Of a stretch of 64,000 bases of DNA, positions 1 through 64,000 are shown piece after piece. The stretch's first letter is position 1. Every line of letters starts with the position of its first letter. Origin of the DNA: Pristiophorus japonicus (Eukaryota); NCBI RefSeq assembly GCF_044704955.1, contig NC_091984.1:128278001-128342000 (forward strand), read 5' to 3'. The notes below the pieces were generated by a model. The model did no database searches and was not told the origin of the DNA. It saw nothing but the letters and a program-made list of their open reading frames with translations. A program made the position numbers and the translations under genes.

Positions 1-60
1 GTTGGATCCAAAATTGGCTCAGTGGCAGGAAGCAAAGGATAATGGTTGACGGGTGTTTAT
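1..60 (+). mobile_element. CR1 LINE RT-region fragment (cut by window edge)
   Basis: Near-identical to CR1 segment at ~43024-43082 (WIQNWLS.RKQR.MV.G motif). Confidence 0.7.
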
Positions 61-677
61 TGATGTGAAACCAAAACAGGTCTATATAAAAGGACAGCTG
101 ATTATGAGTGAATTGCACCCTGGTCAGACTCTTCATACTGGTCAGAATTAGATATACTTTGACTTATCCTGTGCTGTATCTAGCTAGCTAGAGCAGTAGT
201 AAGACAATAACAGTTGGCCTTAACATCTCCCAGCTAAGGAGAGGAAACTTGTCCAAGGTTCCAACCTGATCACTATCTACTAACTCTTGCTATAAATGAT
301 GGATGAGGACATCATCGGCTCAGCTGTGATATTTTCCATGGTCGACTAGCCTGCTCACATTCACATGCCCGGACTCACACATTAAAGAACAACCCCGTGG
401 GTGAGCTACTGGGAAATGGGTGACATTTGTGGAGCTGTACTGCAGCACAAATCAACAGACTGAAAACAATTGTAATGGAAGAATTACCTCAAAGTTCAGC
501 TACTTTGCAAATGGTTTAAGCAAACAGAAATGCAGAGGCAATGGATACCCCCTGTTTAGTAAAATTATAAAAGGATCAACTGGCAATAAGGACAAAACTG
601 ATGAACTCCCCAGGAAATTCAAGGCCAATCATGTTGGGTTCCAACGCAGCTATCACGTGCACATATACACAACACTT

Positions 678-900
678 GTGGTCCCTGCCTGCAACACCAT
701 CAGCAGGCCAGGGCCATTGGAGGGAGCAGCGTGTAGCAGGCCGGCCCGGAAATCAGCGCGGTCCCGACCTGCAAGAACATCGGCAGGCCGGGGCCATTGG
801 AGGGAGCAGCGTGTAGCGGCCCGGCTCGGAAATTGGCGTGGTCTCAGCCTGTAAGACCATCAGCAGGATGAGGCCATTGGAGGGAGCAGCGTGCGGCAGT
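678..900 (+). repeat. Three 80-bp tandem units at the 5' end of the RTE-derived element
   Basis: GGCCATTGGAGGGAGCAGCGTG recurs at 712, 792 and 872. Confidence 0.9.
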
Positions 901-1391
901 ATGCCACTGCAGGGAGCAGCACGTGCTGTTGCAGGAGAGCGACAGCTACGAAGCCAGGTCGCTGATTACAGTGCGGGCAGGCACAGCAAGAGGAGCGAAG
1001 GAGCGACAAGAGTCCATAGAAGGAAGTGACTGGGGCCCAGGAGAGTCATGAATGTGGGACCTAGAAGAGGCGAGGACCCAGGGGCAGCACGGGTCAGCCC
1101 ACACTGTGATATGTGTGCGCTCTCAGTCTGTGCAGCAGAGCTAGTCTCCAGTTAGTCTTGGGTAATCCTTGCCACTGGACCAAGACCTAGCTCTGTCGAG
1201 CCCGTGTGGTGGCTGGTGTGCAACGGCCACCACACGTTAAAAAAATCCAAGCACAGGCATCTTCCACCCTTCACGATGTAGTTCGGGACCTGAAATATTA
1301 GGTCCTTCATGAAACACCTGTGAACTCATCCTTTTTTGGCATGGAAGCATGTCATCCTCGCTTCGAAGGACTGTCTATGATGATGATGATG
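678..1391 (+). mobile_element. RTE-derived bipartite non-autonomous retroposon (RTE 5'UTR + ORF start + RTE 3' tail)
   Basis: Decayed APE start (M.FGT.NIRS, like MKFGTWNVRT) at ~1276 joined to 3' end GGAAGCATGTCATCCTCG..GGACTGTCT(ATG)n, which matches the RTE 3' end at 29756-29795; second copy at 56885-57520. Confidence 0.8.
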
Positions 1392-1646
1392 TACACAATG
1401 CCTATTTGTTAAAACTATGGAGCCGATTTTATTCAGCTTTGCATGTTGGGACCATTCTGATTTTGTATTAGCTTGGGAATTTTGAAGTTTCCCTGAGGGC
1501 AGTTGGAATGCTTGTGCGAGTATACATATGAAGTAGGAGGGATGTAATGATGTCTTCCGCCTCAGGTACATGCATGATTGCTGGAAGGGTGCTGAGAAAC
1601 ATCTAAATAAATAAATACGCCTTGGATCTTTAGAGCTGGATATAAT

Positions 1647-2380
1647 GGCCCAGAAATTGAAGTCCGAGGCTTCTCGCAGGCGGACGCCTCCGACCGCAAG
1701 TTTTTATGAAAATACCTGGTGGTCCCGGAGGGACGAACACTTCGGTTCCAAGGCCTAGATGCGCAGCCCAGTGCATAGGCCCACGTATCCCATTCGCGTA
1801 AGGTTTTCACTGGGATCAAGTGGGCCGGACCAATTGAACATTGAGTATTCTCATTGATAGTAGTGGTGAGTTCCGTTTGTATGGAGCTCCCATTACAATG
1901 AATAGAAATACCCCCAAAAACACAATACATAAATAAGAAAAACACCACATATTTAACATGAATTGAAATTGAATTACATTAAATGTTTTAGATTTTTTTT
2001 TAATGTTTTTTAATGGGGTTAAAAATAAATTTACCTGAATGGACAGGGTTTTTAATATAAAAATTAGTGATAAAATGTAATTAATTTATTCTATCTTTTA
2101 AAACTCTTATGTTGATAAAAGCAGGCCTTATGCTTGCTTTTACCAGGTGTAAGAGTTATAAGGACATTCGCTGGGCAGGAGTTGGACAAATAGCCCAACT
2201 CACCATCCGCGGAGGGGCCTTTCCTTTTGTACGCGTTGGATCTGTCAAAATAAATTTTGACAAATCGCAAGTGTTGGGTTAAGCCGCAACCGCTTCGCGC
2301 ACCTAAATCCGGAACTTGAGGAGCCTCTTCGGGTGGTTGTGCACATCGTACATGCCCAGAGAGGTCACAATTCACGGCCC
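1647..2380. mobile_element. Harbinger-type MITE (family shared with 17792-18501 and 51115-51838)
   Basis: Imperfect TIRs GGCCCAGAAATTG / CAATTCACGGCCC, flanks AAT/ATT, AT-rich core, internal homology to the other copies. Confidence 0.75.
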
Positions 2381-2818
2381 ATTATGACTGCTGTTTTTGA
2401 CAGGAGCTGAATGTTTGCCTCCATATTTTCAGGCATAAGGCGGCTGTACCAAGGGTAGACCTGTACCTGGGGTGCGCTCAGCCAAGAGTAATAACCAGAG
2501 CCAACAAATATGGGCAAAGCACTGTTCAGATGCTCTCTGTGTCACTTGCGGGGCGGGATGTACTATTGACCCGAGTAAGGGGAACTTAAAGGGGAAGGTG
2601 TTTAAGAGATAACCAGCCCCTGCCATTATGCTTAGCATTATGCTTTCAGACTTAACTGACAACAGACCCCACTGAACAATATCCTCTCAGCCACACAGAC
2701 CCTTCTCTGCTACCGGAGATACACTAGCGCAAAAATTGCGTTCGGCAGAGTAACTATGGGGTACACCGTCGACCTGTGAAAAAAATACAAACTAATCTTA
2801 TGCAAAGCCCCATACATA

Positions 2819-4420
2819 GGGCCCAAGCGGACCTGGACGCCCGTTTTTCGCGCCACAAAGTGCGCCTAAAAAAAACTTACCTATTCTCCGGCTCCCTGCA
2901 GGTCCTCTGGAGCTGGGCGCGGCGCAGCACAAGCTGTAGGGGGTGGAGCCAGGTCCCTGCGCTGAAAACAGTGCCGGGACCTCTGCACATGCGCACTACA
3001 GTGAGCGAGCATGTGCAGTAGCTCCAGGCGCCCAAAACTGTGAGAGGGGCCCGAAGCACGCAGCCCCTCGCCCTGGCTGAATGGCCTCACTGGGGCTGCA
3101 TGGATAAGGCTCCTCCCACCCGACCGGACCCGACCCGACCCCCGCTCTCCTCCCCCCCCACCCGGCGACTCGACCTCTGCTCCCCCCCCGACCCGACCGG
3201 ACCTCCGCGCCCCCCCCACCCCCCGCGACTCTGTCTCCCCACCCCCCCCGCGACTCTCCCTCCCCCCCCCATGACTCTCCCTCCCCCCCCCGCGAATCTC
3301 CCTTCCCCACCCCCCCTCGCAACTCTCCCCCTCCCCTCCCGGACCTCCGCAACTCTCCCCCCCCACCCCCCCCCCCCCCCCGCCCGGACCTCAGCGACTT
3401 TCCCCCGCCCCCCGGGACCTGACGCCACCTACCTGTAAATCCAGCCCAAAGTCTTGGGCCCGGCCGTTCAGCCTCCTTCTCTCCCTTCTCTCCCTTCCTT
3501 CCCTCCCTTCCTTCCCTCTCTCCCTCCATCCTCTCTCCCTTCTCCCCCTCTCCTCCCCCTCTCTCCCCCCTCCCCCTCTCTCCGCGCCCCCTCTCTCCCC
3601 CCTCCCCCTCTCTCCGCGCCCCCTCTCTCCCCCCCTTCTCCCCCCTCCCTACCCCTCCTTCTCCTCCTCTCCCCCCTTCACCTCCTCTCCCCCCCTTCTC
3701 CTCCCCCCCCCACCCCATCCTCCTCCCCCCCACCCCCTCCTTCCCCCCCACCCCCTTCTCCCCCTTCCTCCCCTCCCCACCCCCTTCTCCCCCTCCCTTC
3801 GCTGTCAGAAACACAGACAGACAGAGAGTGAGAGACACACACACAGACAGACAGAGAGATAGAGACACTGATAGAGACACACTGGGGGGGCCATCCCAGC
3901 ACGCTGTTGGAGGACTCCCGGTGCTGCAGTCGGTAAGTAGAAAATGTTTTATTTATTGATTTTTAAATTTATTTATTTATTTTTTTTGATTGATGTATTG
4001 GTTGATTTATTGATATATTTATCATTTATTATTGAAGATGGCTCTTTATTTGTAAAACTGAAGTGTTTAATGTTTGTAAACATCCCTTTAAACCCCCCCC
4101 CACCCCATTCGCTACGCCTAATTTGTAACCTACGCCTGATTTTCCAAAGTGTAGACAAGGTTTTTTCGAACATACAAAAATCTTCACTTACTCCATTCTA
4201 AATTAGTTTGGAGTAAGTTTTCACTGCCGAAACTTTGAAAACAGGTGTAAGTGGCCGGACACGCCTCCTTTTGAAAAATAAATTCTGTTCCAAAGTGAAA
4301 CTGTTCGAACTGACTAGAACTGGAGCAAACTAAATGCCGAGAATTCAAATTTCCAAGATACTCCATTCTTAACCAGTTGCTCCAAAAAAACAGGAGCAAC
4401 TCAGGCCGAAACTTGGCCCC
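2819..4420. mobile_element. Non-autonomous DNA transposon (Harbinger-type) with a C-rich low-complexity core
   Basis: Ends GGGCCCAAG / CTTGGCCCC; subterminal GTTGCTCC(A)nCAGGAGCAAC hairpin also seen at ~53900; CCCT-rich tract 3110-3800 and (GA/CA) microsatellite 3805-3880. Confidence 0.7.
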
Positions 4421-5446
4421 AATGTCTTGCTATTCAACGCTGCAGCGTTGCGCGCAACATTGTACATCAGGGAGCCCAGGAGCCGATGCATAAAGGAAGG
4501 CACGCCCACAAAATGTGTCAAAACTAAGCCGTGCCCACAGAAACTTCTTTCAGTCTCTTCCATTGAAATTACATTAAAAAAACTTTTGAAACCTTTTAAA
4601 AACTTTTAATTACACTGGTACTTGAGCTTATTTCTTACATCAGCATTTTGTTAAAATTATGCAACAAAACAACAATATTTTTCCATCTGTTTTCCACTTG
4701 AAGTTTAAAAAGATAATTTGAGGTCAATGGAAAGATTCTCGGCCTTTGACCATTTATTAAAGTGGAGTAAATCATTTAGTTGTTCCCCCTTCCAGTAGCT
4801 GGTTCATGCTGCCAATCCCATTAGCTTTTAGTTTGTGCTCACGGTCCTGCCAGGCAGGCTCCATTCTATCACAAGCCTTCCTTTGCAAGGGATTTAAACC
4901 ATACCAGATTCTCCAGGAAGTATGGTGCTGGGTCATAACTGAGGACTGATAACACCCTACCTGTATAAACAAGTATCTGGTTAAGGTTCAGTCACAATGG
5001 ACCACACGCATCATCACTTAGCAGACACGTGGCATATTGAAGATCGGAGTTAGGTGCACGGAGGTGTGTTTGAAAACTTAGTTCATGGTTTCTTTTCCCT
5101 TGTATTATCACGTAACCTAGATTCATGCTCTTAATGGCAGATTGTTGGAAACATAAACGCTGGTGAATCAATGTCCTGTTTAACCTGCTATTGTCAGGTC
5201 GCCTCACTCACTCTTTCCTCGGTAAACACATACAAACAGCACAGTTTCTATCACTTGTGTATTAAATGTTACGTTATTTAAGAATCATACAATTGGAATG
5301 CAGAAAACATTGATCATTTCAAATATTAATTGTCATGTTATATTATTTTATGTTTTTAAATGTTGCCAGACTGTACATGTATTTTATTGTGAAGCGATAC
5401 CAGAACGGTTAACAATCCTTTCAGACGCGCTCAAATGGGTTCAGAA

Positions 5447-6125
5447 GAACATAAGACTATAAGAAATAGGAGCAGGAGTAGGCCAGATGGCCCCTCGAGC
5501 CTGTTCTGTCATTTAATATGATCATGGCTGATCTGATCATGGACTCGGGTCCACTTCCCTGCCTGCTCCCCGTAACCCATTATTCCCTTATCATTTCTGT
5601 TTTAAATTTATTCAATGTCCCAGCTTCCACAGCTCCCTGAGGCAGCAAATTCCACAGATTTACAATCCTCTGAGAGAAGAAATTTCTCCTCATCTCAGTT
5701 TTGAATGGAAAGCCCCTTATTCTAAGATTATGCCCTCTAGTTCTAGTCTCCCCTACCCAGTGGAAACATCTTCCCTGCATCCACCTGGTCAAGCCCCCTC
5801 ATAATCTTATACGTTTCGATACGATCACCTCTCATTCTTCTGAATTCCAACGAGTAGAGGCCCAACCTACTCAACCTTTCCTCATAAGTCAACCCCCTCA
5901 TCCCCGGAATCAACCTTGTGAACCTTCTCTGAACTGCCTCCAAAGCAAGTATACCCTTTTGTAAATATGGAAACCAAAACCGCACACAGTATTCCAGGTG
6001 TGGCCTCAACAATACCCTGTATAGCTGAAGTAAGACTTCCCTGCTTTTATACTCCATCCCCTTTGCAATAAAGGCCAATATTCCATTGGCCTTCCTGATC
6101 ACTTGCTGTACCTGCATACTATCCT
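5447..6125 (-). mobile_element. CR1 LINE 3' fragment
   Basis: ORF 5743-6117 (LYRVLLRPHLEYCVRFW, ERLSRLGLYSLE) plus (TTCTTATG)n tail. Confidence 0.95.
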
Positions 6126-6438
6126 TTCACCATGAAACAGGCTCATGCACCTGCTTTCACCAGTCATGAAACTTTCCAACATAATTGGTGGGCAATTAAC
6201 CCAACTTTGTACCAGTAGTTAGTATTCCCCGTCAGTGCAGATCAGCTGTCAAGGCGTACCTTGACCGATCGCAAGTTCGGGATTTAATTGAAGTGTATGA
6301 AATTATGTGGGGCCGAGATAGAGTGGATAGGAAGGACCTATTTCCCTCAGCAGAGAGGTCAACGACCAGGGAAGATAGATTTAAAGTAGTTGGTAGAATG
6401 ATTAGAGGGGAGTTGAGGAAACTTTTCTTCACCCAGGA

Positions 6439-6623
6439 TGTTATGTATGTAAATTTTACCAGTGTGTAAGACTTACCACCAGGGGGCGGACCTGTGGGAG
6501 ACCCAAAGGTCACCTGTACACCCCGGGCAAGCAGGTATAAAATGCTGCTTCCTCACTCTGGAGTTACATTAAAGAGACCAAGCTTACAGCACACAGTCTT
6601 GTGGAGTTATTCTGAACATAACA
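6439..6623 (+). mobile_element. Solo LTR (185 bp)
   Basis: 8-bp terminal inverted repeat TGTTATGT...ACATAACA, TATAAAA at ~6536, ATTAAA at ~6568, degenerate 5-bp TSD CAGGA/CAGAG inside the CR1. Confidence 0.8.
6476..6488 (+). promoter_or_regulatory. CTCF core motif within the solo LTR
   Basis: CCACCAGGGGGCG matches the canonical CTCF core consensus. Confidence 0.55.
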
Positions 6624-7034
6624 CAGAGGGTGGTGGGAATCTGGAACTCACTGCCTGAAAGGGTGGTAGAGGCAGAAACAGTCATCAGATTTCAAAAGTG
6701 CTTGGAGATGCACTTAAAGAGCTTTAACCTACAGGGCTCGGACCTAGTGCTGGAAGGTGGGATTAGGCTGGTTAACTCTTTTTCGACTGGTTCAGACGCG
6801 ATGGGCCGAATGGCCTCCTTCTGTGTCGTAACTTTTTAATGATTCTATGATTCAGCACATGCATATGTAGAAATCCTAAACTTGCGATATATTTCAAAGG
6901 GGGTATGATGGCATACTCTCAGAATGCTCCGTGATGCCCATCGCAAAATCCAGCCCATTATGCTGCAGATTTCCATTGTAACCAGAGTTAGAAGCAAAGA
7001 CAACTTATTTTATCAGAACGACGTACGAAGCCTT

Positions 7035-7392
7035 AATCAAAAGCGAAGTACGGCAGATGCAGGAAATCTGAAATAAAAAGAGGAATTGCTGGAAATGCTC
7101 GGCAGGTCAGGCAGTATCTGTGGGGAGACAGAAACAGAGTTAATGTTTCAGATCGATGACCTTTCGGCAGAACTGGAAAAAAGTTCGAGATGTAACAGGT
7201 TTTTAAGCAAGTATAGGGGCAGGGAAAGGGGGAATGGGAGGAAAAAAACAAAAGGGAAGGTCTGTGATAGAGTGGAAGGCAGAAGAGAATGCAATTCTGA
7301 TGAAGGGTCATCAACATGAAATGTTAACTCTGTTTCTATCTCTACAGATGCTGACTGACCAGCTGAGTATTTCCAACATTTTCTGTTTTTTA
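7035..7392. mobile_element. Penelope-like element ends in inverted arrangement with hammerhead-core remnants
   Basis: 7035-7285 is the reverse complement of the PLE 3' region at 41100-41320; 7293-7392 is the same region forward, with CTGATGA (7297) ... GAAA (7318). Confidence 0.75.
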
Positions 7393-7853
7393 ATTTAAGA
7401 AGCCTTAAATATGTTTGATTTACAGCTTCCCTGTCAGTCTAGCTCTCTGGGTTTGGGCTGTTTGCTGTTTGAACTGCAGTATTATATTTTGGAACTGCTA
7501 AGCCGGTACAATATATTTTCAATCATTACATTGGAAAAAGAAAACTTCTCTGTTTTTTGCTGACTATTAGATATTACTAAATGTAAGTTTAGGTGATACA
7601 TGTGCAGAGTATTAACTGTTGCCAACTTCACACTTTTAATGCTGAAGTATTGCAAAATAGAAAAAAAAATCCAGATAGCAGCACTGCATGGTTCTAAGTA
7701 GAACTTTTATTCCACAGATTCTAATCTTGAACATAAATTTAAAGTTTTCATTGTTGAATATAGCGGCCAAAAATGTGGTGTGAAATTTTATGCTCATTAA
7801 TTTGGATCGATGAGTTTGTGTAAACTGGCACAATTCTAAGATCTAATCCCCAT

Positions 7854-8690
7854 GGGCTCAGTTTTCCCCAATTATCTGCGCCGATTTTTTTGGCATGCAT
7901 CATTTTTTTTTGGAGTAAATTAAAATCTCCAAGTTTCCCCAAAGTTTCTGCGCAATTCACTTAGGTACGAATTTTTAGGCTACGATTTTTTTTTATCTCA
8001 TTAGGGGCGTAACCTGCCACCTGTGCCAATTCTGTCCATTTAAGCCAGTTTGGCCAACTACTAATTTTTTTAAGACGGCATATGTGTCCGTTCTGAAAAA
8101 CCTTCTGGGCAGTTAACAAAATCAGCACAGGTAAGGGAATCTGCTCAAAAGATCCAGTTCCATGGCCGGGACAGCAGCAGCCGAGAGGGAGAGAGAAAAG
8201 AGGAGGAGGGGAGGGAGGGCGGGCGGCGGGGTGGGGGGGTGGGAAGGAGGCCTCTGGGCCTGGGCTAGGAGTGGCACCGGGCACCGGCACTGAGGGAGGA
8301 GCGGGGAGGGGGTCCTTTCCAATTCATACAGTTTACAGGATAGACTTTTGGCACAAAGACCCTTTAATATTTTCACATTGGTAAGCTGTTGCCTTAAATA
8401 ACTGCAATGTGCAAGATGCTTGTGCAGGTTGCTGTGAGCGGGCCAGAATGTGTTGTATGTTTCACTTTCCAGCCTCAGCCCGCAGTGTGTCCCTCGTTAC
8501 CCTGGCAACCGATCTTTTTGGCGCACATCTTAGGCTCCACCCACAGAGCTTAAGGACAATGTGCGCCGGGCCACATTCATAAGTTAAAACGGGGAAACTT
8601 TCAACTTTTTTTTTGGCGTAGTCGGGCCCCCAAAAAACAGGCGTAACTCTTCAAATACGCCAGAAAACGGCACTGGGGAAAATTGAGCCC
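7854..8690. mobile_element. Harbinger-type MITE
   Basis: 17-bp TIR GGGCTCAGTTTTCCCCA / TGGGGAAAATTGAGCCC (1 mismatch), flanks CAT/CGT. Confidence 0.85.
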
Positions 8691-9286
8691 CGTATATGAA
8701 CTACAGCTGAAAATAAGCATCAAGGGCAAATCTGTAGCCAATTCACAGTTAAACTGTTACTGATCCTGTCGGGTTCCAGGGAGCCTTCCACTGAGTTACA
8801 ATAAAAAGGCTCTCAGTTAAGAATTGGGATTTATGCCCAAACAAGCCTGTCCCATTTTGGCTGATTCATATTTGCATAGAAGTATAACCAGAGGGAGTGG
8901 GGAAGCAAAGGCCTAGATATTTGATTAAACCCGAAAACAGGTGGCGCCACCGCAAGCCAAGGCTAATGGCCTCCTGCAAAACGAGTACGGTCAGCACCAG
9001 TATTTTGGTGCTGCCTGCTGATTTAAATGAGCGCAGCGTGGAGGCTCCCGTGCATTGCGATCTTTCCGGCGGTAACATTAGCAAGAGGCCAAAGGTTGAG
9101 TTGAAAGGATCGTTGTGACCTTCTCAGGCAGTCACCTTATTAACAGTTCATTCCCAAATGAAAGACTGTGGCATAGATATCCTTAAACCGTTGCATGAGA
9201 AATCCTGAGATTATGCCCAAAATACAAGCCGAACGCAGAAAATTGAATGGACTGAATGCAATATAGAAGAAGTAGCGCCATTAGAT

Positions 9287-9408
9287 AACATAAGAACATA
9301 AGAAATAGGAGCAGCAGTAGGCCATTCGGCCCTTCGAGCCTACTCTGCCATTCAATAATATCATGGCTGATCTTTTGCTTCAACTCCACTTTCCTGCCCT
9401 ATTCCCAT
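9287..9408 (-). mobile_element. CR1 3' tail, target of the Harbinger insertion (resumes at 12874-12890)
   Basis: ACATAAGAACATAAGAAATAGGAGCAG tail; empty site reconstructs CCCATATCCCTTGATTCCC. Confidence 0.85.
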
Positions 9409-10353
9409 GGGCTAGAGCCTCCAATTTTTTTGCCTGCTTAACGCCCACTTAACGCCCATTTTACTGTTGAAATGACGTATAACGCCCAGATATCGCCCAT
9501 TCTGGCACAAAATGGAAACTGATGGGCTTTTTTAGGAGACATCGCCGAGCATTATTTTCCCAGTGGGCTTAACGGCGAGAAAAAATATCACCGCCCGCCC
9601 ACTTTTTTGGGGCGGAATCAGCAGAATGGGCAAATTCAACGCCCCTAATATCAGCCAGTGTTACTTTCCACACGTAATTAATGCCGAGATTCAATATTAA
9701 CAATTTTTGTCGCAAAGAGCATATTTACTCAAACTAGCAGCCATGGAGATCGCCCATCTTTAATGTCACCACCTTGCGCACATATTGCCTACAATATCGC
9801 TCGCTCAAGAAACCGCCCACAAAAAGTGGAACTAACCAGAACGAACGCCAGCAGTGTGACTGGCATTTGTTAAATCCCACTCTTATGTGAGGAGCTGATA
9901 GCGGAAAGATTTGACTGAAAGAGCGCTGATGTGAGTGACAATGCTGACACACTGCTGTGTGTGTGCAGCTCAGCCATCAATGGTGCCCATAACCTTGGTG
10001 CCAGTTAAACAGTTAAAGTTTACGTTGATTGATGGTAAGTTGTATTTAACCCTTTCATAGTAAGAAATCATTTCACCCTTTCATGGTAAGGAATCAACAG
10101 TGTGTAATGGTTCAGCTATCTGAGACAATGCGCAACAAGGTTATGTTCAATAACAAAAGTTTAATACCAACATTGGTCTGAAATCATAAGTATCACAGCC
10201 ATTAACATCCAACCCCCGTCCACAACCCGCTTATTCCACCATTGACATCAATCACATGTTCAACGTGTCCAGCAACACAGAATACAAAGGCAAAGCAGGA
10301 GCGCATACACCCAGATGAAGATATAAGACAGCCGTCACCTGCGCACATGCACC

Positions 10354-12439
10354 TCACTTTCCTTCCCTCCTCTCCTTCCTCTCCCTACCTCTACCCCTTC
10401 CCCTCCTTGCTCCACGGCACCTGGTCGAGGAGCTCCTCAGGCGGTGCCTCATTGGGGGGGGGGGGGGATGAAGGCAGATGCGGTCGTTGCATAGGTATGG
10501 GAGCGGGGAGTGCCAAGGGGGCAACATTCTCTGATGCAGAAGCAGGATCTTAGTCCTTGCTCTCATCTGTTGTTCGCAGTGGTAGTGCAGAACCTCGGGG
10601 TGAAGTGCCATGCTCGGGGACCACTGGGAGGGCTGTGGCAGCAGTGTTCCTGGCTATCGCATCCAGGGACTCTGCCATGCACGGAATGTACTCGGTCATG
10701 GTGGTCAGGTGTTGTGATATGCCCCCCAAAGCTTCGATGAGCTGGTCACCAATGTCTATGGTCCTCCTGGACAACTGTACCATCTCTCCGCTGTCATGTC
10801 GCGCTCATGGAACAGACCTGCTGTGTCCACGAGACCTCCGCAGGGTCTGCGCCATCCTGGGGACAAATGGGGTGCTTGGGGCCATCAACTCCAGAGTGGA
10901 GGCGAGAATGACCAGAGGACCAATAGATTGCCTTGGGGTGGAATGGGTTCTGGATGCAGGCGATGCAGGTTCTTCGAAGTCCACGTTCTCATCTGTCAAG
11001 AACAGACCCAGCAGATTGACGGGCAACAATCGGAGCTAGTCAGCACTAGATGTAGTAGGATCATCCGCCGACTCCTGCCCCACGCTCCCACCTTCTGGCC
11101 TCTGTGGCCTTGCCTGGGGCAGCGCTGCTGGCTGAGCTGCAAGACACAAATGAGGTTGTTAGAGGAGAAGGGCACGATCTTAGAATAAGGGGCCGCCCAT
11201 TTAAAACAGAGATGAGGAGAAATTTCTTCTCTGAGGGTTGTAAATCTGTGGAATTCGCTGCCTCAGAGAGCTGTGGAAGCTGGGACGTTGAATAAATTTA
11301 AGACAGAAATAGACAGTTTCTTAAACGATAAGGGGATAAGGAGTTATGGGGAGCGGGCGGGGAAGTGGAGCTGAGTCCATGATCAGATCAGTCATGATCT
11401 TATTGAATGGTGGAGCAGACTCAAGGGGCCGAATGGCCTACTCCTGTTCCTATTTCTTATGTTCTTATGTAAGGGGTGCTAGGGTGACAAGGTGAGTACA
11501 GCGTATGCACGACAAAAGCATCACCGCTCTCAAAATCATCGCAGATATCACGTGTCATGACCATCAACACATTGTGCATTGCAATGATTTTCATTAGGCC
11601 AGCATTATTTCTATGACACTTTTAGAAATCATCTATCATATATGATTGGTCGGATATGAGTTGGTGTGGCATCTATTGACTACATCACGCATGATGTAAG
11701 CTTTACTCACGTGGCATCACTTCAGGTTCTACAGATGGGTCTGTGGCTGTCCGGGGGTGCTTCCTCCGAGTGCGAACAATCGCTCCTCCATCTATGTGAT
11801 GTCGCTGGGGACGAGTGGCCCCCCCACCCATTTGCCTCTGCATGGATCTCATCGTCGATGGCTTCTTCTGTAAAAGGTGACAGGACGATATTGGATGAGA
11901 TCATTGCTCGGTACTGTCACAGAGACTGATACAACACATAACCGACAGATCTAATCATGATTATTGTGATTATTATCATTCTTTACCTAAAGACGTACAC
12001 TGTGACTGCAGGCTTTGAATAAAACATTCCCGGTAAAAGTGCAAGACCTCACATCTGCTGGTAGTCACTCATAACTGTTACAAATCAAATTATATAAATA
12101 CATAAGTACATGTAAATCAATGTAATACTTACTCTTGCGGATCCCACAAGGTCGTTCCATCGTTTGTGACATTGATTGACCTCATGCACCTCATTGATCG
12201 CCTACGAGACCACCTCTGCTATCTCAGTCCATATCCTCTGGTAAGCCTTTGGGGTGGGCTTCCCATACCCTCCCTGTGTCAAATCACCCCAGTGTGACTC
12301 AACCTCGTGCAGGAGGGAGGCATTTGCCTCGTCTGAGAACCTCCTGGCTCTTTTGTGGTCTCCGATGTGCTCCTCTCCCAGCTCACTGCTCTCTCCAGCG
12401 TCAGTCTCCACAGCGTGATGCCGCCTCCTCTCTTTCCAT
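10354..12439 (-). pseudogene. Harbinger Myb/SANT-like DNA-binding protein, 3 exons (~12439-12133, 11867-11711, 11136-10354), disrupted
   Basis: RARRFSDEANASLLHEV...IWTEIAEVVS*..QCHKRWNDL followed by GTAAGT; exon 2 KK..MRSMQRQMGGG; RG-rich C-terminus; in-frame stops and frameshifts. Confidence 0.85.
11167..11470 (+). mobile_element. CR1 3' fragment inserted in Myb intron 2
   Basis: GHDLRIRGRPFKTEMRRNFF motif and TTTCTTATGTTCTTATG tail. Confidence 0.9.
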
Positions 12440-13359
12440 TATAGGACAAATTCGGTCAAATATGTGGCTGGTAACAGCTACTTTTTGTTTGCCTACTTGC
12501 TGTGAAGCTCTAAAGTCTCCCTCCTTCCTCCCAAAGCAGTCACACCACACCCAGACACGCCTTCAGTTTCTCTGAGCTCCCTCTCTGTCTCCTCTTCTGC
12601 GCATATGATGCTGACCCTTGACCTCCAGAATTGCGGGAATCGAGCGTTGCCATGCCATTGCTAAGGACAGCCACACTTTACGGCAGAAGGTCAAAAACAT
12701 TTAATGCTACCACCCATTTGATATCGTTCGCGGTAAAGCCCATTTTCAAAAATGGAAACGAGGTGTTTTGAGAATGGGCGAGAAGCCGGATATCTGAAAA
12801 CCCTTTTTTATTGCCCATGCCGGAAATAACGCTCATTTTTGGGTGATAAGCTCAAAAGTGGAGGTTCTAGCCCCATATCCCTTGATTCCCATGGAAGACA
12901 TGGAAGAGAGATGTTGCTGAAGTGGCAAGGCTGCAAGAGATACCAGTGCGTACCGGCCCCTTGCTAAATTTGTTAAAATTGGGCAACAATCACAAGATGT
13001 ATACTATGGAAATTCCAAACTGCTCTTCCAAGCTTATTTTAGAATTATGGTTGTATACGAAGTGTATATTATACAGGCACCTATATATATTTTTCAGTCA
13101 GAACAAAAAACCTCTATAAATCTTAATATTTCATCGTGTAGCAGGTTCATCAGAATTTTCTTGATGTAAGCTGGATCTTGATGAAAAGATCAAAACATAA
13201 ATTAAGCAACAAAGAAAGAAAAGCCAACTCAATCTGGATCATATTAAAAAAAAATTTGCATAAACTGAAAGACAATTGAAGTCAGTTATTTGGTTGTAAC
13301 TTATTTAAAAGTAGCACGGTAAATGTGCATTGCACAAAATGTTTATAAGCTAGTTTATA

Positions 13360-13674
13360 GCTGACCGCCGCTTTCTCCCGGCATTACGCACTGTCAACGG
13401 CTGCATGCATGGACGTGCTTTGGAGAGAGCAGTAAGAGGAGCGGCGAGGTCCAATATCGCCGAGCATGCATCAATTCGATGTTGCACGCTGATTGTCATG
13501 TTCCTGGTAATGAAAATACGTGCGGCGAGTGCAGACAGCGGCAATGCTGCTAGACCTTCCCGATATGGCAGCCAGCGCATTCCGCGCCGGAAGTGGGCGG
13601 GAGAAAGGCGGCCGCCATTTTTATCTTCAAAACCGGCCTTAATGGCTGGCGCTAAAGGTTTAAGTTTCTACGCC
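13360..13674. mobile_element. Harbinger terminal fragment
   Basis: Homologous to the right end 22755-23022 (TCAATTCG.ATGTTGCACGC; GGCCTTAATGGCT.GCGCTA). Confidence 0.65.
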
Positions 13675-14371
13675 AAAAAGTTCTATGGAAGGGAGCCAAG
13701 AGACGTAATGGATGCCTGACACCAAGTTGAGTGCATGTGATGGTGGTTTTGCAACAGCTCATTTAATGTCTACCTTGAACGCAAAATAGTGGTTGTTGAT
13801 GGTTAGATTAAAATGTTTTGTTAGTCCTGTTTATGCTGTTATCTATAGCAGCTGTGTGTAGAAGAAATTATCCTATATTGTTGAAAGGATAACAACCCAT
13901 GATATCCAAGCTTCTCAACTGCTACCTCATACTGTTGTGTCAACTATTTTTCTATTAAAATTTCAAAGAAAAGTGAAAATGTGTGACTGACTGTACAGTG
14001 ATAGTTAACATAGTGGCCCAGATTTTGCTGGAGTGAAGCATCTTGCACCATGCCCCATTAGTTAGACTTTTCCCCTCACCCTTCAGCTCCAAAATATTGT
14101 GCCCTGTAAGTTGCTGGAAAAGCAAACTGATAACAGGGCTTCCTGGACCTTAGTGAGAGTTATGCTGTTCAGTAGCAGCCCTGACTCCCACAGCATGCTT
14201 AATTATCAATTAATGTGCCAATGCAGCAATTTCCTGAAATTCACCAGGAGGTTGAGGACAAGCTGTCATTTTCATGAGTCATCCAGCAATTTGTGGCGAT
14301 ATAAAATTTATGGGGTATCTCTTTCTCACCACAAACTGCTGGAAGACCGTATAAGTAGAAATTAGCGCAGG

Positions 14372-14662
14372 TGACCAAAAGCTTGATCAGAGAGGTAAAT
14401 TTTAAGAAGCGTCTTGAAGGAGGAATGAGAGGTAGAGGGGCGGAGAAGTTTAGGCAGGGAGTTCCAGAGCTTGGGGTCTAGACAACAGAAGGCATGGCCA
14501 CCAATGGTTGAGCGATTAAAATCAGGGATCTCAGGAGGGCAGAATTACAGGAGCGCAGACATCTCGAGGGGTTGTGGGGCTGGAGGAGATTACAGAGATA
14601 GGGAGGGGCGAGCCAATGGGGGAGTTGCAAATAAGGATGAGAATTTTGAAATCGAGGCATTG
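14372..14662 (-). mobile_element. L2 LINE 3' fragment
   Basis: Reverse complement matches L2 ends at 15390-15620 and 55940-56230 (LAPPYLCNLLQPHNP). Confidence 0.85.
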
Positions 14663-15029
14663 ACTAACCTTCCCCACTATGTATTACTCACTGTATAGTA
14701 TTACTTGTTTTAAAATTTGCTCTTGGCATGTAGGTGACACTGGCAATGTCACATTTATTGTCCATCCCACTAGATGCTCTGAGGAGGTGGTGGTGGGCTG
14801 TCTTCATGAATTGCTACATTCCTTGTGGTAATGGTGCTCCCATGATGATATTTGGTAGGAACTTCCAGGATTTTGATACAGTGATGTGGAAGGTATATAT
14901 CCAGGGCAAGTTGCAATGTGATTTATAGAACAATTTGGAGGTGTTGCAATTATATTGAAGTTCTTGTCCTTTTCAGTGATAGATGTGGTGGGCCTGGGGA
15001 TACCGTTGAACTAAGCTTCCTGAATTGAC

Positions 15030-15745
15030 TCCATCCCTCCCTGTCTGAGGCTGAACCAGGCTGTTCGCAACCTTGGTGTCATATTTGACCCAGTGATGAG
15101 ATTCCTACCACACATCCGCACCATCATTAACACCGCCTATTTCCACCTCTGTAACATCGCCCAACTCCGCCCCTGCCTCAGCTCATCTGCTGTTGAAACG
15201 CTCACTCAGGACTTTGGTACTGCTGGACTTGACTATTCCAACACACTCCTGACTGGCTTCCTACCTTCTATGCTCCATAAACTCGAGGTCATCCAAAACT
15301 CAGCTGCCGTGTCCTAACTAGCACCAAGTCCCGTTCACCCATCACCCAAGAGCTCGCTGACCGACATTGGCTCCCGGTTAAGCAACGCCTCAATTTTTTA
15401 AATTCTCCTCCTGGTTTTCAATTCCCTCTATGGCCTCACCCCTCCCTATCTCTGCATTTTTCTCCAGCCCTAAAACCCTCCGAGATATCTGCGCTCCTCC
15501 AATTTTGGCCTCTTGAGCATTCCCGATTGGAATCGCTCCACCATTGCCGGACATGCCTTCAGCTGCCAAGGCCCTAAGCTTTGAAATTCCCTTCCAAAAT
15601 CTCTCCGCCTCTCTACTTATCTGCCCTAATATCTCCTTATGTGGTTTGGTGTCAAATTTTGTTTGATAACGCACCTGTGAAGTGCCTTGAGACATTTTTA
15701 CTATGTTAAAGGCGCTGTATAAATACAAGTTGTTTTTGTTGTTGC
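15030..15745 (+). mobile_element. L2 LINE 3' fragment
   Basis: AYFHLCNIAQLRPCLS...LDYSNTLL..LEVIQNSAA motif; tail GGCGCTGTATAAATACAAGTTGTT. Confidence 0.9.
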
Positions 15746-16562
15746 TGCAGTATATTCTGTAGATGGTATATACTGCAGCCACAGTGCATCAGTGTTGGAG
15801 AGGATGGATATTGAGTCCAATGGTATGGACACCAATAAGGCAGATTGCTCTGTCCCAGATTTTGTTAAGCATTTTGAATGTTGTTGCAGCTGCAGCCATT
15901 CAGGCAACTGGTGAGTATTCTATCACACCTGTGCTTTGTAGATGATGGGAGGCTGTGAGAGGTTGGGACTTGAAACAATCGTTGTGGAGTATGCAGCCTG
16001 CAATCTGCACATTGCCATGTTACTGATAAAGTTAATCATGTTAATTATGAAATATGTCATTTTCATATTTTTTTTAAATGTTGTTTAAACCCTTACTTTA
16101 TATGTGAGGAATTTCAGATACTGAGAAAAAGTGGTGATTCAAAAACATTTCAGAAAGCAATTTGAATGATTTGTGGGAATCCAGTGGGATTGTGCAATCA
16201 CAGTGATGAGTTTACATAGCCAAAACCCAATTGAAATGTGGACATTGGAATTTATAAGGTTTCCACAAAAGTGAGAGAGAAACATAACAGGAAATCAGGT
16301 TGTGCTGACAGGCTGTATATACAGATACATGTACACAATTTGTAATGCAACACTTGGGTATTGAGCCTTTTACAAGGTAGCAATTTAAGGAGAGATTCAG
16401 ATGACTTCATACACTGAAGATTAAATGGCTATCAGCATCATTTCAGCTCTGAAACACACTGCTGCCTTGAAACCCATTCCATTCTGTAATATTCTACAGA
16501 TAAATATAGATCGAGGTAATGAGATGATGTGTTTATTCCATTTTTGGCAGCTTTTCTTTTTT

Positions 16563-17730
16563 TATTATTCATCCCTCGGATGTAGGCATCACTGGCAGGG
16601 CCAGCATTTATTGCCCATCCCTAACTGCCCTTGAGAAGGTGGTGGTGAGCCGTCTTATTGAACCGCTGCAGTCCGTGTAGCGAAAGTACTCCCACAGTGC
16701 TGTTGGGGAGGGAGTTCCAGGATTTTGACCCAGTGACGACGAAGGAATGGCAGTATACTTCCAAGTCAGAATGTTGTGTAACTTGCAGAGGATTTTGGAG
16801 TTGATGGTGTTCCCATGCGCCTGCTGCCCTTGTCCTTCAACGTGGTAGCTGTCACGGATTTGGGAGATGCTGTCGAAGCAGCCTTGGCAAGATGCTACAG
16901 TGCATCTTCTGGATGGTACACAATGTAGCCATGGTGCGCTAGTGGTGGAGGGAGTGAATGTTTCTGGTGGAGGATGGGGTGCCAATCAAGCAGACTGCTT
17001 TGTCCTGAATGGTGTAGAGCTTCTTGAGTGTTGTTGGAGCTACACTCATCCAGGCAAGTGGAGAGTATTCCATCACACTTCTGACTTGTGCCTTGTAGAT
17101 GGTGGAAAGGTTTGGCGAGTCAGGAGGTGTGACACTCGCTGCAGAATACTCAGCCTCCGATCTGCTCTTGTAGCCATGGTATTTATGTTTCTGGTCAGTG
17201 GTGACTCCCGGGATGTTGATGGTGGGGGATTCAGCAATGGTAATGCCGTTGAATGTCAAGGGGCAGTGGTTAGATTCGACCTTGTTGGAGATAGCCATAG
17301 CCTGGCACTTGTGTGGCGCGAATGTTACTTGCCACTTATCAGCTCAAGGCATGGACTGCTTCATTATCTGAGGAGTTGTGAATGGAACTGAACACTGTAT
17401 AATCAACAGCAAACATCCCAATTTGTGATCCTGTGATGGAGGGAATGTCATTGATGAATAGCTGAAGGTGGTTGGGTCTAGAACACTGCCCTGAGGAACT
17501 CCTGCAGTGATGACCTGGGGCTGAGATGATTGACCTCCAACACCACAACCATCTTCCTTTGTGCTATGTATGACTCCAGCCAGTGGAGAACTTTCCCCAT
17601 GATTCCCATTAACTTCAATTTTACTAGGGCTCCTTGATGTCACACTCGGTCAAATGTTGCCTTGATGGCAAAGCAGTCACTCTCAGCTCACCTCTGGAAT
17701 TCAGCTGTTTTGTCCATGTTTGAACCAAGG
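16563..17730 (-). mobile_element. CR1-group LINE (second family) 3' fragment
   Basis: AGVPQGSVL RT motif and YKAQVRSVMEYSPLAW; same family at 35535-36325 and 36713-36978. Confidence 0.85.
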
Positions 17731-17791
17731 CAACATAGCATGTGAAGAAAATGACTTGCACTATTGAGCCACATATTGGAACTGAAATACT

Positions 17792-18501
17792 GCCCCTGAA
17801 ATTCCTGTTGGAGGCTTCCCGAATTTACTTGGTAGTCTTGGAGGCGCCCCGAATTCCGTTGGGGAAGACTTCTCTTCCCGCGCTGCGAAACGCGCTCCCG
17901 TCCTCGAGGTTCCCACGCAGAAGATGCAATCACGTGTGACTGCTCAACCAATCAGGTACAGTATTTGCAATTAATAGAAAAACTCTGTATCTACGAGTTC
18001 TCATTGCTATTAATAGAGAAAAAAACAAACAATAACACCAATTAAAAAATAAAAAACACATCTCACATAATGAAAGTTAATTAAAATTAAAGTTAATAAA
18101 TATCTTAGAGAAAAAAAATTATGGGTTAAAATAAATTTAACTTAGTGGGCAGGGTATTTAAAAATAAAATGTGTATTTTTAATTAAGTTTTTTGTGTTAT
18201 GTGTGTTTTAAAACTCTTTAACACTTGTAAAAGTAGGCTATGTGCCTGCTTTTATCAGGCGCAAGATTTTTGAGGACATTAGCTGGGTAAGATATGGGTA
18301 AATACCACAATCTTGCCCTTGCAAATGTCCTCGCTCCCGAGATGCGGATGATCTGTCAAGCTGGAGCTTGAGGGATTGGATGGCATCGCAAAAGCCGGTT
18401 TTCAGCGCATGCGCATTGTGCGCTGAAAACCGGCTTTTGCGATGCCATCCCGGATCCGTACACACTCAGCACTGACCCAAGGAAGGCGGGATTTCTGGGC
18501 C
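17792..18501. mobile_element. Harbinger-type MITE
   Basis: TIR-like GCCCCTGAAATTCC / GGGATTTCTGGGCC; internal palindrome AAAAGCCGGTTTTCAGCGCA..TGCGCTGAAAACCGGCTTTT shared with 51115-51838. Confidence 0.8.
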
Positions 18502-18787
18502 ATTATGCTACGACATGATTCTGAAGCATGACAAACTTGTGTTTCAGATCTCAATGCAATCTAAACTTTTGATTATAACAGCATGAAATTAAATGCTCAG
18601 AATAGCATATTGATGTATCAGTTTAATTGTCATATCAAGGCAAGCAACTGCACGTATCTCCGTCAGAAATTCAAAACTGCTGCTTTGGGTCAGCTTCTCT
18701 GCAGGCTTCATTTTGTAAATGCCGAGAACATGAGAATACCAGATTGAGATGGATAAATGTGATTTGAATTGAATTCACTCACATAGC

Positions 18788-19425
18788 ACCAACAGTACTA
18801 GTTGGTACCAGAAAATTAATGATGGGCCATTGGTGGTGTTCTGGATCACTTGCAAAATCCATTTGAACAAATTGAGAATATCGGCAGTGTTGCCTTAAGT
18901 TGGTCAGATATTCCGAAGATATGGCTGACTAATTTTCCATGTGTTGTCTGATAACTAGAAAAGTGAATTAAATATGAACCAATAATTTATTTTCATTATT
19001 ACATCGCCGTCTTCTTGGCGATGCATGGTGGAAAACGCACTTCAGGAAATTTATTCCGTTCAGGTCTCATCTCTGAATTGTTTCTTTGATCCTTCCATAA
19101 TCATGTCATGTGCTGGTATTATAGTCTTTGGGAGGCTAAGCTGGCTAAATTAGTTTTGACACATTTATGCACTCGCTCAAATAGAGGTAGTTTAAGTGAA
19201 CTGCCAGTTGCCAGCAAGAAAGCTGTCAGCCCATGGAGGAAGTTACCTTTCTGCTCTGACACTCTACCTGCAATATAAATAAGATGTTGATTTCCTGGAA
19301 CAGCCATCAGTCTACTTTCAAATGGCTGTGATTTCCCCAGTGAAGTTCAAATGGATTTTGCAAGTGATCCAGAACACCACCAAAGGCCCATCATTAATTT
19401 TCTGGTACCAACTAGTACTGTTGGT
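18788..19425. repeat. 81-bp inverted repeat (arms 18788-18868 and 19345-19425)
   Basis: Arms are reverse complements with one mismatch; 476-bp unique spacer. Confidence 0.95.
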
Positions 19426-19579
19426 ACCAACTTGCACTTACTCAGAATTAAATGGTTTCCTTAATATTTTTATATATGTACAGTATTAAAGATCTTGTAA
19501 ATTGATATCTTTATTTTGTAATATCCATGCAAACAATTATCAAATAAGCAATTATTTATTGCCCATGAAACAGTTCCCA

Positions 19580-20317
19580 AGGGCTGGGTGGGGAGAAGTC
19601 AGCAGGCACGATCAGTGGCCGTTCGGAAGGGAAAGTGTTTTTATTCCCCAGCGGGTCTGGACCCCGTTGTGTACCTGCCGCCTTTACCGAATATCGGGTC
19701 TTTCGACACACAGCGGCGGGGGAGGCAATTAAAATCATTAGTGACTTGTTACTGCCACTTAGTAATGATTTTTTCCCCCAGATTTTTGGATTTGACAGGT
19801 CGCCACTGATTTCCCACTGTGCCTGGACCTTGACGGTGAAGCTGAGATGGGAGGTCACTAACCATTGAATTAGCTGATGAGTTGACAGCTTCAAAGTCAA
19901 GTCAAGACTCCCAGCTGATTGAGAAATGTTGCTTTAACCACTAGCTTCTCTAAACTGCAGATTCAGGATGTTGTAAATCTTTACACAAGTCTTCATCCAG
20001 TCTGACCTCATTATCAATCCCACTATTGACAGATCTATTCTGTCATTTCTACTTCACCTGTGATCTATTGCATCTGCATGGGTGCCGTTGAAACTCTCTC
20101 ACCTTGGTCCACACAATCCCAACACGAACAGCCTGAACACCTGCATCACCAGGCACACTGGCAGCATCAACAACAACACCAACATTCTCCACAATCACCT
20201 GATGCTGCACAGGAAACAGGGCATCAGCACCCGACCACATTGCAGCCTGGGAGGCCAGGCATGGCCACACTATGGCCAGATTTACTTCACTTGATGCTGT
20301 ACACCCTGACTGCCACA
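19580..20317 (+). mobile_element. Harbinger derivative fragment with transposase N-terminal remnant (ATG 20078)
   Basis: MGAV..QHQQQHQ leader; homologous to 46750-47025 including the same junction CCAGATT.ACTTCACTTGATGCTGTACACCCTG. Confidence 0.6.
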
Positions 20318-20798
20318 TAAATAAAAGGATGAGGATTATTTGATTCAAAAATAATGGCCTAGAAATTCGATATGGCCCGAGAAAAGGTGGTGGCACAGTG
20401 GGGTGAGATTTGCTCGCGCCAGTTTAGAAAGCGCATGCAGCACGTTAATATGGTGGTACCTGCTGATTTAATTGATTTTAGTGCACAGCCCAGCGACGAA
20501 TGTGCAGCTTCAGGCTGTGCGCTCAACAGAAGGCCCAATGTCATATCGCTGTAGCGTTGCTGGAGCGAGGCTTCATTCTCTTAAAGCAAGGCTGTCATTT
20601 TTGAAAGCGGTCTCAAGCCCTTAAAGGTGAAAGAAAATTAAAAATCATTCCAAAATAGGTAGTCTCTAGCTCTTAAAGCTCAACTGCATTCTGAAAAAAA
20701 GATTAAAAGTCATTCAAAACGAGGCAGTCTTCAGCTCATAAAGCTGAGCAGCCTTCTACATGTAAAAAAATGGTAACATTGTTTCAGCACCAACACAA

Positions 20799-21675
20799 AT
20801 GGCTCAACGGACCAGGGTTAGGGCACCCAGGTTCTCGCATGCAGCATTCTAGTTTTGTGCAGGGCGTCAACACTGGAAGAGAGGTCCTCAACCCACAGGG
20901 GGCAGGAGACCTTCCAGAAAGAATGATGTGGGACCAGATTGCCAAAGCGGTCACTGGCAACAGTGTCATCCCCATGACTTGGCTCCAATGCTCTAAGAAG
21001 CTTCATGACCTCAGACCAGTGGTCAAGGTCAGGGACTGCATCTTCAAAAGCCATCTCTTAGCCATCTCCTACCAACTGCACCACTGGCCTCACACACTGC
21101 TCAATGTACAGCCACCCCACCGTTCCCCATCACTCAACTACCATCAATCTATACCATCCCTAGCTTCACCTCACCCCCTTGGAGGAGACAGTGCTGGCCA
21201 TTCTTGGCAGGGGCATGGCTGAGCCCTTGGTCAGTGGTGGGGTTGAAAGAATACAAGATGCTGACCTCATTTGTTACCCATCCCACTTCCCCCTCATCCT
21301 ACAATCTTTTTTGATTTACGAGGTGTACAGCATGCTGCTCTTGCTTTCCGGCCCTCCTCTCACCACAACTCCACCCTTGTGCCTTCCTCATTTCACACAC
21401 ACAAGAAATTCAGCCTGCCCAGCCAGTGGGTGACCAAGAAGAGGGAGAAGAGAGTGAAGAAGAAGATGAAGAATAAACATTGTGACTTCATTCGACAGTC
21501 CCAGCCACCAGCTCCTCGAGGTCATGCTGCAAGACCACCTGCAGTGTCCCCCACTGAAAGTCAGCAGCCTTCCACCAACCATGCTGCAGCCACTGGGATA
21601 GCACTGCGTGACATCAGTAGGATAGGCAAAGGCACACACAAGACAGTCGACAAGGGAACGCACAAGGATGATTAG
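20799..21675 (+). pseudogene. Harbinger Myb/SANT-like gene remnant
   Basis: MAQRTRVRAPRFS..., WDQIAKAV...TWLQCSKKLHDL..VVK then GT donor at 21028; PLEETVLAILG exon-2 remnant. Confidence 0.8.
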
Positions 21676-21843
21676 TTGAGTTTTTGATGTCGTATTGGAT
21701 GCATATATGGATAAAGCTGGGTTGGAATGTTTGCTTTGTGGGGCTTTTATTTCAGTATCATGGCCAAGAGGACACTATGATGGTCAGTAACAGAAGGAAG
21801 GTAAGGTGTGGGACTAATGTTTAATGGGGAGTTCGGGTTGTGG

Positions 21844-21965
21844 TCACTGGTACCGCATGCGGATGATTCGATTCCAGATATCCCGGCCAGAATGGTCTGT
21901 CTGCGTTGCCTCCTTCCTTCCACTTCCTCTTCCTCTTCTGCTTCCTCCTCTTCCCTCTGCAAACA
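21844..21965 (-). pseudogene. Harbinger (HARBI1-like) transposase extreme C-terminus
   Basis: Acidic E-run followed by GRDIWNRIIRMRYQ*, convergent with the Myb gene. Confidence 0.55.
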
Positions 21966-21967
21966 GC

Positions 21968-22557
21968 TTAGAAACATATAAACATAGAAAATAGATGCAG
22001 GAGGAGGCCATTCGGTCCTTCGAGCCTGCACTACCATTCAATATGATCATGGCTGATCATGCAACTTCAGTACCCCATTCCTGCTTTCTCTCCATACCCC
22101 TTGATCCCTTTAGCCGTAAGGGCCACATCTAACTCCCTTTTGAATATATCTAACGAACTGGCCTCTACAACTTTCTGTGGTAGAGAATTCCACAGGTTCA
22201 CAATTCTCTGAGTGAAGAAGTTTCTCTTCCTCTCGGTCCTAAATGGCTTACCCCTTATCCTTAGACTGTGACCCCTGGTTCTGGACTTCCCCAACATCAG
22301 GAACATTCTTCCTGCATCTAACCTGTCGAATTCTGTCCCCTTGGCTGTCTCTGCTTCATCTCCATGTGATGTTACAGCCCAAGGAGGACTGCAACTAGAG
22401 CCCTCAGGACAGCGAGCAAGTGGTCATAAGAACATAAGAAATAGGAGCAGGAGTAGGCCATACGGCCCATCGAGCCTGCTCCGCCATTTAATACGATCTT
22501 GGCTGATCTGATCATGGACTCACTTTCCTGCCCACTCCCATAACCCCTTATTCCCTT
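21968..22557 (-). mobile_element. Two CR1 3' fragments (21968-22335; 22426-22557)
   Basis: SRTRGHSLRIRGKPFRTE..NFFTQRIVNLWNSLP and two CR1 tails. Confidence 0.9.
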
Positions 22558-23526
22558 CTTCTTCTCAGAGCCCTTTAACATCCAAAGCTTTGCAAGCGTC
22601 CAGCAGCACTCGCTACACACTTCAACAACTTTTTACATTTATTGCACCAAGGCATTATTCCAATGAAATATAAAAATGCACTCCAAAAGCTGATATTGAA
22701 ATTTATCTAAGTGTGTGTGTGCCTTTAAGGAGTGCTAACAGCTTCTCTATACAACTGCTGCATGCACGTTTTTCCGTGCGTGGTTAGGAGAGGCTGGTAT
22801 GGACTGCGACGACGACCAAAAGTGCAGTCATGCGTCAATTCGGATGTTGCACGCCGATTGATGTCACGATCTGCACATTGGAGATGAGTGCAGGCAACGG
22901 CAGCGCTGCCGACCTCTACAAAATGGTGGCTGCCGTGGTCCATACCAAAAGCGAGGTGGCTGCCATTTTATTCAAGACAACTGGCCTTAATGGCTTGCGC
23001 TATTGCATTGAATTTTGCAGCCAATGAGTTCTTCAACAGATCAATGAACCTCTATAGATTATTGTACTACTCATTACATATTTTCCAACAATTTGCCCAT
23101 TTGGTAGTGTTATAATTACATTCAATATATCTAAGGTGCAACATAGTTGATATGTACTGACTACAATAAATATGATTAGATTTTACTACTGTTATGAATA
23201 GGGGTATTGTACTCATTCCAAATTGAACTTTTAGGTCATGGTGTTACTGATAAATCTTAGTCATTACACTGAATACTAAGCATGGTTCTTACAATAGAAA
23301 TGTGTTCACTGGTACTATTTTAGTACATGTTAATGTGTTTGTATGACAAGTTAATATACTTGAACAAATATATTTTTAGATTGTCTCAAACCTACTAATA
23401 AGATACCCTATTAATGAGATATTTTCACATTCAACTCAAGTGTAAAGTATTCCACTTCAAATTATGACAACCAGCTCATTTTGTGTATTTGCAGGAAAGA
23501 AGATGCTTCTGGTAAACTGACGCAAA

Positions 23527-23762
23527 CAGATACACATCCACACACCAACCCACATTGCGCACCCCACACGCGGACTCCACATGCGGACCCCACATTCGCA
23601 TCCCACACACGGACTCCATGTGCATCCCACACGCAGACCCCACACGCGCACCCACACGCTGACTCCACGTGCACCTCACGCGTGCACACCCCCCACACGC
23701 GCACCCCACACACGGATTCCGCGCGCACCCCACGCGCGCACGCCACACATGCACAAACGTAC
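23527..23762. repeat. Degenerate CA/CG-rich simple repeat
   Basis: Repeated CCCACACGC(G)GAC-like units. Confidence 0.85.
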
Positions 23763-23767
23763 ACCAA

Positions 23768-24946
23768 TTGCTTCCACTCCTGAAGTGAGTTCTTTGGTGG
23801 CTGAACAGTCCAATACGAGAGCCACAGGCTCTGTCACAGGTGGGACAGATAGTCGTTGAGTGAAGGGGTGGGTGGGACTGGTTTGCCGCATGCTCTTTCC
23901 GCTGCCTGCATTTGATTTCCGCATGCTCGGCATTGAGACTCGAGGTGCTCAGCGTCCTCTCGGATGCACTTCCTCCACTTTGGGCAGTCTTGAGCCATGG
24001 ACTCTCAGGTGTCAGTGGGGTTGTCACACTTTATCAGGGAGGCTTTGAGGGTGTCCTTGTAGTGATTCCGCTGCCCACCTTTGGCTCATTTGCCGTGAAG
24101 GAGCTCCGAGTAGAGCACTTGCTTTAGGAGTTTCATGTCTGGCATGCGAACTATGTGGCCTGCCCAGTGGAGCTGATCGAGTGTGGTCCGTGCTTCAATG
24201 CCGGGGATGTTAGCCTGAATGAGGGCGCTGATGTTGGTGCGCCTGTCCTCCCAGGGGATTTGTAGGATCTTGCGGAGACATCGTTGATGATATTTCTCCA
24301 GCAACTTGAGTTGTCTACTGTACATGGTCCATGTCTCTGAGCCATACAGGAAGGCAGGTATTACTACAGCCCTGTAGACCATGAGCTTGGTGGCAGTTTT
24401 GAGGGCCTGGTCTTCAAACACTCTTTTCCTCAGGCAGCCGAAAGCTGCAATGGTGCACTGGAGGCGGTGTTGGATCTCGTCGTCGATGCCTGCTCTTGTT
24501 GATAGGAGGCTCCCGAAATATGGGAAGTGGTCCATGGTGTCCAGGGCCACGCCATGGATCTTGATGACTGGGGGGCAGTGCTGTGCGGTGAGGACAGGCT
24601 GGTGGAGGACCATTGTCTTACGGATGTTTAGCGGAAGGCCCATGCTTTCGTACACCTCAATAAATAGGTCGACTAAGTCCTGGAGTTCAGCCTCTGTATG
24701 TGCGCAGACACAGGTGTCATCTGCGTACTGTAGCTCAACAAGAGGTTGGGGTAGTCTTGGATCTGGCCTGGAGACGGCACAGGTTGTACAGGTTCCCACT
24801 GCTTTTGTAGTTTAGTTCCACTCCAGTGGGGAGCTTGTTGACTGTGAGGTGGAGCATGGCGGCGAGAAAGATTGAAAAGACGGTTGGGGCGATGACACAG
24901 CCCTGTTTGACCCCGGTCCCGACTGGATTGAGTCTGTGATGGATCT
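23768..24946 (-). mobile_element. RTE LINE 3' fragment
   Basis: TGVKQGCVIAP, LQYADD, YGSETWT..EKYHQRCLRKILQI, C-terminal CPTCDRAC..RIGLFSHQRTH zinc finger. Confidence 0.95.
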
Positions 24947-24973
24947 GTTGGAAAAGATCGGTCTGTGTGTATA

Positions 24974-25249
24974 TGTATTGTATGTATTCACCTGTGAGTA
25001 TACTCACAGTTTTATAGAGCTGTTGCATTGTGAGTGGCTTTGCCAGTGACGTGATGTTAAAAAATCAATAAAACCCCAGCCAGTTGGGTCTAGGTCATCC
25101 ACGATGAGGTATGCAGTTGTGAGCCTAGTGGATGAACTGGTAATGTGCAGTGTGATTGTTAAACCTTGGTTAATAAACCAACTAGTTCTTAATAGCAATG
25201 TGTTGCTATGAATTCTTAAGCAAAGATCCCATGAAACAAAGACATTACA
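24974..25249 (+). mobile_element. Probable solo LTR
   Basis: TGTATTG...CATTACA ends, two AATAAA; no TSD seen. Confidence 0.55.
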
Positions 25250-26049
25250 CCTCCCTCTTTTTTCAATCTGCAATTTTTTGTTTTAGCTTTTTCTTATTTT
25301 AAATGTTTGCTAGTTAGCGGGGGGTGAACAACAGACTCTTCAAATAGTTATTCTAATCGTACATGATAAGTTACTGCTTGTGCTGCATATTATCTGTCTA
25401 TAACTTGGCTTCTGCGAACTTTGTAATTGTAAAAAATAAGTTGATTTATTGTTTTAGCATGTACAAAATGATTTAGTGATGTGAAGCTTTCTGCCTTCTG
25501 GATCGGCAAAAGATCTACTGGAAATTCAATTTAAATACCCGTGCACAGTGTTGCCAAGAAGTATAGTCATTATTAGCCCTGGGCTGCAATCATTACGTGC
25601 GGCTCGGAATGAAAGACACATGTTTCAAATTGAAAAGGAAGCAGTTTTCAGAAGCTGTCATCGGGAAGTTGCTGTGAGAAAATGGTGTTGGAAAAAGCCC
25701 AACCAGATCAGGTAATTTATATTGCCCACGGTTAACCATTATTTAGCATAATTGCTACATATGGAATTTTCATAGGATTCCCACGACATTTCCTGGTCCG
25801 TCTGGACTGTAGAAATTATCAAATACCCAAGGAAAGTATTTCTTATCCAACTTACTTACAATTAATAATTTACAGCAGCAACTCTGCAGTGCAAGTAATA
25901 ATTTTGAATACATCCATCTAGAAGGATTGCTTGAAGAATCACTTGTTCTCCCAGTGGCTTCAAGTCACCCGCTTACAGTGTCAGGATTTAGTATGTATCT
26001 GAATGCCTAAAGCATTCAAAACAAAATTGGAGAGTTAGAAGCATTAATA

Positions 26050-26538
26050 TTCATAGGATTACATAGAATATATGGCACAGAAATGGGCTGTTTGACCCAA
26101 CCAGTCCATGCCGGTGTTTATGCTCCACTCGCGCCTCCTCACATCCTTCCTCATCTAACTATCAGCATAATCCTCTGTATCCTTCACCCCCATATGCTTA
26201 TCTAGCTTCCCCTTAATTGCATCTAAACTATTCACCTCCACTTCTCCCTATGGTAGCGAGTTACACATTCTCAGCACTCTCTGGGGAAAGAAGTTTCTTC
26301 TGAATTCTCTATTTGATTTATTGGTAACTATCTTGAAATATTGATGACCTCAAGTTTTGCTATTCCCCACAAATCTCTCTGTGTCTACTTTGTCAAAACC
26401 TCTCCAAATTTTAAAGGCCTCTATTAGGTCACCCCTCAGCCTTCTCTTTAGACCCAGCCTGTTCATCCTTTTATGATAGATATAACGACACGATTTTGCT
26501 TTCATCCTTGCAAGTCTTTTTTGTACCCTCTCCAGTAT
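26050..26538 (-). mobile_element. Older CR1 3' fragment
   Basis: LERVQKR..RLGL.RRLRGDLIEAFKI motif. Confidence 0.8.
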
Positions 26539-28243
26539 CATAGAAACATAGAAATATAGAAAATAGGTGCAGGAGTAGGCCATTCAGCCTTTTGAGCCTG
26601 CACCACCATTCAATAAGATCATGGCTGATCATTCACTCAGTATCCCTTTCCTGCTTTCTCTCCATACCCCTTGATCCCCTTAGCCATAAGGGCCATATCT
26701 AACTCCTTCTTGAATATATTCAATGAACTGGCATCAACAACTCACCGTGGCAGGGAATTCCACAGGTTAGCAACTCTGAAGAAGTTTCTCCTCATCTCAG
26801 TCCTAAATGGCCTACCCCTTATCAGTTCAGTTTTGGTCTCCTAATCGGAGGAAGGATGTTCTTGCTATTGAGGGAGTGCAGCGAAGGTTCACCAGACTGA
26901 TTCCCGGGATGGCAGGACTCACATATGAGGAGAGACTGGATCAACTCTCCTGGTTCTGGACTTCCCCAACATCGGGAACATTCTACCCGCATCTAACCTG
27001 TCCCCGTCCCATCAGAATCTTATATGTTTCTATGAGATCCCCCCCTCATCCTTCTAAACTCCAATGTATAAAGGTCCAGTTGATCCAGTCTCTCCTCATA
27101 TGTCAGTCCTGCCATCCTGGGAATCAGTATGGTGAACCTTCGCTGCACTTCCTCAATAGCAAGAACATCCTTCCTCCGATTAGGAGACCAAAACTGAACA
27201 CAATATTCCAGGTGAGGCCTCACCAAGGCCCTGTACAACTGCAGTAAGACTTTCCTGCTCCTACACACAAATCCCCTAGCTATGAAGGCCAACATACCAT
27301 TTGCCGCCTTCACCGCCTGCTGTACCTGCATGCCAACTTTCAATGACTGATGAACCATGGTACCCAGGTCTCGTTGCACCTCCCCTTTTTCTAATCTGTC
27401 GCCATTCAGATAATATTCTGTCTTCGCGTTTTTGCCCCCAAAGTGGATAACCTCACATTTATCCACATTATACTGCATCTGCCATGCATTTGCCCACTCA
27501 CCTAACCTGTCCAAGTCACCCTGCAGCCTCCTAGCGTCCCCCTCACAGCTCACACCGCCAACCAGTTTAGTGTCATTTGCAAACTTGGAGATATTACACT
27601 CAATTCCTTCATCCAAATCATTGATGTATGTTGTAAATAGCTGGGGTCCCAGCACTGAGCCCTGTGGCACTCCACTAGTCACTGCCTGCCATTCTGAAAA
27701 GGACCCGTTTATCCCGATTCTTTGCTTCCTGTCTGCCAACCAGTTCTCTATCCACATCAGTATATTACCCCCAATGCCATGTGCTTTGATTTTGCACACC
27801 AATCTCTTGTGTGGGACCTTGTCAAAAGCCTTTTGAAAGTCCAAATACACCACATCCACTGGTTCTCCCTTGTCCACTCTACTAGTTACATCCTCAAAAA
27901 ATTCCAGAAGATTTGTCAAGCATGATTTCCCCTTCATAAATCCATGCTGACTTGGATCGATCCTGTCACTGCTTTCCAAATGCACTGCTATTTCATCCTT
28001 AATAATTGATTCCAACATTTTCCCCATTACCGATGTCAGGCTAACCGGTCTATAATTACCCGCTTTCTCTCTCCCTCCCTTTTTAAAAAGTGGTGTTACA
28101 TTAGCTACCCTCCAATCCATAGGAACTGATCCAGAGTTGATCGACTGTTGGAAAATGATCACCAATGCACTCACTATTTCGAGGGCCACTTCCTTAAGTA
28201 ATCTGGGATGCAGACTATCAGGCCCCAGGGATTTATCGGCCTT
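26539..28243 (-). mobile_element. 5'-truncated CR1 LINE with RT domain
   Basis: NYRPVSLTS, YLDFQKAFDKVPH, SGVPQGSVLGP, FANDTK; tail ATAGAAACATAGAAA; carries an internal inverted duplication. Confidence 0.95.
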
Positions 28244-28895
28244 TTTATAATATGGCGACCAGAACTGTGCACTGTGCTCCAAGTGAGATCTAACCAAGGT
28301 TCAATACAGGTTCAGCATAACTTCTCCATTTTCAAATTTAACCCTCTAAAAATAAACCTTAATGCTTGGTTTGCTTTTTAAATGACCTCATTGACCAGGG
28401 TTACAACGTTTAGTGATTTGTGTATTTGCACTCCCTTTGCTCCCCTACTCCATTTAGATTCTTTTTTTCCAAGTAATATGTGACCTCCTTGTTTTTCTTA
28501 CCAAAATATATTACCTCACATCTCACACTTACCTATGTTGAAATTCATTTGCCAATTATATGCCCACTCTTCAAGTTTATTAATGTGTTCTTGTAATTTG
28601 TTGCTGTCGTCCTCCTCAGTGTTACCAATCTCTCCCAATTTGATGTTGTCTGCAAATTTAGAAATTGTATTTTTGATTACAAAGTCTAAATTGTTAATAT
28701 AAATTGGTAACAACAGTGGTCCCAGCACTGATCCTGGTGGAACCCCACTTCCCACCTTCTGCCACTGTGCATAGCTACCCTTCACCCCTACTCTCTGCTT
28801 TTTGTCTTGCAGCCAGCGAGCTAACAATTCTGCTACTTGTCCCCTGACTCCGCGCGTTATTCATGAGTCTATTATGTGGCACCTTATCTAAGGCC
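28244..28895 (-). mobile_element. Older CR1 RT fragment
   Basis: SGVPPGSVLGPLL..INNLD..SKFADN. Confidence 0.8.
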
Positions 28896-29755
28896 TACAA
28901 TGGGATATCATTTGGTCATAATAAGATGTGATTTAGACTTGGTCAGGAATAAGAATTTAATATTCACATTTCTGGTGGGATAGGGAAAGATAAATTTTAG
29001 TAAATGATTGTATTGCATTGCCAGAATGTAAGAATGGGGTAATTTTAAAGCCAAAAATGGGTGATTTTGGTTCGGGTGGGAGGTTAAAATGTAAAAAATC
29101 TGTACAGGAACCCAACCCACCTTGAACCTGCTCACTTTTGGTTTTAACGTTGGGGGGGACAAGGGGCGGGTGACCAATCATTTGTCAGGAGGCGGGTCGG
29201 TAGTTAAAACCTTTTAAGGACACTGCGTGCCTTCATTTTTACAGGGTTTTTATTTTTAACTCACGTAGACGTGATTTTCCTGGTCTTGGAAGGTAAAAGG
29301 AAGTGCCTTACAGCACTGCAGGAGTGTTTCCTCCAGGTCCGACAAACTAACTCTGTTAAACCTCTCTCCCGCTACCTTCACAATCTCTCCCGACAACCCC
29401 CACCCCCGATCTCCCTCAGATTCCCACGCAATCACTGACACCCCATCTCCTGCAGACTCCCCACCAGCCGCCCCCCCCCCCAAAGGACCCACATTTACTT
29501 TTGTTAATCTTTTCCTTTTTGCATACTTATAGAAGCTTTTACAATCTTTTTATGTCTCTTGCTAGTTTACTCTCACATTCACTTTTCTCTTTCTTTATCA
29601 ATTTCTTGGCCATCCTTTGATGAATTTTACAATCCTCACAATCCTCAGGCTTACTGCTGTTTTTGGCAACATTATAAGCCTCTTCCTTTAATCTAATACT
29701 ATCTGTAACTTCTTTTGTTAGCCAGAGTTGGACTATTTTTCCTGGGGGTTTTATC

Positions 29756-31148
29756 ATCATAGGCAGTCCCTCGGAATCGAGGAAGACTTGCTTCCATTCT
29801 TAGCATGAGTTCTTAGGTGGCTGTACAGTCCAATACAAGAACCACGGCCTCTGTCACAAATAGGACAGATAGTCGTTGGAGGAAAGGGTGGGCAGGGAGC
29901 CTGGTTTGCCCATGCTCCTTCCGCTGCCTGCACTTGATTTCTGCATGCTCTTGGCGACGATACTCGAGGAGCTCAGCGCCCTCCCGAATGCACTCCCTCC
30001 ACTTAGGGCCGTCTATGGCCAGGGACTCCCAGGTGTCAATGGAAATGTCGCACTTTATCAGGGAGGCTTTGAGGGTGTCCTTGTAACGTTTCCGCTGGCC
30101 GCCTTTGGCTCATTTGCCGTGGACGAGTTCCAAGTAGAGCGCTTGCTTTGGGAGTCTCGTGTCTGGCATGCAAACTACATGGCCTGCCCAGCGGAGCTGA
30201 TCAAGTGTGGTCAGTGCTTCAATGCTGGTGATGTTGGCCTGGATGAGGATGCTAATGTTGGTGTGTCTGTCCTCCCAGGGGATTTGCAGGATCTTACGGA
30301 GACATCGTTGGTGGTATTTCTCCAGCGACTTGAGGTGTTTACTGTACATGGTCCAGGTCTCTGAGCCATACAGGAGGGTGGGTATTACTACGGCCCTGTA
30401 GACCATGAGCTTGATGACAGTTTTGAGGGACTGGTCTTCAAACACCCTTTTCCTCAGGCGGCCGAAGGTTGCACTGGCGCACTGGAGGCAGTGTTGGACC
30501 TCGTCGTCGATGCCTGCTCTTGTTGATAGGAGATTCCCGAGATAGGGGAAGTGATCCACGTTGTCCAGGGCCATGCCATGGATCTTGATGTCTAGGGGGC
30601 AGTGCTATGTGGTGAGGACAGGCTGGTGGAGGACCTTTGTCTTATTAATGTTTAGCGTAAGGCCCATGCTTTCATATGCCTCAGTAAATACGTCGACTAT
30701 GTCCTGGAGTTCAGTCTCTGTGTGTGCACAGATGCAGACATCGTCCGCGTACTGTAGCTCGATGACAGAGTTTGGAGTGGTCTTGGACCTGGCCTGGAGA
30801 TGGCGAAGGTTGAACAGCTTCCCACTGATTCTGTAGTTTAGTTCCACTCCAGCGGGGAGCTTATCAACTGTGAGGTGGAGCATGGCAACGAGGAAAATTG
30901 AGACGAGTTTGGGGCGATGACGCAGCCCTGCTTGACCCCGGGTCCGGATGTGAATTGGGTCTGTGATGGATCCGTTGGTGAGGATCATGGCCTGCATGTC
31001 GTTGTGGAGCAGGAGGAGGATGGCAACATACTTTTGGGGGCATCCGAAATGGAGGAGGATGCTCCATAGACCCTCGCGGTTGACAGTGTCAAAGGCCTTT
31101 GTAAGGTCAATGAAAGCCATGTATAAGGGCTGGCGCTGTTCCCTGCAT
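29756..31148 (-). mobile_element. 5'-truncated RTE LINE with TSD
   Basis: FIDLTKAFDTVNR, LQYADD, YGSETWT motifs; (ATG)n tail; TTTTATC duplicated at 29749-29755 and 31149-31155. Confidence 0.95.
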
Positions 31149-32069
31149 TTTTATCCGTTACGAGAATATATATTCGTTGTGAAGTATGAATTTATTCTTC
31201 AAATGTTTGCCATTGCTTATTTACTCTTAAATATTTTAATCTAGTTTCCAAATCTACATTAGCCAACTTGCCCCTCATACCTACGTAGTTTCCTTTGTTT
31301 GGATTTAAGACCTTCGTCTCATACTTAACAAAATCACTCTTAAACTCAATATAAAATTCTATCATATTATCATCACTTTTCCCCAGAGGCTCCTTTACTA
31401 GAGGTTTTTAATGAACCCTTTCTCATTGCACAATATTAGATCTAAAATAGCCTGTTCCCTAGTTGATTCATCAACATACTCATCTCGAAAATTATTTTGA
31501 ACACATTCCATGAACTCATCCTCCACATTATTGCTGCATATTTGGTTTGCCCAGTCTATATGAAGCTTAAAGTCCCCCATGATTACTGCATTGCCCTTGT
31601 TACATGCATTCTAATTTCCTGACTTTTTCTGTGCCCAACATTGCAGCTACTTTTCCGGGGCCTGTAAAATACTCCCACCACTTTTTTCTGCCCCTTGTTG
31701 TTGTTTAGCTCCGCCAAAATGATTATACTTCTTAAAATTTCTGAGCTAAGATCCTTTCTCTCTGCTGTCTTTAACCCATCCTTTTTTTTTTATCAGGGAT
31801 AAGCCCCCAAATCATTCTTCTCCCCTCCCCACTCCTTTTCCATTTTGCCTATCTTTTCCAAAAGTCAAGTATCCTGGAATATTTCATTCCCAACCTTGGT
31901 CACTCTGTAGCCTCGTAATTGCCATTCGATCAAACCCATTTATTTCTATCTGCGTTATTAATTCATCTATTTTGTTGCGAATGCTTTATGCATTCAGTGA
32001 TATAGTGCCTTTAGCTTTAACTTTTTCTATTTTTCCCTGATGTCACCTGTTACCTTTGTTAAGCTCTTT

Positions 32070-32800
32070 GGGCTAGAATTTCCATTGCATCGCCGTCCGG
32101 TTTCTCGGCAGTATTGGTCGTTTTGGGTGAGAACCAGGTCAGCTGAGTTCCACCGGCGGTTTCGAAATACCGCTGGGGAGCGGACCGCTGGTGTGCACCA
32201 TCCATAGACCGCCATCGCCCGATTTTTGGCTCAGCGGTGACCCGTAGGTAAGTATTTAAAAAAACGCCCACGAGAAGCAGCGGAGCTCGGCAGTGCTGGG
32301 CGGTAGGTAAGTAGCCCCGCAAAGTTAATGGGTTTTTAATTATTATTTTTAAATTCTCTTGCGGTGATTTAAGTGAAAAGGGTTTTCCTGATTTTTTTAA
32401 TTTACGTTTTTTGAAAAAATATTTTTTGTGTATTTCTCCTCCTAGGCCAAACCCGCAGCCTCAGTGTAAATTTTAATAATTATCACCCATTTTTATTAAC
32501 ATAGAAACATAGAAAGTAGGTGCAGGAGTCGGCCATTTTGCCCTTTGAGCCTGCACCACCATTCAATATGATCATGGCTGATCTTGCAACTTCAGTACCC
32601 CATTTCTGCTTTCTCTCCATACCCCTTAAGAACCGCCCAATCGGCCCAATTCCATTTTCCACCGAGAATCAGGGTGTAAGGTAAATTTTTTTTCGCTGGG
32701 TGGATTAAAAAAACAATTTTAATGGAATTTTTCGCCAACGATAATTTGAGAATCTTAGCGGTATTTTGGGCGGCAATCCGGCGATGGCAGATATTTTGGA
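32070..32800. mobile_element. Harbinger-type MITE containing a CR1 tail (32499-32627)
   Basis: Left end GGGCTAGAATTTCC resembles the 9409 TIR; CGCC-rich subterminal motifs; right end degenerate. Confidence 0.6.
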
Positions 32801-33549
32801 AATGCTCTCACTTTGTCCTTTTCTGACCCACTCTCTGCTTTTTTTTAACCCACATCACTACTCTGCTCCACAGCCTTAACATTTCTCTTGCAGCTTCTGA
32901 ATTTACCCTTTCCTGAATACTGCCACCCATCCCCCTTCATTGGTTTATCTACCTTCCTTGTCATTCAGTTCACCAATGCATTGGCCCAGCCCAGTTTTAA
33001 TGGAGTCCATCCCAATGGAACAGCTCTCTCTTTACCTAATATTTAGTTGGAGGAAGTTTCTGCTCATCGGACAAGCAGTGTGACAAATCAGAGACAGCGG
33101 GATGGTCCAGAGAGGTAGTGAGATCGAGCTAAGTTTCATCAGTGTACATGTGGAACCTGATGTGTTTTCATATGATCACTGAGGGATAACATGTAGATGA
33201 GAAATAGAAGAGAATCAAAGGATATATCATTGGGGAACTATAGATGGTAACAGTGCAGGAGTGGGAAGAGAAGGCATGAAGAAGAAGCTTTTATAATCAT
33301 ATAAAAAGTAAATTAAGATGTTCTCTTTAACCATTATTATTTATAAAATTATAAAAACCTTTATTATTTATGTTTATATTATTGGCTAGTCTTTTAGCCC
33401 TTTTAGCCCTTCTAATTTTACTTTACACCTCCCCTTCTCCTTTTCACACTATTTTTCTCATAATTTTCTTTAACATTGACAGATAAGGGTACCATAGTAG
33501 ATGTAATGTATGCAGATTTTCAGAAGGTGTTCAGTTAGATGATTCAGTT

Positions 33550-34505
33550 GACCTACATTGCCTCAAATTTTAATTTTTCAACTTTATATTTAAATCCTAC
33601 CCTGGCCTCACTCCTGCCTTCCGTGTAACTTCCTCCAGTACAGCAATGCCCCCCCTCCCCCTCGCCCAACTCTCTGTTCCACTGGCTCCAGCCTCTTCTA
33701 CATCCCCTTCTCTTTGCTCCACTATTGGCAGCCATGTTTCCAGCTGGCTAAGTCCCAATCTCTGGAATTCTTTATCTAAACCCCTCCACGTTGAAGACCT
33801 TCCTTGAAGCGCACCTTTAGGACCAAGCTTTTGGTTACCCTTCCTAATCTCTCCCTCTTGTATAACTTCGTTGTGCTTCTGTGGCACCTCGGCACATTTT
33901 TTGACATTAAAGGCATTATATAAATGCTGACAACAATATGTCCGTTAATGTTTTGACCATGTATCATTTGATTTAGTACCTTGGACAAAGATGCAGTGGT
34001 GGAAATTTATCTGGCTCTGTTATTGGGCCCAGAATTGACACCACGAAGACAGTCGCACACCCAACTGGAAGGCCTGGGCCTTGAGCTTTATGAAAAAATG
34101 TTATGCAAGCTACACAGGAAGCTTGTGCTTTTACTTTGAAGAATATCTCACTGCTTGCCTTGCTCCCTATCTCTGTAATCTCCTCCAGCCCCACAACCCC
34201 CCGAGATGTCTGCGCTCCTCTAATTCTGCCCTGCTGAGCATCCCTGATTAGAATTGCTCAACTGGTGGTTGTGCCTTCTGTTGCCTGGGCCCCAAGCTCT
34301 GGAACTCTCCGCCTAAACCTCTCCACCTCTCTACCTCTTTCCTCCTTCAAGACGCTCTTTAAAACCTACCTCTTTGACCACGCTTTTGGTCACCTGCCCT
34401 AATTTCTACTTATGCGACTCGGTGTCAAATTTTTGATCTCATAATACAACTATGAAAGGCCTTGGGTCATTTCACTACATTAAAGGCGCTATATAAATAC
34501 AAGTT
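33550..34505 (+). mobile_element. Two L2 3' fragments (33550-33930; 34165-34505)
   Basis: Match L2 ends at 15390-15745 and 55807-56350. Confidence 0.8.
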
Positions 34506-34506
34506 G

Positions 34507-35533
34507 GAATAAACAGGTTGTTTTCTGGCTGGTAAACAGTAACTAGTGGGGTGCCTCAGGGATCGATGCTGGGGTCTCAACTTGATATTAATGACTTGCA
34601 TGAAGGGACCGAGTGTAATGTAGCCAAGTTTGCTGATGATACAAAGATGGGTGGGAAAGCAAATTGTGAGGAGAACAAAAAATCTACAAAGGGATATAGA
34701 CAGGCTAAGTGAGTGGGCAAAAATGTGGCAGATGGTGTACAATGTGGGAAAGTGTGAGGTTATCCATTTTGGCAGAAAAATTAGATAAGAACATTATAAT
34801 TTAAATGGACAAAAATTGCAAAGTACTGCAGTACAGAGGGACCTGGGAGTCCTTGTGCATGAAACACTAAAATTTAGTAGGCAGGTGCAGCAAGTAATCA
34901 GGAAAGCAAATGGAATGTTGGCCTTTCTTGCAAGAGGGATAGAGTATAAAAGCAGAGAAGTCCTGCTACAAATGTACAGGGTATTGCTGAGGCCACACCT
35001 AAAGTATTGTGTACAGTTTTCATCTCCGTATTTAAGGAAAGATATACTTGCATTGGAGGCTGTTCACAGAAGGTTCACTAGGTTGATTCCTGAGTTGAGG
35101 GGGTTGACTTATGAAGACAGGTTGAGTAGGTTGGGCCTGTACTCATTGGCATTCAGAAGAATGAGAGGTGATCTTATTGAAACATTTAAGATAATGAGGG
35201 GTCTCGACAAGATGGATGCAGAGAGGATATTTCCATTCATCGGGGAAACTAAAACTAGGGGGGGACATAGTCTTAGAATAAGGGGCCGCCCATTTAAAAC
35301 TGAGATGAGGAGGAATTTCTTCTCTGAGAGTTGTAAATCTATGGAATTCTCTGCCCCAAAGAGAAGGCTGGGTCATTGAATATATTTAAGGCGGAGATAG
35401 ACAGATTTTTGAGCGATAAGGAAATAAAGAGATACGGGCAGCGAAATGGAGCTGAGTCCATGATCTTATTAAATGGCGGAGCAGGCTCGAGGGGTCAAAT
35501 GGCCTACTTCTGCTCCTATTTTTTATGTTCTTA
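34507..35533 (+). mobile_element. CR1 3' fragment
   Basis: SGVPQG, KFADDTK, ORF 34816-35379 (YRVLLRPHLKYCVQF). Confidence 0.92.
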
Positions 35534-35534
35534 T

Positions 35535-36325
35535 ATTGATGGTGGGGGATTTGACGATGGTAATGCCATTGAATGTTGTAGGGAGGTGGTTAGACTTTCT
35601 CTTGTTGGAGATAGTCATTGCCTGGCACTTGTTTGGCATGAATGTTAGCCCAAGCCTGAATGTCGTTCAGGTCTTGTTGCATTCGGGCATGGACTGCTTC
35701 ATTATCTGAGGAGTTGCGAATGGAACTGAACACTGTGCAATCAATAGTGAACATCCCCACTTCTGACCTTATGATGGAGGGAAGGTCATTGATGAAGCAG
35801 CTGAAGATGGTTGGGCCTAGGACACTGCCCTGAGGAACTCATGCAGCGATGTCCCCCAGCTGAGAGCTTGGCCTCCAACAACCACAACCATCCTCCTTTG
35901 CGCTAGGTATGACTCCAGCCAGTGGAGAGTTTTTCCCGTGATTCTATTGACTTTAATTTTACTAGGGGCCCTTGATGCCACACTCGGTCAAATGCTGCCT
36001 AGATGTCAAGGGCGGTCACTCTCACCTCACATCTGGAATTCATGTTTGGACCAAGGCCGTAATGAGGTCTGGAGCTGAGTGATCCTGGCGGAACCCAAAC
36101 TGAGCATGGGTGAGCAAGTTATTGGTGAGTAAGTGCCGCTTGATAGCACTGTTGACGACAGTTTCCATGATGATTGAGAGCTGGTGATGGGGAGGTAATT
36201 GGCTGGATTGGACTTATCATGATTTTTGTGGACAAGACAGAATACTGGGCAATTTTCCACTTGTCAGGTAGATGCCAGTGCTGTAGCTATACTGGAACAG
36301 CTTGGGTAGAGGTGCGGTTAGTTCT
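35535..36325 (-). mobile_element. CR1-group LINE (second family) RT fragment
   Basis: Homologous to 17215-17730. Confidence 0.85.
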
Positions 36326-36712
36326 TATGTATTGACTTACATGATTCAGTGCGCTAACTAAAATTTCCATTTCAAATAATTTCAAACTGTGTTCTTCTAG
36401 ATAGGTGCTAACAGCGCTGAAATTATTTTTACTTGATCCCTGCTAGGTTACAAAGTTAGTGATATAAAAATGCAGTTGTTTGCATGCATAATAAAGTTTG
36501 ACTGTTTTGTAACACGATCTGTGTTTATGTCATCTCAAGTGTTAGTTTCTCATCCAACGATACACAGAATTGTTTTGCCTCAGGTGTAGTCAGCATGGAG
36601 CATTGATTATGCTTTTAAAGTGCATCTCATTTGAAACTGTGTTCCATCGCGATATTGAGTCCGGTTGATAAGCATTTGTTGTTCAGGTAGAGAAAGAGGT
36701 TTCAAGCAGTGC

Positions 36713-36978
36713 TGGAGATTATACCTAGCTCAAAGGAAGATGGTTGTGGTTGTTGGAGGCCAATCATCTCAGCCCTGGGATATCGCTGCAGGAGTTCCTC
36801 AGGGCAGTGTCCTTGACCCAACCATCTTCAGTTGCTTCATCAATGACCTTCCCTCCATCATAAGGTCAGAATTGGGGATGTTCACTGATGATTGCACAGT
36901 GTTCAGTTCCATTCGCAACTCCCCAGTAATGAAGCAGTACGTGCCCGAATACAGCAAGACCTGGACAGCATACAGGCC
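36713..36978 (+). mobile_element. CR1-group LINE (second family) RT fragment
   Basis: AGVPQGSVLDPTIFSCFINDL..MFTDD. Confidence 0.85.
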
Positions 36979-37599
36979 ATGCGATCCGATTTTATCTCGG
37001 CGTGGTGGTGAAGCCTATGAAATTGCAGATGGGGATGTTCCCCTTCTAAGATCAGTAGGATAATACGTGTGATTCAGAAGGCAAGAATCGAAAGCGATAT
37101 TGATAAATCACCAAGGTCTTAAGATGTAAATGTGATCCGGCACAGAGAATGCACCCACTACAAGTGGTTTTATTGATGAGGACCAGCTCAATTTCATTGT
37201 CGCTTCTTCAAAAATAATGTAGCTTTCGAGTGGCCTGCATGACAGGATTGAACCCAGCAGAAACATTTCCTCCTGCATGCACCTTCTGGGAAGAATCGCA
37301 CTGAAATATTTATGTAGTTTGTTATATTTCACAGCCTTAACATGGTGCAGAAAGTGCCTGCTGATCAGCATTGTCACACACCATGTCCCCCCTGCTGATA
37401 CAAGAGCCTGTTAGATAACAGTAAAGCTCGTGGCCAGGTGGATAAGAGTGCCACTGCTTCACTGCTGATATATAGGTGTAAATCTCCCTCCGTTTTTAAT
37501 GTTATTGATAGAGTTGCATAAGCATAAAGTAGATTATTTTACTTTTTTTGCGCTAATATGAATGGATAGAGAAAATATGCTCCAATTAGATGACTGTAA

Positions 37600-38066
37600 A
37601 GAAAAAAAGACTTGGATTTATATGGCACCTTTCATGACCACCGGACGTCTTAAAGCACATTGCAGCCAATGAAGCACTTTTGGAGTATAGTACCTGTTGC
37701 ACTGTGGGAAACGCAACAGCCAATTTGCGCACAAGCAAACACCCCAAAAAAACAGAAATGTGTTAATGACCAGATAATCTGTTTTTTGTTATGTTGATTT
37801 AAGGATAAATATTGGCCAGGACACCGGGGATAACTGCCCTGCTCATCTTCAAAATAGTGCCAAGGGATCTTTTACATTCATCTGAGAGGGCAGACGGTGC
37901 CTCGGTTTAAGATCTCATCCAAAAGATGGCACCTCTGACAGTGCAGCTCTTCCTCAGCACTGCACTGGACTGTCAGCCTAGATTTTTGTGCTCAAGTCTC
38001 TGGAGTGGGACTTGAACTCACAATCTTCTGACTCAGTGGCAAGAGTGCTACCCACTGAGCCACAGC
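37600..38066 (-). mobile_element. tRNA-headed DeuSINE (SacSINE1-like)
   Basis: Minus strand: A box GGCTCAGTGGGTAGC, B box GAGTTCAAGTCCC, Deu-domain-like GGTGTCCTGGCCAATATTTATCC..CAGATTATCTGGTCATT, L2-like tail. Confidence 0.85.
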
Positions 38067-39171
38067 CAATACAGGTTGAGCCCAAGAACACAATTCTATT
38101 GTCCAGTTTTCTCCCCCTTCTCTTCAAACTCAGTGACTGACATTGAGCTGCAGTTCTGTGGGGACTGGCAGCCTTACAGTAGCTCTTGAAAAAGATCATT
38201 CTTCACGTGTGAGCCTGATCGATGAGTTGTCAGCAGGTTATTCAACCATGGGATGCATCATAGTCAAGTGTGATCATTATCCTCACGGGATATGTACTTG
38301 CAGCAATGATCATCAGATGGTGTTTGTGAGTGGGCAATGGTCCGTTTCCGTGCCCTCCCTCATCCAGTGTCCTCCCTCATCCGGTGATACTGAGGGTGAA
38401 TGGAATGCTGTCAGCCCCACCATTGCTGAGAGGAGCTAATTCAGCGTGGATGAGAGATCAGATGTTGGATCGATTCTTGTTTCCTGTTGGTCTGCAAAGC
38501 TCGATCGCACACCACTTGGTGCATTTACTCACTGAGCTAGTGAAGAAACTCCCCAAACAGGGTTTGCAAGATTGCAAGGGATTTAATCCATTCAGTCTGC
38601 TTTACTACCACAGTGCAAACAACAATGGCATTCTGCAGCAGACACTAGATACCACAGGTAAAACTTTCAAAAACATAATTTCTCCCTCACCCTGACTGGT
38701 CAGTAAGCAGCATGGCCAAGTCCAGAATTAAACTGTGCACAATTTAACCCTGACCAGTAACACACTAAGAATAAAATACAATGATGTGTGACATTTATTT
38801 TTGCGGTAATCTAGAGAAACCACATGATGGTGGAAATTAGAGACTTCATCATTCACAATTCATCAATTAAATTTCACAGATGACATTTTCACAGACCATT
38901 TTCGTCCACAGAGTATTTGCTTACATTTATCTCGACTTACAGTTTCAATCAGGTACTCACTGACCTCTTTTTGAAAGATTTCATTTATGTTGCCTCAATT
39001 ATTTGTGTCAGGAATCTATTCCATGTATCTATTACTCCTGTGAGGTGGATAGGGATTTCTTCCAATCTCTTGTCTAATTAGGATTAGATCTGTTGGTCGG
39101 CAGGGCTCAGTTCTGCATTTACCAACTGTAGTATTAGGGAAGTCAACCTTGGCATGATGCCTTTCACATAC

Positions 39172-39597
39172 GAACAACAACAACAACTTGTATTCATATA
39201 GCGCCTTTAATATAGTAAAACGTCCCAAGGCCTTCACAGGAGTGTGAAAAGACAACAAAAAAAATTTGACACTGAGCCATGTAGAAGAAATTACGGCAGG
39301 AAGCTTGGTCAAAGAGGTAGGTTTTAAGGAGCGTCTTAAAGGAGGAAAGAGAGGTAGAGAGGCGGAGATGTTTAGGGAGGGAGTTCCAGAGCTTAGAGCC
39401 CAGTCAGCTGAAGGCACAGCCACCAATGGCTGAGGGATTATAATCAGGGATGCTCAGGAGGGCAGAATTTGAGGAGCGCAGATATCTCGGGCGGGGGGTT
39501 TGTGGGGCTGGAGGAGATGACAGAGATAGGGAGGGGCAAGGCCATGGAGGGATTTGTAAACAAGGATGAGAATTTTGAAATCGAGGCGTTGCTTAAT
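39172..39597 (-). mobile_element. L2 LINE 3' fragment
   Basis: KQRLDFKILILVYKSLHGLAPPYL motif; (TTG)n tail. Confidence 0.9.
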
Positions 39598-40689
39598 CTC
39601 AATAAAAACAATCATTTGTCTAGTGCCAGGTGAAGCTGCTTTTAGCAAGATGGAATTATGATAAGAACTACTTTGCTGGTCCTTAGGAACTTGAAATAAT
39701 GAGTTTAGACATGCTACCAACACTGGTATTCTTGATTACTATCATGCAGTACTCAGCCAGAACAGAAAAGAAGTTAAATGTTAGGCAATAATGCTCAAGA
39801 TAAGAAGAAATGGAAGCAGTCAGCCTGTACTTAATCCATCAGTGTTTGATTGCAAGTTCTCATTTCAGCTGCAGTGTTGGAAGGTGGGGCACAGCATGAG
39901 AAATGATTAGTTACTGGTGGCTCAGTCAACAAGCATTTCCCGGGTCAATCATTTTACAGATTTTCCCTAAAGTCCTCAGAATTTACCAATGCCTCCCCCA
40001 AGCGCCATAAAACTCCAGAGGCTGTGTATCACATCAGCAAAAATATATAAACTATTGAGATTCTGCATGAGCGACCAGGTAGCCGAGGGAGTCAGACTGA
40101 TGCTAAACATTGAGAGCTTGGTAGCTACAGATCAAATAAATGAGGAGCTCGTAGCTGTGTGCAAAAGAATTGTTTTGATGTGCACTAGGTCATGTCCAAA
40201 GTGTGCAATGAGCTGGTTACTACAGGCAGGTCCTAATTGCCAATCAGCACTGCATCAAGACCTGCAAAAGCACACAACTAGGAGGCCGGTATTTAGCTTA
40301 TTTGATGATACTGTATAAAAACCGTCCTGCAGCCTATCACTAATGTCCTGTATATTTATACCTGCTCATCCTGACTGAACATTTAAAGAAATGCATGCAA
40401 AGTATGTTGTTGGACAAAAATTCATGCATTTTAAGAACCACCATTTATATTTGTAATAATATAATGATTTGGATAGCTCAAAGAACATCGAGCTTATATG
40501 TTAGACTGCAATGGTTCATGAGCCAGTCAGGCAAAACACCTAGTGCAGGAGTCTTCCTATTTACATTCGTGACTTGGTAATGTTGCTGCTCACAGACTGA
40601 GACCATGCAGTAATACTGAAGGTGGCTGCACATTGAAAATCTGCTCTGTAATGCCAAAAGAGGCCACAGAGACTGAGCCAGACATAGGT

Positions 40690-41320
40690 GCAAAGCATCT
40701 GTAAGCGTGACCTTGAGCTTTCGGTCACCTGTCACTTTAATTCCCCACTCCACTCCCACTCCGACATCTCGGTCCTCGGACTTCTGCACTGTTCCAATGA
40801 AGCTCAACGCAAGCTCGAGGAACAGGACCTCATCTTTTGTTTAGGCACTTTACAGCCTTCTGGACTCAACATCGAGTTCAACAATTTCAGACCATAACCT
40901 TTTCCCATATTTTACTCCCTTTCCTCCTTTTTTTAACCCTACACCCCCAATCTTACGTAATTTCTTTCTCTCTGTTTCCCATGGCAGTTGGTAATCATTC
41001 CACCATTCACACCCTATCTAGACTAATATTTTTCTAACCTGCCATTACCATCTCAATTCGGCCCATCATCCCGTTTGTCTCTCTAATCTCACCTGTCTTC
41101 CACCCTATCATAGACCTTCCTTTTTGTTCTTTCCTCCTCTCCCTCTTTCAGTTCTCCTTAAGAATCTGTTCATTTTGAATATTCGCCAATTCTGACAAAG
41201 GGTCATCGACCTGAAATGTTAACTCTGTTTCTCTCTCCACAGATGCTGCCTGACCTGCTGAGATTTCCAGCATTTTCTGTTTTTATTTCAGATTCCAGCA
41301 TCTGCAGTATTTTGCTTTTG
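40690..41320 (+). mobile_element. Penelope-like element 3' fragment (GIY-YIG C-terminus + terminal repeat region)
   Basis: VTCHFNSPLHS...RKLEEQDLIFCLGTLQPSGLN motif; decayed hammerhead core CTGACAAAGGGTCATCGACCTGAAA at ~41192-41216. Confidence 0.85.
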
Positions 41321-42417
41321 TAAAGATGCAAAGAGTAAGATCTTGGTTGGTAATTCTCAAAGATGGGTGTTGTATCCTATTGACTAGATCATGGCTTTCG
41401 TTTTGCATTGGTTGGCAGAGTTATCATGATTTTCCAGATAGTCAATTGGTTTGCAACAAATCAAATTGACCTCCACGTTTCTTGTATAATCCTTCAGTCT
41501 ACCCGCTATTTGTCAGGCCAGCACATTCCCTTCATTGTTGCTCAAGAAATTTGGTTTGGGACTGACTGTAGGTCAAGAGGCAGGGCAGGCTAGATTCTCC
41601 TGGGCCCACCTCCCTTCTTAATACTCCCTAACATCATGCACACCACCCCTCCTCCAGTACTTCCAAACTCTGGAGTTCCCTCCAAGATCATAGATCACAA
41701 AAAAACGATTCCTCTTTCAATAATGCTGGAACTCTCCACTGAGTGTTCAATACTTCAGGATCTCCCCTGAACCCGCTGCCCAGTGCTTCAACGCCCCAAA
41801 AAATCCTAGCCTTGTGCTACCAGACCCTGGGACCTCCCTATCCGGGCTACCACATACTTCCAGCCCTGCTTTGAGCTGGTCCCCTTCAATGGAATGGAAA
41901 TAACAAAATAGGAAGCAATAAAGGTTTCTGCCTCAATTATTACTGAAGACAGAAATTGACTTAACAGTTTATATTTACATTTAGAAATAAAGTAAAGGTT
42001 GTTCTTTACTGCTGCATCAAGCAGAAAGCATATAAATATGAATGTGGCAACATTTAATCAAAAAATCTTCTCCACGTTTTTTTGTGGTTGGCAATAAATC
42101 GGTTACCCCCGGAAACTGGTTGTGGGGATCGCGATGCACGATTAACCCGCGCCCGCTGAGTGGAATACAGGCAGTACACCAAATTTGTGCTGCCCGCTAA
42201 TTATTCATGATTTCTGCTTGCATTCAGTATTTCCTGCACTGTTCATTGGCTGCACGCATCACCGGGGGGCCCAATATCGTTAGTAACTCGCACATCTTAA
42301 AGCTAGCCCTGCACGACATAAAGCTAGCCTGCACCTCTGAAAGTGGATATGCATTGTGGCTGCAGCAGTTGCTGGGAGTTGTTCTGCAACTGATTCTGAC
42401 CTGGTAAAGGGAGATGA

Positions 42418-45400
42418 ATGGCTGACCATGGGAGAAAGTAGGCACCCAGGTTTGCCGACGCTGCACTGGAAGTCTTGGTGGAGAAGGTGGAAAGAGCGAG
42501 AGATGTCCTGTATCCTCAGGAGAGACAGGAGCCTCTCGAGATGCAGGATGAGTAGGCAGTGAGAACAAATAGTCATGGAGATTAATGCCAGTAGTGTAGC
42601 TGTAAGTATCTGGTTGCAGTGCCGGAAGAAGTTTAATGACCTCACATAAATGGTCAAGGTCAGTGTTTGCATCTTCAAATGCTATATCCTACCAACTTTC
42701 AAAAGGCGTTTGACAAAGTGCCACATAATAGGCCAGCAAAGTTAAAGTCCAAAGTTAAAGGGACAGTGACAATATGGATACAAAATTGGCTAAGTGACAC
42801 AAAACAGAGAGTAGTAATGAACAGTTATTTTTCAGACTGGAAGGAGGTACACAGAGATGTCCCCCAGGGATCGGTACTGGGTCCAATGCTTTTCTTAATA
42901 TATATCAATGAGGGTAGTGAGTTTGATGTAGTGTATATGGATTTTAGCAAGTCTTTTGATAAGGTCCTACATGGCAGACAGGTCACAAAAGTAAAAGCCC
43001 ATGGGATCCAGGGCAAAGTACAAGTTGGATCCAAAATTGGCTCAAAGGCAGGAAGCAGATGGTAATGGTTGATGGGTGTTTTTGTGACTAGAAGGCTGTT
43101 TCCAGTGGGATTCCACAGGGCTCAGTACTAGGTCCCTTGCTTTTTGTGGTATACATCAATGATCTCGACTTGAATATGGGAGGTATGATTAAGAAGTTTG
43201 CAGATGATACTAAAATCAGCTGTGTGGTTGATAATGAAGAAGAAAGCTGTGGACTGCAGGAAGTTATCAATCAACTGGTCAGGTGGGCAGAACAGTAAAA
43301 AATGGAATTCAGTCCAGAGAAGTGAGAGGAAATACAGTTGGGGAGGGCTAACAAGAAAGGGAATACACATTAAATGGAAGGACACTGAGAAGTGTAGAGG
43401 AACAAAGGGACCTTGGAGTGCATGTCCACAGATCCCTGAAGGTAGCAGACCAGGTAGATAAGCTACTTAAGAAGGCATACGGAATACTTGCCTTTATTAG
43501 CCAAGGCATGGAATACAAGAGCAGGTGGGTTATGCCTGAACTGTATTAAACACTGGTTAGGTCACAGCTGGAGTACTGCATGCAATTCTTGTCACCACAC
43601 TACAGAAGGATGTGATTGCACTGGAGAGGGTACAGAGGAGATTTACGAGGATGTTGCCGGGAGTGGAGAATCTTAGCTATAAGGATAGATTGGATAGGCT
43701 GGGTTTGTTTTTCTTGGAAAAGAAGATACTGAGGGGACACCTCATTGAGGATAGAAAGGGCTTGTTTTCCTTAGCAGAGGGGTCAACAAACAGGGGGCAT
43801 AAATTTAAAGTAATTGGTAGAAGGTTTAGAGGGGATTTGAGAGGAAATTGCTTCACCCAGAGAGTTGTGGAGCTCTAGATCTCACTGCCTGAAAGGGTGG
43901 TCAAGGCAGAAACCCTCACCACATTTAAAAAGTACTTGGATGTACACTTGAAATGCTATAGCCTGTAGGGTTACGGATCTGGAGCTGGAAAGTGGGATTA
44001 GGTTGGATAGCCTCTTGTTGGACATGATGGGCCAAAATGGCCTCCTTCTGTGCTGTAAATTTCTATGATTGTATTCTAAGTTCCCATTGGCAGAAGGGTC
44101 GAGAACCAGAGGACACAGATTTAAGATGATTGGCTCAAGAACCAAAGGCGAAGTGAGGAGACATTTATTTACACAGCAAGTGGTTAGGATCTGGAATGCA
44201 CTGCCTGAGAGGGTGGTGGAGGCAGATTCACCCATCGCTTTCAAAAGGGAATTGTATAAGTGTCTGAAGGAAAAGAATTGTAGTGCTACGGGGAAAGGGC
44301 GGATGGCACTAGCTCAAGTGCTCTTGCAGAGAGCCGGCATGGGCTCAAGGGGCTGAATGGCCTCCTTCTGTGCAGCAACCATTCTATGATTCTAACTGCA
44401 CTAGTAACCTCAGCCACTGCTCAATTCACCACACACCCATACTCTCTTACCAACAGTCTCTGTCAATAAGGACTCATACTTATTATATGCTTAACCTCAC
44501 CCTCACACATTTAGCACTTTTGCAAGCCTCACATCCACGTCTCACAGCTTGCACAATCTGCTAGCAAGTCAAACATAACAGCCATATCACCCAAAATGAT
44601 TGCACAACACTCACTGACACACTTCTCTCTCTTGCAGCAGAAGGTGATGCACAACCGGAGGCAGCAGGAACTAAGCAGAGCGGGAGCGATGCGGCTGCAT
44701 GTTCTACCCCCATGGAGGAGATGGTGCTGGCCAGTATAGGTAGGGCCACTGCTGAGGCCGTGGCCATCAGCAGAGCTGAAGTCATTGAAGATGACAGTAT
44801 TGTTATACTTAATCCTACTTCTCACATCTTACTTCGCCCTCATCCCCAACTCTCTTCCGACTTATAAGCTGAAGATGGTGTAAGCGTGCACTTCTTACTT
44901 TCCCCTCTCTGCTCACCACGACCCAACCCTTGTCCATTTCTAATTGAGATACCCAAGAACTGCAACCTGTTCAGGCAGTGGTGCAAGGGCAGAAAGGGAG
45001 TTAAGATGAAGGCACACCCTCACTCGATTTTGTACTTGCAGCTACCAACTCAGAGGCTGACATGGTGGATACTGAAGAGGATAGCACTGAGGCGGGATCT
45101 GCAAATGGTGAGATACCAAGCACAAATGTGCTGCGGGCTGGGTTGGGGAAAATGAGAGTGCAGTTTCCAGCTCATTGGAGGGTGAGATCACACACTAGTT
45201 CTTCTGCAGAGGACTCAGATGTGGCATTTGTTGGGCCAGGCTACAGATAAAGCCTGATGGGTGTACACACCAGAATGCTTGGTGAATTGGGAAGCCTGCC
45301 AGAAAGCCTGCATGCAATGTCGAGGAGCATGAATGAGTCCGGCACCAATTTGGCACAGGGCTTTGCACAGAGCTTAGAGCACATTCTTTCCATTATGGAA

Positions 45401-45508
45401 ATGGTGGCCAACTCCATCAACACACTTGTGGAATCAACCATGATCTAGGCACTGATGGCCGATGTCTCAGCTTCCATTGCAGCACAAGCAGCAGCCACCC
45501 AATGTCTG
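42418..45508 (+). pseudogene. Harbinger Myb/SANT-like gene (exons 42418-42658, 44638-~44797, ~44950-45508), disrupted
   Basis: APRFADAALEVLVEKV...WLQCRKKFNDL..VK|GT; AG|QKVMHNRRQQE..PMEEMVLASIG; premature stops. Confidence 0.85.
42695..44394 (+). mobile_element. Cluster of CR1 fragments
   Basis: Two successive RT segments (FQKAFDKVPH..VPQGSVLGP; YMDFSKSFDKV..KFADDTK) and two 3' ends. Confidence 0.9.
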
Positions 45509-45678
45509 AGGTAGGAGAATTGGTCCCTGAACAAGCTGAGGGTATATGGCCTCTTCCTGAGAGCCCTTTTTCCCCTCCTCTTCCTTCCATTTCTAGCTGC
45601 TTGCACTGCTCTGTGGGCCCTCTCCTCATTCTTCCAGGCATGCTCCATTCCAAGAGGAAAGCCTACTGGTCCACCCAT
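45502..45678 (-). pseudogene. Harbinger (HARBI1-like) transposase N-terminal remnant
   Basis: MGGPVG...RKRRGKRALRKRPYTLSLFRDQFSYL, abutting the truncated Myb exon at a deletion junction. Confidence 0.65.
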
Positions 45679-46262
45679 GTCTGGGAGCAACTGCTCTGTG
45701 CACAAGCCTTTAAGTTACCAAAAAGTACTTCAGCACCAGCCAGCTCACTCGTTGCACCAGTCAGATCACTCGGTGCTGACAATTGAAACTTTTAACAAGC
45801 ATGGAAAAGCATCCAAAATGCATAGAATTGCAGCTACGACCAGAAGAAATGATCCAGAAAACAACCTGTAAGTTGTTGATGATCCCATTAAATAGCACTG
45901 GTGAGGGTCCTTCGGCCGTTGAGCATGTGATTAGCTGTAGGAGGTTAAGAGCGAGCATAGTCTGGAGCACGGAGCTCCAAAATGACACAACTGGCGTCAA
46001 ATCAGCTTTGCTCACTGATATCATTATCTGCCTGCTCTGCATACTGCCAGTGGACGTTAGATACGCTAACCCCTTTACCAATAGGCCATCTGGCGCACTT
46101 CACTTTGGAAGTGTGCTTGCGCACCGCAGACGCCCAAAAATCAGGCACCAGCGAGCCCAATTTCACCTTGGTGACCCTTGCAGGGGTATCATTCCACATA
46201 CACTGGCTAATTCCGAGTCCCTCACTTAAGCAGCAATGCATAGGTGTGAAGTCAGACAGTGT

Positions 46263-47970
46263 GGCCGGAATTTTACCGGCGCTGAGAGGGCTGGTCAGCT
46301 GTAAACATTGAAATGATTGACAGCGGGTCGGGAGCCCACTGTAAACCCACCTCCTCGCTAGTCTTCCAGGGGTTGGGGCTGTCACCGCTGAACAGATCCA
46401 AAACCAAGCGGCAGGGGTGGCAATTTAGATTATTAAAAGGTTGTTAAAAGGCAATTAAAAACCATTTTGTGCTGTACTTAGCATTTTTCCAGCTTTTTCA
46501 TGAGGGTCAAGGCGCTCGGGGACCTTGCCAGGTATGTGGATCAGGTGTTCCATCAGTATCCATTCTTCTGAATAGTTGACAGCTGCAAATATGATATAAA
46601 AGCTCCCATTTCACAACTGTTCACTTTCCAATCTCAGAAGCTGGAGCCTTCAGGATTCGGAAGGCACATTTGAGCTTTATGCAGGTTGGAAGTGTTTAGA
46701 GCAAACTCTCTATCCACCATCACCTCCCTTAGAAGAACCTCTCTCAGCATTGACAGATCGCTTCTGTCATCTCAGCCTCACCTACCATCTATTCCAGCAG
46801 CATAAGTGCCCTTGAAAAAATGTCACCTTGGTCCTCAGAATCTCACCACGATCAGCCCCAACATCAATATGACCAGGCACAACAGCATCACCAACAACAA
46901 CACCAACCTTTTGCGCAATCAACTGATGCTGCACAGGACAGAGGGTATCCACACCCAACCACATTGCTGCCTGGGAGACCATGGCCAGATTCACTTCACT
47001 TGATGCTGTACACCCTGGCTGCCACATGATGCACCAGGTTGGCACCAACCCACACCAGCACCATAAAGCATCCCTCCAATGCCCAAGCCATTCCTTTCAC
47101 ACTCATCACCATTGCGGGGGGTACTGTTATGTCTCACCGTTCACTTCAACTCACTGAGCCACTTCCAAAGGTGCACACACATCTGTCCAAGAATGCAAAG
47201 TGTTGAAAATGAAGGTTTCAATGTTTCACACCACATTTGCAGAAACTTTACATGAACATTGGATAAAACACACAAGGGCCTACCATTGTGTGTGTTTTAG
47301 TTGGTATGAATGCGTTAGGATAAGGGTGAATGTGAGGGGTGGTGAGTGAGATGGGGAAGTGATAATGCAGATAGAGAGAGAGGGATGAGTGGATGTGCAA
47401 GGTAAGTTGGTGTGAGTAAAGATGTGTAGGAGTAGGCTAGGGAAGTCAGAGTGATGGGGATGTGATAATTGGCACAGCAGGATGAGGTTGAGTGTGGCTT
47501 TGCAGTAACGTTTCATGATCTACTTAGATCATTGAAAGGTTTGCGCCACTGCAGTCTGGTCCTCCTGACGACATCCCTGCTTGTGTCCTCCTGTGCAATG
47601 TGCAACCAGGCTGCATTCTCTTCCAACCCTGGGAAGGGAAGAGAACCTCCCTGCATGCAAGGGAGAGCCTGGGTGCAGCTGTGCAATGATTCAGTGTTTG
47701 CAGCACCTCAATGCTGTGGAACACTGACAGAAGAACTGTCAGAATCAATGTTGACTTGGTCCCTTTAAGGAAGTTGGCTGATGAAACGTCATCAAATGAT
47801 GTCATCAGACCTGCTTCCTTTTAGTTGGCCAGGAACCTCGCTGGGCAGGCTTCATAAGCCGTATCACCATGAAATCACTTGTTCAGAGCAGGATAGAGCA
47901 GGCAATGGGTTGGGACCATGCTACAGATGTCGTCTGCCTTGCTCCCGCCTCTGTAGGCGAAATCGCAGCC
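46263..47970. mobile_element. Non-autonomous Harbinger element (transposase 5' remnant on +, Myb exon 1 remnant on - at ~47515-47680)
   Basis: Ends GGCCGGAATTTT / GAAATCGCAGCC, flanks TGT/TAT; AAWLHIAQE...LQWRKPFNDL Myb motif. Confidence 0.7.
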
Positions 47971-48417
47971 TATGTGTGGGCAGTCTAATCAACCAAGACA
48001 TATAATGAGATTTTACTTGTTGCACTCAATGTCAAAGTGGACAGGGGAAGTTAAACACTTTTCTTGTGATCGGAGATACTCGTCCAGTGCAATGTGATCA
48101 ACTAGGTGAACCTGACTTATTTCTGAAATGTCAAGAGAATATTGAACTTGAATTATTCCTGAATATCGTTTCAGACCTGTGTTCTCCAACCAGTCCTCAA
48201 TTTTTTTTTAAGTAACTGACATCTCTGCTTCCTAGTGACTCACCCTTCAGACTGTGACCCACATTTAACTTGTTAGGATTCCCATCTTTTGCAAAGATAG
48301 AGTACAGTATAGGAACGGAGCGGTGGGGAGATGACCAAGTCCTGACATTTACTTTGCTCTGATGCAATTCATTAAACTCCATATTGACCTTAATAACTGT
48401 ACATCATAAAACATAGA

Positions 48418-49888
48418 GGAGGTGAAATTGGTTGACAGACCGCAGCATATGCCCGCGTACCACCGACATATCGTCCAAAATGACAAAATTCGTCAAAAAA
48501 CACCCACATACCACACAGTGGAAAATTCCTCAGTGACACACCATGGGGCGGTATGCATACCGCCCGCCCATGCAGACCGCCGACATACCGCCCAAAATTA
48601 TAACATTTGTGACTTACCACCGACATACCACTGGAGCCGCAGACCGTCCTGGAAAAGATGGCTTTAAGTCGATCTTCAGTGGGCGGTATGTACCCAGTCA
48701 CGCCCACACTCCAGTCTCCTGCACCTCTCCCCCCCCAGTCTCTTCCCCCTCCCCACAGCAATCTCTTCCCCCCCTACACAGTGATCTCTCTTCCTCCAAC
48801 AGCGATCTCTTCATCCCACAGCGATCTCTCCTCCCCCTTTCCCCCCTCCCGCCCCCACAACGATTTCCCCCCTCCCCGCAGCGATTTTCCCACACAATGA
48901 TCTCCTCGCGCCCCCCCCCCCCCCCCCCCGCCCCCCACAGCAAGTTCAGGCCACCCCACAATGTCAAGAGTAGGGGAGAGAGTAGAGAAACATTGATTCA
49001 CTGTACCTCTTACCTTCCAGAGGATTGTCTGGTCAGTGGGAGATATATAATGGACACGCAATAAGGACCAACTACGGGCGTTATGTTATACAACAAGAGA
49101 TCAGACATCAACATGCTGTCGTCCATGCATTAAAAGCACATTTAATATTAAAATAAGTAGTAATTTGGAGGACTAACGGTATTATCCAGCAATATATAAA
49201 TTGTGAAATAATCGCCACAATAAGTATGAGAAAGAACAAGTTGCTTTCCAACGGTATTGCATAGTTATTTTTGTAATTTTGTTTAGTGTCCCATGCATGA
49301 AGGCACCACCACCCTCCTCACCTCCAATGTTTCGTTACAAATTAGTATTTTGAATGTTTCTCACACACTTCTTAACCTTGTTTTCTATGGTTATTGTTTA
49401 CTCTGTGAATGTACAGTTTTGGAACATTTTATAAAAAAGATTTTCACTGTAGTTTTATTTTGAAAATCATTTTATAAACAGAAGCAATAGCACTTGTTGC
49501 TGTAAGATTTTACATTAAGAAAGAGCAATGCATTTAAGGTTGTTCCCACAGAAGTTCTAAATTCATACCTGTGAATCAGGAGCTGCAAACAGTCCCTGGC
49601 CGGTCGTCGGTGCCTCTTGGTGGGGTGGGGGGGGGGTGGGTGGGTGCGGGGACAGAGCTTCACACACAGCACAGGAGCCGAAGATTCCTGAGTGAATAGG
49701 CCTTTCCGTCGCACACTGCCCTCTGTACTCCGCTCCCGCCCGCTGTGCTCCGCTCGGTTTACCGCCAAGAATAAATTGATGAAATTCCCGCCCACTCCGC
49801 CCCAGCGGTACCGGGCGGTAAAAAACGACACGCCGCCCGCGGACCGCCAAAAAATGGGCAGATCATCCATTACAACAATTTCGGGTCC
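48418..49888. mobile_element. Harbinger-type MITE
   Basis: TIR GGAGGTGAAATTG / CAATTTCGGGTCC, TSD AGA/AGA, subterminal ACC(A/G)CCGACATA and ACCGCC repeats. Confidence 0.75.
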
Positions 49889-50039
49889 AGAGGAAAGTTG
49901 GAAAGAAATGACACTTACTTAAACAGAGTTTGCTGTTTTGTTTTCACTTGAGAAATTTATGGATTCCTCACTCTAAAATCTGACAGGTGCAACCCTACTT
50001 GTAATGTAGTTTGACAAAGCTGATTTGTCATAAACGCCA

Positions 50040-50702
50040 GCCAACGGATTTTAGGCTCCTCTCTGCTCCGGAGCGGTGGCAATGGCGGTAGTGAGGTGTT
50101 TTAGCCGGGTGATCAGCCTCCAGCATCCCGCAGTAAACCACAGGTTCCGTTTTGCGGTGGCGCGGAGCAGCACCGCCTGGAAGAACTGCGCACGGTGTGC
50201 GACATCCCCGGTTGCGATACCGGCGTGAGTTTTGACTCTCGCTCGACCCATACGTCACAAAGCACACCTTGCAGTGATCCCCCGGGAAATCAGGCAGTCC
50301 AACGATACCGACAGCAGAGAGGTAAGTAATAGACTCTTAAGGGAAGTGTAATTGTTTTTTCTTTAAATTATTTTTGTGATTTGTGTTATGTTGGCATGTG
50401 CAATGTTTTGGGAATGTTTTTGGGCTTTTTTTTTTCAGGTTCCCCCCCCCCCCCCCCCAGGTGTCTCCCGCCCCCCCCCCCCAGGTGTCTCCCGGAGTGT
50501 TCCCGGGCTGGCTGTTTAGCTTGGGATTTTCCTATGCTGGCGCCCAAGAGAGATGTACAATGTCTCCCTTAGTGCTGTGGCCCCGACTCAGGGCCCAGCT
50601 GCACAATTTTATTTACTGAGGTGCAAACTGTTCCCGGGAGCAAACTTTACCGCCCCACCATCATTACCGCCCCATAAAACATCAAAGCCGAAAATCCAGC
50701 CC
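50040..50702. mobile_element. Harbinger-type MITE
   Basis: Right end AAAATCCAGCCC, GCGG/CCGC subterminal motifs; left end degenerate. Confidence 0.6.
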
Positions 50703-51114
50703 CAAAAGTATTGGGCCAGAAATCGCTACAATGATGCACCTTGCAGCGAGTGACATTATTTAGACTTTTTACCTCACAATTCGCATTGTATTATGTTTGC
50801 GCCACAAATTGTTGGAAAGTCATACCGATATGGCACAGCGACGACAATGTTGCATCTGGGACCTCATGAATATTGTGCCCAGTGGATGATTCCCTTGAGC
50901 AATGAAAGAAAGCGACCGACTGATAAGGAAAGAGGGTGAATTACAGACAGAAAGAGAAATGAAGAGAAGGAAAGAAAGGGAGTAGATAAGAGAGACAGAG
51001 AGAAAAGAGACAGAAAGGAAAAGTAAGAAAAAAATTTAAAGAATAATCAGAAAAAGAGGCCATTGTAACCCAGTTATGTTGGGAAATTGCTGTATAGGTT
51101 CTTGAGAAGATAAT

Positions 51115-51838
51115 GGTGCTGAAATTCCAATGTCCCGGTCCGTACGAAGTTTCTACGGACCCAGGAAGGCATCGGAAAAGCCGGTTTTCAGCGCACAATG
51201 CGCTGAAAAGCGGCTTTTCCGATCTGTCAAGTTTCTGGCTTGACAGATCCAACGCATCTCAGGAGCGAGGACACTTGCAGGGCAAGATTTCCGATATTTA
51301 AATGTCCTTTAATATCTTGCACCTGAAAAAGCAGAGGTATAGCCTACTTTTACAGGCGCAAGTGTTTAAAAATACACAAACATTTTAAAATAAAGTTATA
51401 AAAACACATTTTCTTGTTAAAAACCCTCCCCACTACAGTAAGTTTATTTTAAGGCTTAATTAAAAAAAACTTTTTAAAAAGTCGGGAAAATATTTTTTTT
51501 ATAACAACTTTAATTTAAATGAATGTTAAATATATAGTTTATTTTCTATTTTTTATTGTGTTTTGGGTGTTTGGCGGATTTTCTCATTCATAGTAATAGG
51601 AGTTCCGGACTTACGGAACTCCTATTGCTATGAATGAGAATTTATACTACACCTGACTGGCTGCTGTTACCAGATCCTGGCCTGCGCACGCCCCACGTGT
51701 ACGCGCTGCAATGCGCAGTCACGGGAGGCCTCAGGCTCGGAAGTTCCAATGGGTACAGCAGCAACAGGTAAATGCGCATCTTTTTTCTCTTTTTCTTTCG
51801 TTTGCCCGCGGGAAGACCTCGACCGGAATTTCAGGGCC
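51115..51838. mobile_element. Harbinger-type MITE
   Basis: TIR GGTGCTGAAATTCC / GGAATTTCAGGGCC, perfect TSD AAT/AAT; inverted relative to 17792-18501. Confidence 0.88.
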
Positions 51839-52773
51839 AATGAGTGAATGACAGGGTTGGTTTGCAAAATGTGCAAACGTTTTTGACCCATGAATCTTGG
51901 AACTAGAGGCCTCGTCCATCGTGATCAGCAACAGTGGAACACTCAGTGGGTAGTTAATTGTACTACTGTCATTGGAACATTGGAAGTACTTGATGAAAAA
52001 AGATCAGGTCCATCTAGTTGCCTTCTACCACCCTGGCAGTTGCATGATACAACCATAATGGAGTTGTTGGCTAATCATGGCAATCAATCCCATATCAATT
52101 AGAGTACAACAGACCCAGACAATGACATGAGGGAAACCCAAGTGGTGGACAACTTTGGGAACTATAGGTTCAAAGTCACCTTTTGCCTCCCAGGCAAGTT
52201 ACATTTAATACGTACATGTCTCGAATTACACATATACTGTGTCCCAAAATGGTACTTTCTGAAAGAAATCTATCCAATTCGCATTTCTGAGTGTAGAAAC
52301 AGCTTTCCATCCTGAAAATTATTGCTATCTGACACGAACAGGTGTGTGGATGGTAAGGCTGCCAAGACAGATACAAAGTTTCTCGAACCTCTAGGAATAA
52401 TTCACTGCCTGCTGGAGTGAGACTCCACAGCTTCACTGGTCCCTTAATAAGCTCTGAAGGATGAATATCATGTCGGGACCATAAATCATGGTGTTGGCAA
52501 GGCTAATGGCATACAGTAAAAATTGTCTAGCAATTTGTAAGAGAATCGGAACTCATGGCTATCTCTTTATGCAGCAAATTGCTGGCTTTTTTTTATGAAT
52601 TAACAAAGACGAACACTGTTAATGTGTCATTATTTTCCCAACAATTTCTGGGCCAATATCTCCCATCCCATGGATATTCTGATAGAATTAACCTGTCCAA
52701 AATTAAATATTCTTATATCCTGTGTGTGTAGGATAGAACTCCACACTATGTCGGTGTTGGTTTTTGTGTCATT

Positions 52774-52910
52774 AGAACATAACATAAGAAATAGGAGCAG
52801 GAGTAGGCCATTTGGCCCCTCGAGCCTGCTCCACCATTCAATAAGATCATGGCTGATCTGCTCTTGGCCTCAACTACACTTTTCTGACCACTCCCCATAA
52901 CCCTTGACTC
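52774..52910 (-). mobile_element. CR1 3' tail
   Basis: AACATAAGAAATAGGAGCAGGAGTAGGCCATT. Confidence 0.85.
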
Positions 52911-53859
52911 CTCTCTGCAAGGGAATCTCCTGGCATTGTAGGGCAGAAAGTGTTACCTATTGAACAAAGGCACACTGGGTGTGAAGGAAGTTTGTATGTC
53001 TGGAGATCAGCAATAGATGCATCACTTGATGTGACAGGAAGCTTTAAATGCTAGCCCTTAAATAACATCACCCATCTCTGAAAATAATGGTGATCTTTCT
53101 GTGTTTTCCAATTTTAACCTGCATCTAGCAATGTCTATGGAAGACCTGTGATCTATCATATGGGGAGGTTGGCGGAACTCAATAGATTATTTTTACATTT
53201 GAGATCTTCCTTGCTAAACAACTGTAGCACAAATGAATCTGTGCCTTTCTCTCCTGAAGCAGCAATATAATTGAGCGAACACTGTTGATAATCTCCAATG
53301 GACGTCATTCCTATATCAGCAGCTAGGCAGATATCACATTGCACTGGAGCACAAATCCTCCGCTTATAAAGATCACACCATTGGAAGTATTTGCATATGT
53401 TAAGACAAACGAAACTCCATATGGTGAGCATTTTACATGTGTGGAATAATTTTAGCTGCAAGAATGGCTGTGCTCAATAAAATAACAGCAGTAAAACACA
53501 CATCAGCGATATGAGTTTAATTAGTACAGTTAAAACACTATCATTATCAAGAATTTCTGATTTACTTTGCTGACTATGAACTCACATCTGTGAGCATTAA
53601 GTGAACTCAGCAAATTGTTTCTGAAGGCGGATGAAGTCAGAATATTCCAGATTTGCACTTCTAATAGCTATCGCACATGGGAGTGAAAAGCAAGCGTATG
53701 CTTAAAGAGTTATTTGGTTAACAAATGTGTAATACAAAGCAATTCTTTTTTTGTAATACTCAGCAATATGAAGTGACTGCAGATGGGGCAAACATATTTG
53801 TCTGACTCTATATGTAGCCAATTAAGTGGGGCCTGCACGCTTTATCTAATTTTTTTTTT

Positions 53860-54190
53860 TAAATGCATGCTTTTTGGGGTTAGTTGCTTAGATATTAGGA
53901 GTTGCTCCAGTTTTTTTGGAGCAACGAGATTTTTTTTGAGCAATTTAAAAATCGCAAATCTCCCCATTTAAGTTGCTCCGGTGTAAGTGAGTTAGATCGG
54001 GTTTTTTTTTAGTTCCCTTTTTTTTTCAAAGGGCACCGTTACCAGCCTCTTATGTCTGTTTTGGCCATTTAAGCAAGTTTAGCCAGCTAAAACTTACTCC
54101 AAACTAAGTTAGGCCAGAGTAAGTGGCCACTTTTGTACATTCTGAAAAACCCTGCGGTGAATGAAGAGATTAGCGCAGGTAGCCTCCAAA
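53860..54190. mobile_element. MITE fragment related to 2819-4420 and 7854-8690
   Basis: GAGTTGCTCCAG(T)nGGAGCAAC; TTCTGAAAAACC; GCGCAGGTA. Confidence 0.6.
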
Positions 54191-54379
54191 TAACGGTGTT
54201 ATGATAGGAATGCTAGTTTTTTTTTAAAAACCCAAGCAGTGAGATTGGACAGGGTGTAGGTGCTATCAGCCTGATTAAACTGAGTATATTTTTACGAAAG
54301 ATAGCTAGATATTAAAGTACTGGAAAATCTTTGAAGATTCTTTTATCCACATCCCCCCCGCCCCAGCCCCCACCAGAAC

Positions 54380-55712
54380 AAAACTCTTCCCCTTTCCCCC
54401 CCCATCAAAACTCTAACCTTGCCCCTCCCCCATCAAAACTCCTCCTCTCCCCACTTTCCCCATCAAACTCTCCCCCTCCCTCCCATCAAAACTCTCCCCC
54501 TCCCTCCCATCAAAACTCTCCCCCTCCCTCCCATCAAAACTCTCCCCCTCCCTCCCATCAAAACTCTCCCCCTCCCTCCCATCAAAACTCTCCCCCTCCC
54601 TCCCATCAACACTCTCCCCCTCCCTCCCATCAAAACTCTCCCCCTCCCTCCCATCAAAACTCTCCCCCTCCCTCCCATCAAAACTCTCCCCCTCCCTCCC
54701 ATCAAAACTCTCCCCCTCCCTCCCATCAAAACTCTCTCCTTCCCTCCCATCAAAACTCTCCCCCTCCCTCCCATCAAAACTCTCCCTCTCCCTCCCATCA
54801 AAACTCTCCCCCTCCCTCCCATCAAAACTCTCCCCCTCCCTCCCATCAAAACTCTCCCCCTCCCTCCCATCAAAACTCTCCCCCTCCCTCCCATCAAAAC
54901 TCTCCCCCTCCCTCCCATCAAAACTCTCCCCCTCCCTCCCATCAAAACTCTCCCCCTCCCTCCCATCAAAACTCTCCCCCTCCCTCCCATCAAAACTCTC
55001 CCCCTCCCTCCCATCAAAACTCTCCCCCTCCCTCCCATCAAAACTCTCCCCCTCCCTCCCATCAAAACTCTCCCCCTCCCTCCCATCAAAACTCTCCCCC
55101 TCCCTCCCATCAAAACTCTCCCCCTCCCTCCCATCAAAACTCTCCCCCTCCCTCCCATCAAAACTCATCACCCCTCCCCCCATCAAAACTCTTCTCCTCC
55201 CCCATCAAAACTCTTCCCCTCCCCCATCAAAACTCTTCCCCTCCCCCATCAAAACTCTTCCCCTCCCCTATCAAAACTCTTCCCCTCCTCCCATCAAAAC
55301 TCTTCCCCTCCCCCCATCAAAACTCTTCCCCTCCCCCCATCAAAACTCTTCCCCTCCCCCATCAAAACACTTCCCCTCCCCCCATCAAAACTCTTCCCCT
55401 CCCCCCATCAAAATTCTTCCCCTCCCCCCATCAAAACTCTTCCCCTCCCCCCAGCAAAACTCTTCCCCTCCCCCCATCAAAACTCTTCCCCTCCCCCCAT
55501 CAAAACTCTTCCCCTCCCCCCATCAAAACTCTTCCCCTCCCCCCATCAAAACTCTTCCCCTCCCCCCATCAAAACTCATCACCCCTGCCCCCATCAAAAC
55601 TCTACCCCACCCCCCATCAAAACTCTTCCCCTCCCTCACCATCAAAACTCTTCCCCTCCCCCGCAAAGTCTTCCCCTCACCTCCCCATCAAAACTCTTCC
55701 CCCCCCCCCCCC
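54380..55712. repeat. Minisatellite: 24-bp CCATCAAAACTCTCCCCCTCCCTC (~29 copies, 54460-55165) then 22-23-bp variants
   Basis: Directly visible tandem array; accounts for the four long low-complexity ORFs. Confidence 0.97.
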
Positions 55713-55806
55713 CGCCATCAACCTGTCTCTTTGTAGTCCTCAGCGTGGGGAGACAGTGGCCGGCCTGTGCAGCAGGTCACTCAGCCCGAGATAGGGGCGA
55801 CGAACA

Positions 55807-56350
55807 GGCTGGCCTCCCACATTCTACCCTCCGTAAACTAGAAGTGATCCAAAACTCGGCTGCTCGTGTCCCAACTCACCAATTCCCGCTCTTTTATCAC
55901 CCCTGTGCTCACTGACTTACATTGGCTCCCGGTTAATCAATGCCTCAATTTCAAAATTCTTATCCTTGTTTTCAAATCCCTCCATGTCCTCACCCCTCCC
56001 GATCTCTGTAATCTCCTCCAGCCCCACAACCCCTTGAGGTGTCTGCGCTTCTCGAATTCTGCCCTCCTGAGCATCCCTGATTATAATCGCTCAACCATTT
56101 GTGTCCGTGCCTTCTGTTGCCTCGGCCCCAAGCTCTGGAACTCCCTGCCTAAACCTCTCCACCTCTCTATCTCTCTTTCCTCCTTCAAGATGCTCCTTAA
56201 AACATACCTTTTGACCAAGCTTTTGGTCACCTGCGCTAATTTCTACTCATGCAGCTCGGTGTCAAATTTTTTATCTCACAATACTCCTGTGCGCCTTGGG
56301 ACGTTTCGTTACATTAAAGGCGCTATATAAATTCATTTTGTCGTTGTTGT
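55807..56350 (+). mobile_element. L2 LINE 3' fragment
   Basis: KLEVIQNSAARV..ITPVLTDLHWLPV..FKILILVFKSL. Confidence 0.92.
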
Positions 56351-56884
56351 AGAGCTATCAATCCGACCACCCTGAATCCCAATCTTGGATTAAATTGCAT
56401 GGTGACTGTGGTCATATTGCCTTCTGGCATTAGACTGAAGTGCTTATTGAGTGTAATTTACCCGTGTCCGAGCCTTGGGCTAAAGTGATTGGTGTGTGTG
56501 GTCACCCTAAGTCCCAACCTTGGATTAAACAGCTTGGGGATTGTTATCACCCTGAGCTGCACTCTTCAAATAATTAGCAAGTTTTGTCTGTGAACCTGCT
56601 AATATTTATTATTTTATACAATCAAGGTATGCTAAGGCAGTTCAATGTTTGACCTTCTTCTACAATCTTTTCTTCTTGTTGAGAAGAAATTGTTACAAAC
56701 TGCAGTACCTCCGGTTCTCAAGATGAACATTCAGCTTGAGATCCATCTCCACCTTTTACTTACCCATGCTCAGTGCTGCTGCATATACAGGATTCTGGCT
56801 GCTATAATCCCCGGCAACAATGTATTTTCAACACAGCAGACCTTTATCTGCATTCAGCAGGTACCAAAGGAGATCCTATTCTTC

Positions 56885-57520
56885 TTAAGCGGTCCCTCGT
56901 ATCGAGGATGATTTGCTTCTACCAAAAAGGGATGAGTTCACAGGTGTTTCAATGAAGGACCTATTATTCCAGGTCCCGAACTGCATATTGAAGGGTGGAA
57001 GATGCCCGTGCAGGGATTTTTTTAACATGTGATGATCATTGCACACCAGCCACCACACGGGCTTGACAGAGCTAGGTCTTGGTCCAGTGGCAAGGATTAA
57101 CCAAGATGACTGGAGACCAGCTCTGCAGCATGGACCTAGTGCGCACACACATCGCAGTGTGGGCTGGCCCGTGCCGCCCCGGGGCCCTTGCCTCTTCTGG
57201 GTCCCGAACTCGCGCCTCTCCTGGGCCCCGATCATGTTGCTCTACAATCTCTACTGCTCCTTCTCCCCGACCTCACCGCTCCCGTTGTACCTGCCCACGT
57301 TCCAATTCGCAACCTGGATTTTGGTGACATCCAATCCAGTCGCCCTCTCCACAGCCGTCGCCCTCCTGGATCGGCTCGCACTGTGCCTTGCAGTGGCATG
57401 CCGCCGCACCTCGGCTCCTTGTATGGCCCCGACCTGCCGCAAATGGTTCCTCGCAGATCAGGGCCTCGCTGTGGGCCAGGCTGCCGCACCTCTGATCCTT
57501 TTATGGCCCCAACCTGCTGC
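56885..57520 (-). mobile_element. Second copy of the RTE-derived bipartite retroposon
   Basis: Reverse complement of 890-1375; MQFGTWNNRSF start fused to the RTE 3' end. Confidence 0.85.
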
Positions 57521-57979
57521 AGATGAGATCTGAATGAGGACAGGAAGGTGTTTAATTTTAAGTTGAGTGATATTGTTTAAATGAGCGTAGGGACTCTTCT
57601 CTTTCTCATCACTTTTATACTTGACATATTGAATAATGCATTGAAACAGTGCAACAATTTTGTGCTTGGCTATGAAATAATATTAAAAGTTCAGAAAGAA
57701 TCAAGTCGAAACTACTGAGGTACAAGCAGAACATCCTCCCCCTCTTCTACTCCTCTAGTTTTCTGCCTTAACCTTTTTCTTGAAGGTGGCAACTCATGCT
57801 GAGATTCACCTCCTTCAATTAAAATGGCCTAAGGCATATAACCTCAGTTGCCATTCTAAGTGTCCTGGCTAGCATTTATCCCTCAACCGACAACACCACA
57901 ACAGATCATCTAGTCCTTTATCTCACTGCTATTAGTAGGATTTTTGCTGGGCGCAAATTAAGCTGCTGCATTTCCTACC

Positions 57980-58410
57980 TGAGTCAGAAGGTTCTGGCTT
58001 CAAGTCCCACTCCAGAGGCTTGAGCATAAAAATCTAGGCTGACACTCCAGTGAAGTGCTGAGGGAGCGCTGCACTGTCGGAGGTGCCGTCTTTCGGATGA
58101 TATGTTAAACCGAGGCCCTACCTGCTCTCTTAGGCAGACGTTAAAGATCACATGGAACTATTTTGAAGAAGAGCAGCGGAGTAATCCCCAGTGTCCTGGC
58201 CAATAGTTATCCGTCAATCAACATCACTAAAAAAACAGATTATCTGGTCATCATCACAATGTTGTTTGTGGGAGCTTGTTGTGCGCAAATTGGCTGCTGT
58301 GTTTCCTACATTACAACAGTGACTACACTTCAGAAGTACTTCATTGGCTGTAAAGCGCTTTAGGACATCTGGTGGTCATGCAAGGCGCTATATTAATGCA
58401 AGTCTTTATT
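57980..58410 (+). mobile_element. DeuSINE (SacSINE1-like), with an extra Deu fragment at ~57860-57978
   Basis: B-box-like TTCAAGTCCCAC, Deu domain and tail as in 37600-38066. Confidence 0.85.
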
Positions 58411-58969
58411 TTTCATAACAGTGACAAGAATTCAAAAGCAGTTGAAGCAAATGGTTTGGAGCTCTGAAGAATTAAAACGTGTTTTTTTTAAATTACATAG
58501 ATCGGAATATTGGTGGAACTGATGTAAGGGGGTGGTCTCTATGAGGGGGTCAGGTTCCCTTCTGACCAACCTGAGCGGTTCGAATCGCTCCCACTCCCTT
58601 GGGTTCTGTACTCTGGATTTATTTGGGACAAAAGTGCAAAGGACACTGGTTTGATGCAAAAGAACTTTGTTTTTATTATAGTCAAAGTAATACATGCTTA
58701 TTACTCTCGTAAGAAAATACAAGGCCAAACTTACAATCACTCTAATAAAGGACAGTACAAGGAAAGGTACAAGGTCAAACTTAAAATCACTCCAATAAGG
58801 AACCATGCACTACACATTCAAAGGGGGTTACAGTAAATTATACCTCCCACCTCCCAATACCTAATTCTAGCTAGGTTAGACTCCAGGGCAGGCAAGGACT
58901 ATGCTTACCAATCCTTTTGATAGTTAACGATAGATTGCGGTTATTTTTCTCTTGATACCACGTTGACTG

Positions 58970-61078
58970 AATGGATGAATTACAACAATTGTACATTCCT
59001 GTCTGGCGTAAAAATAAAAAAGGGAAGGTGGCTCAACCGTGGCTATCTAGGGAAATCAGGGATAGTATTAAAGCCAAGGAAATGGCATACAAATTGGCCA
59101 GAAATAGCAGCGAACCTGGGGACTGGGAGAAATTTAGAACTCAGCAGAGGAGGACAAAGGGTTTGATTAGGGCAGGGAAAATGGAGTACGAGAAGAAGCT
59201 TGCAGGGAACATTAAGGCGGATTGCAAAAGTTTCTATAGGTATGCAAAGAGAAAAAGGTTAGTAAAGACAAACGTAGGTCCCCTGCAGTCAGAATCAGGG
59301 GAAGTCATAACGGGGAACAAAGAAATGGCAGACCAATTGAACAAGTACTTTGGTTCAGTATTCACTAAGGAGGACACAAACAACCTTCCGGATATAAAAG
59401 TGGTCAGAGGGTCTATTAAGGAGGAGGAACTGAGGGAAATCTTTATTAGTCGGGAAATTGTGTTGGGGAAATTGATGGGATTGAAGGCCGATAAATCCCC
59501 AGGGCCTGATGGACTGCATCCCAGAGTACTTAAGGAGGTGGCCTTGGAAATAGCGAATGCATTGACAGTCATTTTCCAACATTCTATTGACTCTGGATCA
59601 GTTCCTATCGAGTGGAGGGTAGCCAATGTAACCCCACTTTTTAAAAAAGGAGGGAGAGAGAAAGCAGGGAATTATAGACCGGTCAGCCTGACCTCAGTAG
59701 TGGGTAAAATGATGGAATCAATTGTTAAGGATGTCATAGCAACGCATTTGGAAAATGGTGACATGATAGGTCCAAGTCAGCATGGATTTGTGAAAGGGAG
59801 ATCATGCTTGACAAATCTTCTGGAATTTTTTGAGGATGTTTCCAATAAAGTGGACAAAGGAGTACCAGTTGATGTGGTATATTTGGACTTTCAGAAGGCT
59901 TTCGACAAGGTCCCACACAGGAGATTAATGTGCAAAGTTAAAGCACATGGGATTGGGGGTAGTGTGCTGACGTGGATTGAGAACTGGTTGTCAGACAGGA
60001 AACAAAGAGTAGGAGTAAATGGGTACTTTTCGGAATGGCAGGCAGTGACTAGTGGGGTACCGCAGGGTTCTGTGCTGGGGCCCCAGCTGTTTACATTGTA
60101 CATTAATGATTTAGACGAGGGGATTAAATGTAGTATCTCCAAATTTGCGGATGACACTAAGTTGGGTGGCAGTGTGAGCTGCGAGGAGGATGCTATGAGG
60201 CTACAGAGTGACTTGGATAGGTTAGGTGAGTGGGCAAATGCATGGCAGATGAAGTATAATGTGGATAAATGTGAGGTTATCCACTTTGGTGGTAAAAACA
60301 GAGAGACAGACTATTATCTGAATGGTGACAGATTAGGAAAAGGGAAGGTGCAACGAGACCTGGGTGTCATGGTACATCAGTCATTGAAGGTTGGCATGCA
60401 GGTACAGCAGGCGGTTAAGAAAGCAAATGGCATGTTGGCCTTCATAGCGAGGGGATTTGAGTACAGGGGCAGGGAGGTGTTGCTACAGTTGTACAGGGCC
60501 TTGGTGAGGCCACACCTGGAGTATTGTGTACAGTTTTGGTCTCCTAACTTGAGGAAGGACATTCTTGCTATTGAGGGAGTGCAGCGAAGATTCACCAGAC
60601 TGATTCCCGGGATCTATCAAGAAAGACTGGATCAACTGGGCTTGTATTCACTGGAGTTCAGAAGAGTGAGAGGGGACCTCATAGAAACGTTTAAAATTCT
60701 GACGGGTTTGGACAGGTTGGATGCAGGAAGAATGTTCCCAATGTTGGGGAAGTCCAGAACCAGGGTCACAGTCTAAGGATAAGGGGTAAGCCATTTAGGA
60801 CCGAGATAAGGAGAAACTTCTTCACCCAGAGAGTGGTGAACCTGTGGAATTCTCTACCACAGGAAGTAGTTGAGGCCAATTCACTAAATATATTCAAAAG
60901 GGAGTTTGATGAAGTCCTTACTACTCGGGGGATCAAGGGTTATGGCGTGAAAGCAGGAAGTGGGTACTGAAGTTTCATATTCAGCCATGAACTCATTGAA
61001 TGGCGGTGCAGGCTAGAAGGGCTGAATGGCCTGCTCCTGCACCTATTTTCTATGTTTCTATGTTTCTATGTTTCTATG
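58970..61078 (+). mobile_element. Young 5'-truncated CR1 LINE inserted in the LTR
   Basis: (TTTCTATG)4 tail; TGACTG duplicated at 58964-58969 and 61077-61082. Confidence 0.97.
58971..60776 (+). CDS. CR1 ORF2 partial, reverse transcriptase domain intact, endonuclease missing
   Basis: 601-aa open frame with KSPGPDG, NYRPVSLTS, YLDFQKAFDKVPH, GVPQGSVLGP, FADDTK; small deletion and terminal frameshift near the C-terminus. Confidence 0.9.
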   Translation: MDELQQLYIPVWRKNKKGKVAQPWLSREIRDSIKAKEMAYKLARNSSEPGDWEKFRTQQRRTKGLIRAGKMEYEKKLAGNIKADCKSFYRYAKRKRLVKTNVGPLQSESGEVITGNKEMADQLNKYFGSVFTKEDTNNLPDIKVVRGSIKEEELREIFISREIVLGKLMGLKADKSPGPDGLHPRVLKEVALEIANALTVIFQHSIDSGSVPIEWRVANVTPLFKKGGREKAGNYRPVSLTSVVGKMMESIVKDVIATHLENGDMIGPSQHGFVKGRSCLTNLLEFFEDVSNKVDKGVPVDVVYLDFQKAFDKVPHRRLMCKVKAHGIGGSVLTWIENWLSDRKQRVGVNGYFSEWQAVTSGVPQGSVLGPQLFTLYINDLDEGIKCSISKFADDTKLGGSVSCEEDAMRLQSDLDRLGEWANAWQMKYNVDKCEVIHFGGKNRETDYYLNGDRLGKGKVQRDLGVMVHQSLKVGMQVQQAVKKANGMLAFIARGFEYRGREVLLQLYRALVRPHLEYCVQFWSPNLRKDILAIEGVQRRFTRLIPGIYQERLDQLGLYSLEFRRVRGDLIETFKILTGLDRLDAGRMFPMLGKSRTRVTV

Positions 61079-62311
61079 ACTGTGGTCGGTCACTGCTGCA
61101 ATGGTGATGTTCTTCCTTCCTTCAGGACTTCAGGACTTCAGGACTTCGAGGCTGGAGAAGTTAGTTTACTGTTGCATTGGTTTCTCTCCTTGTCGTGATG
61201 ACATACTCGCAGTATAGCACCTGGTGTAGTATGGCATTGGAGGCAGCCTTGTAGCTATCTAGCAACCACCTAACCTCTGTTGAAAACAGGGACCAGTTAT
61301 ACGATTTCAGGGTTCAATCCTGGCGCCAAATCAGTTCAAAATCCTTTGTATAATTTTGGCGGGCTTGGTTCTTCTTTGTAATGTTTTGTTAGGCTTGTTA
61401 AAAGTTGATATGTTTTGGGTGAGTTGATGTTCGAAAACTGTTTCCTGATGGAAATATTAGTTTGGTAATTGCAATGTCCTTTTGTGCTTAGTCTTTCGCA
61501 TACAATGCGATTGCGCCTCTTTGTGATGTATATGCTGAAATGGTTGTCCAGACCCATGTTGATGGGTAGCTACCTCTGGGTGATTTTGTGATGTTAATGT
61601 CTCTTGTGGAGAAGGATTTTCGAATACTCATCCCTCCAGACAGGTTAACTTAGTCCTCACACCCAGGTAGCTTCACTTAATTAGACTGTCTGCTGAAGTG
61701 ATTCTGTAGGTCCGGCCACAGCCTTAAGTTTGTCTTTTAAAATCCAATATTCTATTAAAGTTCATTGTTTTTTCCATAAGCACTTTAGAGTTCCAAACTT
61801 TTCGGTAGATAGTCCCAAATTAAATTTCCTTTTGAATGAGCCCAAACATTGGGGGGAGTTTCTTGTGAATTTTGCATTCCTTCATTCCCCTCTGTTGACA
61901 CTCCATACTCTTGAGTGTCAATCAAGGTAAGCAAAATTCCTGCTCCCGAGAGCCAACCTTCCCTGCATTTATACCAACTAAACATTACCCTGCATCCCCT
62001 GTTGAAATGCAAATGCAATTTACAGGCGAATACAGTCGTTACAATTCGGTTGCAGTATAGAGAGGGTATCATGTCCCTCTTTTATTTAATTTTCATAGTG
62101 GAATAACGGTACATGGCCAAACACAGTTCTAAGTAAAACAAGTAAAAGCACATAGTCAAACACATTCTCAAGTATTTTAAAGGTCCATAGTCAAACACAT
62201 TTTAAGTTCAGTACAAAGTCAAAACATTTCAAGAAACACTCTCACAATACTTGAGATTTTGCGGTTTACAGCAGGTAAAATTAAACACAAATGAAACATG
62301 GTAGTATGGTG

Positions 62312-63936
62312 TCACCCCCTCCCTGCGTGATTCCCCAGTTCAGCCAAGGAGCATACAGCACCCTTTGGTGCCTGATCTGACGGCCTCTGCGTTTTACTCA
62401 GCAAGTGAGACACCATAAGTAAAGTATAATCGCGAGTTGACAAATAACTAAAGTATGGGAAGCGATTCTGATCCAGACTGGGACTTCTATATTTCTGAAA
62501 AGGTCCCACCAAGGCGGAATGGTGATCTCAAGAATCTTTTTCCCTATCTCAATGGTTTTTTGTTCTAGAGTATAGAAGTGTTTTTGTGAGATAATTACAG
62601 CTTTTAGCAGAGCGGTAAGATGTTCGGGTAGAGGGGGAATTGCATAGCCAAAATGTACAACATAATCCGGCAGGTTTGTAATGTTTTCCTTCAGTGAGGT
62701 GGACAGTGGAGGGTTCAGGAATGGGGACAATCCGTTCCTGGGCCACTTGAACTGATGCCCCAGGTTTGAAGCAAAAACTGCTGTCACTCACCGGACACCA
62801 GAAGTGTCCATGCTGGTAGTGGGGTGCACTGGTGGTGACACAATATGTCCCACCCCCTATGTATGTTACCTGTGGAGGGACAGGGTCTTGTGCAATTACC
62901 TCCATGATGCAGTTAATAGGCTGTATACCAGCAGCTTTAAACCCACACTGTGACTTAGAATGGGCACTCAAGTACTGGGGACACAGTATTACGTGGGCAC
63001 CCTGTCTCTGACACCCGGAGAGGTCAGTACCCGTTACAGCGTGCTCCCACTTTATAACATAGGGTGGGACCGCTGCGAAACGAATGTGTGCACCTCCCTG
63101 AATATCTCCAATGTTTTCCACCCGGTATACCGGTGCAGATCGAGCTCTCCCACCCATGACCGGCATTCTTAATACTATTCCCATAATGGTGTGGTTAGAT
63201 TTCCCACAGTCTACTGGGACAGGATAGGCTTCAGAGGCTAAGTGGAGCTGGCACAGGCTTAGTGAATTGCTGTTACGGGTGGAGGGCTGCGAGGTGCTTG
63301 TTCCTGATCCAAGAGGAGACTACACCTTGTTTTAAATCCTTCAGGTTGTTGCGGTCCTTGCCCAACCACCATGCCCCATACAGTACGCACACCTCGTTCT
63401 GTGCAGCCTGGTCAGAAGCGTTTCTATCCTCCCGCATTCACTGTCTGTGCATGTTTTTCCAGCTCAGCCACAATTTCTTTTAAATGGACAATCATAGCCT
63501 GGTCCTCGTGTCGTTCTAATCCTACTACAGTGTTCTCCTGTTTCAGGATTTTTCACAATTGGATCTTTAAACTGTTTATCTGTGTTTGCAGTTCTATGTC
63601 ATCTAGGCTATTTATTATAGAGGATGCTCTATTGTAGGTAGTGAAAACATCGTTTATGATTCCTCTTCTAGGTCTCCCCGAGCCCTTGGTATCCTTAGCG
63701 TTTAGGGTGTATAGGTCTGCTTTGTCTACATTTCCAAAGTCTAACTCATAAAATTTCTTGAACATGTCTCTAAGTAGGGCCTGGTATAGCAGCTCTGTTT
63801 CCTTCGGATACCATGCAGGTAGGTGTACCTCGGTAAGGTTTAATATCACTGAAGCTACTGCATAATGTACCCCCTGGTAGAACACCTTTTCAGTCGGTAC
63901 CAATACTAATCCATTTCCAGGTCCCTTGGTGCTGGT
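62312..63936 (-). pseudogene. env: Retroviral-like envelope / class I F-type fusion glycoprotein, disrupted
   Basis: Furin site RPRR|GIINDVF (63675-63664), heptad repeat, Cys-rich region VENIG..DLSGCQRQ..ILC..QCG..NC..GTYCV, C-terminal heptad, TM segment IASHTLVICQLAIILYLWCL; several stops and ~3 frameshifts. Confidence 0.85.
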
Positions 63937-64000
63937 AGTTAGATGTAGTCCTTACTACTAGGGGGATCAAGGGGTATAGCGAGAAAGCAGGAATGGGGTA
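63937..64000 (+). mobile_element. CR1 3' fragment inserted in env (cut by window edge)
   Basis: Matches 60903-60966 (AGTCCTTACTACT.GGGGGATCAAGGG.TAT). Confidence 0.85.

Follow-up and report, generated by a model that had tools for sequence, protein, structure and literature searches.

A broken shark env from a high-copy provirus, likely of the snakehead-retrovirus clade, with a predicted F-type core and a probable Ig-like N-terminal module

Does the broken env on the minus strand at 62312..63936 encode a retroviral fusion protein that does without a receptor-binding domain, and from which retroviral lineage does it come? The locus lies at one end of the window, the whole 64-kb stretch that was analyzed (G000:C8:128278001-128342000). 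A sequence-only reading had described it as a compact F-type fusogen, beginning at 63936, from a lokiretrovirus- or foamy-related lineage. We favor, with a probability of roughly 70%, a different answer: it is the broken env of a full, high-copy provirus, likely of the snakehead retrovirus (SnRV, class III) clade, whose predicted F-type Env is headed at the N-terminus by a module that is probably Ig-like and likely receptor-binding. Features beyond the window edge are given in the coordinates of the neighboring stretch L021, in which a position equals the window position minus 63000.

The segment at 62312..63936 is an F-type env core in pseudogene form, comprising F2, a furin site (RPRR), fusion peptide, HRA, Cys-rich domains, HRB, TM and tail; the fold was assigned by way of another copy in the same genome that is naturally free of stops. 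All motifs first quoted for the segment were recovered on the minus strand, spread over three frames: RPRR, GIINDVFTTY, LKDLKQGVVSSWI, a second heptad, a TM and a basic tail, together with VENIG..PPYVI..DLSGCQRQ..VILC..QCG..NC..QVTYIGGGTYCV. The segment spans about 540 codons, with ∼90 between 63936 and RPRR; the furin site is followed by GIIND, and the TM helix is present in both sequence and model. Relative to the stop-free copy there are three frameshifts, near 63435, 63273 and 62695, and at least two in-frame stops, near 63551 and 62396. The TM had been said to lack the ISD and CX6CC signatures, and indeed none of the four natural long env frames tested contained a CX6CC, CX6C or ISD-like motif.

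Position 63936, taken at first for the start of the protein, is instead the point at which a LINE 3′ end interrupts the gene. The first 63 bases of this insert occupy 63938..64000 on the plus strand; the whole piece, ∼155 bases, runs past the window edge, and its match to the window LINE places the complete insert at ∼L021:938-1095. It matches the LINE at 60904-61058 (3′ end, 91% identity) and is itself one of 11 LINE 3′ end matches in the window; from its TTCTATG-type tail we take it to be CR1-like. Beyond the insert, env continues on the minus strand for ∼147 codons (L021:1101-1541, 88% identity to another copy), which encode the probable Ig-like module and a Pro/Thr linker. A gap in the blastn alignment marks a deletion of ∼750 bases, by which the window copy lost the signal peptide and the first ∼70 residues. 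A receptor-binding part appeared to be absent because the window edge hides the front end of env, where a likely one is encoded. The window copy is dead, with frameshifts, stops, two LINE insertions and one deletion, and 62312-63936 is a real feature that was misread at its front end.

The env belongs to a full gag-pol-env provirus on the minus strand, with pol at about L021:2358-5588, gag-position frames at about L021:5700-7563 and the 5′ LTR at L021:7548-8817. At the other end, a polypurine tract, AGAGGGGAA, at 61885..61893 adjoins a 3′ LTR that is split in two. Its first part (61077..61884) starts with TG and is 90.9% identical to the 5′ LTR over 831 columns; its second part (58523..58969) ends with CA and is 93.0% identical over 455 columns. 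Between them lies a 2.1 kb LINE fragment on the plus strand (58970..61076) with an RT frame of 601 aa at 58971-60773 (RVT_1, E 1e-33). The 4-base target duplication TCAG stands next to the 3′ LTR end at 58523. A TGGCG primer-binding-like site follows the 5′ LTR, and other copies show TGGCGAC-type sites, which may correspond to tRNA-Arg, the primer ascribed to SnRV; the 64-kb window contains no tRNA genes. The ∼430 bases from env to the 3′ LTR contain no frame of 100 aa or more, and hence no foamy-like accessory gene. Divergence between the two LTRs amounts to 5.4% (67 of 1245 ungapped columns), which corresponds to ∼12 million years at the mammalian rate of PMC7947760 and to a greater age if shark rates are slower.

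Several other elements were seen nearby. A second, different F-type env, also a member of the wider env family, lies upstream of the 5′ LTR (L021:9185-10000 continuing into L022:1-1120) and ends ∼370 bases from it; it is 70% identical to the relative P0069 and ∼27% identical to the window family env, and has a shorter, Cys-rich N-terminal module. Within the window, a low-complexity tandem repeat at 54316-55912 (GC skew -0.75) produces spurious long Pro/Ser-rich frames, and a LINE RT frame of 426 aa is located at 27023-28300 on the minus strand.

The element is a member of a high-copy endogenous retrovirus family. A search by DNA likeness of the 5.9-Gb assembly yielded 4294 first-look candidates, and the 40 that were scored full-length are 91-100% identical. 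A protein search gave 69 rows, six of them without an internal stop, one of these six being a short partial match. Stop-free frames of 600-767 codons, candidates for the intact paralogues whose search had been suggested as a check, exist in the genome. The named relatives come from sawshark, skate, catshark, smooth-hound, bamboo shark and horn shark, and then from frogs, in agreement with the cartilaginous-fish lineage originally proposed. Several proviral copies are split by other retroelements or internally duplicated (L024, L025, L028, L053 and L054).

To place the Env structurally, a natural 767-residue frame was modeled from a 39-row alignment (mean pLDDT 61.6, pTM 0.42). Foldseek returned the F proteins of hPIV3, RSV, NDV and henipavirus, with a best E of 1.5e-9 (hPIV3 F) and 158 matches at E≤0.001; foamy Env (8rm1) appeared at rank 44 with E 1.8e-5. 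VIA matched the model to Langya F (Z 12.8, rmsd 5.7, 316 residues aligned), and the rmsd to F is 5-6 Å at best. In ESM Atlas, Fusion_gly and Baculo_F clusters ranked top (0.92), and the best BFVD rows include the WEHV-1 and WDSV Envs (E 5e-12 and 9e-11). By sequence alone, neither Env proteins nor Env profiles had a PDB match below E 0.05. The Env is therefore predicted to be a class Ib (F-type) fusion protein with domains I-III and HRA/HRB in nested order. The F-type fold and F2-F1 layout of the sequence-only reading are thereby upheld, with paramyxovirus and pneumovirus F on top in both structure searches and foamy Env weaker. Its likeness to foamy TM also stands, at 90.8% and E 1.2e-6 by hhalign on the quoted Cys-rich segment (profile of 17 foamy Envs). 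It holds too that no insert of the foamy type precedes the furin site, which lies only ∼90 residues from the start of F2. The structural alignments begin at model residue ∼223 and F residue ∼26-38, so the F protein starts where the 62312..63936 segment itself starts, and some 220 N-terminal residues are extra.

These extra residues were not expected of an Env described as lacking a receptor-binding domain. The full-length Env of the family has ∼790 residues, ∼240 of which precede the start at 63936 and thus lie upstream of the LINE insertion. The layout is a signal peptide, ∼70 residues, an Ig-like domain, a Cys/Trp stretch, a Pro/Thr linker and then F2 (∼90 residues). Among 20 copies, the best 20 of 41 matches to the downstream env part alone with the window locus included, the Ig-like region is kept in 19 and the signal-peptide region in 18. 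The N-terminal region is 54-71% identical to that of shark and skate relatives, and the F core 48-77%. The module contains the Ig-type pattern VxVxEGxxVxLxC..W..GxYxC, and Pfam Ig_3 matched relatives P0092 (E 0.0027) and P0074 (E 0.0085), both below the cut-off; with a threshold of E≤1, Pfam assigned no family to four env frames of other copies, to the upstream frame of the window copy or to two window frames. In ESM Atlas, all ten of the best named matches to the module belong to one family or clan, which is Ig in the named rows shown (0.90-0.91), and three unnamed mollusc clusters rank ahead of them. A separate model of the module is mostly beta, with six strands in residues 72-155, and poor (mean pLDDT 36.8); its best structural match is a beta-sandwich at background level (Z 5.6), which speaks neither for nor against an Ig fold. 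Overall, we regard the module as probably Ig-like, the fold being a prediction.

The wider env family carries dissimilar N-terminal modules of ∼130-500 residues at the same place. P0075 has a V-set-like domain at its N-terminus (E 0.045), P0058 bears the UniRef name 'Ig-like', and P0057 and P0069 have a Cys-rich module. In a frog relative, one gene model joins pol to the beginning of an Ig-bearing env, which shares 41% identity with P0075. Profile comparison of the module alignment, which was untrimmed and shallow, with the N-termini of P0075, SnRV Env and P0058 gave no match. In P0085 (584 aa) the F2 motif already lies at residue 23, which leaves no N-terminal module; this protein also lacks an RxK/RR site and is sister (99/100) to the Ig-bearing P0075; judged by its sequence, a module-less state exists within the wider env family.

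A receptor-binding role for the module is reasonably likely. From the predicted F fold we infer a trimeric Env that mediates membrane fusion. Furin would cleave the trimer; the module, anchored to F2, would bind a cell-surface receptor and trigger or position the F core; and F1 may then refold to a six-helix bundle, much as paramyxovirus F and foamy Env do (PMC11468914). A different role, which we consider unlikely, is that the N-terminal region is a shield, a chaperone or an immune decoy, or is not Ig-like, and that entry proceeds by the F core as in lokiretroviruses. The poor fold evidence for the module (pLDDT 36.8, Z 5.6) and the existence of lokiretrovirus Envs and P0085 without any module are consistent with such a role, but shark and skate relatives alike conserve the module, and its replacement by dissimilar modules of ∼130-500 residues in relatives resembles what is seen with exchangeable binding modules. 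Ig-like N-terminal receptor-binding domains are, moreover, described on gamma-type Env in 10.1101/2024.03.17.585361.

With gag-pol recovered beyond position 64000, the lineage could be addressed through reverse transcriptase. The family RT is 44% identical to that of SnRV, 35-37% to lokiretroviruses and 29-33% to foamy viruses. An RT tree of 30 rows and 240 columns was rooted on six Ty3/gypsy-type rows; it adds seven of 17 foamy-type loci and all three lokiretrovirus-type loci, 18 of 35 RT hits were left out, and its sampling does not extend to ERV-L/S, fish foamy-like ERVs, alpha-, beta-, delta- and lentiviruses or the WDSV RT. Lokiretroviruses (100/99) fall outside a retrovirus clade (100/98) that holds the window family, in agreement with the placement published in PMC7947760. 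Foamy viruses (100/100) and class I (100/99) each form a clade, and the window family lies outside both, and so outside the ordinary class I elements. It groups with SnRV and amphibian and coelacanth elements at 83/89, below the strong-support bar of the tool. An AU test rejected family plus lokiretroviruses (p=0.0086) and gave p=0.11 for family plus foamy viruses. The family RT motifs are LPQGFHNSP and QYVDD, versus PFGxxNSPA and IYVDD in the lokiretrovirus rows compared. After one match at 82%, the nearest Pol matches are coelacanth and frog proteins at 50-53%, annotated NYNRIN-like; pol has a dual RNase H, seen in P0006 as RT_RNaseH together with RNase_H. When viral contigs were scanned with the RT alignment, one of 30 candidates was confirmed, L059, and its RT reads identically to the SnRV row of the PMC7947760 supplement; a scan with a single RT found no relatives, and two RT trees that lacked lokiretrovirus and foamy rows did not place the window element. 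These results make it likely, on RT sequence, that the provirus belongs to the SnRV (class III) clade. Of the proposed lokiretrovirus or foamy affinity, the first part fell with the AU test, and the second, sisterhood with foamy viruses, retains p=0.11 while the best tree puts the element with SnRV. Membership in lokiretroviruses was rejected on the RT position outside their clade, the AU result (p=0.0086) and the ∼240 extra residues before F2.

Env comparisons give a different ranking from RT. The family profile scored 61-62 bits with lokiretrovirus Env, 25.6 with WDSV, up to 21.6 with foamy viruses and 18.5 with SnRV. By hhalign, lokiretrovirus Env was again the best-scoring Env (98.2%, E 5.6e-14, 357 columns), followed by WDSV (96.1%) and SnRV (87-91%, E 1e-6 to 4e-6, ∼290 columns); the foamy profile match covers only the Cys-rich TM segment. 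Lokiretrovirus Env was also the top single-sequence match for all four family members tested. A CP/EP..P..G motif opens F2 in SnRV (frame residue 519), WDSV (397) and lokiretroviruses (29), at 154-189 in five module-bearing relatives and, by eye, at ∼265 in P0015. Walleye Envs (L083:5962-9651, and Q9WHI8 and A4GTG3 in BFVD) match the F core. An Env-core tree of 15 rows did not separate lokiretroviruses, SnRV, WDSV and the window family, and carried a long-branch warning.

The Env ranking could mean that the provirus is a recombinant, with a snakehead-like gag-pol, a lokiretrovirus-type env and host Ig modules added later, in which case nothing would require an F-type Env to be ancestral in retroviruses. 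Retroviruses commonly exchange their Envs, and the lokiretrovirus Env scores best (98.2% over 357 columns, top for four of four members). The study 10.1101/2024.03.17.585361 reports transfers of receptor-binding domains between retroviral Envs. The F core is nevertheless shared by hhalign with the snakehead (90.8%) and walleye (96.1%) Envs, the latter matched in BFVD as well (WEHV-1 and WDSV); SnRV and walleye Envs are long branches whose lower scores may reflect rate; and the Env tree does not separate these groups, so that both ancestry and capture from a lokiretrovirus-like donor fit it. We judge a recombinant origin to have perhaps a minor chance. We give least credit to the reading of an Env that has no RBD in an element related to lokiretroviruses or foamy viruses; it fits the F fold, short F2, lokiretrovirus best Env match, foamy TM likeness and foamy grouping at p=0.11, yet runs against the module in 19 of 20 copies, the rejected lokiretrovirus RT grouping (p=0.0086) and the RT motifs.

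For the preferred reading, a broken env of an SnRV-clade provirus with an N-terminal module, we counted the LTRs, target duplication, polypurine tract, copy number, fold match, module in 19 of 20 copies, Ig signs and RT clade (83/89). Against it we counted the N-terminal pLDDT of 36.8 and Z of 5.6, the lack of a Pfam Ig hit on the family's own copies, modules that do not align with SnRV Env or P0075, the moderate RT clade, the foamy p=0.11, the pTM of 0.42 and a lokiretrovirus Env that outscores SnRV Env.

Known systems share some features with the family and differ in others. WDSV and WEHV (epsilonretrovirus) Envs likewise have an F core behind a ∼400-residue N-terminal region but add a long cytoplasmic extension; their RT we take to be class I. 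Gamma-type Env and class I ERVs differ in that the family has neither ISD nor CX6CC and its RT lies outside the class I clade. Paramyxovirus and pneumovirus F (PF00523) share the predicted fold and F2-F1 cleavage layout, but identity is ∼10% with no Pfam hit, and F, which lacks an N-terminal module, works alongside a separate attachment protein. SnRV Env is alike in its N-terminal extension, Pro/Thr stretch, CP..GP..G start of F2, furin site ∼100 residues on and Cys pattern; it differs in an env frame of 1134 codons, with ∼500 residues ahead of F2 and additional 3′ frames, against ∼240 residues, ∼790 aa in total and ∼430 bases from env to LTR in the window family, and the N-terminal modules do not align. 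According to PMC6001957 and PMC4422223, SnRV-like ERVs are already known across vertebrates (clade Huo, class III ERVs), and CmiERV lineage I of the elephant shark is such an element in a chimaera. Lokiretroviruses share the F-like Env core, the best-scoring one, and the dual RNase H in pol, which is common to all retroviruses, but their F2 comes right after the signal peptide (Wang and Han, PMC7947760); they are further marked by an integrase closest to CGIN1 and an optional smc gene. In Table S2 of that paper, the six cartilaginous-fish rows found bear no asterisk of the kind that appears to mark lokiretrovirus-positive genomes. Foamy Env shares the class Ib fold and the aligned TM segment (PMC11468914; PDB 8rm1) but has a ∼330-residue RBD between F2 and the furin site, where the window family has ∼90 residues and its extra module N-terminal. 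Coronavirus spike has binding domains at the N-terminal place where the window family has its module.

By these profile comparisons the F-type Env spans the lokiretrovirus, snakehead-like, walleye and foamy lineages, which differ in whether an accessory module is missing, placed in front or inserted. Because an element with a canonical-retroviral RT has an Env that aligns with lokiretrovirus (357 columns), snakehead, walleye and foamy Envs, an F-type Env in the common ancestor is favored. We offer tentatively, at rather less than even odds, that the F-type Env is ancestral in retroviruses: bare in lokiretroviruses, bearing exchangeable N-terminal modules in snakehead-like and walleye viruses (here a captured host Ig domain) and an insert before the furin site in foamy viruses, with gamma- and beta-type Env a later replacement and the shark family a young, high-copy record of the modular state inside canonical retroviruses. 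In the literature searched, neither an F fold nor an Ig domain is described for the Envs of SnRV, walleye viruses or shark elements; outside it lie two papers that may anticipate part of this, Wang, Chen and Cui 2023 on a foamy ERV of cartilaginous fish and Calcraft 2024 (Cell). The window family would be a retroviral example of an N-terminal accessory module on an F scaffold, a placement that PMC11468914 describes for coronavirus spike, and the gain and loss of modules can be tested on relatives that carry other modules or lack one. Env pieces were also found fused to host genes in gene models P0011, P0013, P0056 and P0081, by annotation artifact or exonization; the host partners are a Niban-like protein, a zinc finger, a protein that is cadherin-like by eye, and FBXO15.
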